Shown here: positions 1 to 64,000 of the stretch, one piece after another
Layout of the letters: each line of letters begins with the position of its first letter
Position numbering within the stretch: the first letter of the stretch is position 1
Assembly (NCBI RefSeq): GCF_964204865.1
Contig: NC_135250.1
Location: 930,001-994,000 of the forward strand
DNA length: 64,000 nt
Reading direction: 5' to 3'
From: Styela clava
Taxonomy: Eukaryota
The notes under the pieces: model-generated
Told to the model about the DNA's origin: nothing
The model's database searches: none
The model's input: only the letters and a program-made list of their open reading frames with translations
Translations under genes and position numbers: made by a program

Positions 1-2094
1 TAATGAGCCTATAATTTAATTATAATTAGACGAAGAGCAAAAAAACGAAGAAAAGTTGATGCTAGATGCAAAGGGTTCAATGGCGCCGAAAATATTCAAA
101 TGGATTTTTTTGAGATGCAATGCAATGAAAAAATAAATCTATATTCTATTCGAGATATGTATCACTACTTGATGTTTATAAAAAAAAAAAGTATCTTATT
201 CATAGAAAACTCTATCCAAATTTAACAAATCATTCAAAAATTTCAAATCGATGTTTTGAAGTACATATGCATGCGAACAATTATTTTCGAAAATGTACAT
301 TTGAAAGAGCAAGCTGAGAAATCGGACTACTGATTCCCATTGATGAAATGTTTTAATCGTGGCTTCATCCAGTGTCCCCTTTAGAAAAGAGTGATGCAAC
401 AAAAAGTGTCACATTAAAAGTCATGTAAATTTTTTTCTTTAAAAGTCGAGTTTACGAGTTGGGCAGTCTTGGCGCGCTGTTAAAATTAACTTTTGATATG
501 TGTGAACTGTGATTCATCAGCCATCCGTTCGGTTTTTAACATTTTAAAAATATGTGCAAGTTTGCAAAAATATGTACAAGTTTCAATGACTTGCAACCTT
601 TAATTTTGGCCCGCGAGCAACAAACGGTTGCCTACCCGTCTACGATTGGTGTAGAATAGAGCTCAACTCACTTCTACTAATTACATTATGTCAATGATTG
701 GATGAAATACAACGTGTTTTACATTTTCGCTCTGGACAACAGACCAACAGATACAAACATGAACGCGGAAAAGCCATGACGTTTGCAATTTTCACCCGGC
801 TAATTTTATTATAATCACTGGTAGTATGTTATATTGGTTCGTATACTAGTGGGCTAACTATACACATTTCTGCCTATGAACACACCACCACTTTAAACTT
901 CAAATTACCCTTTATCTCCGTGTTAAAAGCCTATCGGCGTATGTGGCCGTTTCTTATTTATTATCAAGCACTATACATTGTCTCTATTTACTTATCATGG
1001 ATGTGAAGGATGATGTTGTTGTTCAAGTAATGTCAAATCAATAGGCTCGGTTAAATCGACGCAACCTCGAGCTCGTCTTACATGAATTCAGTATGAAGTG
1101 GCGTTTAGATGTTGTTACTGGTTATGGAAAGATATTAGCCTTTACCTGAAAAATCGGCTCTTTTAACGATTAGCGTATTCGCGGATGTTGTTTTAGAAGT
1201 CGCTACATGGAAATTTCCCAGAAAGAAACGGGTGTTACTGCATGCGCCTCTGAATCGCCACAATAATTATATTGTGTTGAAGTGATTGCCTCAGATGCAC
1301 TTGTAATTCAAGTAGCGGGAATACCAGAAAGCGATACAGTGCATATTTGAATACAACTTTCATCGTTACCATATCCTTGAATAAAAGCTAACAGCCAAAG
1401 TCCACAGTGCTGTATACAAAATTAAATATACAAGATTATTTGATAAAAACTTTCCAATGTTCTAAATTTTTGTACTCGGGGATTTGTGCGGCGAAACAAA
1501 AGATAACGCGAGCGTATGGAGTTTTGTATATGCGGTATTTCGGCAATCATTTGCATTGACATTGTGACGTGGTTAGACGTAATTCTAATATTTGAATGAC
1601 TTATTTCAATTGGTGTTAGGGATGACATATGCAGACATTGTTGAGTTACGATCACGTCTACTTCAAGCACCTGTGGAACTAACTATACTATACTCTATTC
1701 GAGACAAGATAGCGCCAAACAGAGCAATTAATGACAAGCACATCAATGGCTTATCTGAGGAGAAATTTTACACGATATTCACCTTGATGTTCGATTCCTT
1801 CATTGAGATTGTCAAAAGTTGAAGGTTTCTAACATTCGATCTCATTGACTCGTTATATGTCAAATACTGAAGTTTTGAGCAACGACTCAACACCGAGGCA
1901 ATGATATCAGGGTCGTCAGCGTGGAGAAATTCAATCTTCTTTATTTCATCATACTGAACTCTGTCACCGTATTTGTGAAGATGAGTAAATATCTGCTTTG
2001 CTTCTTTACTATCCACGGTGAGTCGATGAATTCTTATCTGGATGAGAAGGCGACAATGTTTAACTTTCTATGTGTTGCAATAACACAGACCACG

Positions 2095-2840
2095 TTATTG
2101 GACAGTTATATTGTAGCCCACAACATCGCTAAAAAGTATCGCCTGTTTGTTGGAGGGGAATTTTCCCGCGAATGTATGCTGCAAGTTTTGAAAGTCATTT
2201 CTCTTGATATAAAAAGTAAATTTTCCGGCATAAGTTTTTCTAACAACGGGTAAACATCTTATGCACACACAGAATTATGAACATCAACAAATCAGAACTT
2301 CGATCGAGACTGACAGATAATCACTTGAATGCGTTATTGCGAATAGAATGTACCAAATACGAGCCACGTTCTGAACATCTTATTTCGAAAAAACCGTAAT
2401 TACACGTAGCCTATATTATATATGTGCTATATACAAAAATACACAACCGAATTATGTTGAGATGTCGTTTTTTTATATTTATATACATTGGGGTGGTTTT
2501 TGTGTAACAAAACAAGCCATAAGTAGCCATTTAGCCGTATTGCAGATGTACATGCAACTTTATTAGTCACTATCTGTTGTAAATTCGTTGTTGATATTTG
2601 TGCTTGTTATTCCTCAGGCATCACCAACTATTATAAATATTAATTTGATTACATAACAAATTGCGATGCTAGGTGTATCTAAAATCAAGCTTGCAGCCTA
2701 TTGTAGTGCCTAATTTTTATAATATTCTCAGGGCGTGCTCAAACCGTACGGTTGCGCCCTTTTTGCCGCTCCCCTTCTCTAGTCCGCGAATATCCGTTTG
2801 CTTAAATTTTTGCCCGCGGTCAATAAACTTTGGGAACCCC
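2095..2840 (+). mobile_element. Internally deleted GTF2IRD2/SPIN-like hAT relic in an NLR intron (paralog ~47405-48146)
   Basis: SYIVAHNIAKKYRLFVGGEFSRECMLQV..SKFSGISFSNN is joined directly to the C-terminal MNINKSELRSRLTDNHLNALLRI, ending 'aaactttgggaacccc'. Confidence 0.75.
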
Positions 2841-3504
2841 TTGTGTACAGTATTATATTGACTGAATAAACGCCAGAGTGGGATTTTAAACTGTCCAGCC
2901 GGGACAAGACGTTGAAAAGTGGGACTGTCCCGCCAAAAACGGGACGTATGGTAAAACCTAATTACATGCTGATTCTTAATTCTGATAATAACCCGAAGTT
3001 TCAGACGTCTTCACAAATGGAAATAAATTTTTAATGAATATCTGGAACGGAAATACGTCAGGCCATATTATATTTGAACCGTGGCCTTAGACAAATCAAG
3101 ACCTCATGACGAGGCTGGTAATCCGGGTTTCAGGCAGATCCGCAATAACATACAACGCCTACTTGCAGAAATTTTGAATAATCTCGCCCGAAAACAGAAG
3201 AAATTAAGAAAGAATAAATTAATTTCCAACGCCGGACTACGTTGTAAGCACTTTGCGTTTGGCTATGGGGTGAACCTCTATGAATACACTGTGCATACAA
3301 ATTCAGAGCTTTATACTTATGTTTTCTGTTCACATATTTCCTGTTAAATCTGCCAAATACTTAGAAACTGCCCATTGATATCGACATTAACTAAAATATA
3401 CACTCTAGCACTAAGATATTTGTTAGAAATGGCAATGTGCTTCTGAAACTAGAATGAGGTTTATTATTACTTATATATAATCTAATATTGAATCGACTGC
3501 ATTG

Positions 3505-3666
3505 CCGCAACGTTTGTGTCTTCGAGAAGACTCTTCAGAACATCGATGTGTTGCATATTGAGAGTTCCTGACTGCATAATTCTGCATTCAAAGCTATTTC
3601 TGAATATATAAACCTTTTGCAGAAGTTCGAGTAATTCGCCAACAATTTGACATAGTTCGCATTTAT
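3505..3666 (-). pseudogene. Degenerate extra LRR-type exon of NLR copy A (absent from copy B)
   Basis: IVGELLELLQKVYIFRNSFECRIMQSGTLNMQHIDVLKSLLEDTNVA aligns with exon 8 DSGIFLNLLKVLTKYKEKLHFNAVQLNTLNEIHIPDLECVFENFDTT. The acceptor 'gtcatcag' is out of frame with it and the donor is GC. Confidence 0.55.
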
Positions 3667-6600
3667 CTGATGACAAATAACAATCATACCGATAATTAAA
3701 TATGATATTTTCAAAAGGTAAAAATTGCAGACTAACAAGATCTTCATATTTATTGTTTGGTTAAGAATGTACCTAAGTCATTAGCGGTCCAAGAGAAGGT
3801 CTTCAAATTCTCAGTGACGAAGATATGTCAAATCCGTCATATTTTGGAAGCAAAAGGACAAATAAAAGCAGAATCTTTAGAAACTATGTCTTTTGCAGCG
3901 CATGAGTTTATTTAAAATATTCAGAACTATGGACCTTGTATTATTTGGTTATGAAAATGATGACCACGATGAATTATCCAGCCATAAATACATACACTCA
4001 CTGAATGCATAGTTTTTTAAAAGTGGATGCCATTAAAGACTTATGAATTCAATTATTAGAGTATCTAGTCTTTCACGTTACCCTTGAACTATTTTTTGGA
4101 CTTTGGATTAGGGGTCTGTAGAACCCACTTTTAGAACCCCCGATATAGACTAAATATGGCAGAGCAATCGAGCGTAAAGATCATGGCCTAAATTATTTAT
4201 TCAGCTAGTTTTTATATATTATATTAAAACCTAGCGTTGTGTCAAAGTTTTCAAAAACGCACTCCAAATCCGGGATATGCATTTCGTTCAAAGTGTTCAG
4301 TTGAACGGCATTAAAATGCAATTTTTTCTTGTATTTGGTAAGCACCTTCAGAAGATTTAAGAAGATGCCACTGTCAGTGATCATTCGTTTGATAGTTGTA
4401 ATGTATACCTGTTAAGGATTATTTAATTTGTTGAGTTTAGAAACGAACGAATTACTTCAGGTCTTATTTGATTTACAAGTTTGTGTTTGCCGTGAAGCAG
4501 TCTTCGCCGAAGTAACCCAAAGTAGCTCATGCCACATTTATCAGATATGTTTTTTACTTTCTGTCGATATGGACCATGAAATAAAACGGGATTATTTCGT
4601 ATCCAATGGCGAAATTTTCTTAAAATGTACTATGTAGTAAAATAATTTCCCAATGTCGTATCAATATAAATAGCATCATTGGTCGATGGCTAATACAAAG
4701 CTGTACGGAAAAGGGCATGCGACATGGGTCACGTTAAATGATTTGAAAAATGAAATACTAATAATCAAGTTTCTCCAACCTCGAAACATTTTTTTAATAA
4801 AGCAAGTAGAAATATTCGAACTATGTCTTAAATATAGATATACTTAAGATGATTTTACAACGGATGAATACAAAAATAACTCGTTATTTAGTATTTGACC
4901 ATTTCAATACCGCAGACTCAATTTTTTGGGATGAAACTAATTCAGAGATCTAAGTCCACGTGACTAACAAACACAAAAATTTAATCACCGCAATCCGAGA
5001 TTCAGCTAAAAAGCCTTTCAAATCACTGAGTTGTTCTCCGTTTATTGACCCAATATCAAGAGATTTGACTTTATTGAAAAACTGAGTTGCACCGCAAACG
5101 ACGTGGAAGTCCGCAGCCGAGAGTTGCAGTTTATTTAAGTTGATCGATTCCATTGGCGAATCAGCTACGATTTCTTTTGCGCTGTCACCGCATTGATGCA
5201 ACGAATGCAAAAGTTCAAGAAGATCTGGTTGCTCAAGTTGTGGGTTTCGGAACTGTTCTTGAAAACTTTTCTTTAGAGCGTCTTGCTTCAATGTAAGAGA
5301 ATCTGCCAATGCTATAAAAACAGAAACACTTGAGCGAGGTTCGTCGAAACAATTGATTATTTTGATCATTTGTTATTTGACTTTACCCGTATTTTCTTTT
5401 TTTGCTTGTTCAGGTGTGGCATCTTGTTTAGCAAATTGTAAAGGTGTTGGTGTTCCCGCAATTGCTGGTAAAGGTTAAAATATATTTATATTCATCTTTT
5501 TTGACATAACAAGCCGAGCTCAAATTTCCTACCTGTAAAGCTAACATCTTTGTATGTGCTGCTTACTGATGCACCGGACTCTACATATTGTGCTGCAACA
5601 ATATGCTTCTTCTTTTCTGGTATTAAATAAAATACATGGTAAATAACTTAGTCGTCTAATTACCTTCGAATTCAAAAATCTAATAACTTTACCAATATTA
5701 ACCGGACCATGGTAAATATGTGTGACTGTCATTTGAGATGAATTTTTTTCAGCTCCGGACGATAATATTTTAAAATCTGCAAATAAATAATAATGTTTTT
5801 GAATTTTCATGTTTTTGATATCTAATACCATGCATCGATGTGTTATTGAAATTTGTTCGCGCAATTTTTTTTTTTTTGAGAATGAAAGATTGAATACCTG
5901 TTCTTAATAAACTGACTGACGGGTCGTTTCCCTTGACTAATGTGCGAGTATTATCGTTCAAAATGATTCCACTTGTTATTCTTCTAACCATGGACCAGTG
6001 TGCAGTATGAAGAACGTTCAGGAACTTTCGGAATTCCTCGATTGTCATATCGATCACTTCCAAACTGGCCAGGGCCTCTTGAATGCTCTGGTGGCATAAT
6101 ATATACTTATAGTTTCCTTCGACAAGCTTCTGATTTATTCCACTGGTACCTGGATAAATGATGATCAGATCTTGTATATCTTCAACTGTTATTTCTTCGG
6201 GTAAATCTTTTTTTGTGAAAGTGACTTGACCTTTTTTGGTTGCCTGGAAACATGTTATCTTTAAAGCATCAATTACTTTGTGGATGTCTTCCTTAGCACG
6301 AACGTGTTCGGACACTGTCATATCGCGTAACACAAGCAAAAGAATTTCACTGAATGTTTTGGGTGGATTCTCTTTATGTCTGGAAACCACCAGAACCGTG
6401 AATACTAAAAACATCGGTATCGTACAGATGGGAATCAAAGCTGGTGCTTTCTCTTGTAAATGATTCCAGATTTTATCGCCGTCATCTCCCCCAAGCTTTT
6501 TGACGAGTATTTGTACCGATTCGTATGAAAAGCCTGATAAAGCAATGACTTTATTCGCGCGGACACTGCCATCAAAGCTTCTTATTCCGTGTTCTCGAGA

Positions 6601-8165
6601 CGAATATAGAACACGGATTCCAGGAAGAAGATTCCCTGACAATAAACCATTCAGCATATCTGTTGGATTCATTTTGTCTCGATAATTACTAGTTCCTTGA
6701 TTTTTTCCTAAATCTTTTATGTTTTCGTATTGATCTGCCCCATCCAGCACTAGCATATATTTGTTGGGATTACTAGCGATCCACTCAATACTTTTCGTTC
6801 TGTCACTCGGAGCCATGTTAACGTTTCCTAACAGGAGATTTCCCAGGGTTAATTTCTCGTCTCCATGAAAGTCTCGAAAGTTCATGTGCTGTATAACTTC
6901 AACTTCCTCTAGCCCTGGAATCTTTTCATCCATCATGTCATTCGAAAATTTTTCGTCATCTCAGTTTTACCATAACCAGCTCCCCCTATTAATGCGACTC
7001 TTCTAACATTCGGATCTTTGAAGAATTCGTCAGGCGAAGTATTTGTTCCTCCCTGGGCATGTTTAAGTGGACTAAATGATTTCTCGGGTTTGTATTCTCG
7101 TTCGTCGGCCCCAGTTTCGTAGAAATTAACTTCCACTAAAGTAGGCGTAACTTGAAAATCATGTTGCTTCAATCCTGCAATCTTAGAAGGCTTTGTATTT
7201 TTCCGAGTGGTCTCATTAACTTTCTTTATTAAGCGTCGACGAACTGAAAATATTATATATTCTATTTGAGTAACAAAGAACAACGAATGCAGTGTAATCA
7301 TGTTTGGCGATACACGCAGTCCTTGCAATTGAAGAGTATAGAGTTTTCTTAGTTCAATGAAGAAATGTCTGATATATACCATGTTGTTTATTAATTTTAC
7401 TGCGATGTATTTTTCTACGACTAATTGGAAAATGGATTTTATTAAAATTCGCTGTATGTACATTTAAAGAGTGAGTTAGATATGAAAGGCGGTAGGTATA
7501 TTAGTTAACAAAGAATATCTGATACATAGCATGGTGTTTATTAATTTTTCTACGATTAATTGGAAAAGGGATTCAAGCGAAATTCGATAAAGGCTCATCT
7601 AATAATAATATACTCATCGTGCATATTTTCTGTTTAAACCAGCAACTCACCGAAGAAATTCCCTAAAATAAATGAAGAAAAATTCACAACATGTTTTATT
7701 AATCAAATTATATCAGCAGACTCAAGAAAGATAGTTACCCATTGTCTATTCCTCAGCGTGCATTGATCGATTATATTGAAAACCCTATTCTACTTTACTT
7801 GTTTAACTAATTTCTGGAATATAAGGAAATAGTAAGGAAATAATAAATCTATGCACAATTATATCGACACGAAAAAAGTCTGTTACGGGTATACTACTGT
7901 TTACAATGTTGGTTGATTACGCAATCTTTTGAAAATAAATTGATGTGATAGTTTACTAAGAGCCACTTTCGTTTTTTTACCTCTAACATTTGCAAGTGAT
8001 AATAGTGCTGTAGTAGACAGGAGATTTTTAGAATACCAACAATAGAAATAATAACATTTCAACAAAAAAACTTCTTGTTAAAAATCGGACTACTCCGTTT
8101 TGTATGGTATGTAAGAAATATGCAAGTCTCATGAGATAATAAATTATGGATGTGTCGTCCTATAG

Positions 8166-9089
8166 CAGGGATGGGGAACCATTGACCCGCGGGTCACAAA
8201 GTGACCGCAAAGGCACGAATAAAATAAAAAAAAACTGCCAAACTTTCATCCCGTCTTCAATGTTGATAATTACCAACTTGTTTTATATTGCTTTTACGAG
8301 ACGAATAAACATACATACATACAACATATCAGTGATAAAAATTGATAAAACCGGCCTTGAATTAATCTAACAATAACTAAACTATTATATTGTACCGTCA
8401 GTTGCGCAGTCAGAGCTGCGAGTGCTCATATTCAAATTGTTAATTTTCTGGCCGGTAATTTTCAAAACCCTTAATCTTGGACGCATGTCTGCACTGCCGT
8501 GTACCGTTATTCAGCTATCCGCTCTGACATAACAAATCAATTGATCTGTTCATTTCTCGCAACGTCTTGTCTCTTTCGGAAGTGCATCTGGAGACTGTTT
8601 AGGGGTTATACGTGAACTAGATGCTACTTTGCATTTTATTAGTTTCTCGCCTACAGTGCCGTTGAGAAAACAACAATCTTTCAGAATTGAAATAAAAACC
8701 TAGAAATCTGAAATAACAATGGGGCAGTGTAAAAGTGCTTCAATGTGGTTGAAAGATGATCTGAAAATATAACACTATCAGAGTGGAATTCCCTCCAAAC
8801 TCTTTGGAACCGTAAAATATTTTGCCGCATAATCCTAAACGTTTTTGGTGGTTCATATGCGTGTTTTCGTACTCTAACTTCATAAAATCGAGTGCCATAA
8901 TATGTCTTTGATAGAAATGCTGCATAAGTAAAGCCCAAAACTACGCCAACAGAAGCTTATAAGATTTGTTTCAGAAGTTTTTTTTATATAGATACAAACA
9001 TTGATTAAATATCTGTGACCCACTCTCTTCTGTTCCGCGATAAAAATATAATTTTTGACCTATTCATTGAAATAGGTTTGCCACCCCTG
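8166..9089. mobile_element. Non-autonomous hAT (Buster-type) element, copy A only
   Basis: TIRs CAGGGATGGGGAACC / GGTTTGCCACCCCTG, with perfect 8-bp TSD tcctatag (central TA) at 8158-8165 and 9090-9097. Confidence 0.85.
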
Positions 9090-9331
9090 TCCTATAGTAT
9101 GCTATATATCAATTGCAGACACTTTGCATTGAAAAATTGAGATTTAGGATGTCCAAATTGTTTAGTTGAAATCATCACATGCTCTCCAACGTACTAATGC
9201 AATATAATGACAAATAAGAAGGCTCAAACAACTGTTTCATTCTTAGATTGTTTATTATTAAATTATTAACACTGTAAATGAAACGGGTTGAAGAACAAAC
9301 ACTAAACATTCCACAGGGCAACCTTAATTTC

Positions 9332-9497
9332 ATCATTACTTATCGACCTTGATCGGTAAGTATGTTGATAGGTATTTGTCTGTCTGTTTGTTTGTTTGTC
9401 TGTTAGTTGCACGCGATATCTCACGAAAGCGAGGTTAAATCTGCTCCAAATTTTGCATGTGCATTCATCATATCTCGGACCAGAAGCCTATTGATTT
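9332..9497 (+). mobile_element. Helentron/DINE-1-like non-autonomous fragment
   Basis: A terminal hairpin-like segment followed by a (tctg/tttg)n microsatellite and 'ccaaattttgcatgtgcatt..gaagcctattgattt'. Classification is by architecture only. Confidence 0.45.
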
Positions 9498-9524
9498 GTG
9501 CAAGTGCTTAGTGATGTTCGTAGA

Positions 9525-10411
9525 CAGGTAAGTGGGTCCGCAATTCAGCTTGACGCGTCTACAGATGTACCAAACTGTGATCAGCTACTAATTTTCGTTC
9601 GATATGTAAACAAAAATGGCGTTGGATAAGAGTTCTTGATGAATGCGGCATTAGATGCAACAACTGAAGGAGATGATATATTTCAAATTCACAAATTGTG
9701 ATTATTTTCAGCAAACATGGTTTAAAATGAGAAAATCTAACGGCACTGGATAGGGAGCAGCTATGTTTGGACGAAGAAAGTCTGGCTTTATAGCTCATTT
9801 GATATATTTGCACCGTATGGTCCACCAGTTTATATTGTCATGAAAAATCTTTTCTGCTGAACTCTTCGACGTTCCATCACTAGTGATTAAGATGATGGGC
9901 ATTGGGCAGTGTAAAGCGAGTGCTCACAAATATCTTCGAAAAAAGTGCTGATCCTTGTTTGATCCATGGTTTTGATTTTTTATGGTAAGAATATGCCAAA
10001 TAGGGCCTTGGAAGAAAAGAGATAACAGTGTGTGAGTTTAAAGAATATGAAAAATTCAGTTTTACGGAAAGAAAATATTTATTCTGGCATCTTTTTAAGT
10101 TTATAACAGAATTTCTGTGTCACAATCCCAAATTTGAAAACACAAGGTTCGCTGGGCATCTTATGAGGCTGGAAAAGAAATTTGACACCTGTTTTTCAAG
10201 TTCCGCTCGAGGAAATCATGATGCGGTTTTTGCACATCTAGTGCAAACTAGTCTCCGGCTGAAGCCAGAGGGTCATTATAGAGTGGCCATATGACCACCT
10301 TTCACCCGCTAGCTAGCGCCTTTTAAGAATTACTCTTTGGCGATGGGTCCAAGATTTAGTTCCCCCCGGTCGCTAAGTATAAGAAGATGTTAGTCAAAGT
10401 TGCCGCCCCTG
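9525..10411 (+). mobile_element. hAT (Buster/Charlie, ZBED/SCAND3-like) transposase relic; paralog ~52560-53440
   Basis: AIQLDASTDVPNCDQLLIFVRYV..EFLMNAALDATTEGDDIFQI (copy B: AIQLDESTDVTNC..VRYV..LKWENL), ending in the TIR-like 'aagttgccgcccctg'. Confidence 0.8.
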
Positions 10412-10459
10412 AAGTATGTATTTACGTTGTAATAATTCAAATATTTTTTTCCCCAAGCA

Positions 10460-10845
10460 TTTGAGATTCGATTCGGAAATATTTATTTGAAATATCTCCC
10501 AAAAAGTATTCGATTTGAATATCTTTCAAGTGTTCGAAATTCGATTCAAAAAAATATTCAATCTGAATATTTTTTAAGTGTTCGAGATTTGATTCGAAAA
10601 ATATTCGATTTGAATATCTTTCAAGTGTTCGAGATTCGATTCGAAAAATATTCAATCTGAATATCTTTCAAGTGTTCGAGATTCGATTCGAAAAAATATT
10701 CAATCTGATATCCAATATTCAATCTGAATATTTTTCAAGGTTTCGAGATTTGATTTAAAAACATATTCTATTTGAATATTTTCAACTTTTCGAGATTCGA
10801 TTTGAAAACATATTCTATTTGAATATTTTTCAAGTGTTCGAGACT
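10460..10845. repeat. ~47-bp TTCGA-rich minisatellite (~8 units); shorter paralog 53450-53625
   Basis: Unit ~ttcgagattcgattcgaaaaatattcaatctgaatatctttcaagtg, repeated head-to-tail. Confidence 0.9.
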
Positions 10846-13117
10846 TGCAAATTCAACCAGCCTATGATAAATAGCCCTTGTAATATTTTGAACATTACAG
10901 CGATATTTTCAGGCTGTCAATAGTATACCAATTTTTCAGTTTTATCTGTAAATTATTTTTTGTTTCCTCGAATGTTTTTTTTCACTTTCGAACAAAACCT
11001 CAGGGTACACGGAGTAGGACATACCTTCTTCACGTCATCTTCAGTCTTTCTTCATTCTTGCAAATGATATTTTGAATCACGCATGCAAATTAGAGTACAG
11101 ACAACTGAACACTAACCTGACATCGCTTTCAGAGCCAGCTATGATTGGGACACAAACTAGCAATAAAAGACACAAGACCTTCTCGAAGTTGTAGTTTTCG
11201 GATCGATATAAGTAATAAATAAATGAATACCAAACGCGAAAAATGTGTTTTGTAAAAAGCGTTTAATAAACGCCGGATTTGTATATGCGTTACAAAAAAT
11301 GATTTATCAACGATATCGGAGATCGTTAAGTCTAGTTGGATTGCGATGTATATGTATTAATAAATACGACGTTTCGCCGGTTAAAGTTTGCTTTTTATCC
11401 GCGGCGAATCTGCCATTGTGAAATATACTTTATGACAACAAACAGTGACGCCTGAATGCGGTGTACACAGCAGCGGAGACTCATGTGCGTCGATCGGCAA
11501 TCAGCTGATGTTGAACAAACAAACTGTTCAGATTCTAATAATTTACGGACATATACTCTATAACCCAATATGCCGCATTGTATTTAAGAGTATGTTATAA
11601 AGCAATCACATATATTTCGGTCAAAAAGGATGACGCGCTCTGATATGTTTTACACAACTTCAATGACTGAAGATTTGTGCCACAGGTGTTCCGAAATTCA
11701 GGTTAAATAGAAATATACATATTGTGTACAAAGTTTTTCTTTACATTCTATTTCAACTCTAAGACTTGGGTTAACTGGTCGTCTCCAAATCCGCCACCCA
11801 ATTCTGCACGAAGACAAATCCATTAAACATTCTATCACCTTTGGCCCTGCTCCCGAGACGTACCAACGTGGTTACAAATTTTGCTTATTAAGAAACTATA
11901 TACAACTTTAACCACCAAAATACTATTTTAATCATGTTTTAGAGTAGTGTCGATACGAAATATGCCAAGTTGGAACATTTAACAAAGACTATTTTGGAGC
12001 CAATCATGCGTTTTATTTTACCATATGTCAAATAAATACTTTGTCGCTTTGTTTCTTGGAGGTATGGTATTAATATAACAAATACAATTTGGAACATATA
12101 ATGAAAAACCAAAACTATTTTCGGGCAAAATACGCGATTATTGGTCGACGTTTATTGCAAATTCGAAACATACTTTATCGATTATTTCATTGAGCAGGAC
12201 TGTGGTGTTCACATGCAAATAATATAAAATTATCGGAAAGAATAAGAAACGAACATAAATAATTTCGGGGCCAATTTAGGCGGTTTTTGTCTCTATTTGC
12301 GGAAGGTCAATAAATACTTTCTCGTTTTTTTACAGAGGCATCACACAAAACTTTTTTAAAAACCGTTTTTAGATCTATATTAAATAGGTAGTTATCAATT
12401 GCGAAAAATGTGTTTTGTTGCATACTTCTAATAATATAATGTCAAAACAAAATATTGCATTTGTATATGCTTTCTGCAAAATAAGCATATTAACAACCCA
12501 CATATTTGAAACGTAAATCTCATCCAAATGATGATATATAAAATAATTTTATATATTTTCTCTTTTCTATTGGAAATCTATTTACTATCGTATATACTTT
12601 TTTGTCAAGCCGTAGTAAGTTTTGTGTGCGCTGTACACAGCAGCCGAGACTTATTGGCGTCGTATCGTGATCAGGTGATGTTACCAAACAAACTGCGCAA
12701 TCTATAAATGTTCTATACATCATCGAAATTTGCACTAAAGAGTATATTTTGTAGACAGCAATCATAAATATTCCGATCAAAATAAGATACGGTGATATGT
12801 ATATTTTACAACTATATCAGCGACATTTTGCAATAATGAGCATAGTTTGTAGCAATATTCTGGCCAAAACAACATGCTGTGCTCTTCACATGTGTTACAC
12901 AATCTCAAAACTTCAACGATTTATTTCATTGGCAATCCAAAAAGTTCTATCACTGTTTTCACTGGATACCACATCAAGCGTGGTTGGCTAGACATCATTT
13001 AGGTTTAGGTGGTATTTTGGTTTATTCGTCATATATATCCAATAGGAATTTTATTTTTTTTTTTTAATTAGAATTTTTACATTTACTCCGCGACCGTACC
13101 CACACTAAGACTAATTA

Positions 13118-13360
13118 AACAAGAGAGCTATGCTCAAATATATGGACACGTAGCGCCACCTAATAGCAATACTTTTGAAGACGTCATAGGAAAAAAAAAA
13201 AGTAATAGCCTTCTGGAGAAAATTTTTATCTTTAACCACTGAAAATTTCAAAGCAATTGGTCCAGTAATCAAAGAGAAAAGCGACTTTTTAAAAACGTGT
13301 CAAAGAACAAGAACATAATATTGAAACGATCGTTATGTCCACTACGTGTCCAATAATAAT
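13118..13360. repeat. Interspersed repeat family 'aacaagagagctatgctcaaatatatggacac' (also 55938-56180; partial at ~24974 and ~32250)
   Basis: The same terminus occurs at four sites. Probably a non-autonomous rolling-circle (Helentron-type) or MITE family; class not certain. Confidence 0.65.
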
Positions 13361-16300
13361 ACAATACGTATCACGCGGTATAGCAAGGCAGACGTCGGTA
13401 AACAGTCGCGTATTTGTGATGACGTGAGTGATTAGTTGGTGGAATTAAATATTTTTATTTATGCTGTTTTAATCACAGATTTTAGGCCACCTCTCTGATT
13501 CAAGACCGTTTACGTGTTTTGCAATTCGACTGGCATTTTTCATTAGTTTTATCTGCGACTATTCGTGACTGAATGTAAAATATCTGTCCCAACATAATAT
13601 GTCAGTCAGCGCTTCGTACAATGGTATTTTGGTGCACCTGTAGTCGAGTCAGAGATTCAGCAAAGTAACTTGCCGAGTACGAGCCATGGGAGATTGAATA
13701 CATGAAATGTATTAATAATACACTTCAAACAGACTATCTCGCGCGAATCCAAGGTTATTTAATCACATTTTCGCGTTTAATACAACATTGGTCAAATTTC
13801 ACTTTTTTTTATTATTTTCAAGACTTGTTAAAATTATTCTCGTTTTACAAATCAAATAGCGTAGTGTGCAATGACTACAAAACAAACTGGGATTATCAGT
13901 GTCTCTAGTCTTTGAGAAGAGTGAATTTGTTGCATCGTGCCACGATCAGCTATATAACTGATAACGTTAGAACTACAATTTTATCTCGACTTGAGTATTC
14001 TTCGTAGCTCGTTGTAAACACATTCGAAAACTTTGCACTAGCTACCTCATATAATAAATTTAAACACGATTCTTGTATGTCATGCATCGCAAATTAAATT
14101 TTCACAATAGTAAACGTATATCGATTGCAATATATAGTAGGCATAAAGTAATTCATCACACCAAGCAAAAATTAATTCCAACATCATTCTACAAACACAT
14201 CGTATACAATTTTATACTTCACGTTGCAAAGAACCTGAGCCTTTTAAATTTCTACAAGAAGCAGTCGTCAGTGGCCAGTACGTTTGTGGCAAAAACCTCT
14301 ACAGACATATCTTTTACCAAATTTACGTGGAATATGTAAATTCTAATGTTCTTTTTACTCTCCGTTTCCGCAAGCTTGAACACCGACAATCAATAATCGA
14401 GCAGGCAAATTAAATTCAAACTAGAAAGTTCTTCAGTTACTAAATAAAATTTTTCATCACAAACTGCTGACGGTTAGATGGCCTAGTCGCCCTAGTGTTA
14501 CTGTTAAGGCCATGAATGTTAGAGATCTCGGACCAACCGAGTCAGTCTAATTATTCCAAGACCGTAGCTGACTTATACTATTCAGTTTGTATATATAGCT
14601 TTTATTCAATTTGACGATATATCACAAAGAAATTTAAATAGACAAGAATATAGACTGTTGGTGTAATCGGCCTCAGAATACTCATCTAACAAAGTTTTCA
14701 TTTAAAATTGATGAATCAACCGCTATTTTATTTTCGAAATAATTCAATATTTCAATAAATATTTCACTTTCAGATCCTACCATTTGCTCTTTCAAAATAT
14801 GTAAACTGACTAACAGGTTACTAACTAATATTTAACAGCATTCACAGCCTAAAATATCTAAGTTCAACATAGTCTTAATATAAGCAGCTTAATTTAACAA
14901 GAAACTACTAAAATATTAAGTCGACAAATTGTATTCATAAGCGTATTGAACTTTGTGACAATATTATGAGTGAGAAATATGTAAGTTTAACAAACTGTTA
15001 ATTATAAACAGCTTAGTATAAGAAGATACTTTTTTCTACTCTACCAAAGACTACTTTGGTCCCAATAACCAATCAAGATAAATCTCACTATAGTTATATG
15101 ATCAGGGCTGTGGAGTTTTCGCAAATACATTTGACTCAGACTCCGGTTTTTCAATTCTACGCATTTATCCCACTTCACTCAACGTGTAATAAATGGGTTA
15201 AGCATTGCCGAATCGAAAGATCCTGGTTCTTTTGAGAAACGTATTTCTTTACACACCGCTGTATATCAACAACGGCTTGTACAGGGCACAGTATCTAGCG
15301 AAATGCGCAAATGAGCGTCGTTTAAAAAATATGTATAGTTTGTCACAACCGCGTCAGCGGGGTTTCGTGAATTGAAAGTATTTTTTTTCATTCAATAAAG
15401 CATTTACATTAATGAAGCACATGGCTCCGAACCAGAATTTCACCTAAATTTGTAGCTGTAGTGGACACTTGTACTGGTTTTGTTCAGAACGAAATGCTTT
15501 AACGAGAGTATTGCGCAAAACAGCATTGTGTAAAACAAGCTACCGGTACGTTTCCATTGCGTGTTCAATTATGCAAAATGATAGACATTGATAACAGAAG
15601 TGATTCTAGAGGGGAATGATCATAGGGAGCCGCCCAGGCAGAAAATATAGCGGTGAGTTTGTTGCTTAGTTTGATGATTTAACTAATAATAATACGAACA
15701 TTTCACTATTACTTGATCTTTAGTTTATTTATTCTGATGTATTACAACATATATATATATTTTTTTATCCCCCTAATTATTTTTGAAGTTAGGTATAAAG
15801 GACATCATTATCAGAACCCCCCCACAAAATTACTGATTTCTATTCTTAGGGCAAACGTCGATAGGGCTGTGATGAATACCGAACATCACCTTCTGTATTA
15901 CCGTATATCTTGTAGGGTTCATTTCAGTAGAATATTGGATTGTATAGATTTCAGCATTCGTACGCGCTAATTCATTACAAAATATATAATCAACAATGAA
16001 TGGATATGTAAAAATATGCTGGTTCAATTCGTAGTCTTAGAAATGGAAAAAGTTTTTTGAATGGAGTTTTTGGATCAGAAAGAACTCTTGCAATGGACCG
16101 TTATCTGAAATCTGCATTTTATGGAATTCGCACTACTTTTATAGCGAAACCATGTTACTCCCTCGGCAACGCGGATTCTTCAACGAATATTAGGCCAACT
16201 TCGGGGCGAGACGGCAATTCCGTATTTTGTAAATTACGCAATTCGTAGACATCAATCGAATGATCGGCCGATGACGTGGCATAATAGTCCTCAGCCAGCC

Positions 16301-16834
16301 ATTTCGCTCAGAAATAAACGAGAGAATAAAGGGAAATATGCGACTTCTGCAACGTGCGTATTTTGCAACCTGAGGTAATAGAGAGAACGTGAGAGTGTAG
16401 AGAAAAGAAAAAATGGAGTATGGGCGATGTCATTTAACGATTCCAGGAACGCCTTTATTTGCTTCTAGCCCCACAGCCTGTAAAATATTGCGAAACTTCG
16501 ACTATTAAATACTAAATGTATGCCCGTAACACCAAGTCTACCTAAGTCAACTGTTAAATATATAAAATAATTAAAAAAACAGCTGAATTATTCATGCAAA
16601 TCGCAAAAATAAATAATTTGAATTCACTCACCAAATATCTTCGTTCTTCCCTAGCGTAAAACCTAACTGACAACTTCTACTCGCAAAACGGTATTTTACT
16701 AAAACTCTCTTTCTACTTTATTTTCTTTTTCTAACGACGTGATGGTACCGTGATTGCCAGAACAGAATATTTTTCTCAGATGAAAAATATTCTGATATTC
16801 ACCAATCAAACATACATTCCAAATTTTATGTTGC

Positions 16835-17280
16835 TTTTGTTTTATCAATGTAATACAATGGAATGCATACATGATAAAAACAAATACAAATATATATTGT
16901 GGATATATAAATATATATATACTAACATAATATTATATATCATATAATATATATTTAGTAAGGGTACGGCTGTCATTCGTAGTGTATTATCGTGTATTAA
17001 GATTGCACTCAGGTACAATGAATCCCACCCAGAGTTCTCTGTTATGTAATTTGTTTATCGATGTAATGCAACAGATTGCATACACGATGAAAAAGAATAG
17101 TAATGTATATTGTGGATACTAACATTGTATTATATATCATATAAGATATATTTTATAAGAGTGCAGCTGGTATTTCTGGTGCAGTTTCCAAATCTAAGAT
17201 TTGACGAAGATCCACGTAGGTACAATAAAACCCGATGCGAGTTCTATTGATGTAATTTAGGTAAATCGACAACTCAACAA
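16835..17280. repeat. Two ~210-bp tandem units (paralog ~59310-59700)
   Basis: 'ttatcaatgtaatacaatggaatgcatacatgataaaaa..tatattgtggata' (~16842) recurs as 'ttatcgatgtaatgcaacagattgcatacacgatgaaaaa..tatattgtggata' (~17055). Confidence 0.75.
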
Positions 17281-19022
17281 AAAGGTTTTGCTAATACTCA
17301 CTCACATTTAGCGTGGATATTAAAAATCTCACTAGTTTTACCATTTGTCTACTAAATGGCTCTCATCCTGCTTTGAGAAGCAAAAGCGCTGCTTTCTGAA
17401 ACACGAACCTCAGCATACTGTGCAGCGACTTGTTTCGTTTATCGTTACCCAAGATTTATTGTATAACATGGTGACGCTGTACTTTCTTAACCCTTCATTA
17501 AATATATATTGATCAATATCGCTCAGACAAAGAAACAATAAGCGTTGGTGGGACTGACAGGGTTTGTTTACTCGCCCCGTCCTTATTACCTGTGAATAAT
17601 TAACCCAGCGTACCATCCACTCGTTGTTTTGAAAAAAAAGGTTAGTTATTCCTAAATTTTCGGGTAATTATGACAATATTTTTAGAGATGATTTCGCCTA
17701 CTTCACATCAAGTTGTGTAAAGTGACTGGAACGTATAGGCAGGGGGTATATTCACTTGGCTAACACAGACAGTCCCAAAACTCGTAATGGAACTAAATAA
17801 AATAGGGAAAACGGAATAAAATTATGGCCAAACCCCAGCCGGGTACACATACTACGGGAGTACCGAAACATTTGACTTACGACTCCAGCTCTGAAATCGG
17901 TGCTCCCGAAGTATTCGTACTAAGATTGCGCACAACTTGAACGTAGTATGTGTACTAGGTTAGGGTTGTTCAGGTTGTGCGTCATCTTGGCACGAATACA
18001 TCTGGAGCGCCCGGAAATCTGTCAAAATCCTATTTAACCTTCAGACTGTAAAAAACGCTTGGTGATGCCTAATGAGTTTCTGCCATCACCGAACATTTAG
18101 AAACTCGATGCCGAGCCCCAAGGCTCTATGAAAGAAACATAGGATCTCCACGATCTATTCGTTTACTTATTAAAATACTGACTGCGTTAATTTTGTAGCT
18201 GTCCAAAGAAGCATTTACCGCATTAATGAGATTTGACAACAGTAGCGTCGAAATGTGGCAACAGGGTGGTAACTCAAATATGACATTATCTATAAATTCC
18301 AAAAGATAATTTTTATATATTTATTGTGGGGCTGCGTAAATAAACCTCTTCACGTGCTCCATAACACCAAAAGTTCGAGAACGCATGGTTTGAGGCGCCC
18401 CATTTTTTCCATGTGAAATGTGTTTCTGATAGCCAAGCTACACAGTATTCTGCGTAGTTTCTCTGTTGCTTATACAACAATACAATAAGTCATATTTATA
18501 TCCTTTTTTCTTAGTTGGTATTTATGTGACCTTCGTTTTCTCGGTGGGGTGCAATGTTGAAAATAATACACAAAGCAGAACATTTGGATATATGCGTTAC
18601 TCTCAGCTTTATCCACCGACTCACATAAATCTTCTCTTCACATTTAGTGTGAAGTCATAAGATCGTATTCATTTGTGTATTTGACCCACTGTAGCTAGAG
18701 CTTATGCTCACCATCACGTACGCTATACTGTCCGATGACGTTGTTTCTAGACTTTGTACTACTTAACGCCCCTAAAATAAACATAGAATCATACCGCCTC
18801 TGACAACAGAATAACAAACGTTAGCGGGACTAATAGGATTTATGTGCTTATTCTGTTCATATGACCTAAGAATAATTGAACAAGCATCATTTAGCTGATC
18901 TCATAAAAAATTGACGTTATATATTCCAAGATCTTCGGGTACATATGACTTTTAATGAAAATTTTGAAATAATATAAAAATACGTGACATGGGCCATGCA
19001 TGGATCACACGGTCGCATATAT

Positions 19023-19148
19023 CAGTGGTTCCCAACCTTTCTTATCAGGCGACCCAAATAATATCTGGCTAGATTTCTAATGAAATGAGATAGGTTAGAA
19101 TTTTCTATAACTACCAATGGAGATTGACCCATAGGTTGGAAAACACTG
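19023..19148. mobile_element. Small hAT MITE
   Basis: CAGTGGTTCCCAACC..GGTTGGAAAACACTG, with near-perfect 8-bp TSD gcatatat/gcatattt. Confidence 0.7.
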
Positions 19149-22100
19149 GCATATTTGGCACAAAATTAGACCTTTACTTAAATTGGTCTGATGGCCTTAT
19201 GAAACCACTATAATTCGCCTTGGTCACCCATCCCATGCGGAGATAATTATTTTTTCGTCGTGTTAGGCGTTTTTTTTTCGGGCTAACTAGCAAAGTTCAG
19301 GTTGCTTAGGTAATTATCGTAATTCCGATAATTTGAATATTAGTTGTAAGTCCTATATATTCTACCTATGTTTAGAATTTTTTCTCAGAGTTGTTGTTTT
19401 GGTCTGTTGTGGCAATGACGCTATTATGGGATATCGTTAGACCAGTACTAGACTGTTCTTGTTTTAATTCCGCAATACAGTTTAAAAAGGCGATTAGCCG
19501 ACAAGGTAATGGTCAAAGCATTGAGCGTAATTCTACTAAAGGTACTAATGCTATGGTAGGCGCTCTCCACTTAAGAGCTAATGTTCAAAATTGTTTGATT
19601 TTGCTACAATGCTTGGAGATTCTGTAACTGCTAAAACCAGATAAGCTGCATTTTATTTTTTCGATTCAAGCGTATGTAACCTTTCTTTTCTAAGTAAATT
19701 GCTTAGCAGTCTGCGACAATATCTACACTATAAACAATCAAAAAGGAGGAAGGACTGCAGTTGAATACACAATATCCAAGTTCCTCTTGTATAAATAATC
19801 AGATATCTATATTTCGCCAACACTAACCAGATAAAATTACTGGTACTTTCACTGAAAATTTCACTTTATGGCACACTAAGATATCAGTTTTAAAATAGCC
19901 AATCAGAATATTAGATTACGTATATATATACTACATTGGAGTATTTGAATAATATTGCCGATTCGATTCCGGTATTGCCGGCATGTTAGACTAGACATGA
20001 TCCGCGATCCTCAATCCCTTATTGTCCTTATCAAAAGTATTTAAATATCATTGACGTAATAGGCTTATTAAACTCTTCAGAATTGTTTGTTTTACCAATT
20101 TATATTCTCAATAACGTTACCGGGACTCGAAGTACTTTACGATATCATACAAGATACAAAAAAATAAATAAAGTGTGTGTGTTTTTAAACATTCGGATTT
20201 TTTAAGTTTACAAATTGGGGTTTCTTCTGAGCTGACTATTTGATATCGCATGGAAGAAACCTTGGAACTGTATTAGGGCGACGTGCAAGAGGAATACTGG
20301 GCGGTCACGATATGGTTAACTCTGGAAGCAACGGCCTCTTTCGTCAATAACGCACATGCAAATGAAACGCCAAGGTGGTCGGGCTTTTCCAAAGGCTGGA
20401 AGTCTGATGATCGGAGGGGTCTTAAAATAATGTTTGAGCTATATTGTCGAATTCGGAAAATTTAGTTACTGAACTAAAAATAAATAAATAAAATAATATA
20501 TATATTTCGACTTACCGGTACCATAATACTAACAAACTTTGACTAGTTCTGAACCTGCAACGTTACCCGTAGTTTGATCCGGCAAATAGTTCCATAAAAG
20601 CATAGACTACCAAATTTTACCTACTTTAGTCTGCTGATAATTACATAACTACGGCCAGTAACAATGAAATAACCACTAAAACTAATTAGTCAAAGTGCTA
20701 AGAGGCAGACTGGGTCCCTTCCGAAAACAGACTGTTGGACTTGCCATATCATGTTAATTTGTAAGCGGTAAGATTCGCTGCTTCGTTCACAGCATTTTGT
20801 CGGATTGAACTCCAGCAACAAAATTAGATTCATCTAGTATAATCAGTATTTCTGCATTTTTTTTAATCCAATACATCACCAATTATAAGATGCTATATTT
20901 GTTTTACTTATTAATTTCGGAAATTAACTAACAACACAGATTTCATTTACATTTAGTTATTGTGACGATTAGATGCTTATTACCGAACAATCATACTCAA
21001 ACCAATGTGAGAAAGGGGTTGCCAGAAACGAACACGGCGTGGTCAGAATTTTATTATTATTTTAGATTATTTGGTACGTGCTATTTGGAAATAAAATAGA
21101 TCTTTCTCGAATATCGAGTTTTTCGTTTATTTCCACAACAATGATCAATCGGCAATAAGTTAGCGGCGATTTAACAGATGAAATATTAATTAGTGAATGT
21201 CTGACCCGGGGACTCTGATGATCTTTGATCAGTATCCAATGCACGCATGATTGGGACATACCTTGTTTCCCGAAAATAAGACCTAACCTAGAGGTAACTA
21301 ATTTTGTTCGCCTTCTTTACATCGAGTTGTGTAAAGGGACGGAAGCCTATGCGCAGGGGTTATATTCACTAACACAGACAGTCCCTGAACTCGTAATAGA
21401 AATAAAATAAGTAAAATCGGAATGAAATCATTGCCTAATCCTAACCTGGTACACATACTACGGAAGCACCAAAATGAGACCTAGTTTATATCGAAAAGTC
21501 AGTTAAATGAAATATTCATTGAAATTTATGAATTTAGTGACTTACAAGACATTAATGATGATATGGCCATTTTTGAATAATCTGTGTTTAGCAGTTTTTT
21601 TAATGTTGTTGCTATATGTTTTAAGGCGCTTATAACTTCAGTGGTCCAATACTAACATATTATGCAATATAAGGAAATAAATAATTATATATTTAAATCA
21701 ATTATTATCAATAATAAGTAATTATTCCTAAATATTTCTGCCCATAAGAAAAACGAATTCAATAACAGTTTCAATAATGTCCATGTATAATCACTTCTTC
21801 CAAAATCAGTTCAGTAAGTTTTCTGGCTTTGATGATCGTACTTGATGATTATATTGCTGGCAATGTAGTGGACAGTGGGCTAAGGTCCCAGGTACAAAAC
21901 ACTGTTCGCTATATTCGTCGGAATGACAACTAATTTTATGTAACTAAACTCGCCAACTACAAATATACAAAAAGACTCACAACCTACCTCGTCCAATAAA
22001 ACAATTCGATTATTTATATTATTGCACATATTTATATAATTAAAAATTTACATCCGGGACATTACAGAGATAGTTACTAATGCAGTTGAATATACACTTT

Positions 22101-25100
22101 ACTTAAAGGCATATCAGAAACACAGAGTGACCCAAAATCCGGACCTTCAGAAGCATGTGCACCAAGATGGCGCACAACCTGAACATAGTATGTGTACCAG
22201 GTTAGGGTTCAGGTTGTGCGCCATCTTGGTGCACATACTTCTGGAGCGCCCAAAATCCATTCATAATTTCTCAATTACTTCAATGAAAGAGAATTTATTC
22301 TACATTGAACCTCTCATTGTGTGTGATTTTACCGAAAAGTTTTAGTAATCTGGGACGATTTGCACAAAAGTTAAGTTTAAAATTAACTGGGTTCTGATTT
22401 TTGGGGTCACCATGTGATTACCGTCAATTGGACTATTCTAATAAAAACGCTAAAAAACACAAATCAAAATATATAAGAGCCAGATAAAATATAACAGAAT
22501 ATAATGAAAAATACAATGTGAGGTCAATTTACCAAATATATACATGAAAGAAGACAAAAAAATGGAACTGAGGAAATAAATGCAGTAACATTAGCAAATA
22601 AAACATCAATTTTGCTAGTATGAAATCAGAGCTGCTGGGCGCAAAGCGCGATGGCCTAGTGCAGGGCTACTCACCTGGCAGACTGAATCCGGACGTTTTG
22701 AGTATTTGATTCGGACCGCACCTAATTCTTTATTTTGGATCATTAGCCCCACTTTTGAAGTTTCCTTTTATAAAATGACGTTTATAGTTTTGAATATATA
22801 TAAAAACTATAACGCCATAATAAGCAATCTTGATTAGCTAATAATCATCAGCCGGTCGAGGAAGTGCGCGTTTAAGGATGCCGAAATATAATTTCTGGAA
22901 AAACCGGACTCAAATAATTTTGATGTTTCGTATGCGGATATTTGGTAAAAATAGTTGAGTAGTCCTGACCTAGGCACGGGTCGGCAACCTTTAGCAACTC
23001 ATGAATCTAGTTCTCACTTCGAAGTGTGTTTTGACAGACTTCCGACCTATTTTACCGCTCTCGACTTATACTTTGGGAACCGGTGTGATGCGTAATTGGC
23101 GAGGTGTATCTGGCTTTATGTCGACTTTTTCATTGAATCCATATTGCTCCTAATAAAATAAACTGTTGTTTATGCTTTGATTCACGGGAGCCAGAGCTCC
23201 AAGAACAATCTGGAGTCACAGGTTGCCGATCGCTGACCTAGAGCAACGTTTCCCAGCAGGTGAGGAATTTTGATGATATTGGGAAGAAATACCACTTCGT
23301 ATTTTGTGTAGTTTGAAAAAGTTGTTTAGTATTATTGTGATACTTAATTTGGGTTGTATAATAAACTGTTCATAAATTAGAGTACTTGTTGTGTGTAAAG
23401 GCAAAGCTAAAAGCTCCGGAGTGATGCTGTTTTTCTCTATGATATCTCAAAGTAGAAGTTGCACATCAAACGCTGAAAGTAGTTTTATCAGAATCGGTTT
23501 TACTAAAATACTCCCATATGTGTGAAATGCGGTGCATATCTCTTGCAGAAGAGCGGCCATGAAAGAACAATTGTATCGAACAATTATCGAGCGATACCAA
23601 AACTATCACGTGAATTTGCCTTAGAATCATTGTGACGTAACAAGCCGAAATTGTAACTCATTACGTCAAACTCATGCGGCGGTCAACCAGTTATTTTAAC
23701 CTGGTTAACGGTTAAAGTGTTTTTTAAAACTCCCAGCTCTAGTATTTGAACTGCCTCGATGACGTATATATTCTAAGGTGAGAGGATGATGCCGATGAGT
23801 GAAATATTGTTTTTGTTCAGTGATGAAATTAAAGCATTTTATTGGAGAATTGGCAAAAGCTTATTGTGGTTGCAAACTTGTTACATTTTTCAAACTTGGC
23901 CTAATTTTCATTGTAACGTGTAATTGTCCCATGTTGGAGAGCGAAATCCCGGCAAATGTCCAGCGGAACATCGCAACTTCAGGTAGACAAATAACATGTA
24001 CGAAGCCCGGCTAAAAAGCCTAAAAAAGCAAACAACGGCTTTTTGTTTTATTCTGGAGTATGGATGAACTGAAGGTTATATGCACTATTTCTACGTCTGG
24101 ATAAATTTTTTGTTGAGGTAAGTCTGCTCAGATGAACAACCTTTCGCAGCCGACTGTTGAAAATGTAGGTTAATTTACTTGTATTTTAGTTCAACACTGT
24201 CATTTTAAGCGTTGGAGTTATAAACACAGCTTGGGTCGATGTATTCGTTCAAATTCAGATTTTTTTTTCTATGCGACTCGATATTGGGACGATTTTAAAT
24301 TAAATATTCGCCCCGTGGGTTTGTAGGTTTTCCTTATATTTTGTTCAATGATAATTACTGAAACCCAGCACAAGAGAACTCGCACTCACTCAGAAGCAAA
24401 GAATACTGATATCTTAGCGAAGTTACGGGCGGTCCAGTGCGGGATTTAACGTTAGGCCTGGTATGCTGAAGCCTTGGGCCCCGACGTTTAATTTTAAATT
24501 GTGAAGGCTTACTCCAAAATAAGACCGGTTTGAAATTTCATAAAACTGATAATTGTTAACGTTTCGCGAAATTTAACATTTTATTTATGACGCTCTGTCA
24601 AATTTATCATACACACGTCATAATGAAATATTTGTGACGTCATTGTTAGAGGAGTCTAGCAAATGGCATAGCCAAGGGCCTCTCATTGTCTCAAATTAAG
24701 ACCCTAAATAAGGCCCTGTGGCGACCTCTAGAGTACCATCCATTGCTACTACAATCAAAGTTTAAATAATTTCAACAACTCTAGCTATTATCAATGGGTT
24801 TGCGGCCCAGCTGAAAATGTTCCTGTGTCCCAGAAGTGGCCATGGCCCACTGCTTGAGAACCAGTGTACTAGATAGTGTATCTAACACTGCCAGGAATAA
24901 AACCACGACGGGTCATAGAGCATCGTTTCTGTAGTATTTATTTATTAAGGATGAACAATTGAACAAAAGATCAATGCTCAAATATATGGACACAAAGTAG
25001 GTATGTAATCTGCCACAGTAGTACCGTACCACAGCTGACCAGCAAAAATCAAATTACGCGAAAGAGGAATCGCCACAAGAAGCGTAATTTTTAAATGTAA

Positions 25101-25461
25101 TAACGTGATCGCACACAAAAATTTCAAAGCGAATGGGTAAAAAAGCGATTTTTTCACAACAAGAAGAAAAAGAAATTGACAACAATATAATAACAAAGCG
25201 ATCCATACGTACATTCCGTGCACTCTTAGAAATGCTCGGTAAATTTTACCGTCATTTAAGGGGTAAAAAATTAAAAAATGAGGTCGGTAAACTGATTCAC
25301 CGACAAATGTCGGTAATAATCACCGACATTGGAGGCGTGGCATTAGTCAATAATGCGCGCGCACACTGGTTAAGGAGAGCAGCCAATTAGACGCTATATT
25401 GCACAGTACGATTCAACCGGTATACCGGTAGGTGCTCGCCACTAATACAGTCTAATAATAA

Positions 25462-25823
25462 TGTAATAATTAGTTCAGAAGATCGATCCAGTGTGCTGCA
25501 AAGACAGACAAATAGATTCGAAGTTCACAATGCAAACGAAGAGACTTTATAAAATGGTGTAAAATCCACGCTTAAAGCAGATAAAATTAGAGCGACAAAA
25601 TACGGTTCTCATCCAGCGACAGCAGAAGCAAGAAGAGTCTGACACTGCGAATTCGCAGCACAGTTCACATACGCAGTGGTGGTTGGAGTCGAGTAACTGA
25701 AACCAACTGTCGGGCTATTAAGGCTCAGACTCCACACACCAATGCATATGCAATAACTAGAGACGAAATATAAATAAAATACAAAACAATAATAAATAGG
25801 ACAATTCTAGCCCCGCCCCAATA
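25462..25823 (-). repeat. Putative 3' LTR of the Gypsy element (~360 bp)
   Basis: Begins immediately after the purine tract (TATTGGGGCGG, TA in place of canonical TG) and ends ...ATTATTACA. Boundaries are inferred because there is no second LTR in the window. Confidence 0.5.
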
Positions 25824-27500
25824 CCCCCCATTTGTTTAGAGAAAATTCACAAAAAATTTACTCTCAAAAAATAAAAACATCCCCGAAGAAAGGTATTAAC
25901 ACAGTAGGAATACAAAACTCGTAGAAAACACAATGTGTCAATCAGCAGGTATTAGCAAAATATGAAACACAGTGAAACGAAATATTAAAACAGTAGAAAG
26001 CATTCCTGAAAGTATGGCAAATATACAGCATAATATTTACGAAATACACACTTGCAATCAATCATCAATTCTTGGCAAACTGTAGGCGTCTTTGATTGTT
26101 ACAAGATTCAAATGTCTAAAGTCTATACAAAAACGAGAACTTCCGTACTTCTTAGGAACGAGAACAATAGGTGAATTGTAGGGACTTTCACTCAGTTCTA
26201 TTACACCTTGATCAAGCATGCTCTGTACTTGTTTCCCTGCAATTTCTCTCTTCGCCCATCCCATACGTCGAGGCGGAACTTTAATTGTTTCAGATGTTGA
26301 CGTTTTAATCTTATGTTTGACTACAGAAGTTCGTCCAAGTTTTCCATCAGGGCCAGCGAAAACATCCTGAAATTCGACGAGCAAATCATGAACACTTTGA
26401 CGCTGTTCATCTGTTAAATTTTCTGGATCGTAGACGAGCTTGGTGTCCATGACATCACCAGGCACCACTTGTTCCAGAGAAAGACAGTTAGGTTTTCTCT
26501 TGGGCATAGTAAACCGATCAGCAAATCCGCAGGTATTTCTACCGCTTCCTTGCTAACATTGACCACCATGAGAGCATGAGGCGACCACTACTCCGGGAAA
26601 TAAAAATAAACCACGATGGCCATACTCGCTCTCAAACACACACGCAGCTTCTGCCACAGCTAGGACGTCACTATTGGGTGTCCACGGGCAATTCAAACGA
26701 CCATAAATCACCATCTCACTCTCTCTGGGAACAGTCACACATTTATCTACAACAATTCTACAACTAGGAACAGACGAAACAGGCTTAGTCAGGGAAACAG
26801 TTTTACCATCAACTTCCATTTGACCTACAGACATATGCAAAACACAGTCATGCTCTTGGAAATAATCCATACCAAGCAAACCATAGGGGGCACCAAGATC
26901 AGCAATAATCACTCTCTGAACAGCACACACAGAATCAATACAAATTTTCAAGTCAATCATACCACGAGCTTTCAGAGAAGTTCCATTACCAGTTTGAAAA
27001 CAAACATCACAAGGAGACGAGTCACACTCCTTTCCACCAATAGAACAAAAAACTGCATAATCTATAAGCGTAGCAGCGCTACCAGAATCAATAAGAAAAC
27101 GTACAGTAATGCTATCCACATAAACCATAGCATACCAGCTAGTGGGTAATCTCAAAGAACAAATCAAATTATCAAAGTCATGGTCCATGCATAAATTCGT
27201 CATCTTTTCAGTAGCAACTGAGGACCCCCGTGCCACTGATTTCTGTTTAAAGGCACATCCTTATTCTTGGGAGCAGCGTGAAACTGGGGAATATTCCCAC
27301 TGTCACGAGTTTGGCCATTCCCACCCCAGGCAGAATTTGAGTTATTCCCTTGAGAAAAATATCCTACCGGGCCATTGATCGTTTGCTGGGCCGAATACGC
27401 AGTAGAAGGCTGCGAATTCTGTGGAACATAATATCTATCACACTGAGAAGCTATATGACACCTGCCATGACATCTCTGGCACAGATTCTCCGGATGATGA
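25462..27500 (-). mobile_element. Gypsy/Ty3 LTR retrotransposon remnant (5'-truncated, internally deleted)
   Basis: Gag CCHC knuckle CQRCHGRCHIASQC (27481-27440), slippery TTTAAAC (27251-27245), retropepsin FLIDSGSAATLI (ORF 26553-27236), RT N-terminus SPYNSPIVLVPKK..RFCIDFRHLN..DAYSLPRIDD (ORF 26058-26507), then an abrupt jump to 3' UTR, a PPT-like aaatgggggg and a putative LTR. Confidence 0.92.
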
Positions 27501-27590
27501 TGGAAATAAATAAAAGGAAAACTAATTATTTTTTTAAAAGGGTCGAACCATGGAGTGTTAAGTTTAGATCTACGCTATTTCCATATTTAC

Positions 27591-30102
27591 CTGCCTCCCT
27601 TGGCCCACTGTAATCGGAAGCCATTTTCCCTCCTTGGAAAATTTTGAGCGTGGGGTATCCAGATACACCGTACTCTCCGCATGTTCCTGTATTAGCCGTG
27701 CAGTCAACCTACCCCCATGCAGAAAAAAAACACTATGAAACTACTACACACACTAAACTAGTTGTATGGGGTGCTTGAAAAAGGCGTGTAACAAGCAGCT
27801 TCTGGTATGTGGAATTTATTCATAACACTTCCACAAAAATATTTTCATTTTTTGCTCTTAAGTTTAAACAAAAATTTCAAGCAAATAACCGATGATAGGC
27901 AAGGGGTTAAATGAGTATTTTACTAGATTTGTTCAAAACAATATATAGGCCTATAGGCCCAGATCCATGTTGATAATATGGCTCAACCACTTATCGGAAG
28001 GTTACCAGTCCATGTCGAGTATGGGTATAGTTAACCAAATAAATTTTTTAGATGTTCCAACTATAAGAATCGCCATCTAAAATACTTGAGCCACAAAAGT
28101 TGCTAATAAAGTATCGAATTTTGGTATAATTGCTTATTGTCAGAGTCCCGTGATTTGTGCATTATGTGCAAGAAAAATCAATATCAGCTGAAAAAGTCTA
28201 ATCTTGTATCATAAGTTGTAATCAGATGATCGGGAGACCGTTTTAAATACTGCAATGAGAGAATTTTCCACCTCTAGTATGGGAAGGCATTTTAAAAACG
28301 TAACACCTAAATATCCTCCCAACACCAAACCACATATCTATACTAAGCCAACTACCCCACATATTAAACGTAGTAGGCCACCACCAAGCCACCTGCCAAC
28401 CTGCGGCCTCTGTACGGAGCCACCATTTCTCCTCGGTGAAATATTCTTAATGTTGGGTACCCGCCCACTTTGTATTCGCGACACACCTCTTTATTCGCAA
28501 CACAATTTACCTGGCCAGAAAGTTAGTGGAATTTTTCATGGGTATTTGAGCTCTGAATAAAGCTCTAAGCAAACTTTCACTTATGAGTAACAGGTTACCC
28601 TTTTATTTTGGAATCTATCAAGTTTGGCATTGCTTGCCCCAGGGGTGTGCAATATTCCATGTACACAATGGTTAAAAAAAACTCACAATATTTTATGTTT
28701 TCAATATTTTAGTGGGGGACTTAAATTTTCGAGTTCTTGCACAGTTTGTTAACATCAGCTTCGACAAAAGGGTACTCCCGTAGTATGTGAACCAAGATGG
28801 TGGACACCGGAATGTGGTATGTGTACCAGGTTAGAGTTAGGCCAAAATTTTATTCCAATTTTTCTGATTTTAGTTCTATTACGAGTTCGGGGACTAGCCA
28901 AGTGATTCTCGTATTTTTACCTGAAATTATGGCTATTACGGTGTCCGCCATCTTGGTACACATACTTTAGGAATACTGACAAAAGTTGTGGCAACCCTTA
29001 TTGACTGACTGCTCAAACATCATTTTTGAAAAAAGAGCCAAAAAAACTCTTTCCACTTTCAGCCCGTAGCTCGCAATCCTGCTTTGAGCAACATTGTACA
29101 AAAATTGTTGGGCCATAATTTTATTCCGTTTTTTTTTTTTAATTTCAGTTCTATTACGAGTTCGGGGACTGTCTGTGTTAGCCAAGTAAATATACCCCCT
29201 GCCCATAGGCTTCAGTCCCTTTACACAACTTGATGTAAAGTAGGTGAACAAAATTAGTTACCACAATATCGGTACACATACTTCTGGAGCGCCCAAAAAT
29301 TAATCTATTATTAAGGGATGCTTACCTTGATCAAAACAGCACTGGACTTATCTGACTTAAGTGCAGTTGCAGCTTTCTCATATTTGGGTGCAAGTCTTTT
29401 GCAATGCCCACACCTGGGGAGGTCAAGAAAATATAAATTAATTAAGGTAAACAACAGTACTGGCTGGGGCATTTTAACCTCTTTATTTTTTTGCACATTT
29501 TTGATGTTATTCCACAGTTTTTGCAAGGTTTTTCATGTTATCATTCTGCCCAAGGAAATGGCAAAATTTGATCAGCTACAATTTTTTACAAAACCATTTT
29601 TTTTTCTAAATTTTATTATTGCATTGCCTATAATTTTTTGATCTTTTTTTTTTTGATGCTGTCAATCTTGTATTAGAATAGGTTAAAATGGTCAGGCAAT
29701 ATGCACGTATTGCCTCACTTTTCTGTTTATATTACTAACCATAAGCTGAAGATGGGACAGAAATAAAGGCAGGGTGAGAACCATTGGCATGCTTTTCCAT
29801 AACTCAATGGTCCCTTTTGAAGCGTTTGTTGGACTTAATAACATATAATCGATCATCTTCAACTTAGTTGCAGGCTTGCAGCCTTATCTGAGACTAGACC
29901 ATGGCGAGCAGAATAGTGCTTAGAACTGCAGCAAAAAATAATTTAAAGAATAAAATAATGGAACATACCATGGTGCAAAAAATTCAACAAGTGCGATGTC
30001 ATAAGTTCCAATCTTATTTTTGAAATCGTTGTCTGTGAGTTCTATGACATCACTCCCCATCGCCACGGCAACCAAACAGGAAAAAACATCAAGTAACTTC
30101 AT
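27591..30102 (-). pseudogene. PDIA3: Protein disulfide-isomerase A3 (ERp57)-like gene, exons 1-3 only (3'-truncated)
   Basis: Exons 30102-29969, 29413-29326 and 27708-27591 splice to [113 protein letters not shown]: a signal peptide plus a thioredoxin a-domain with WCGHC, closely resembling vertebrate PDIA3. No exon 4 (DGIV..) is found; Gypsy sequence starts at ~27500. Confidence 0.85.
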
Positions 30103-30813
30103 GTTTCTGTTTCTAACTATCCTACCGGTATGTGTAAAAGTAATAAATGACTGAAATTGTCAAAGTGAGATGGTTAGAATAATTCTATTCACTATAATGA
30201 TCTTGAGTGACAATGCCTCGTATCAGAGAATCCCATTTTGATGATGAACAGACACCCCTCCTTTCAGGGTCGTTTGAACATGGTTGTCTCTCGATATCAG
30301 TAGAAATACAGTAAAATGAAGTCACACAATAAACTAAGAAGCGCAATTTAAAAAAGTTATCATTGAATTCTTTTAAAAAAAAAATCTGATTTACCATAAA
30401 AAATTTTTTAGCATGGCATTGAAGAGTTTTCAGCAAATACGGCCAGACGGCCGCAATAATATAAGATTATTATCGAGACAATCCTGGCACGATGAGACGC
30501 ATCTGCCGTCATGCCAGGCGACCCTCGTTTGTGAGACATACCCCACATATGTATTAAAAAGTCGGGCCCGACATCCTTGGAATATGAAAACTGTACTCGC
30601 AAACCCCTCTTTCAAAGTAAGGACTGGAAAATTTGAGGCCAGTTCACTAAACGCCATCAATTCCTTCTAGTTGGCGTGGCATAAGCATTTTCGCATATGT
30701 TATTTCTAACCCCCACCTGACTACATCCTGACATTCAAAAATTGGCAGACTCAGAGACCTGGAGACTGGCCTGTGTAACTGGCCGACTGGAGAAAGTCCA
30801 GGAATGGTCTAGT

Positions 30814-31155
30814 ACAGCGCTACTCAACTGGCGGTCCGAATCCGGACCTTTCGACCATGAAATTTGGACCGCTCTGCTTGTTTATTTTGGCAGCATAAGC
30901 ATCGTTTCATAGTTCTGTAGTTTTAGATGATTTTGATACAATTTAAATACACAGCTATACAGCTTATCGTACTGGTACCGATGTGCGATATTATTTGTGT
31001 CCATATTTGCGAGCCATTCATTGCTCTTGTATTTAATTTAATATTGCATTTTAAGTTTCGTTTATTTGATGGAATAAATTTTCTGTAATGTCCGGACCCC
31101 AGTAATTTTGAAGTTTCGTAAACGGACCTTTGGTGAAAATAGTTGAGTAGCCCTG
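30814..31155. mobile_element. hAT MITE (relative at ~22662-22967)
   Basis: CAGCGCTACTCAACT..AGTTGAGTAGCCCTG, with TSD gtctagta/gcctagta. Confidence 0.7.
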
Positions 31156-31722
31156 GCCTAGTATGAGAATAGCTCAGTTCTGCACTTAATAAACCTGACA
31201 CAGTCAAATGTTGTTTGCTTAGATTAACAGTCAGACAGTAAGCCTACCGGCCGGTACCGGTACCGGTATAACATAAAAAAATCATAAATTTTTCCCTGTC
31301 ATACAACATGTCCAGATGTCAGCATGTTCTTGAAGCACAGGAATTTTGACTACTGTAACTTAATACAGTCTAATAGCAAAAATCTAAAATCGTGACATAT
31401 CTAGTTTTCAGATCTCATCGTCTTATTACCCCTGGTAAAATATAAATTACGCTTACAGACTTACAATTCTTGAATTATAAATACGGCCAGGCGGCTGTGC
31501 GGTATTACCGGTGCCTGAATATAATTCACGAAAGACTTATTCGCAACTCAGAATTCTGTCAACCAAATAGCATACATGTAAATTTATTAACGACGACATA
31601 AATCCTCTTCAAACTACCTAAACCCAACTTCATACTGCCATAAAGTCAATAAAATTCGAAAAATCACGACAAAATCTTTCTTGTGAAGCAGCGGGCCATG
31701 GAAATGCAACGTGTGCCTGAAA

Positions 31723-31755
31723 CGACGTCACCCGGTGTTGGAGCAATCTGATTGG
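31723..31755 (-). promoter_or_regulatory. ERSE-like element (CCAAT-N9-CCAAC) with adjacent CRE/UPRE-like TGACGTCG upstream of PDIA3
   Basis: Minus strand reads CCAATcagattgctCCAAC (31755-31737) then TGACGTCG (31730-31723), with a second CCAAT nearby, in a locally CpG-rich patch ~1.6 kb upstream of the PDIA3 ATG. Confidence 0.45.
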
Positions 31756-32554
31756 CTAATTGGGACTAAAGTCGATGATGCGTGAAGCCGCGCGACAAAA
31801 TAACTGTTTTCCGATTTGTTTCCTGCGCCGTTATTCTTTCTTAGGTATTTAATTTATTGAGTATTAGGGTTATACTTGAATGGAATTGTATACAATTCGG
31901 GTAATTACGCAAAAATAGCGACACGTAGAATTATGGATCAAAGCTACGTCACGAAAATTTAGCAACTAATTTAGAAACACGGAAATATAGCGTGCACGTT
32001 ACGTAAAACCCTCGCGCGTGACTTTAGTCGTCGCGTATTTGGAGATGATTCAGATCCAGACGTTTTTTAGTCTATATACGTTCTGCATAATTTTCTGAAA
32101 TCAGGATAACTGTTGTTTATGAGTTCGATACAAACCCAATCCTAATATTTCCCCTTATTTGGTAGAGATGATAATGGTTTGGTTTCGGCGCGTAGGGTGG
32201 TTAACGTAACCGCTTGTCTTCCACCACCAAGTCCATGCATCTGAAATCAAACAAGACAGCTATGCTCAAATATGTGGACGCAGTGGGCAAAACTGAAAAT
32301 TTCATCACTAATTTCACAAAAATAATATGAAGTAACTTACCAGTACCTGTATCGGGGTACCGAGACGGAACAGGAACTATCGTAGATTTTTCAGGTCCTG
32401 TGACGATGATCCATTCTCCTTAATTCAGTTTCAACGTGAATTGAAAAACTAACTGATCTAGTCACTTCTGTATTACCAGATCAGGTGCCGCAGTCTACCA
32501 TTTTCTAAAAAAACTCCCCAAAATCATAGGTAGTAACGTTAATTCACCTGTATC

Positions 32555-33421
32555 CAGTGGTGAGCTGTAGCCGGAATGCACCGGAACGGCGTTCCGGTTG
32601 TTGGACATTTTATCGCATTTGCGTTCCTGTTTTCAAAAATAAAATTATGATTCGAAAAGTCTAATTTCTTCGGGAAACTTAGTTATTAATTGATGTTTTG
32701 TTGCATCATAATTCTTTTTGCATTACAGCTGGCAAATAATTAGTGCACAGCAGTAACGTGTAACTGTAATGGATGTTTCGCCGACCCTTGACACCCGTGA
32801 AAATTCATCCAATACCTTTCTAATAATAACATTTGTATTGAATTAGTATGAACATTTTTTTCAATTTTGAACAGTCATATTTCAGGTAATTTTTTCATAT
32901 TTCATTGTAGTTCTTCGGCTCTATCTTACGACAGACAAAATTACTGGTAGTGTAGCAAGTACATAAGGATAGTTACTGTGTATTTTAATATTTTCACCAC
33001 TTATTGTTAGTAGTGCATGTTATTTGCCTGATACAAGGTCGTTGTCCCAATTCATTTCCTTTATGATATATTTTTCTCGCTCAGTGTAGCTTGTCTTTGC
33101 CGTTCTTTGTTAGTTAGAAATTTGGTTTCATCACATATACTTGCTTTAAGGTTTCAAGTGTAATTCGTTATTTGGATCAATTCGATTGTGCAACTTTACA
33201 ATATAACAATTGGAATTCAATACATTGTGTGCTTTTTGACCTCTGAAGGAGTCAAGATCGGAGTTACACTCTGTTAACGTGTGTTCAATAACACGGGAGT
33301 GTGGACACGCAGATAGGGTCGAATCTTTGTTGCCTTATAGTAGCGTCGTGTTGTAAATATATATTACATTTTCAGGAATTTGATGCGTTCCGGTTGTTAC
33401 GATTTTTCCAGCTCATCACTA
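32555..33421. mobile_element. Non-autonomous hAT element
   Basis: TIRs CAGTGGTGAGCTG / CAGCTCATCACTA, with 8-bp TSD cctgtatc at 32547-32554 and 33422-33429. Confidence 0.85.
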
Positions 33422-33596
33422 CCTGTATCGGGATAGCTTTTCAAGGTAGCGTAGTTTTCCCAGGTTTTGTTACGATGATCCATGCTTTTTGATTCAGTTT
33501 CAACGTGAATTGAAAAACTAATTGATCCGAGTCATTTGTCTATTACCAGATCAGGTCCCACCGTCCCACGGTCTACCGTTACTACTATAAAACTAG

Positions 33597-33935
33597 TAGG
33601 ATAGGATGGAATTTTACATATTTATCCCGGGGAGAGGAAAGCCGATAAGACGGCCCAATCATATGGCGAACCACGGCCTCTCGTCCGGTTACCAGTCCAG
33701 GTCGGGTATGGGACTAGTTAGCCAAGTATTTGTTTTTTCGGAAGCATAGACTTGATGGTGGAGGAAGCCGTAACCGACCAGCGGTTACCTGAACCACTCT
33801 ACGGCGGCGAGGAGTCCAGCAATCCTCTCGCACATAATCATCCCCGCATGAGATTCGAACCTGTGAACCCAAGAAGTGTAATCAGAGATGCGGTGGCGAG
33901 CGTATTCTTAACGCACGATGCGCCACACCGCCGCC
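33597..33935 (-). mobile_element. tRNA-derived SINE
   Basis: Minus-strand head GGCGGCGGTGTGGCGCATCGTG (A-box-like) and GGTTCGAATC (B box, 33861-33852), body ~330 bp, simple-repeat tail. Fragments of the same body occur at ~27999-28040 and ~32186-32245. Confidence 0.75.
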
Positions 33936-34588
33936 GAGTAGAAATTTGACCTTTGAATGGGGCGAAGCGAAAAATTCAAATTTGTTGGCAGAATTCACAA
34001 CCGAAAAATGCAGGAGCGCAGCCAGGATTTTTCCAACGGGGGGTTACGGTGAAATTAAAACATTGCACCAAAAGTAAAATTCACGACGACGTGATGCGTT
34101 TAATGGATCTTTCCCCGACATCAAAACATCCGTATTCTCAACCAATCACAAGCGAGCAGATGTAAACAAACATTCTCCGCTGAAAAGTCGCTCAGACAAC
34201 CTTGGACGCGTTCCGCACAGGTTGCTGGCGGTTTAGGCAGATCTTTGTTCTTTTTTTTTCGCTTTTTGTTTTCTTCACAGGGCTGCGAGAATTAGAGAGC
34301 TGTAATAATGTATGTTACTTGTCGCAAATCACGTTCACGAAATCTATATATCTATACTAAAAGGCTGTACCCGTTGCTGGCACATTACAGGAGGTACGGT
34401 ACCGGTACGTACTGTACAGGTCAACCAACTGCTATTTCGAACCAAAAAATAGTAGACAGTCATGCTGATGCAATCAAGGGTACCGATAGCCTACCGTATG
34501 TCTGTACGAAATAATTCGCTTTCGATACGATGTTGCATTTTTATTAAACAGAATCTATTACTTAGTGAATTATTTCCGTAGACAAACT

Positions 34589-34950
34589 ATGTGTAAACGC
34601 TGCGCATATGGTATTTGTCGGTCTGACAACCTGTACGGTACCCCTGCCGTTCAAATGGAGTAAGATTTGTGCTATTTTCACATATACCACATATTGACCG
34701 CTGTAAAAAGCAATGAGGTGGATAAAGGCATGCAACAGGCCTTACAGTCAATTCAATCTAGGAAAAATCACCAGAAATACATACGTGTGTACCAAGGTAG
34801 GCCAACATTAATATTGTTTTAGATACCTATGATATATTCAATATGTTAATTCTTATATGAAATAAATTTTCATACAAGCAATGTGTTTCATCATGCATTT
34901 TCATGGAGGCGATGGACCAACTGATGAATACCCTGACCCTATATCAGATT
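34589..34950 (+). pseudogene. THAP zinc-finger N-terminus of a transposase (degenerate, DDE core missing)
   Basis: MCKRCAYGICRSD...RWIKACNRPYSQFNLGKITRNTYVCTK|intron|HFHGGDGPTDEYPDP matches the C2CH THAP signature; frameshifted. Confidence 0.75.
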
Positions 34951-35505
34951 CTTGTCGCCCAACATGCACCATCAAATTGTGAGGTAAGGATTACTTATAC
35001 CATAATTTAACTTTGGATCATAATTTGACAGGATCTGTCACCAAATACTTCATTTGATACAGAGACATGCGAATCTGACGAAAGTGAGAAGGGATTGTCA
35101 GTGATCCAACTAGACCTGCCCCCAGACTCCTTAGTTGAAACTACCTCAAGTGCCGCTGATGAAAATGACAGCGCTTTGTCAGACAGCAGAAAAATGTAAG
35201 CAAGCATCATCACCATCATTTTATTTTGTTTCTCTGGCATAAAATCACACAAAAAGTCAACATACAAAAAACCTGGAAGGTGAGCATAACTTAAAATAGA
35301 TTTCAAAAAGTACGTGGCTACCTACCAGAAAAAGAAACAATAATAATAAAAAGGCACGAAAGAATTAACAAGATTCAGAATCGAGCAACACTTTTAATGT
35401 AATTCAAAATGAGAAAACACACACTTCTTTCAGCATTGGTGTCATATTTGCTAAATGTAAAAATGATGAATAAAGAAGGAAAATTAATATTGAACACTTG
35501 GGACT

Positions 35506-37150
35506 TCATGCAGAATCTATTACAATCCATTGATGATGAAATGATGTTACTTTATGAAGGATGCTTCGCATGCATGCCATGTCCGGTGTGACCCTGGGTA
35601 TTGTAATATCATTTTTTGTGGGGACTGCAAAGTCACACCAAGCTGCTCCTGATTCCAGAAGTTGGCCCTGCACTTGGTAGTAACTGTGGTTTGTGATAAA
35701 TATCCTTATTTTGTTAGGTTGTTTTGCATTTATAACTGTCATATAAATTACAACTTGTTCATATTCATCTGATAACTTTAGAACCGAACCAAGTGGTGGG
35801 TGTTTGCCCATCTTACTATGGGCTGACTATATAACAATGAGGTAGTGCTCAGTGAGCGCAATTCTTCCATATTATCAGGACATGAAACCAGGCAGCTTCA
35901 ATAAAATAACTCAGCAGTGAAATCATTGTGATACATTATGTCTGTGAATGGAATTGTGAAATGAATTTAATTCTATTATTTTGACGTTCCATTGCTTTCA
36001 TGGTTTTTGTTCGTTGTGCTTAAAAGCATACGGTATATCTGGTGTGTATTTTCATCCTATACAACACAATATCTGGAAAACTGTATAATTTGTAGTGATT
36101 TTCTTGGATTTTTTTTCTTGCTTGTTCCCTCATCATATATTTTTTTATAATCTGTTATATTCTATTTCGACACCGAATGAATAAACTATATTGTAAAACC
36201 TGTACCGGTACCCGATACCCTGTACAGATACCCGACTGTTTTTGGTTGAACCGGTATGATTGGAACTCTGGCTCGATCTGACTTTGTGGGCTTAGCCCCA
36301 ACTACAGACGACAAAACTGTTGGATCTATTTTGTTCCCTGCATATAGGTTGTTACCAATGCTGGGGAAGGCTTGTACATGCTTGGCTCAGCAGAAAATCT
36401 TTTATTCCCATCAATTTCATCTGTTGGTTAGTCTAACGATATGGCAACAAGCACCAGTAGTTCTGATGAATATGTAACAATTTTTAAAATATGCTTATCA
36501 CTATAACATTATTGGTCTTGTAATTTTATGCGGTATGTAATCGATCATAATACCTCAATAAACCTGTTGAATCTAATCTTTCAATAGCATATTTGCACCC
36601 ATCTTACCGAGCTAATAAATCTGTGTTTCTATGATACGACATAAACTTAAGTGCCCTCACCGTACCCAGCATGTACAAACTGCATCAGAGACTCGGCGAC
36701 TATCCAGCGACACTACTATTTGAAGATGATGTGGTGGCAGAGACTCCTGAACTTATCTATAGCACTTGGCTTTGAAATCTAGCGTTGAACCAAGATTGAC
36801 GACTGAACCATCATGAATGTATCTGAAAAAAATATTCATCTGTTCATAATAACAGATTGCTGTAGTTTGTGCAATGTTTCCAAGAATGTATTTAAAAGAC
36901 TTTTTAAACCCTTCATTTCATTTGTTTCTATACTAAACCCACCAATTCAATCCTAATTCGGACGCTATCTATTAGTCTATTCACCATGGGATACGGTACC
37001 TACCGGTAGTCACGCAGGTCTTCTAGTCCTCTGACATTCTTCAACCATAAAAGTTTAAATATCACCTTTTAATGAAAAGTTTTGTATCCTTCTCCAGCTG
37101 GTGGAAAGTAAAGTTCTTGCAGAACCAAGTAATCTCTGAGTGATTCCATT
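35506..37150 (-). pseudogene. SWIM + YqaJ/lambda-exonuclease accessory gene of the ISL2EU element (degenerate)
   Basis: Fragments KGYKLF../YIHD..KAKCYR..PHHLQI..AVCTC, CCHI..CTSLPQHW and NHSYYQVQGQLLESGAAWCDFAV, with stops and frameshifts. Confidence 0.75.
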
Positions 37151-37487
37151 TTTGTATGTTAAATGGGCTTTTGGAACTAAGTTAGGCACGGTAACGGCAA
37201 TGTGAAGGCGGAATAACGTTTACAATAGATCACTTGACAATATGTTATAACTTTAGAAGCACGAAAATACCGCCATCACCAGTGAAATGCCATTCGAAGG
37301 CCTCTAAAATGAGCAACGTACCACTCTATCGCCCTACACAAGCCTGAATATTTCCAATGTTTGTCTGAGCGACCAAAATCAAAACAATAAAGGTCAAAGG
37401 TCGGGGAAAGATCCATAAACCAAAATGTATGGTCGTTCACAGCGAAATTTCACAGTTACGTGTAGCTCCCCTCTCTTTGCCTATCGG

Positions 37488-38132
37488 TATTTGGTAAAAA
37501 TTTTGCAAGTCCTATTTCAAACATTGACCATTAATCGATGATATTGATGATGCTGATCATTCGATAATTATTTACATGCGCCGTGATTAGTGACGGGCAA
37601 AATAGAATTTTTTAATCGAGTTATTCGAATATTTTTAGCGAACACCGAAGAAGGAGTATTGTCATTTTAAACAACATTGATTGGGATGTCGGCCGCCGAA
37701 ACGATCGCCGTGACAACAATTTATTTTTTTCGGATTTTACTAGAAGACCGTAACAATGCGGCATTTTTTATATCGTTCGCACCGACATTCCAATTATATA
37801 GCAAATATTAATTCTCACGCAACGGAAGATATTGTAGTTTGGTTTTTATATTTCGGACAGAATTGTGAGTTCACATCGGCGAAGATGTTAAAGACAACTA
37901 TTAAGAAGTACATTCACATTACAAATCAATTTTATTGTGATTTTTATCTTCTATGTAAAATTTGAATCACAGTTTGTAATTACGGTCCCTTTAAGGCTTA
38001 AGCGAACAATATTATCATTACTGACCCCGGGACGCGATATTTGTGAAGCGGATAGTCGGCATTTTTATGCTTTTAATTTTAGATCGTGTCCGTGTTACAA
38101 ATAATAATTAAAAACTCCGCAAAATGGTAATG
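37488..38132 (+). repeat. Left arm of a diverged inverted repeat (partner ~43958-44410)
   Basis: 'cgaacaatattatcattactgaccccgggacgcgatattt' (~38003) is the near reverse complement of 'aaatatcgcatcccgaggtcagtaatgatattattgttcg' (~44058). 'acatcggcgaagatg' and 'gaccattaatc' also match in inverted order. Confidence 0.85.
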
Positions 38133-39557
38133 AATAAATCGGCAATGATGACATTTCTATGTGGTCAAAATAATATTTATCCCAAATATATCGGGAAATT
38201 TTCATAAAATACATTATTTACCCGTCTTACTTATCTGGGTCGACGTTTCTAAATTTACAAAACGATGTTGACACGCTTTATGCAAAATTAGAAATTGAAA
38301 AATATGATGCGAAAGGGCAAGGAATTTTTTTTTTCACAGTTATCGTTTCTACCTGTCAGCGATAGTCGTCGGAAAATTCTTACCCGTAACTCGTTGTAAA
38401 TTAATGTTAATAAATTCTATTTTGCTTTTCAATGCGCTGTGATTTGTATTAATTAAAGTGATTGAGACGGAAAAAGAAATTCCTTAAATTAGCTTATGAC
38501 CAGTGGTGGGATTCAAATTTTCTCTCAGCCGGTTCAATCACAAAAGTCATATTTTTCAGCCGGTTCTGTTACAAAAAATTATATTTTTTTGGCAAATAAA
38601 CTGAAAATTTTTGAAATTACTTCCTAATTAACATTTCAAAATAATGGTTAAGTAATCTTCATTATCGCAAAATTGGAATCGGAATTTTTATTCATGTTGA
38701 GGATTTTCTGTATTGCTGTATATATTATATACTCGTTGATAATGAACTTAAAAGGTGTATGATACCCTAAGCCGGTGTATGATCTACTGAAAGCAAATGC
38801 TTGAATGTTGATATTCAATAAAATAAACACAAGAAATCCTAACAAAGAAAAAAAAAGGTTTACAGAAATTAAACTCAAATTTTGCAGTTTTTACATCAAA
38901 TATTTCCAAATAAAATGACACCCTGATTGTCATCGATTTCTTTTGAATCTTTCTGAAACTAACTCATTGTTGGAATTTCCAAATGACCCACGGGGTATCC
39001 AACGTCATTCGTTGCAGTTTTTTAAAGGGAAAACTGCTCGCCAGTAGCCATACAAAACCCAGGAGATTTCACGAAATCGAGACAAGTAATGCAAAATTAC
39101 ATTGAATCCTGCGAGCTAATCTTATCGTTTCCTAGAAATCTCTCAAACAATAACTCAAAATTTTATTCAGAATTTATTTCTATTAGATTACCAGAGGTTA
39201 ATAAATGATATAGTACATAAATTATATGCGGAGAAATAAAAAATTAATTTTCTTGTAATAAGATTTTAATCATACAAGAAAATATTGAGATTCTCAGAAC
39301 GCTAATTTCTGTTTTTCAGTGTTAACTTAATTTTTCAAAGAATACCACAAATCTCATATATATATATAAAAATTACAAATAAAATATCAGATAATATTGT
39401 TCATGCACAAAGAATTTAAAATCAAGTGTATTGTCAAATTTGATGCCAGTTAGATAGACTCTATTCTGAGGTACCAGTCTCACAGAAATTCACTTTCAAA
39501 ATAAATTTGCCGATTCAATGAAACGACAGTTTAAGAGCAGCAGCAAACAGATGTTTC

Positions 39558-40268
39558 ACGTACGATGTTTCTGGGAAAAACTTATCCACTTCGATGTTTG
39601 GTAATCAAGGAGTTTAATTTGCAGATTCTGGTAAACAAAAGAAATCACTATATTTATCATATAATCAGTAAAACATAGACCAGGTTAAATTCAAAAACTA
39701 TTGAACTAAACGAGTCTGAAAATCGGGTATCTTTAGTCTCCAGTACAACAGGTTTGTCACGTTTACATGGTTAGAATACTTAATCATTATCTATACAAGA
39801 ACACAGACTTGCAAATATTTTATATAATTATTTTATTGCACAACTATGTGACAATACTTTTTACAGAACATCTAGGAAACTATTCAGTCACAGCGTGATA
39901 TCGCCCTGATGAACATAGTTATCATCTGTGCTTGTTGTGATACCAGTTCATCACTAGACTGGCCATTATTGAAGATAATCATCGATAAAATAACTTAATT
40001 ACAATGCCGGTCAGCTCTCAACAATAAAACTTGTATTCGTGGTTGCGCTGAGAAATATTTTCGTGAATACTAAATCAATGATTACCGTTGGAGGCAGAGA
40101 GTTCAGTTTTGTTTGAATAATCTTGATTTCTGCTTCGCATACGCAAATGGATATGTTCAATTCATCAGTGACGTGAGGTAGGCAATCACACACTGCAATC
40201 GGTTCTTCACGTGATAACTGTGGTAAAGTTTAATTGAAAACTATTTAATAAAGTTCAAATGATGTAGA
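39558..40268 (-). CDS. Candidate C-terminal LRR-like exons of NLR copy B (possibly partly degenerate)
   Basis: Exon ~40218-40087 LSREEPIAVCDCLPHVTDELNISICVCEAEIKIIQTKLNSLPPT|gtaatc (phase 0) splices in frame to ccag|NLQIKLLDYQTSKWISFSQKHRT* (~39627-39556). An upstream acceptor at ~40268 gives LHHLNFIK*. Linkage to the NLR is inferred from strand and position. Confidence 0.45.
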
Positions 40269-41117
40269 CTGAGAAATAGAAATAGTAGGCTTTATAAATT
40301 CTGGTAACGCTTAGATTATTTTAACTGCTCTGACTTCTATTAGCGCGCAACAAATACTATGAAATCGGACTTCAGTAGAACGAGACGACAGTCTATAGGT
40401 AGATGCAGGTGTTTTGTAGATTTGATATATTTGTAGATTTCTTTCTCACTAGTTGAATTGAGTGAAGAAATAGGGGGACAGAATGAAAGTGAGAGAGAGC
40501 TTTGCGTAAGCTGATAATTGTTAGACAAAATATCCATATTATATACTTAAGCTTATTTTCCGTCAGTGGAAATTTTAAAATATGAAATGAATATTATCAG
40601 AACCAGACTGTGGAAAGTTCTATTTATTTGCAACGTGTACTAGGTGTGATAATTTCCGTTTGCACAAAATTGGAACCCATAATCACTCGGCACACAGAGC
40701 AATTTATTATTACTTAAATATAAAATATCTTGAAGAAAAAAATGAATTATTACAATATTTATAACTTTTTATCAGCAACAGAGATGACCTAATAATACAG
40801 GCCTATGAGGCATATGCTGAACCTTTTTTGCTAAGGCTCTCAAGCACTATGATAACAATTTATTTGTTGACATGCTTTCTCATGTCTGATGTAGGTATGA
40901 AACAGCATTAGCTACCGGATCCGCAGATTTTATTAAAATAGTATAACGATTGTGATGGAAGTTGGGAAATAATTCCAATATTTGAATTTTAATATTATGA
41001 ATATCGAATCAATTTGTTAAATAAAAACCACATCATAAACCAAAATTTTGAATCATGTGTATATCTGCGATATATTTACTATAATCCTGATCTGTATATA
41101 AAAATAAAATGACTTAC

Positions 41118-41129
41118 CACTCGGACCAG
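41118..41129 (-). CDS. 12-nt microexon CTGGTCCGAGTG
   Basis: Minus strand reads aaattacttttcag|CTGGTCCGAGTG|gtaagtca: consensus acceptor and donor, frame-preserving length. Confidence 0.65.
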
Positions 41130-42212
41130 CTGAAAAGTAATTTTCATTGGTTGAATTTTAATAATATAAACTTCTACTTTTAATCTATTAAACTTAACGT
41201 AAATCCCAACTCGTGAAACTCTCGGATACTAGAACGCAAATTCAATGTTTCATCTATGGCAGACATTTCATTGTATAATTTTGATAAATTTATGATATTT
41301 TCATGAGTGCAACTACTTTTCTTGTTATAGTTGAACTAGGTATGTCTGAGGAAGTCTGACCTTGGTCAAACAAAACGTTACAGAAATATGTTCGTGTGCA
41401 GCAAGACTCTTGAGTAACTTGAAATACTATGAAATCTGGACTTCAGTAGAACGTGACGACAGTCTATCGGCAAAGGCAGGTGTTGATATATTTGCACATA
41501 TATTTCTCACTAGTTCAATTGAGTGAAGGAAGTAGGAAACAGAATGGAAGTAAGACGAGGCTTTGCGTAAGTCGATAATTGATAGACAAAATATCCATAT
41601 TATATACTTAAGCTTAGTTTCCGTCAGTGGAAATTTTAAAATATGAAATGAATATTTCCAGAACCAGACTGTGGAAAGTTCTATTTATATGCAACGAGTA
41701 CTAGGTGTGATAATTTCCGTTTGCACAAAATTGCAACCCATAATCACTCGGCACACAGAGCAGTTTTGTGAAAAACTGTCTTGAATTATTGTTAAATATA
41801 AAATATCTTGGAGAAAAAAATGAATTATTACAATATTTATAACTTTTTATCAGCTAATTAATTCATACTTTTACAGAGATAACCTAATAATACAGGCCTA
41901 TGAGGCATATGCTGAACCTTTTTTGCTAAGGCTCTCAATCACTATAATAACAATTTATTTGCTGACATGCTTTCTCATGTCTGATGCAGATATGAAACAG
42001 CATTAGCTACCGGATCCGCGGATTTTATTAAAATAGTATAACGATTGTGATGGAAGTTGGGAAATAATTCCAATATTTGAATTTTAATATTATGAATATC
42101 GAATCAATTTATTAAATAAAAACCACATCATAAACCAAAATTTTGAATCATGTGTATATCTGCTATATATTCACTATAATCCTGATCTGTATATAAAAAT
42201 AAAATGACTTAC

Positions 42213-42224
42213 CAATGGGTGTCT
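42213..42224 (-). CDS. 12-nt microexon AGACACCCATTG
   Basis: Minus strand reads aaattacttttcag|AGACACCCATTG|gtaagtca, at the same position in the next ~1.09-kb unit. Confidence 0.65.
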
Positions 42225-45200
42225 CTGAAAAGTAATTTTCATTGGTTGAATTTTAATAAGATAAACTTCTACTTTTAAACCTATTGAACTTAACGTAAAT
42301 TCCAACTCGTGAAACTCTCAAATACTAGAACACAAATTCAATGTTCCATCTATGGCAGACATTTCATTGTATAATTTTGATAAATGTATGATATTTTTAT
42401 GCGTGCAACTGCTTTTCTTGTTATAGTTGAACTAGGTATGCCTGAGGAAGTCTGACCTTGGTCAAACAAAACGTTACAGAAATATGTTCGTGTGCAGCAG
42501 GACCCTTGAGTAACTTGAAATGCTATGAAATCAGGACTCAATTAGAACGGGACGACAGTCTATCGGCAAAGGCAGATGTTTAAATAATTGTACATTTCTT
42601 TCTCACTAGTTGAATTGAGTGAAGGAAGTAGTAAACCGAATGGAAGTGAGGGGGGGGGGGGCTGTGCGGGAGCTTATAATTGATAGACAAAAATATAAAT
42701 GGTATATACTTCAGCCTATAAACTTAAAATATAGAAAAAATTTAAAAAAATGAAATGAATTGTATCAGAACTAGATTGTGAAATGTTTGATTTATTAACA
42801 ACGTGTACTAGGTGTGCTAATTTTGCGTTTGTACAAAATTAAAACCCATAATCACTCGATGCACACAGCAATTTCGTGAAAATATATCTTGCATTATTAC
42901 TTAAATATAAAGAATATTTGGAGAAAAAAAATAACTTCAATATTTTCAACTTTTTGTGAGCTATTCCATACTTTTTACAAAGATGACCTAATAATACAGG
43001 TGCTATACTTTACTAAGACTTTTTTCATTTACGATAAAGTAATCACAATATAAATTAATACCAAATCATTTGCTGACATGCTTTCTCATGTCTGATTGAG
43101 GGTATGAAACAGCCTTATCTCCTGGATCCGCAGACTTTATTAAAATAGCATATTGGAAGTTGGGAAGTTATTTCAATATTTGAATTTTAATGATTTGGTT
43201 TCTGCGAGACTAATTACTTATCCTTCTTCTATGCTTTTGTGCCGGTAGATCCGCATCCGTATGAGTGCTAGGATGCTGTAGCGAGAGTAAAAATAACTAT
43301 CCTGAGTGATACAAGAGTCTTGCTGCACACTAACACAAAGTAAATTCCCATTTTGAACCAATTAAATAAAAGCAAATTCCAAAACATGAATCTCTCGGGT
43401 ATAACTTAACGCAAATTCAATGTTTTATCTGCGGCGGACATTTCGCTGTAATATTACGGTAGATATCAAGTCAAATTGCTTGAGTTGTGATACAAATGGA
43501 ATTTACTCATATTCTGAATTCACTCGTATTTATTCCACAATCTCCACTTCATATAAATTCGAAATAATTTTAACATTACAGTATTGTTAACCTAAAACGT
43601 ATCTACATACTACCAGTTTATTTACTAAGGCTACTGATAAAAAATAAGTTTTTTTGCAAATTGATGCAAATTTAAAATCGTGAATCTGCGAAACCACCAA
43701 ATGCGAATGAAATATGTTAAAACTGTGTGAACATTATATTGTATGATTTTGATGAATACGAGATAGATATTGGTTCCAGGCATTGACAGAAAAGGCGTAT
43801 GCTCGTATTTTAAATTGACTTTTTCATTTTGCAACCTATGCTTCACACATGAGAGATATTTCTTTTCATCTCAACTAGGCGATTGATTGTTCGAAATAGT
43901 CAGCTTTGAAATTTCGATGCATTTAACAATCTCAACGCTGTTCTCATAGCTGAGTTACGATGACCAATTTGCGGAGGTTTCAATTGTTATTATTTAATAC
44001 AAAAGTAACACGGACACATTTTAAAATTAAAATCGTGAAAAAGTCTATTAGCTTGATAAATATCGCATCCCGAGGTCAGTAATGATATTATTGTTCGTTT
44101 AAAATTGGGACCATAAATTACAAATTATGATATGGAAAATCAAATCCTACGCAAAAGATAAAAATAGGAATGAAATTAATTTGGGTTGTTAATAGCTGTT
44201 TTTATCATCTTCGCCGATGTAAACTAACAGTTGTGCCGCCTGAACGGAATATAAAAACAAACTACGATGTTTGCCGTTGCGTAAGAATTAATATCGGGAA
44301 ATAACTAGCTTATTTATGAAACAATCGAGAGCGACATGGTTACCGTTAATCACGTATTGATTAATGGTCGACAATGAGTAGAAATGGGACGAGCAAAATA
44401 TTCACCAAACGACGTCTGGTGGAGAAATCATATTAAAATAATGCGTAATAGTGTATGAGTGTACTTTATCCTTTCATATGGACGGAATAATATTTACAAA
44501 ATAACTCACAAAATCAAATAGCTCGATCTTCATGTTGCTGATCTAGAAATATAACATCATTATTTGAAATCCCCTTTGATAAACAAAATTTCTGGTTCTA
44601 ATTTATTTATAATAATAATATTGCTGGTTTTGTAACTTTACACAACAAGAAGCCTGAATCCTGACTACATATAGTATATCTGTTAGAAAGGTTAACAGGT
44701 ACCAACAGCTGGAGTGTCGTAAAATGTTTCATATGTCATTCTTGGCGGCCATCTGGGTACAAAATATCACGCCAACCCGTTGTTTCATATCACACTGCCA
44801 AATTATACAGGAAATATCCCGAAATGGCGTACAGTTGAAAAGTCATATTCGCTCACGATATCTATCGCCTCGGTATCATTTTGCAGAGCTCAAAATGAAT
44901 ATGAACCACCACAAACAGGAGATTCAACTTTCATAACCGGGAACTCACGACAGCGTAAACACCCTGATCAAGTATTTTGTTTGATAGAGTATTTTCTAGA
45001 ATATCATGTGTTATTGTGATAATTTCCAAAATCGAAACTTACATCAATTACTTTACACTTACCTTTGAAACTTGATTATACCCCCCATTTATAGTATGTG
45101 GTATCATCACTCAGGGGTGTTTTATTTACGTCCAAATTCTTAATTTTATTATTATGTATTTCCCAGTTGAATCATACATGGCCAGATAGGTCATCATCAG

Positions 45201-47091
45201 ACGAACAATCACTAAATTATAATTAAAGTGATAGGTCTTATCAATGACCTTTCATTTCAGTAACTCATTGTTATTTAATCAAGAATTCGCCCATTTTATT
45301 GTGCGTACCTCCCATAGTTTTACACTGATGGTTTAAATATGCATGCACTGCCTTTCGTGTTTTAAGAAGTCTGACACAGAAATATATTTGTGTCAATGTG
45401 CAGCAAGACTCTTGAATCACTTGGGCTAATTACTCTAATAGCTAAATAAAAAAGCATTCCAGTGTGCAATGGACATGGAAATACGGCGTTTCAAAAATAT
45501 TCCCAGACAAAAGGGCTAGGCAAGTAGACAAGGGATTATTGTTTCAAACCAGGAGTAGCAACCCAAAGACGATTCACTGAATTATAGTAAAAAAAGGCTG
45601 TTTTGACGAATAATTCACAATTACTTGTTTAATAAGCCTATAATTTAATTATAATTAGACGAATAGCAACAAAACGAAAGAAAGTTGAGGCTAGGTGCAA
45701 AGGGTTCAAAGACGCCGAAAATATTCAAATGGATCAACTTAAATGTCATTTGTAAAACTTTTTTTTAAAGTCGAGTTTACGAGTTGGGCAGTTCTGGCGC
45801 GCTGTTAAAATTAATTTTGATCTGTGTGAACTGTGATTCATCGGCCATCCGTTCGGTTTTTAACATTTTGAGAATATGTGCGGCCCGCCAATGACTTGCA
45901 ACCCTTAATTTTGGCCCGCGAGCAACAAACGGTTGCCCACCCGTTTACGAATGATGTAGAATAGAGCTCAACTCACTTCTACTAATTACATTATGTCAAT
46001 GATTGGATGAAATACAACGTGTTTTACATTTTCTCTCTGACCAACAGACACAAACATGAACGCTCACCTTGAAAACTTCCAAGAAACCGGAAAAGCCATG
46101 ACGTTCGCAATTTTCACGCGGCTAATTTTAGTATAACCACTGGTAGTATGTTATATTGGTGGATGGCAAATATACTCGTATACTAGTGGGCTAACTATAC
46201 ACATTTCTGCCTATAAACCCACCACCACATTAAACTTCAAATTACCCTTTATCTCCGTGGTAAAACCCTATCGGCGTTTGTGGCCGTTTCGTATTTATCA
46301 TCAAGTACAGTACATTGTCTCTATTTACTTACTCAATGTGAAGGATGATTTTTTTTGTTCAAGTAATGTCAAATCAATAGGCTCGGTTAAATCGACGCAA
46401 CCTCGAGCTCGTCTTACATGAATTCAGTATGATCTGGCGTTTAGATGTTGTTACTGGTCATGTAAAAAAAAATTAGCCTTTAGCTGGAAAGTCGGCTCTT
46501 CTAACGATTGGCGTATTCGCGGCTATTGTTTTAGAAGTCGCTACATGGGAATTTCCCAGGAAGAAACGGGTATTACTGCATGCGCCTCTGAACCGCCGCA
46601 ATAATTATAATGTGTTGAATTGATTACTTCAGATGTTCTTGTAATTTAAGGAGCGGGAACACCGGAAAGCGATACATTGCATATTGGAATACAACTTTCA
46701 GCGTTAACATGTCCTTGAATAAAAGCTAACAGCCAAAATCCACAGGGCTATATACAAAATTAAATATACAAGGTTATTTGATAAAAACTTTGCAATATTC
46801 TATATTTTTGTACTCGGGGATTTCTGCGGCGAAACAAAAGATAACGTGAGCGTATGGAATTTTGTATATGCGGTATTTCGGCAATCATTTGCATTGACAT
46901 TATGACGTGATAGACGTAATTTTAATATTTAAATGACTTATTTCAATTGGTGTTAGGAATGACATATGCAAACATTGTTAGGTTACGATCACGCCCACTT
47001 TAAGTACCAGTGGAATTAACTATACTAGAAATGTACATGAGTGCAAATGTCCGTGAGTGCAAATAAAATAGAAAGTTCACATGATATTCAC

Positions 47092-50000
47092 CTTGATGTT
47101 TGATTTCCTCATTGAGTTTGTCAGAGATTGAAGGACACTAACAAACGATTCCCGAACCTCTCCAATTAACAAATACTGAAGTTTTGAGCAACGGCTCAAC
47201 ACCGATGCAATGATATCAGGGTCGTCACCGTAGCGAAATTCGATCTCCTTTATTTCATCATACTCAACTCTGTCACCGTATTTGTGAAGATCGATGAATA
47301 TCTGATTCGCTTCTTTACTATCCACGGTGAGTCGATGAATTCTTATCTGGATGAGAAGACGACAATGTTTAACTTTCTATGTGTTGCAATAACACAGACC
47401 ACGTTATTGGACAGTTATATTGTAGCCCACAACATCGCTAGAAAGTATCGCCGGTTTGTTGGAGGGGAATTTTTCCGCGAATGTATGTTGCAAGTTTTGA
47501 AAGTCATTTCTCCGGATATGAAAAGTAAATTTTCCGGCATCAGTCTTTCTAACAACGGGTAAATATCTTATGCACACACAGAATTATGAACCTCAACAAA
47601 TCAGAACTTCGATCCAGACAGACAGATAATTACTTGAATGCGTTATTGCGGATAGAATGTACCAAATACGAGCCACGTTCTGAACACCTTATTTCGAACC
47701 AACCCTAATTACACGTAGCCTATATTATACATATGCTATATACAAAAATACACAACTGAATTATGTTGAGATGTCGTTTTTTTATATTATATACATTGGG
47801 ATGGTTTTTGTGTAACGAAACAAGCCATAAGTAGCCATTTTGTCGTATGCCAGATGTACAAGCAACTTTATTAGTCACTATCTGTTGTAAATTCGTTGTT
47901 GATATTTGTGCTTGTTATTCCTCAGGTATCACCAACTATTATAAATATTAATTTGATTACATGACAAATTGGGATGCCAAGTGTATCTAAAATCAAGCTA
48001 GCATCTTTTTGTAGTGCTTAATTTTTATAATATTCTCCAGGCGCGCTCAAACCGTACCGTCGCGCCCTTTTTGCCGCTCCCCTTCTCTAGTCCGCGAATA
48101 TCCGTTTACTTAAATTTTGACCCGAGGTCGATAAACTTTGGGAACCTTAATGAATTATCCAGCCATAAATACATACACTCACAGAATTCATAGGTAAAAG
48201 TGGATGCCATTAAAGACTTATGAATCCAATTATTAGAGTATCTAGTCTTTCACGTTACCCTTAAACTATTTTTTTGGACTTTGAATTAGGGGTCTTTAGA
48301 ACCCCCGATATAGACTAAATATGGCAGAGTAATCGAGCGTAAAGATTCATGGCCTAAATTTTTTATTCAGCGAGTTTTTATATGTTATATTAAAACCTAC
48401 CGTTGTGTCAAAGTTTTCAAAAACGCACTCCAAATCCGGGATATGAATTTCATTCAAAGTGTTCAGTTGAACGGCATTAAAATGCAATTTTTCCTTGTAT
48501 TTGGTAAGCACCTTCAGAAGATTTAAGAAGATGCCACTGTCACCGATCGTTTGTTTGATGGTTGTAATGTTCACCTGTTAAGGATTATTTAATTTGTTGA
48601 GTTTAGAAACGAACGAATTACTTCAGGTCTTATTTGATTTACAAGTTTGTGTTTGTCGTGAAGCAGTCTTCGCCGAAGTAACCCAAAGTATCTCATGCCA
48701 CATTTATCAGATATGTTTTTTACTTTCTGTCGATATGGCCCATGGAATATAACGGGATTATTTCGTATCCATAAAAATGGCGAAATTTTCTCAAAATGTA
48801 CTATGTAGTAAAATAATTTCACAATGTCGTATCAATATAAATAGCATCATTGGTCGATGGCTAATACAAAGCTGTACGGAAAATGGCATGCGACATGGGT
48901 CATGTAAAATGATTTGAAAAATGAAATACTAATAATCAATTTTCTCCAACCTCAAAACATTTTTTAATAAAGCAAGCAGGAATATTCGAACTATATCTTA
49001 AATATAGATATACTTAAGATGATTTTACAACGGATGGAAAACAAAAATAACTCGTTATTTAGTATTTGACCATTTCAATACCGCATACTCAATTTTTTGA
49101 GATGAAACTAATTCAGAGATCTAAGTCGACGTGAATAACAAACACAAAAATTTAATCACCATAATCTGAGATTCAGCTAGAAAGCCTTTTAAATCGCTGA
49201 GTTGTTCTCCGTTTATCGACCCAATATCAAGAGATTTAACTCTATTGAAAAACTGGGTCGCACCGAAAACGACGTGGAAGTCCGCAGCCGAGAGTTGCAG
49301 TTTATTTAAGTTGATCAATTCCATTGGCGAATCAGCTACGATTTCTTTTGCGCTGTCACCGCATTGATGCAACGAATGCAAAAGTTCAAGAAGATCAGGT
49401 TGCTCAAGTTGTGGGTTTCGGAACTGTTCTTGAAAACTTTTCTTCAGAGCGTCTTGCTTCAATGTAAGAGAATATGCCAATGCTATAAAAACATAAACAC
49501 TTGAGCGAGATTCGTCGAAACAATTGATTATTTTGTTCATTTGTTATTTGACTTCACCTGTATTCTCTTTTTTCGCTTGTTCAGGTGTGGCATCTTGTTT
49601 AGCAAATTGTAGCGGTGTTGGTGTTCCCGCAATTGCTGGAAAAGGTTAAAATAAATTTATATTCATCTGTTAAGGTAACAAGCAGAGCTCAAACTTCCTA
49701 CCTGTAATGCTAACATCTTTGTATGTGCCGCTTACTGATGCACCAGACTCTACATATTGTGCTGCAACAATATGCTTCTTCTTTTCTGGTATTAAAAAAA
49801 AATACATGGTGAATAACTTAGTCGTCTAATTACCTTCGAACTCAAAAATCTGATAACTTTACCATTATTGAACAAACATCCATGGTAGATATTTGTGACT
49901 GGCGTTTGAGATGTGTTTTTTTCAGCGCTGGACGATAATATTTTGGAATCTGCAAATAAATATTATTGTTTTTGAATGTTCATGGTTTTGATATCTAAAA

Positions 50001-51819
50001 CAATATTTCGATGTGTTTTAATTAAAATATGGAATACCTGTTCTTAACAAACTGACTGACGGGTCGTTTCCCTCGACTAACCCGCGAGTATGATCGTTTA
50101 AAACGATTCCACTCGTTATTCTTCTAACCATGGACCAGTGTGCAGTATGAAGATCGTTCAGGAACTTTCGGAAGTCCTCGATTGTCATATCGATCACTTC
50201 CAAACTGGCCAGGGCCTCTTGAATGGTCTGATGACATAATATATACTTATAATTTCCTTCGACAAGCTTTTGATTTATTCCACTAGTGCCTGGATAACAG
50301 ATGACCAGATCTTGTAAGTTTTTAACTGTTATTTCTTTCGGTAAATCTTTCTTTGTGAAAGTGACTTGACCTTTTTTGGTTGCTTTGAAACATGTCGTCT
50401 TTAGAGGATGAATTACTTCTTCGTAGATATTTACCTTAGCGCGAGCGTGTTCGGATACTGTCATATCGCGTAACACAAGCACAAGAATTTCACTGAATGT
50501 TTTGGGTGGATTCTCTTTGTGTCTGGAAACTACTAGAATTGTGAATACTAAAAACATCGGTATGGTGCAGATGGGAATCAAAGCCGGTGCTTTCTCTCGT
50601 AAATGATTCCAGATTTCATCGCCGTCATCTCCCCCAAGCTGTTTGATGAGTATTTGTACCGATTCGTATGAAAAGCCTGATAAAGCAATGACTTTATCAG
50701 CTCGGACATCGCTATCGAAGTCTCTTATTCCATGTTCTCGAGACGAATACAGAAGACGGATTCCAGGAAGTAACTTCCCTGACAACAAACCATTCAGTAT
50801 ATCTGTTGGATTCATTTTGTCGCGGTGGGTAAAATTTCTTGTTTTCTTCCCCAAATCTTCTGCGTTTTCATATTGATCCGCCCCATCCAGCACTAGCAAA
50901 TATTTGTTTGGATTATTAGCGATCCATTCAATGCTTTTCGTTTTGTCACTTGGAGTCATGCTAAAGCTTCCTAATAGAAGACTTTCCAGAGTTAATTTTT
51001 TGTCTGCAGGAATGTCTCGAAAGTATATGTGCTGGATAACTTCAACTTCTTCTAGTCCTGGAATCGTTTTATCCATCACATCATTCGAAAATTTTTTTGT
51101 CATCTCGGTTTTACCATAACCAGCTCCTCCTATCAATGCGACTCTTCTAACATTCGGATTTTTGAAGAATTTGTCTGGCGAAGTATTTGTTCCCCCCTGG
51201 GCATGTTTAAGTGGACTAAATGATTTCTCGGGTTTGTATTCTCGTTCGTCGGCCCCAGTTTCGTAGAAATGAACTTTCACTAAAGTAGGCGTAACTTGAA
51301 AATCATGTTGCTTCAATCCTGCAATCTTAGAAGGCTTTGTATTTTTTCGAGTGGCCTCATTGACTTCTCGTTTTAGGTGTCGGACTGAAAATATCATTTA
51401 TTTGCTTTGAGTAAAAATGAACAACGAATGCAGTGTAAACATGTTTTGCGATACAAGCTGTCTCTACAAATAAAGAGGTAGGTAAAGTATGCAAGGTGGT
51501 GTCTTAGTTCGATAAAGAATATCTGGTGACGTTTATTAATTTTACTGCGATTAAATGGAAAAAGGATTTAAGTAAGGCTCGTCTAATAATATACTTATCA
51601 TGCATATTTTCTGTTTAAATCAGCAACTCACCGAACAAATCCCCTAAAAGTAAAGAACGAAACTTCACAACATGTTGTTTTAATCCATTTTCCCACAGCA
51701 GACTTAATAAAGGTGTCACCAACCCAACGATAACATTCCCTAAAACAAACGAAGAAAACTTTACGACATGTTGTATTAATCAAATTATCTCAGCAGACTT
51801 GAGAAAGATATTTACCCAT
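47092..51819 (-). CDS. NACHT-domain/LRR NLR-like protein, copy B (apparently intact; 3' end probably continues to lower coordinates)
   Basis: Exons reconstructed from GT-AG sites with consistent phases: 51819-51816 (ATG G), 51643-51632 (12 nt), 51384-50038, 49949-49863, 49785-49702, 49635-49558, 49482-49160, 48574-48401, 47346-47092. NACHT motifs: Walker A ALIGGAGYGKT, Walker B LLVLDGADQ, sensor-1 LYSSR, HD1 ICTIPMF, winged-helix CHQTIQEALAS. Later exons are LRR-like (INLNKLQLS, VKSLDIGSI, CSKLQYLLI). Confidence 0.85.
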
Positions 51820-52033
51820 TGTTTATTCCTCAGCGTGAATTGATCAATTTTATTGTAAACACTATTCTACCCTACTGGTTTTCAGCTAATTTCTGGAATA
51901 TAACACAAGGAAATAGTAAAGCTATGCACAATTATATGGACACGAGAAAAATAAAGTCTGTTACGGGTATACTACTGCTTAAGATTTGGATTCCGTTTTT
52001 TCACTGCTAACATATGAAATTAATTGGTCTAGT

Positions 52034-52353
52034 ATGGTGGCCCATCGTTGCCACGCGTAAAAAAATTTCAAAAACAAAATTTGAAAAAGAAAACTGAAAT
52101 AAATAAACGAAGTAAAAATAATAAAAATGCAAAAAAATAAAATAAAAAAAGGGTTTAAAATGAAAATAAAAAGGATGGCAACCATGGCCCGTCAACCTTT
52201 TCCATATTGATTTCAATTGTTATTTTCTATTTTTGGTTTCTATTTTTTTTGCATTATCATATTTTTAGCCCGTTTTTATTTTGCGAATATAATTTTTTTA
52301 TTTTGTTTTTGAGATTTTTTTTCGTTTTATGTGTGATAACGATGGGCCATCAT
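52034..52353. mobile_element. Foldback-type MITE, copy B only
   Basis: TIRs ATGGTGGCCCATCGTTGCCACGC / GTGTGATAACGATGGGCCATCAT, with complementary A-rich and T-rich arms. Confidence 0.75.
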
Positions 52354-55300
52354 GGTTCGGTAGTAGATAGAGAGAGAGATTTTTAGAATACCAACGATGG
52401 AAATCATAACAATTCAACAAAAAGACTTTCAAAACTGGCAACATACTGTTTGTATGAGTGTATGAAATGTGAGGAAAATGTAAGTCTCATGAGATAATAA
52501 ATTATGGTTGTGTCGTTTCAAAGTGAGTAACAATTCAGTCCACTGAAGAATTTAAGATTGTCACTGGATATTTGTAGATAGTAAAGTGGATCCGCAATTC
52601 AGCTCGACGAGTCTACAGATGTAACAAACTGTGCTCCGACGCCTATTTACGTTCGATATGTAGAAAATGGCGCCGAACAAGAGTTTTTGTTGAAGGCGGC
52701 ATTAGAAGCAACTAAAGAATATGATATATTTCAAATTGTAACTTCTTCAAGTTACATGGTTTGAAATGGGAAAATCTTAGAGTCTGGGTGTGTGCACTGA
52801 ATGGGGTGCAACTACGTCTGAACAAAAATAGTCTGGCTTTTTAGCTCATCTGATATTTTTGAACCGTATGCAATTTTTATTGCCATGCAAAATCTTTTCT
52901 GCCGAACTCGTCGACGTTACATCACTAGTGATTAAGATGATGGACAGTGTAAATGGAGTGCTCTTAACAATCTTTGTGAAAACTGCCCATCCTTGTTGAT
53001 AATGTTGATGTTAAGAATATGCTAAATAAGGGTCTTGGAAGAAAAGACCTAACAGTGTGTGAGTTCGTAGATTAAGTCAAAGCATTTCTAGCATTTCTCA
53101 GTTTTGCGAAGGGAAAATATTAGGACCGTCTTACGTTTAGTACTGTAACAGTACTGTAAATTTCGGTGCCACAATCCCCAATTTGAGACCACAAGATTCA
53201 CTGAACATCTTATGAAGTTGGAAAAAGAAGTTTAAAACTATTTTCCAAGTCCCGACTGCTCAACAAAATGATAATGCGCGGTTTTTGAACATCTAGTGCA
53301 AACTAGTTTCCAGTTGAAGCAAGAGGGTCATTATAAGGGTGACCATGTGACCACCTCTCACCCGCTAGCTGGCGTCTGTAAGAATTGCTCTTTAGCGTTG
53401 GGTTTAGTACCTTTTGATCGCTAAGTATCAAGAAGATGTTAGACGATCTCAGAAATATCTTTCAAGAAATATCCGAGATTCAAATTGAAAAATATTCGAT
53501 TTGAATATCTCTTAAGTGTTCGAAATTCGATACGAAAAATATTCGATTTGAATATCCTTCAAGTGTTCGAGATTCGATACGAAAAATATTCGATTTTATT
53601 ATCGTTCAAGTGTTCGAGATTCGAAATTCAACCAGCCTATAATATATAGCCCTTGTAATATTTTGAACATCACTGCGATATTTTCAGGATGTCAATATTT
53701 TACCAATTTCTCAAAATGTACAAAAATATCAATACTAATACATAATGCATTTTTGAAAGCAGCACGAGTGATTGTGGCGTTTTTTCCACTTTTGAAAAAA
53801 AAACCTCGGGGTATACCGAGTATAACATACCTTCTTCACGCCAACCAACAGTATCTTCAGTCTTTCTTCATTCTTGCAAATGATATTTTGAATCACGCAT
53901 GCAAATTAAAGTACAGACAACTGAACACTAAACTGACATCGCTTTCAGAGCCAGCTATGATCGGGACACAAACCAGCAAAAAATAAACAAGAACTTTTCG
54001 ATGTTGTGGTTTTCGGATCGATATCAGTATTAAAAAATAAATGAATACCAAACGCGAAAAATGTGTTTTGTAAAAAGCGTTTAATAAACGCCGGATTTGT
54101 ATATGCGTTACACAAAATGATTTATCAACGATATCAAAGATCGTTAAGTCTAGTTGGATTGCGATGTATATGTATTAATAAATACGACGTTTCGCCGGTT
54201 AAAGTTTGCTTTTTATCCGCGGCGAATCTGCCATTGTAAAATATACTTTAGGACAACAAACAGTGACGCCTGAATGCGGTGTACACAGCAGCAGAGACTC
54301 ATTTGCGTCGATCGGCAATCAGCTGATGTTGAACAAACAAACTGTTCAGATTCTAATAATTTACGGACATATACTCTATAACCCAATATGCCGCATTGTT
54401 ATTAAGAGTATGTTATAAAGCAATAACATATATTTCGGTCAAAAAGGATGACGCGCTCTGATATGTTTTACACAACTTCAATGACTGAAGATTTGTGCCA
54501 CAGGTGTTCCGAAATTCAGGTTAAATAGAAATATATATATTGTATACAAAGTTTTTCTTTACATTCTATTTCAACTCTAAGACTTGGGTTAACTGGTCGT
54601 CTCCAAATCCGCCACCCAATTCTGCACGAAGACAAATCCATTAAACATTCTATCACCTTTGGCCCTGCTCCCGAGACGTACCAACGTGGTTACAAATTTT
54701 GCTTATTAAGAAACTATATACAACTTTAACCACCAAAATACTATTTTAATCATGTTTTAGAGTAGTGTCGATACGAAATATGCCAAGTTGGAACCTTTAA
54801 CAAAGACTATTTTGGAGCCAATCATGCGTTTTATTTTACCATATGTCAAATAAATACTTTGTCGCTTTGTTTCTTGGAGGTATGGTATTAATATAACAAA
54901 TCCAATTTGGAACATAGAATGAAAAACCAAAACTATTTTCGGGCAAAATACGCGATTATTGGTCGACGTTTATTGCAAATTCGAAACATACTTTATCGAT
55001 TATTTCATTGAGCAGGATTGTGGTGTTCACATGCAAATAATATAAAATTATCGGAAAGAATAAGAAATGAACATAAATAATTTCGGGGCCAATTTAGGCG
55101 GTTTTTGTCTCTATTTGCGGAAGGTCAATAAATACTTTCTCGTTTTTTTACAGAGGCATCACACAAAACTTTTTTAAAAACCGTTTTCAGATCTATATTA
55201 AATGGGTAGTTATCAATTGCGAAAAATGTGTTTTGTTGCATACTTCTAATAATATAATGTCAAAACAAAATATTGCATTTGTATATGCTTTCTGCAAAAT

Positions 55301-58300
55301 AAGCATATTAACAACCCACATATTTGAAACGTAAATCTCATCCAAATGATGATATATAAAATAATTTTATATATTTTCTCTTTTCTATTGGAAATCTATT
55401 CACTATCGTGTATACTTTTTTGTCAAGCCGTAGTGAGTTTTGTGTGCGCTGTACACAGCAGCCGAGACTTATTGGCGTCGTATCGTGATCAGGTGATGTT
55501 TGACAAACAAACTGCGCAATCTATAAATATTCTTCTATACATCAGCGAAATTTGCACTAAAGAGTATATTTTGTAGACAGCAATCCTGAATATTCCGATC
55601 AAAATAAGATGCTGTGATATGTATATTTTACAACTACATCAGCGACATTTTGCAATAATGAGCATAGTTTGTAGTAATATTCTGGTCAAAATAATATGAT
55701 GTACTCTTTCCATGTGTTACACAACCTCAAAACTTCAACGATTTATTTCACTGATAATCCAAAAAGTTCTATCACTGTTTTCACTGGATACCACATCAAG
55801 CGTGGTTGGCTAGACATCATTTAGGTTTAGGTGGTATTTTGGTTTATTCGTCATATATATCCAATAAGAATTTTTTTTTTTTTTCAATTAGAATTTTTAC
55901 ATTTACTCCGCGACCGTACCCACACTAAGACTAATTAAACAAGAGAGCTATGCTCAAATATATGGACACGTAGCGCCACCTAATAGCAATACTTTTGAAG
56001 ACGTCATAGGAAAAAAAAAAGTGATAGCCTTCTGGAGAAAATTTTTATCTTTAACCACTGAAAATTTCAAAGCAATTGGTCCAGTAATCAAAGAGAAAAG
56101 CGACTTTTTAAAAACGTGTCAAAGAACAAGAACATAATATTGAAACGATCGTTATGTCCACTACGTGTCCAATAATAATACAATACGTATCACGCGGTAT
56201 AGCAAGGCAGACGTCGGTAAACAGTCGCGTATTTGTGATGACGTGAGTGATTAGTTGGTGGAATTAAATATTTTTATTTATGCTGTTTTAATCACAGATT
56301 TTAGGCAACCTCTCTGATTCAAGACCGTTTACGTGTTTTGCAATTCGACTGGCATTTCTCATTAGTTTTATCTGCGACTATTCGTGACTGAATGTAAAAT
56401 ATCTGTCCCAACATAATATGTCAGTCAGCGCTTCGTACAATGGTATTTTGGTGCACCTGTAGTCGAGTCAGAGATTCAGCAAAGTAACTTGCCGAGTACG
56501 AGCCATGGGAGATTGAATACATGAAATGTATTAATAATACACTTCAAACAGACTATCTCGCGCGAATCCAAGGTTATTTAATCACATTTTCGCGTTTAAT
56601 ACAACATTGGTCAAATTTCACTTTTTTTTATTATTTTCAAGACTTGTTAAAATTATTCTCGTTTTACAAATCAAATAGCGTAGTGTGCAATGACTACAAA
56701 ACAAACTGGGATTATCAGTGTCTCTAGTCTTTGAGAAGAGTGAATTTGTTGCATCGTGCCACGATCAGCTATATAACTGATAACGTTAGAACTACAATTT
56801 TATCTCGACTTGAGTATTCTTCGTAGCTCGTTGTAAACACATTCGAAAACTTTGCACTAGCTACCTCATATAATAAATTTAAACACGATTCTTGTATGTC
56901 ATGCATCGCAAATTAAATTTTCACAATAGTAAACGTATATCGATTGCAATATATAGTAGGCATAAAGTAATTCATCACACCAAGCAAAAATTAATTCCAA
57001 CATCATTCTACAAACACATCGTATACAATTTTATACTTCACGTTGCAAAGAACCTGAGTCTTTTAAATTTCTACAAGAAGCAATTTAAAAAGACAAGAAT
57101 ATAGACTGTTGGTGTAATCGGCCTCAGAATACTCATCTAACAAAGTTTTCATTTAAAATCGATGAATCAACCGCTATTTTATTTTCGAAATATTTCAATA
57201 AATATTTCACTTTCAGATCCTAACCATTTGCTCTTTCAATATATGTATACTGACTAACAGGTTACTAACTAATATTTAACAGCATTCACACCCTAAAATA
57301 TTTAAGTTCAACTTAGTCTTAATATAGGCAGCTTAGTTTAACATAAATCTACTAAAATAATAAGTCGACAAATTGTATTCATAAGCGTATTGAACTTTGT
57401 GACAATATATTATTGAGTGAGAAATATGTAAGTTTAACCCACTGTTAATTATAAACAGCTTAGTATAAGAAGATACTTTTTTTTCTACTCTACCAAAGAC
57501 TACTTTGGTCCCAATAACCCAATCAAGATAAATATCACTATAGTTAAATGCTCAGGGCTGTGGAGTTTTCGCAAATGCCTTTGACTCAGACTCCAGTTTC
57601 CAATTCTACGCATTTATCCCACTTCACCCAGAGTGTAATAAATGGGTTAAGCATTGCCGAATCGAAAGATCCTGGTCCTTTTGACAAACGTATTACTTTA
57701 CACACCGCTGTATATCAACAACGGCATGTACAGGGCACAGTATTTAGCGAAATGCGCAAAATGAGCGTCGTTTAAAAAATATGTATAGTCTGCCACAACC
57801 GCGTCAGCGGGGCTTTGTGGCTCCGAACCAAAAATTCACCTAAATTTGTAGCTGTAGCGGACACATGTACAGGTCTTGTTTAGGACGAAATGCTTTAATG
57901 AGAGTATTCCACAGCGCCTTATTCGGAGCGAAATGCGCGAAACAGCATTGTGTAAAACAAGCTACTGGTACGTTTCCATTGCGTGTTCAATTATGCAAAA
58001 TGATAGACATTGATAACAGGGGTGAGTCTAGAGGGGAATGATCATAGGGAGAGCCGCCCAGGCAGAAGTTATAGCGGTGAGTTTGTTGCTTAGTTTGATG
58101 ATTAATACGAAGATTTCACTATTGCTTGATCTTTAGTTTATTTATTCTGATGTATAACAACATATATAATTTTTTTTATCCCCCTAAATATTTTTTCTTT
58201 ATGAAGTTAGGTATAAAAGACATCATTATCAGAAACTCTCCTCAAAATTACTGATTTCTATTCTTAGTGCAATCGTCGGTAGGGCTGAGATGAATACCGA

Positions 58301-61300
58301 TCACCTTCTGTATTATATCTTGTAGGGTTCATTTCAGTACAATATTGGATTGGAATGTGCAAATAGATTGTATTTCAGCATTCACACGCGCTAATTCATT
58401 ACAAAATATATAATCAATAATGAATGGATATTTGAAAATATGCTGGTTTAACTTGTAGTCTTAGAAATGAAAAAAGTTTTTTGAATGGAGTTTTTGGATC
58501 AGAAAGAACTCTTGCAATGGACGTTATCTGAAATCTGCATTTTATGGAATTTGCACTACTTTTATAGCGAAATCATGTTACTCCCTCGGCAACGCTTATT
58601 GATAAGCTGATGCAGACAATCTAATTAGTTGTTCAAAGTATCGTGGATTCTTCAACGAATATTAGGCCAACTTCGGGGCGAGACGGCAATTACGTGTTTT
58701 GTAAATTACGCAATTCGTAGACAGCAATCGAATGATCGGCCGATGACGTGGCATAATAGTCTCCAGCCAGCCATTTCGCTCAGAAATAAACGAGAGAATA
58801 AAGGGGAATATGCGACTTCTGCAACGTGCGTATTTTGCAACCTGAGGTAATAGAGAGAACGTGAGAGTGTAGAGGAAAGAAAGAAAAAATGAAGTCTGGG
58901 TCGAAGTAATTTAACTCCAGGAACGCCTTCATTTGCTCTAGCCCCACAGCCTGCAAAATATTGCGAAACTTCGACTATTAAATACTAAATGTATGCCCGT
59001 AGCACCAAGTCAAACTACATCAACTGTTAAACCTATAAAATAATTACAAGCCAGCTGAATTATTCATGCAAATCACAATATAAAAATAATTTAAATTCAC
59101 TCACCAAATATCTTCGTTCTTCCCTAGCGTAAAACCTAACTGACAACTTCGACTCGCAAAAACTTATTTTAAAGACTCACTTTCTACTTTATTTTCCTTT
59201 TCCTAACGAAGTAATGGTGCCGTGATTGACAGAACAGAATATTTTTCATAGACAAAAAATATTCTGATATTTACCAATCAAACATACATTCCAAATTTCA
59301 TGTTGCTTTTGTTTTATCGATGTAATACAATGTACCGCACACGCAATAAACGAGTACAAATATATATTGCGGATATATACATACTAACATAGTATTATAT
59401 ATCATATAATATATATTTGGTAAGAGTATGGCTGTAATTTCTGTTGTATTTTCCGAATCCGAGATTGCACTTAGGTACAATGAAACCCACCGAGAGTTGT
59501 GTGTAATGTAATTTGTTTTGTCAATGTAATGCAACAGACTGCATACACGATGAAAAAGAATACAAATATATATTGTGGATATATATTTTGTAATAGTACG
59601 ACTGTTATTTCTAGTGCATTTTCCAAATCCAAGATTGCACTTGGGTGGAATAAAACTCCCTGTGGAATCTATTTATGGAATTTAGATAATTCGACAGCTC
59701 AACAATAAGATTTGCTAATACTCACATTTAACGTGGATATTAAAAATATAACAAACTCACTCGTTTTACCATTTATCCACTAAGTGGATCTCATCTTACT
59801 CTGGGAAGCAAACCGCTGCTTTCTGAAACACGAACCTCAGCATATTATGCGACAACTTGTGTTGCTCATCATTGCACAAGATTTATTGCATAACATAGTT
59901 ACGCTGTATTTTCTTAACCCTTTATCAACTATGTATTGATTCAGAACGCACAGAAAAAGAAACAACAAGCGTCGGTGGGACTGAAAGGGTTTGTTTACCC
60001 ACCCCGTTCATATGACCTGTAATTAATTAACTCCGTATCATTCAGTGGTTGTAATATAAAACAATAAGGTTAAATATTCAAAATATTCGGGTAAATCACG
60101 ACAATATTTTTAAAAGATGTTTTAGGACAAAATGAAATACCGAACAATTTTTGAAAACCGTTTTTCAATTGTTAAAAAGTTGCAAACAATGCTTTACCTT
60201 CTCTACTTAATTAATCAAATTCAGCGACAACCTTAGAATCTCGAGGATGCGCTGGATCACAACGTCGACTGCGCCCAACGGCTAAAAGTTGTATTAAATG
60301 TTCAGCAGTAATATTAGCCATCAAATGTACTCCCTAATAAGCAAGTTTTTCGCGTATGTTAGCCTTCAGATTTTTAAGAGCGCCTCGTAAATCTAATGCT
60401 CAATGAGTTTCTGCCATCAACGAAAATTTAAAATCCCGACGCCGACCATATCAGAATATCGACGCCGATGAAAATACCAATTCAGCTCCGGTGAAAATAT
60501 GCCAAACTTCGATTCCACGTGGCTGGTTATGGCGATCAAAAGGCAATTCAGCCACATAATCGCTTCAAAAAATAATTAAGCTTCGAACAAAGTGTGGCCT
60601 GGCGTTAAAAAATGTTGTTTGAGGCATAGGCTCTCGAAGTGCTCCGCACGGAGCCCCAGGGCTCTATGTGAGAGACCTAGGGGCTTCACGGTCTATTCGT
60701 TTACTTATTAAAATACTGACTCGTTGATTTTGTAGCTGTCAAAAGAAGAATTCACCGCATTAATGAGATTTGAAAACAGTAGCGTCGAAATGCAGCAACA
60801 AGGTGATAATTCAAATATGACATTATTTATAAGTTCCAAGATATAATTTCTATAAATTAATTGTGGGGTCTGTAAATAACAGTCAACCTCATCGCGGGCT
60901 TCATAGCAGCAAAAGTTTGAGAACGCATAGATTATGCCGCCCCATTTTTTTCTTCGTGTAATGGGTTTCTTATAGCCAAGCTGTATTCTGCATAGTTTTC
61001 TCTGTTACATATAACACGAGTTACATTCACTTTTTTCTGGTTAGTGTCTGACAACAAAATAACAAATGTTAGCGGGACTAATACGATTTATGTGCTTATA
61101 CCGTTCATATGCACTAGCAATAATTAAACAAGCATCATCTAGCTGAAATAATAAAAAAATGATGTTGTATATTCTAAATCCTTCGGATAAATATGACATG
61201 ATTTTTATATAATATAAAGAGAAATGACATTTTATGGAAAATTCGCACTTATTCGCATTTCCAAGGTGAAATGAAAGTTTGCTATAAACAATGCATGGGT

Positions 61301-62497
61301 CATGGGACGACACCGTCGCAAATCATACATTCCACAACTAAAATTGAACTTTTCCTCAAATTGACTCGATGCTATTATGACACCACCGTAATTCGCATTG
61401 GTTCTTTTAAAGTTTAACTCATCCCATGCAGCGGTGATTATTTTTTCGTCATATTGCGTTTTTTCCAGACCACCTATGAAAGTTCAGATTGCCTAGGCCA
61501 GAGGTGTGCAACTTTTAGCACTGGAGTGTCAGATACAAGTAACTGGGTGAAGCCGCAGCAAGCCCAACTTTTTTTGGTATTGATCTTACCGCAATGTTAG
61601 TGTCATTGCAGAAATGTTGAATTAAAACGCATAAATTTCTAAAGAAAACTGCTATTCAAATTTATTGTCACCTCGACTTCGAAAAAATTAATTGAGAAAC
61701 ACGTCTTTATAACATTGTGTATTTTTCAACAGGATTTAGCCAGCTAGTATTACAGTGGCCTTCAGGGACTGGTATAGGCTTTGCGACGAAAAGAGATTGG
61801 AATTGCTCGCACGTACCAGATTAACTAAACTAATATCTCGTGTCGCGGGTACACCATTTAAAACTGGTACTTCTCCACGGGCCGCACAATTTTTCCTTTC
61901 GGGCCGCAGTTTGTACACACATGGTTTAGGTAATTATCCCAATTTCGATAATTTGAGTATTAGTTACAAATGTTCTACCCATGTACAGGTAATATTTTTC
62001 TCCGAGTTGTTGTTTTGGTCTGTCTTGACAATGGCGCTATGATGGGATATCGTTAGGCCAGTACTAGACTGTTCTTGCTTTATTCCGCAATAAGGTATAA
62101 AATGGCGATTAACCAGATAATGGTCAAAGCATTGAGCGTAATCCTACTAAAGGTACGAATGGTAGTCGCTCTCCCCATACGGCTTAAGTCTAATGTCAGA
62201 ATTTGTTTGATTTTGCTACAATGCCTGTAAATTCTGCAACTGCTAACACCAGATAAGCTGCATTTACTTTTTTTCAAGTCAAGCGTATGTAACCTTCCTT
62301 TTCTCAGAAAATTGCTAAGCAGCCCGCGACAATGACTACACTAGAAATAATTAGATATCGATATTTCGCTAACACTAATCAGTTAAAATTTCCAGCACTG
62401 CCATTGAAAATTTCACTTCCTGGCATACTGAGATATCGGTATTAAAATAGCCGATTAGAATAATACATTACGTATATTAGACTACATTAGAATATTT

Positions 62498-62716
62498 GGC
62501 GCTCCCGTAGAATGTGAACCAAGATGGCGGATACCTGGACATAGTTAGTGTGTGTACCAGGTTAGGGTTAGGCCATAATTTTATTCCAATTTTATTTATT
62601 TTAGCCCTATAACGAGATCGGGGACTAGCCAAATGACTCCAGTATATTTGTATCTAAAATTATAGTATACTGCGTTCCGGTATCCGCCACCTTGGTTCAC
62701 ATACTACGGGAGTACC
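62498..62716. mobile_element. GG-terminal MITE with 8-bp TSD (Merlin-like); relatives at ~17720-18010, ~21330-21470, ~22140-22250, ~28771-29293
   Basis: ~38-bp TIR ggcgctcccgtagaatgtgaaccaagatggcggatacc / ggtatccgccaccttggttcacatactacgggagtacc, TSD gaatattt on both sides. The site is empty in copy A (~19940). Confidence 0.85.
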
Positions 62717-64000
62717 GAATATTTTAATGAAATTGCAGATTCGATACCGGTAATGCCAGCATGTTGGACTAGACACCATCCGCCATACTCAATCACTTAT
62801 TGTCCTTATCAAAAGTATTTAAATATCATTGACGTAATATGTTTATTAAACTCTTCAGAATTGTTTGTTCTACCTTTTTATATTCTCAATAACGTCACCG
62901 GGACTCAACGTACTTTACGATATCTTACAAGATACAGCTGGGCAGTCACAATATGATTCAATACTTCTGGAACTCCCTTATTTCAAAGTTAGTTCCAATT
63001 TAAGTTTTCTGATTTTGCGAATGAACTTACTTTCCTGATGATTATATTGCAAGTTCCCTGGTACAAAACACTGTTCGCGATATCCGTCGGAATGTCAACC
63101 AATTTATGTAGCTTTAAACATACCCAAGTACAAACATACAAAAAGACTTGCAACCTACACCATCCAATAAAACAATTCTATTTCTTATGTATTATATTAT
63201 TGCACATATTTATTTTGGTAAAAATTCATTAATTTCCTAGTTACTTCTACGAAAATACAGAAAGTTAAATTTAAAATGACCTGAGTTTGGGTCACTATGT
63301 TGTAATTACTGTTGATGTGGCTGTTCCAATAAAGACGGTAATTACACGAATCAAATATATAAGAATCAGATAAAATATAACAGAATGTGATGAAAAGTAC
63401 AAAGTGAGGTCGATTTACAAAATATATAAATAAAATAAGACAAAAATGGAACTGAGGAATAATATAAGAATGGGTAAATAAATGCAGTAACATTAGCAAA
63501 TAAAACATCGATTTTACTAGTATGAGGTCGGAGCCGTCGTGTGGGCACAAAGCGCAATGACTTAGTACACGGGTCGACAACATTAAGCAACCCCATAAAT
63601 TATTTATTACTACGAAGTGCGAATTGACAGACTTGCGACCAGTGTTCCTTCCAAGAAAATGTTACACTGAGCAAATGTTGGAGTTACTGAGCAGGAATAT
63701 TTTAAGGCTGGGCAGAGTCTGCAACAGTATAATATAATATCAGAATTCGAACAAAGTAGGCTACACATTTAACTCGAAAAGACGGAATAAGCATTCTAGC
63801 TGGGCGTTAGAAAATATAAAAAGCCATGATTTAAAAACGTAATGTTGCAATTGCAAAAGAATGTGATTTTACTGCGCACATCGTCTGTTGGTACTGCGCA
63901 ATGGTGCAGTTGCGCACCGTAGAGGGAACCTTGCCTGCGACCCATTTTTATCGCTCTCGACTTATACTCTGGAACCGCTGTGATGCGTAATCTGCGAGAA

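Follow-up and report, generated by a model that had tools for sequence, protein, structure and literature searches.

Microexon cassettes that probably diversify the LRR-like 3′ end of clustered NLR genes in Styela clava

On the minus strand of a 64,000-nucleotide stretch of Styela clava DNA (the window), two 12-nt segments downstream of an NLR gene differ from each other far more than the near-identical sequences that enclose them. Are these segments exons of the NLR gene and, if so, what has made them diverge? A sequence-only reading had taken them for optional or mutually exclusive microexons, read in phase 2, that edit the ligand surface of the receptor. Our analysis makes it probable that the NLR gene in the window belongs to a cluster of four paralogs with diversifying microexon cassettes in their LRR-like 3′ ends.

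Both 12-mers sit between ...aaaattacttttcag, with the acceptor ttttcag, and gtaagtcatttt..., with the donor gtaagt. Splice sites and unit alignment define cassette B1 (AGACACCCATTG, RHPL in phase 0; 42213..42224, minus strand) and cassette B2 (CTGGTCCGAGTG, LVRV in phase 0; 41118..41129, minus strand). They are carried by two complete tandem intron units of about 1.09 kb (40355..42525, minus strand) with a repeat spacing of 1095/1096 nt and blocks that are 90-97% identical. Beyond them lies a third, decayed and more diverged partial unit (42526..43464, minus strand) that lacks the AG acceptor; the approximately 140 nt expected to hold its microexon have been swapped for the inverted arm of a dispersed MITE-like repeat. 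The exons of B1 and B2 differ at 7 of 12 bases as opposed to 19 of 499 in the ±250-nt flanks (binomial P 8e-8 for that span), and on either side of the exon the two units are identical over about 35 nt (upstream) and more than 30 nt (downstream). Both 12-mers preserve the frame and are free of stop codons in all three frames. The near-identical units, the identical flanks, the confinement of the differences to the 12-mer and its open frames were thus described correctly in the sequence-only reading. When five cassettes were aligned, the 12-nt exon was the most variable of all 12-column windows, while the last 48 nt or so of the intron before it formed the best-conserved stretch of the unit. 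The difference amounts to 5-11% in these 48 nt, 51% in the exon and 18-34% farther out.

The gene to which these cassettes would belong is annotated in RefSeq as LOC144424588 (XP_077970139.1). Its large NACHT exon (50018..51397, minus strand) matches Pfam PF05729 with an E value of 7.8e-20, compared with 2e-19 for P0010; this ORF has 84% identity with an NLR model from Styela clava and is matched by P0017. Proteins of this NLR family have 824-951 residues, which are mostly encoded by large exons including the 1.4-kb NACHT exon. The translated 3′ part of an LRR-like exon (47092..47325, minus strand) ends in ...SMRKSNIK and is followed by a phase-0 donor, aag/gtgaat, whose GT occupies 47091-47090. 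The RefSeq model runs through this donor to VNIM and a stop codon, whereas the RefSeq models of paralogs C and D splice the homologous donor to a 33-nt exon. The counterpart in the window is a 33-nt phase-0 exon encoding ISNMKIELFDF (44510..44542, minus strand), preceded by tatttctag and followed by gtgagt, with an RNA contig joint at 44524; it had been overlooked in the earlier reading. Its peptide matches the LRR β-strand motif, and its homologues in the RefSeq models, MSHMDIGSYDV and ISIMRIWSYGG, are both coding. This exon too is hypervariable among paralogs (9-12 of 33 bases differ versus 4-8% in the flanks), with the variation concentrated at the non-core positions of the β-strand.

The tail of the gene continues with a 132-nt phase-0 exon, LSREEPIAVCDCLPHVTDELNISICVCEAEIKIIQTKLNSLPPT (LSREEP...LPPT; 40086..40217, minus strand), which has the acceptor ccacag at 40218 and the donor gtaatc. 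It is covered deeply by transcript contigs with spliced joints at both ends, has homologous exons in RefSeq models and aligns with the tail of P0002 (tblastn E 1e-6). The coding part of the last exon is NLQIKLLDYQTSKWISFSQKHRT followed by a stop codon (39556..39627, minus strand), the translation of which is identical to the C-terminus of P0016; the 3′ UTR extends to about 39160. The intron between 39627 and 40086 (GT..AG, minus strand) was removed in RNA from three runs, and near-identical contigs cover 39161-39628. Phase 0 is kept by the 47092 donor, by the 33-nt exon and by the 40217 acceptor. This chain corrects the earlier reading in two respects. The acceptor proposed at about 40268 finds no support in RNA or homology, the one used being ccacag at 40218/40217, and the stop codon that followed the phase-2 chain was an artefact of that wrong junction. 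Phase 2 itself fails because another cassette, GCACGCCTAGGG, has a TAG in that phase; the real phase is 0.

Evidence for the coding use of such cassettes comes from the paralogs and from RNA. In paralog C (LOC120346016), each of the three RefSeq isoforms reads ...SNIK/ISIMRIWSYGG/LYPS/LSREQSVAVCDCLPH... (LSREQ...), in which LYPS is encoded by the cassette CTATACCCATCG at C1:1008119-1008130. In addition, run X2 yielded a spliced contig that connects 44524 with 40218 through 25 letters, which parse as the remainder of a 33-nt exon and CAAAACCGATTG, the latter 1 base from the genomic cassette CAAAACCGATCG. Since the reference genome contains no copy of either the 33-nt exon variant or the 12-mer in this contig, it derives from another allele or individual; it carries a single cassette. 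Sister cassettes serve as coding exons in this NLR family, and the earlier claim that the 12-mers are coding microexons on the strand of the NLR holds for the family to which they belong. Read depth is also high at 41.3, 42.5 and 43.3 kb of the window. This depth stems from the MITE-like repeat, which has about 2,560 copies in the genome, and a 58-nt candidate exon at 43226-43283 was rejected because its depth likewise came from that repeat and not from exons of the gene.

The genome contains eight cassettes in addition to decayed copies. All lie on contig C1 at the four clustered NLR paralog loci, where NACHT exons precede them by 8-11 kb. An exact pattern search of the genome returned seven cassettes and no match away from these loci. 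AG and GTAAGT are present in eight of eight, the length is 12 nt in seven and 9 nt in one, and no cassette has a stop codon in phase 0. Each array has one to four units, with two in the window gene (RHPL and LVRV). The genome-wide tabulation of 12-mers that the sequence-only reading had suggested yielded further copies, six different variants, varying unit numbers and mostly nonsynonymous differences. Searches for other annotated proteins with this tail gave only the models of the paralogs; the P0002 locus on contig C6 has phase-0 exons of 27, 27 and 30 nt in the same linker and no 12-nt cassettes.

Are the two cassettes of the window themselves used? It is possible, although unlikely, that the copies in the window are silent relics of a cassette family that is itself genuine, with the gene ending at VNIM and the tail RNA coming from paralog A or from other alleles. 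XP_077970139.1 lacks the tail, most contigs over 40202 differ from the window by one base, and the tail-exon contigs fit the window locus and its near-identical neighbour A alike, the 132-nt tail exon being identical in the two. Neither the RHPL nor the LVRV 12-mer occurred in any of the transcript contigs among the matches listed. Cassettes do decay, as seen in the dead third unit here and in paralog D, both units of which are defective (a weak aag acceptor or an AT donor). On the other hand, the quality of the splice sites parallels use: the consensus cassette of paralog C is included, and the defective ones of paralog D are skipped in its RefSeq isoforms, which also skip whole LRR exons. 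The cassettes of the window share the acceptor, the donor and the 48-nt upstream intron with the included cassette of paralog C, and the 33-nt, 132-nt and last exons of the gene are undamaged and keep the phase. Moreover, 12-nt exons and alternative 3′ ends are often overlooked by gene annotators; annotation pipelines cut off or miss gene ends of this kind, and the gene in the window is annotated without its tail. We infer that the window's own two cassettes are probably included in the mRNA of its gene.

The substitution pattern bears on why the exons differ. Among the six different 12-mers, the first and second codon positions vary at eight of eight sites whereas the third is invariant at three of four, and the pooled pN is 0.64 compared with a pS of 0.12; these values come from six short, related sequences, and the donor consensus places a further constraint on the final G of the exon. 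The contrast exists in phase 0 only, as would be expected of a coding sequence. In three exon comparisons, 7/12, 6/12 and 4/12 bases differed versus 3.8-5% in the flanks (P 8e-8, 1e-5 and 2e-3). The tandem duplication and a divergence far above that of the introns, noted earlier for one pair, are upheld. Taken together, the coding pattern of these sequences points to diversifying selection on amino acids, and would represent a very clean case of positive selection limited to a 12-base exon. We consider it very unlikely that the differences are unselected and arose through clustered or complex mutation, replacement of short segments, or neutral drift of a linker combined with gene conversion of the introns. 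Exon-sized segment swaps amid conserved surroundings have been proposed for venom genes under the name ASSET (PMC7285919). The paralogs are indeed mosaic: cassette B1 has the same sequence as A4 in the neighbouring paralog A, and A and D do not differ in their 33-nt exons, which indicates that conversion or unequal exchange is active among them. Swaps with unrelated sequence, or neutral drift, would nevertheless have altered third positions as well. Furthermore, the 2-5% divergence of the introns, taken as neutral, is far below the 33-58% in the cassette exons, the effect reappeared in three or more independent comparisons as well as in the 33-nt exon, and the rest of the genome contains no sequence that could have donated any of the 12-mers.

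That the 12-mers are not exons at all, being box C/D snoRNA guides on the plus strand or chance splice-like motifs in a non-coding tandem repeat, is scarcely conceivable: CTGA does directly follow each 12-mer of the window on the plus strand, but it has become CTAA and CTTA in two cassettes that both retain the minus-strand AG, there is no Rfam match at E<=1 and no C box at a suitable distance, and sister cassettes are coding in RefSeq or present in spliced RNA, so that the snoRNA identity is refuted.

We favor diversifying cassettes in coding use, and propose that the 3′ end of the gene runs from the SNIK exon (donor 47092) through the 33-nt β-strand exon, the cassettes and the 132-nt exon to the last exon. 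The short 3′ exons of every paralog would all be in phase 0, and the spliced transcript of the window would contain AGACACCCATTG and/or CTGGTCCGAGTG before TTATCACG. The approximately 1.09-kb unit around each cassette has been multiplied by tandem duplication, and the near-invariant flanks, with their consensus acceptor, nearby branch-site-like ttac and perfect donor, would allow the spliceosome to recognize so small an exon. Each included cassette would add four residues to the loop after the β-strand and, since the cassettes are symmetric and in phase 0, any subset preserves the frame. Strong diversifying selection would have saturated codon positions 1 and 2 and left position 3 and the introns almost unchanged, and the loop would consequently differ among paralogs and among individuals.

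A structural model bears on the placement of these residues. Pfam detected no match to an LRR family in these NLR proteins. In the AlphaFold2 model of P0016, which is weak overall (mean pLDDT 46.6; loop block 72), the C-terminal 180 residues or so alternate between strand and helix in about eight repeats with a pLDDT of 70-90. ISIMRIWS forms a strand (855-862), which is followed by a loop with LYPS (866-869) and then by a helix from 872 onward. The best Foldseek matches of this model were NOD2, NLRP and NLRC4; whole-model alignments to NOD2, NLRP9 and NLRP3 had E values from 1e-14 to 1e-8 with low TM-scores, owing to the poor N-terminal part of the model. The cassette residues are thus predicted to fall in the loop that follows an LRR β-strand. 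The LRR register proposed earlier is retained as far as the location of the cassettes in an LRR-like C-terminal part is concerned, but not in its phase-2 reading. The modeled loop may have a role in ligand recognition, and the cassettes may in this way edit the ligand surface of the NLR.

The cassettes may also be used alternatively. We think it quite unlikely, however, that they constitute a splicing-based diversification device in which regulation admits some, or only one, of the 1-4 cassettes to each transcript. Every unit carries one intronic repeat arm with complementarity to a lone arm that precedes the array (-42 to -46 kcal/mol). Such repeat arms lie at 43294-43339 and 41389-41419, and competing pairing between that single arm and those in the units could underlie the choice of cassette. 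As the arms belong to the genome-wide MITE-like repeat, their complementarity may be incidental. In such a device, one NLR gene would give rise to several variants of a terminal LRR loop, and unequal crossing-over together with diversifying selection would renew the repertoire among individuals.

How do these cassettes compare with known systems? Our literature search found no account of microexon cassettes in an NLR, nor of the NLRs of Styela clava. Snake-venom PLA2 and three-finger-toxin genes have fast-evolving exons with conserved introns, including cases of ASSET (PMC7285919). The gene studied here encodes a receptor and not a toxin, and the conservation of synonymous positions in its cassettes speaks in favor of point changes under selection and not of swapped segments. 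The micro-exon genes (MEGs) of Schistosoma contain very short exons, mostly multiples of three, with long introns, generate protein variation and are difficult for automatic annotation (PMC10526429). Short exons, long introns, varied protein and annotation trouble are found in both. However, MEGs encode small secreted parasite proteins almost entirely from microexons, a description that this NLR does not fit: here the microexons contribute only to a loop in a large, intracellular protein of receptor type, and the cassettes are tandem copies of one unit.

Vertebrate neuronal microexons of the SRRM4 type are 3-27 nt long and frame-preserving, have highly conserved flanking introns and insert a few residues into surface loops. 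The cassettes resemble them in their short frame-keeping exons, conserved intron flanks and predicted insertion into a loop. SRRM4-type microexons are deeply conserved in sequence, whereas the cassette exons are the most variable bases of their locus. Arrays of the Dscam1 type possess a docking site and selector sequences and admit a single variant to each transcript through competing RNA pairing or a comparable mechanism. Tandem duplicated exon units with diverging coding sequence are common to Dscam1 and the NLR cassettes, and the layout of the complementary arms is reminiscent, by analogy, of a docking site with selectors; unlike in Dscam1, the arrays hold only 1-4 units.

The LRR exons of animal NLRs are modular, and the LRRs of plant R genes are hypervariable. 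The Styela clava genes share with such receptors a NACHT domain and modeled C-terminal strand-helix repeats built from phase-symmetric exons, as well as variation at the non-core positions of a β-strand and in the loop after it. They differ in that the variable module is a 12-nt exon in a duplicated cassette of about 1.09 kb instead of a whole repeat of 24-29 residues. Hypervariable surfaces of germline-encoded receptors are usually described per whole LRR repeat or per gene; here the unit is a four-codon exon with its own splicing cassette, which can be duplicated, lost or skipped with the frame intact. If the cassettes are used alternatively, they would let a tunicate, an invertebrate closely related to vertebrates, vary a binding loop cheaply.

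The 12-nt microexons lie in tandem copies of one cassette unit, and the whole feature is carried by the minus strand. The two 12-mers, CTGGTCCGAGTG (41118-41129, cassette B2) and AGACACCCATTG (42213-42224, cassette B1), are both directly preceded by ...aaaattacttttcag and directly followed by gtaagtcatttt. Both sit in tandemly repeated DNA whose units recur every 1095-1096 nt and share blocks that are 90-97% identical; Tandem Repeats Finder did not report this ~1.09-kb repeat because its period exceeds the program's limit. Between the two exons 7 of 12 bases are different, against 19 of 499 in their flanks (+/-250 nt), which gives a binomial P of 8e-8 for the exon differences. The sequence-only reading, that near-identical units enclose divergent 12-mers, is therefore confirmed. 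Next to these units lies a third, partial and more diverged (42526-43464), in which the ~140 nt expected to contain the microexon have been swapped for an inverted arm of a MITE-like repeat; this is a dead cassette. A partial unit of this type is likewise present at a paralogous locus (C, below).

In a genome search, the cassette unit was found on the window's contig (C1) only, at four places, each 8-11 kb downstream of the NACHT exon of an NLR gene. Locus A (NACHT exon at 935.8 kb) has phase-0 cassettes for VFGS, QNRS, ARLG and RHPL; locus B, the window's gene (980.0 kb), for RHPL and LVRV; and locus C (1018.9 kb) for LYPS. Locus D (1050.9 kb) has IFQ (9 nt, with a weak aag acceptor) and a decayed 15-nt copy, GGATTCCATGGCTCG, with AT in place of GT at its donor; these lie within C1:1034001-1044000, around C1:1037.8 kb and 1039068-1039076. 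Locus A is a second NLR paralog in the window (~1780-6957, minus strand), with its four-cassette array at C1:924.6-928.1 kb, just ahead of the window start. An exact pattern (conserved acceptor context, 6-21 free bases, GTAAGT) recovered seven of the eight cassettes and matched nothing else in the whole genome; the eighth, which it missed, carries an additional T in the acceptor tract. All eight retain AG and GTAAGT. The variable unit number anticipated from the sequence was borne out, with one to four cassettes per locus and six distinct 12-mers. A snoRNA reading, with CTGA on the plus strand as D box, was rejected as the CTGA is not kept among the cassettes; Rfam gave no match at E<=1. The loci are mosaic: cassette A4 matches B1 exactly, A and D share an identical 33-nt exon, and A and B an identical 132-nt exon. 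Hence gene conversion or unequal exchange is at work here. On contig C2 alone, a genome-wide search found dozens of near-identical NACHT ORFs of 467 aa, which indicates a very large NLR expansion in Styela clava.

The window (C1:930001-994000 of the 377-Mb assembly) contains a large minus-strand ORF (50018-51397) with a NACHT domain; an NLR-like protein of Styela clava matches it at 84% identity. The RefSeq protein of this gene, XP_077970139.1 (LOC144424588, 824 aa), ends in ...SNIKVNIM*, with no tail annotated, because the model reads through the donor aag|gtgaat at 47092 (47077-47092 region). Since paralog models splice at this donor, the annotated gene probably lacks its real 3' end. At loci A-D the minus-strand order is the same: the ...SNIK exon (phase-0 donor at 47092 in the window), a 33-nt phase-0 exon (44510-44542, ISNMKIELFDF; MSHMDIGSYDV in A and D, ISIMRIWSYGG in C), the cassettes, a 132-nt exon (40086-40217, acceptor ccacag, LSREEPIAVCDCLPH...LPPT) and the last exon (39627 downwards, NLQIKLLDYQTSKWISFSQKHRT*). 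On contig C6, the equivalent linker of more distantly related paralogs contains phase-0 exons of 27, 27 and 30 nt, and the annotated protein P0002 includes their products. A candidate 15-nt phase-0 exon, GGTGTTTACGCTGTC (GVYAV, 44949-44963, minus strand), is flanked by cag and gtgagt; its homologues are VVYAV at A and C and RNYAS at D, and its product is absent from the RefSeq models of C and D.

Donor 47092, the 33-nt exon and acceptor 40217 share phase 0, so the products of the window cassettes are RHPL and LVRV. The phase 2 proposed from the sequence alone fails, with a TAG in frame inside cassette GCACGCCTAGGG. Among the six distinct 12-mers, all first and second codon positions vary (2-4 states each), while the four third positions together show one change, with three of them invariant. 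Pooling the comparisons gave a pN of 0.64 and a pS of 0.12, the mostly nonsynonymous diversity that had been expected, and this contrast is gone in both other frames. Young cassettes (A4=B1, B2 and that of locus C) differ by 2-5% in their flanks and at 4-7 of 12 exon bases. Across the unit, the microexon is the most variable stretch (51% difference), the 48 nt of intron upstream of it the best conserved (5-11% pairwise), and the more distant intron intermediate (18-34%). The 33-nt exon shows 9-12 differences in 33 versus 4-8% in its flanks; its hydrophobic positions 1 (I or M), 4 (always M) and 6 (always I) are largely conserved, and the others change. The 132-nt exon likewise differs more than its flanks between C and D.

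Are the cassettes used as coding exons of NLR genes? At locus C, the three RefSeq isoforms of LOC120346016 all contain ...SNIK ISIMRIWSYGG LYPS LSREQSVAVCDCLPH..., where LYPS corresponds exactly to cassette CTATACCCATCG at C1:1008119-1008130. Two of these isoforms, P0016 and P0018, differ further upstream by three residues (ALA) around residue 549, another 9-nt alternative segment, and at their N-termini by short MGNTLGNFF-type repeats. The isoforms of LOC120341846 (locus D) join MSHMDIGSYDV directly to LSREES, and this skipping of both D cassettes fits their defective splice sites. RNA evidence came from transcriptome-like Logan contigs of four runs placed on window 39000-44999. Intron 39628-40085 (GT..AG, minus strand) is removed in three runs, and the 132-nt and last exons are well covered, by tail contigs that fit loci A and B alike. 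One contig of run X2 joins 44524 to 40218 with 25 letters between. Read on the minus strand, it contains nt 1-19 of the 33-nt exon, 14 bases that complete it as ISNMKIGSITM, then CAAAACCGATTG (QNRL) and TTATCACG...; this 12-mer is one base from cassette CAAAACCGATCG of locus A. Neither the 33-nt variant nor the 12-mer was found in the reference genome, so the contig comes from another allele or individual and also shows between-individual variation. Coding use thus holds for sister cassettes, but the window's own two 12-mers were not seen among the contigs listed.

P0016 was modelled with AlphaFold2 from an alignment of 13 paralog sequences. The model was poor overall (mean pLDDT 46.6), with the last ~180 residues at 70-90 and alternating strands and helices. 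ISIMRIWS forms strand 855-862, LYPS (866-869) lies in the loop after it, and a helix begins at 872. The best Foldseek matches were NOD2, NLRP9, NLRP3 and NLRC4; Pfam matched no LRR family in these proteins. That the cassette would lengthen and vary the loop after an LRR β-strand is thus inferred from the model.

We propose that the cassette acts as a self-contained splicing unit, in which 48 conserved nt upstream of the exon (with ttac and ttttcag) are combined with a consensus donor, gtaagt. Cassette number would change as the 1.09-kb unit is duplicated in tandem. Decay also occurs, by MITE replacement in the window's third unit and by a GT-to-AT donor change in D. Since the cassettes are symmetric and in phase 0, any subset could be included, and the four encoded residues would be the target of selection. 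A dispersed MITE-like repeat (~2,560 genome copies; window arms 41389-41419, 42485-42515, 43294-43339 and 45387-45432, core GTGTGCAGCAAGACTCTTGA) contributes one arm to each unit, and this arm is complementary to an inverted one located after the 33-nt exon and ahead of the array. The predicted duplex has -42 to -46 kcal/mol versus -14 for shuffled sequence, and within the pre-mRNA the repeat's inverted arms could form duplexes of -42 to -66 kcal/mol. Such pairing could influence exon choice, or the complementarity may equally be incidental. The repeat often occurs in close inverted pairs genome-wide, and its arms cause the depth peaks and 'goes back' joints in transcript contigs.

The nearest known systems are the modular LRR exons of NLRs, together with hypervariable LRR surfaces, Dscam-type exon arrays and neuronal microexons. 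Also near are the micro-exon genes of Schistosoma (PMC10526429) and venom genes in which introns are more conserved than exons (PMC7285919). We found no description in the literature of a 12-nt exon in a tandem conserved intron cassette of an NLR, and one cassette product, LYPS, is already in RefSeq models without comment there. None of the systems named above is known to bring together these three features, the 12-nt exon, the conserved intron cassette in tandem copies and the NLR.
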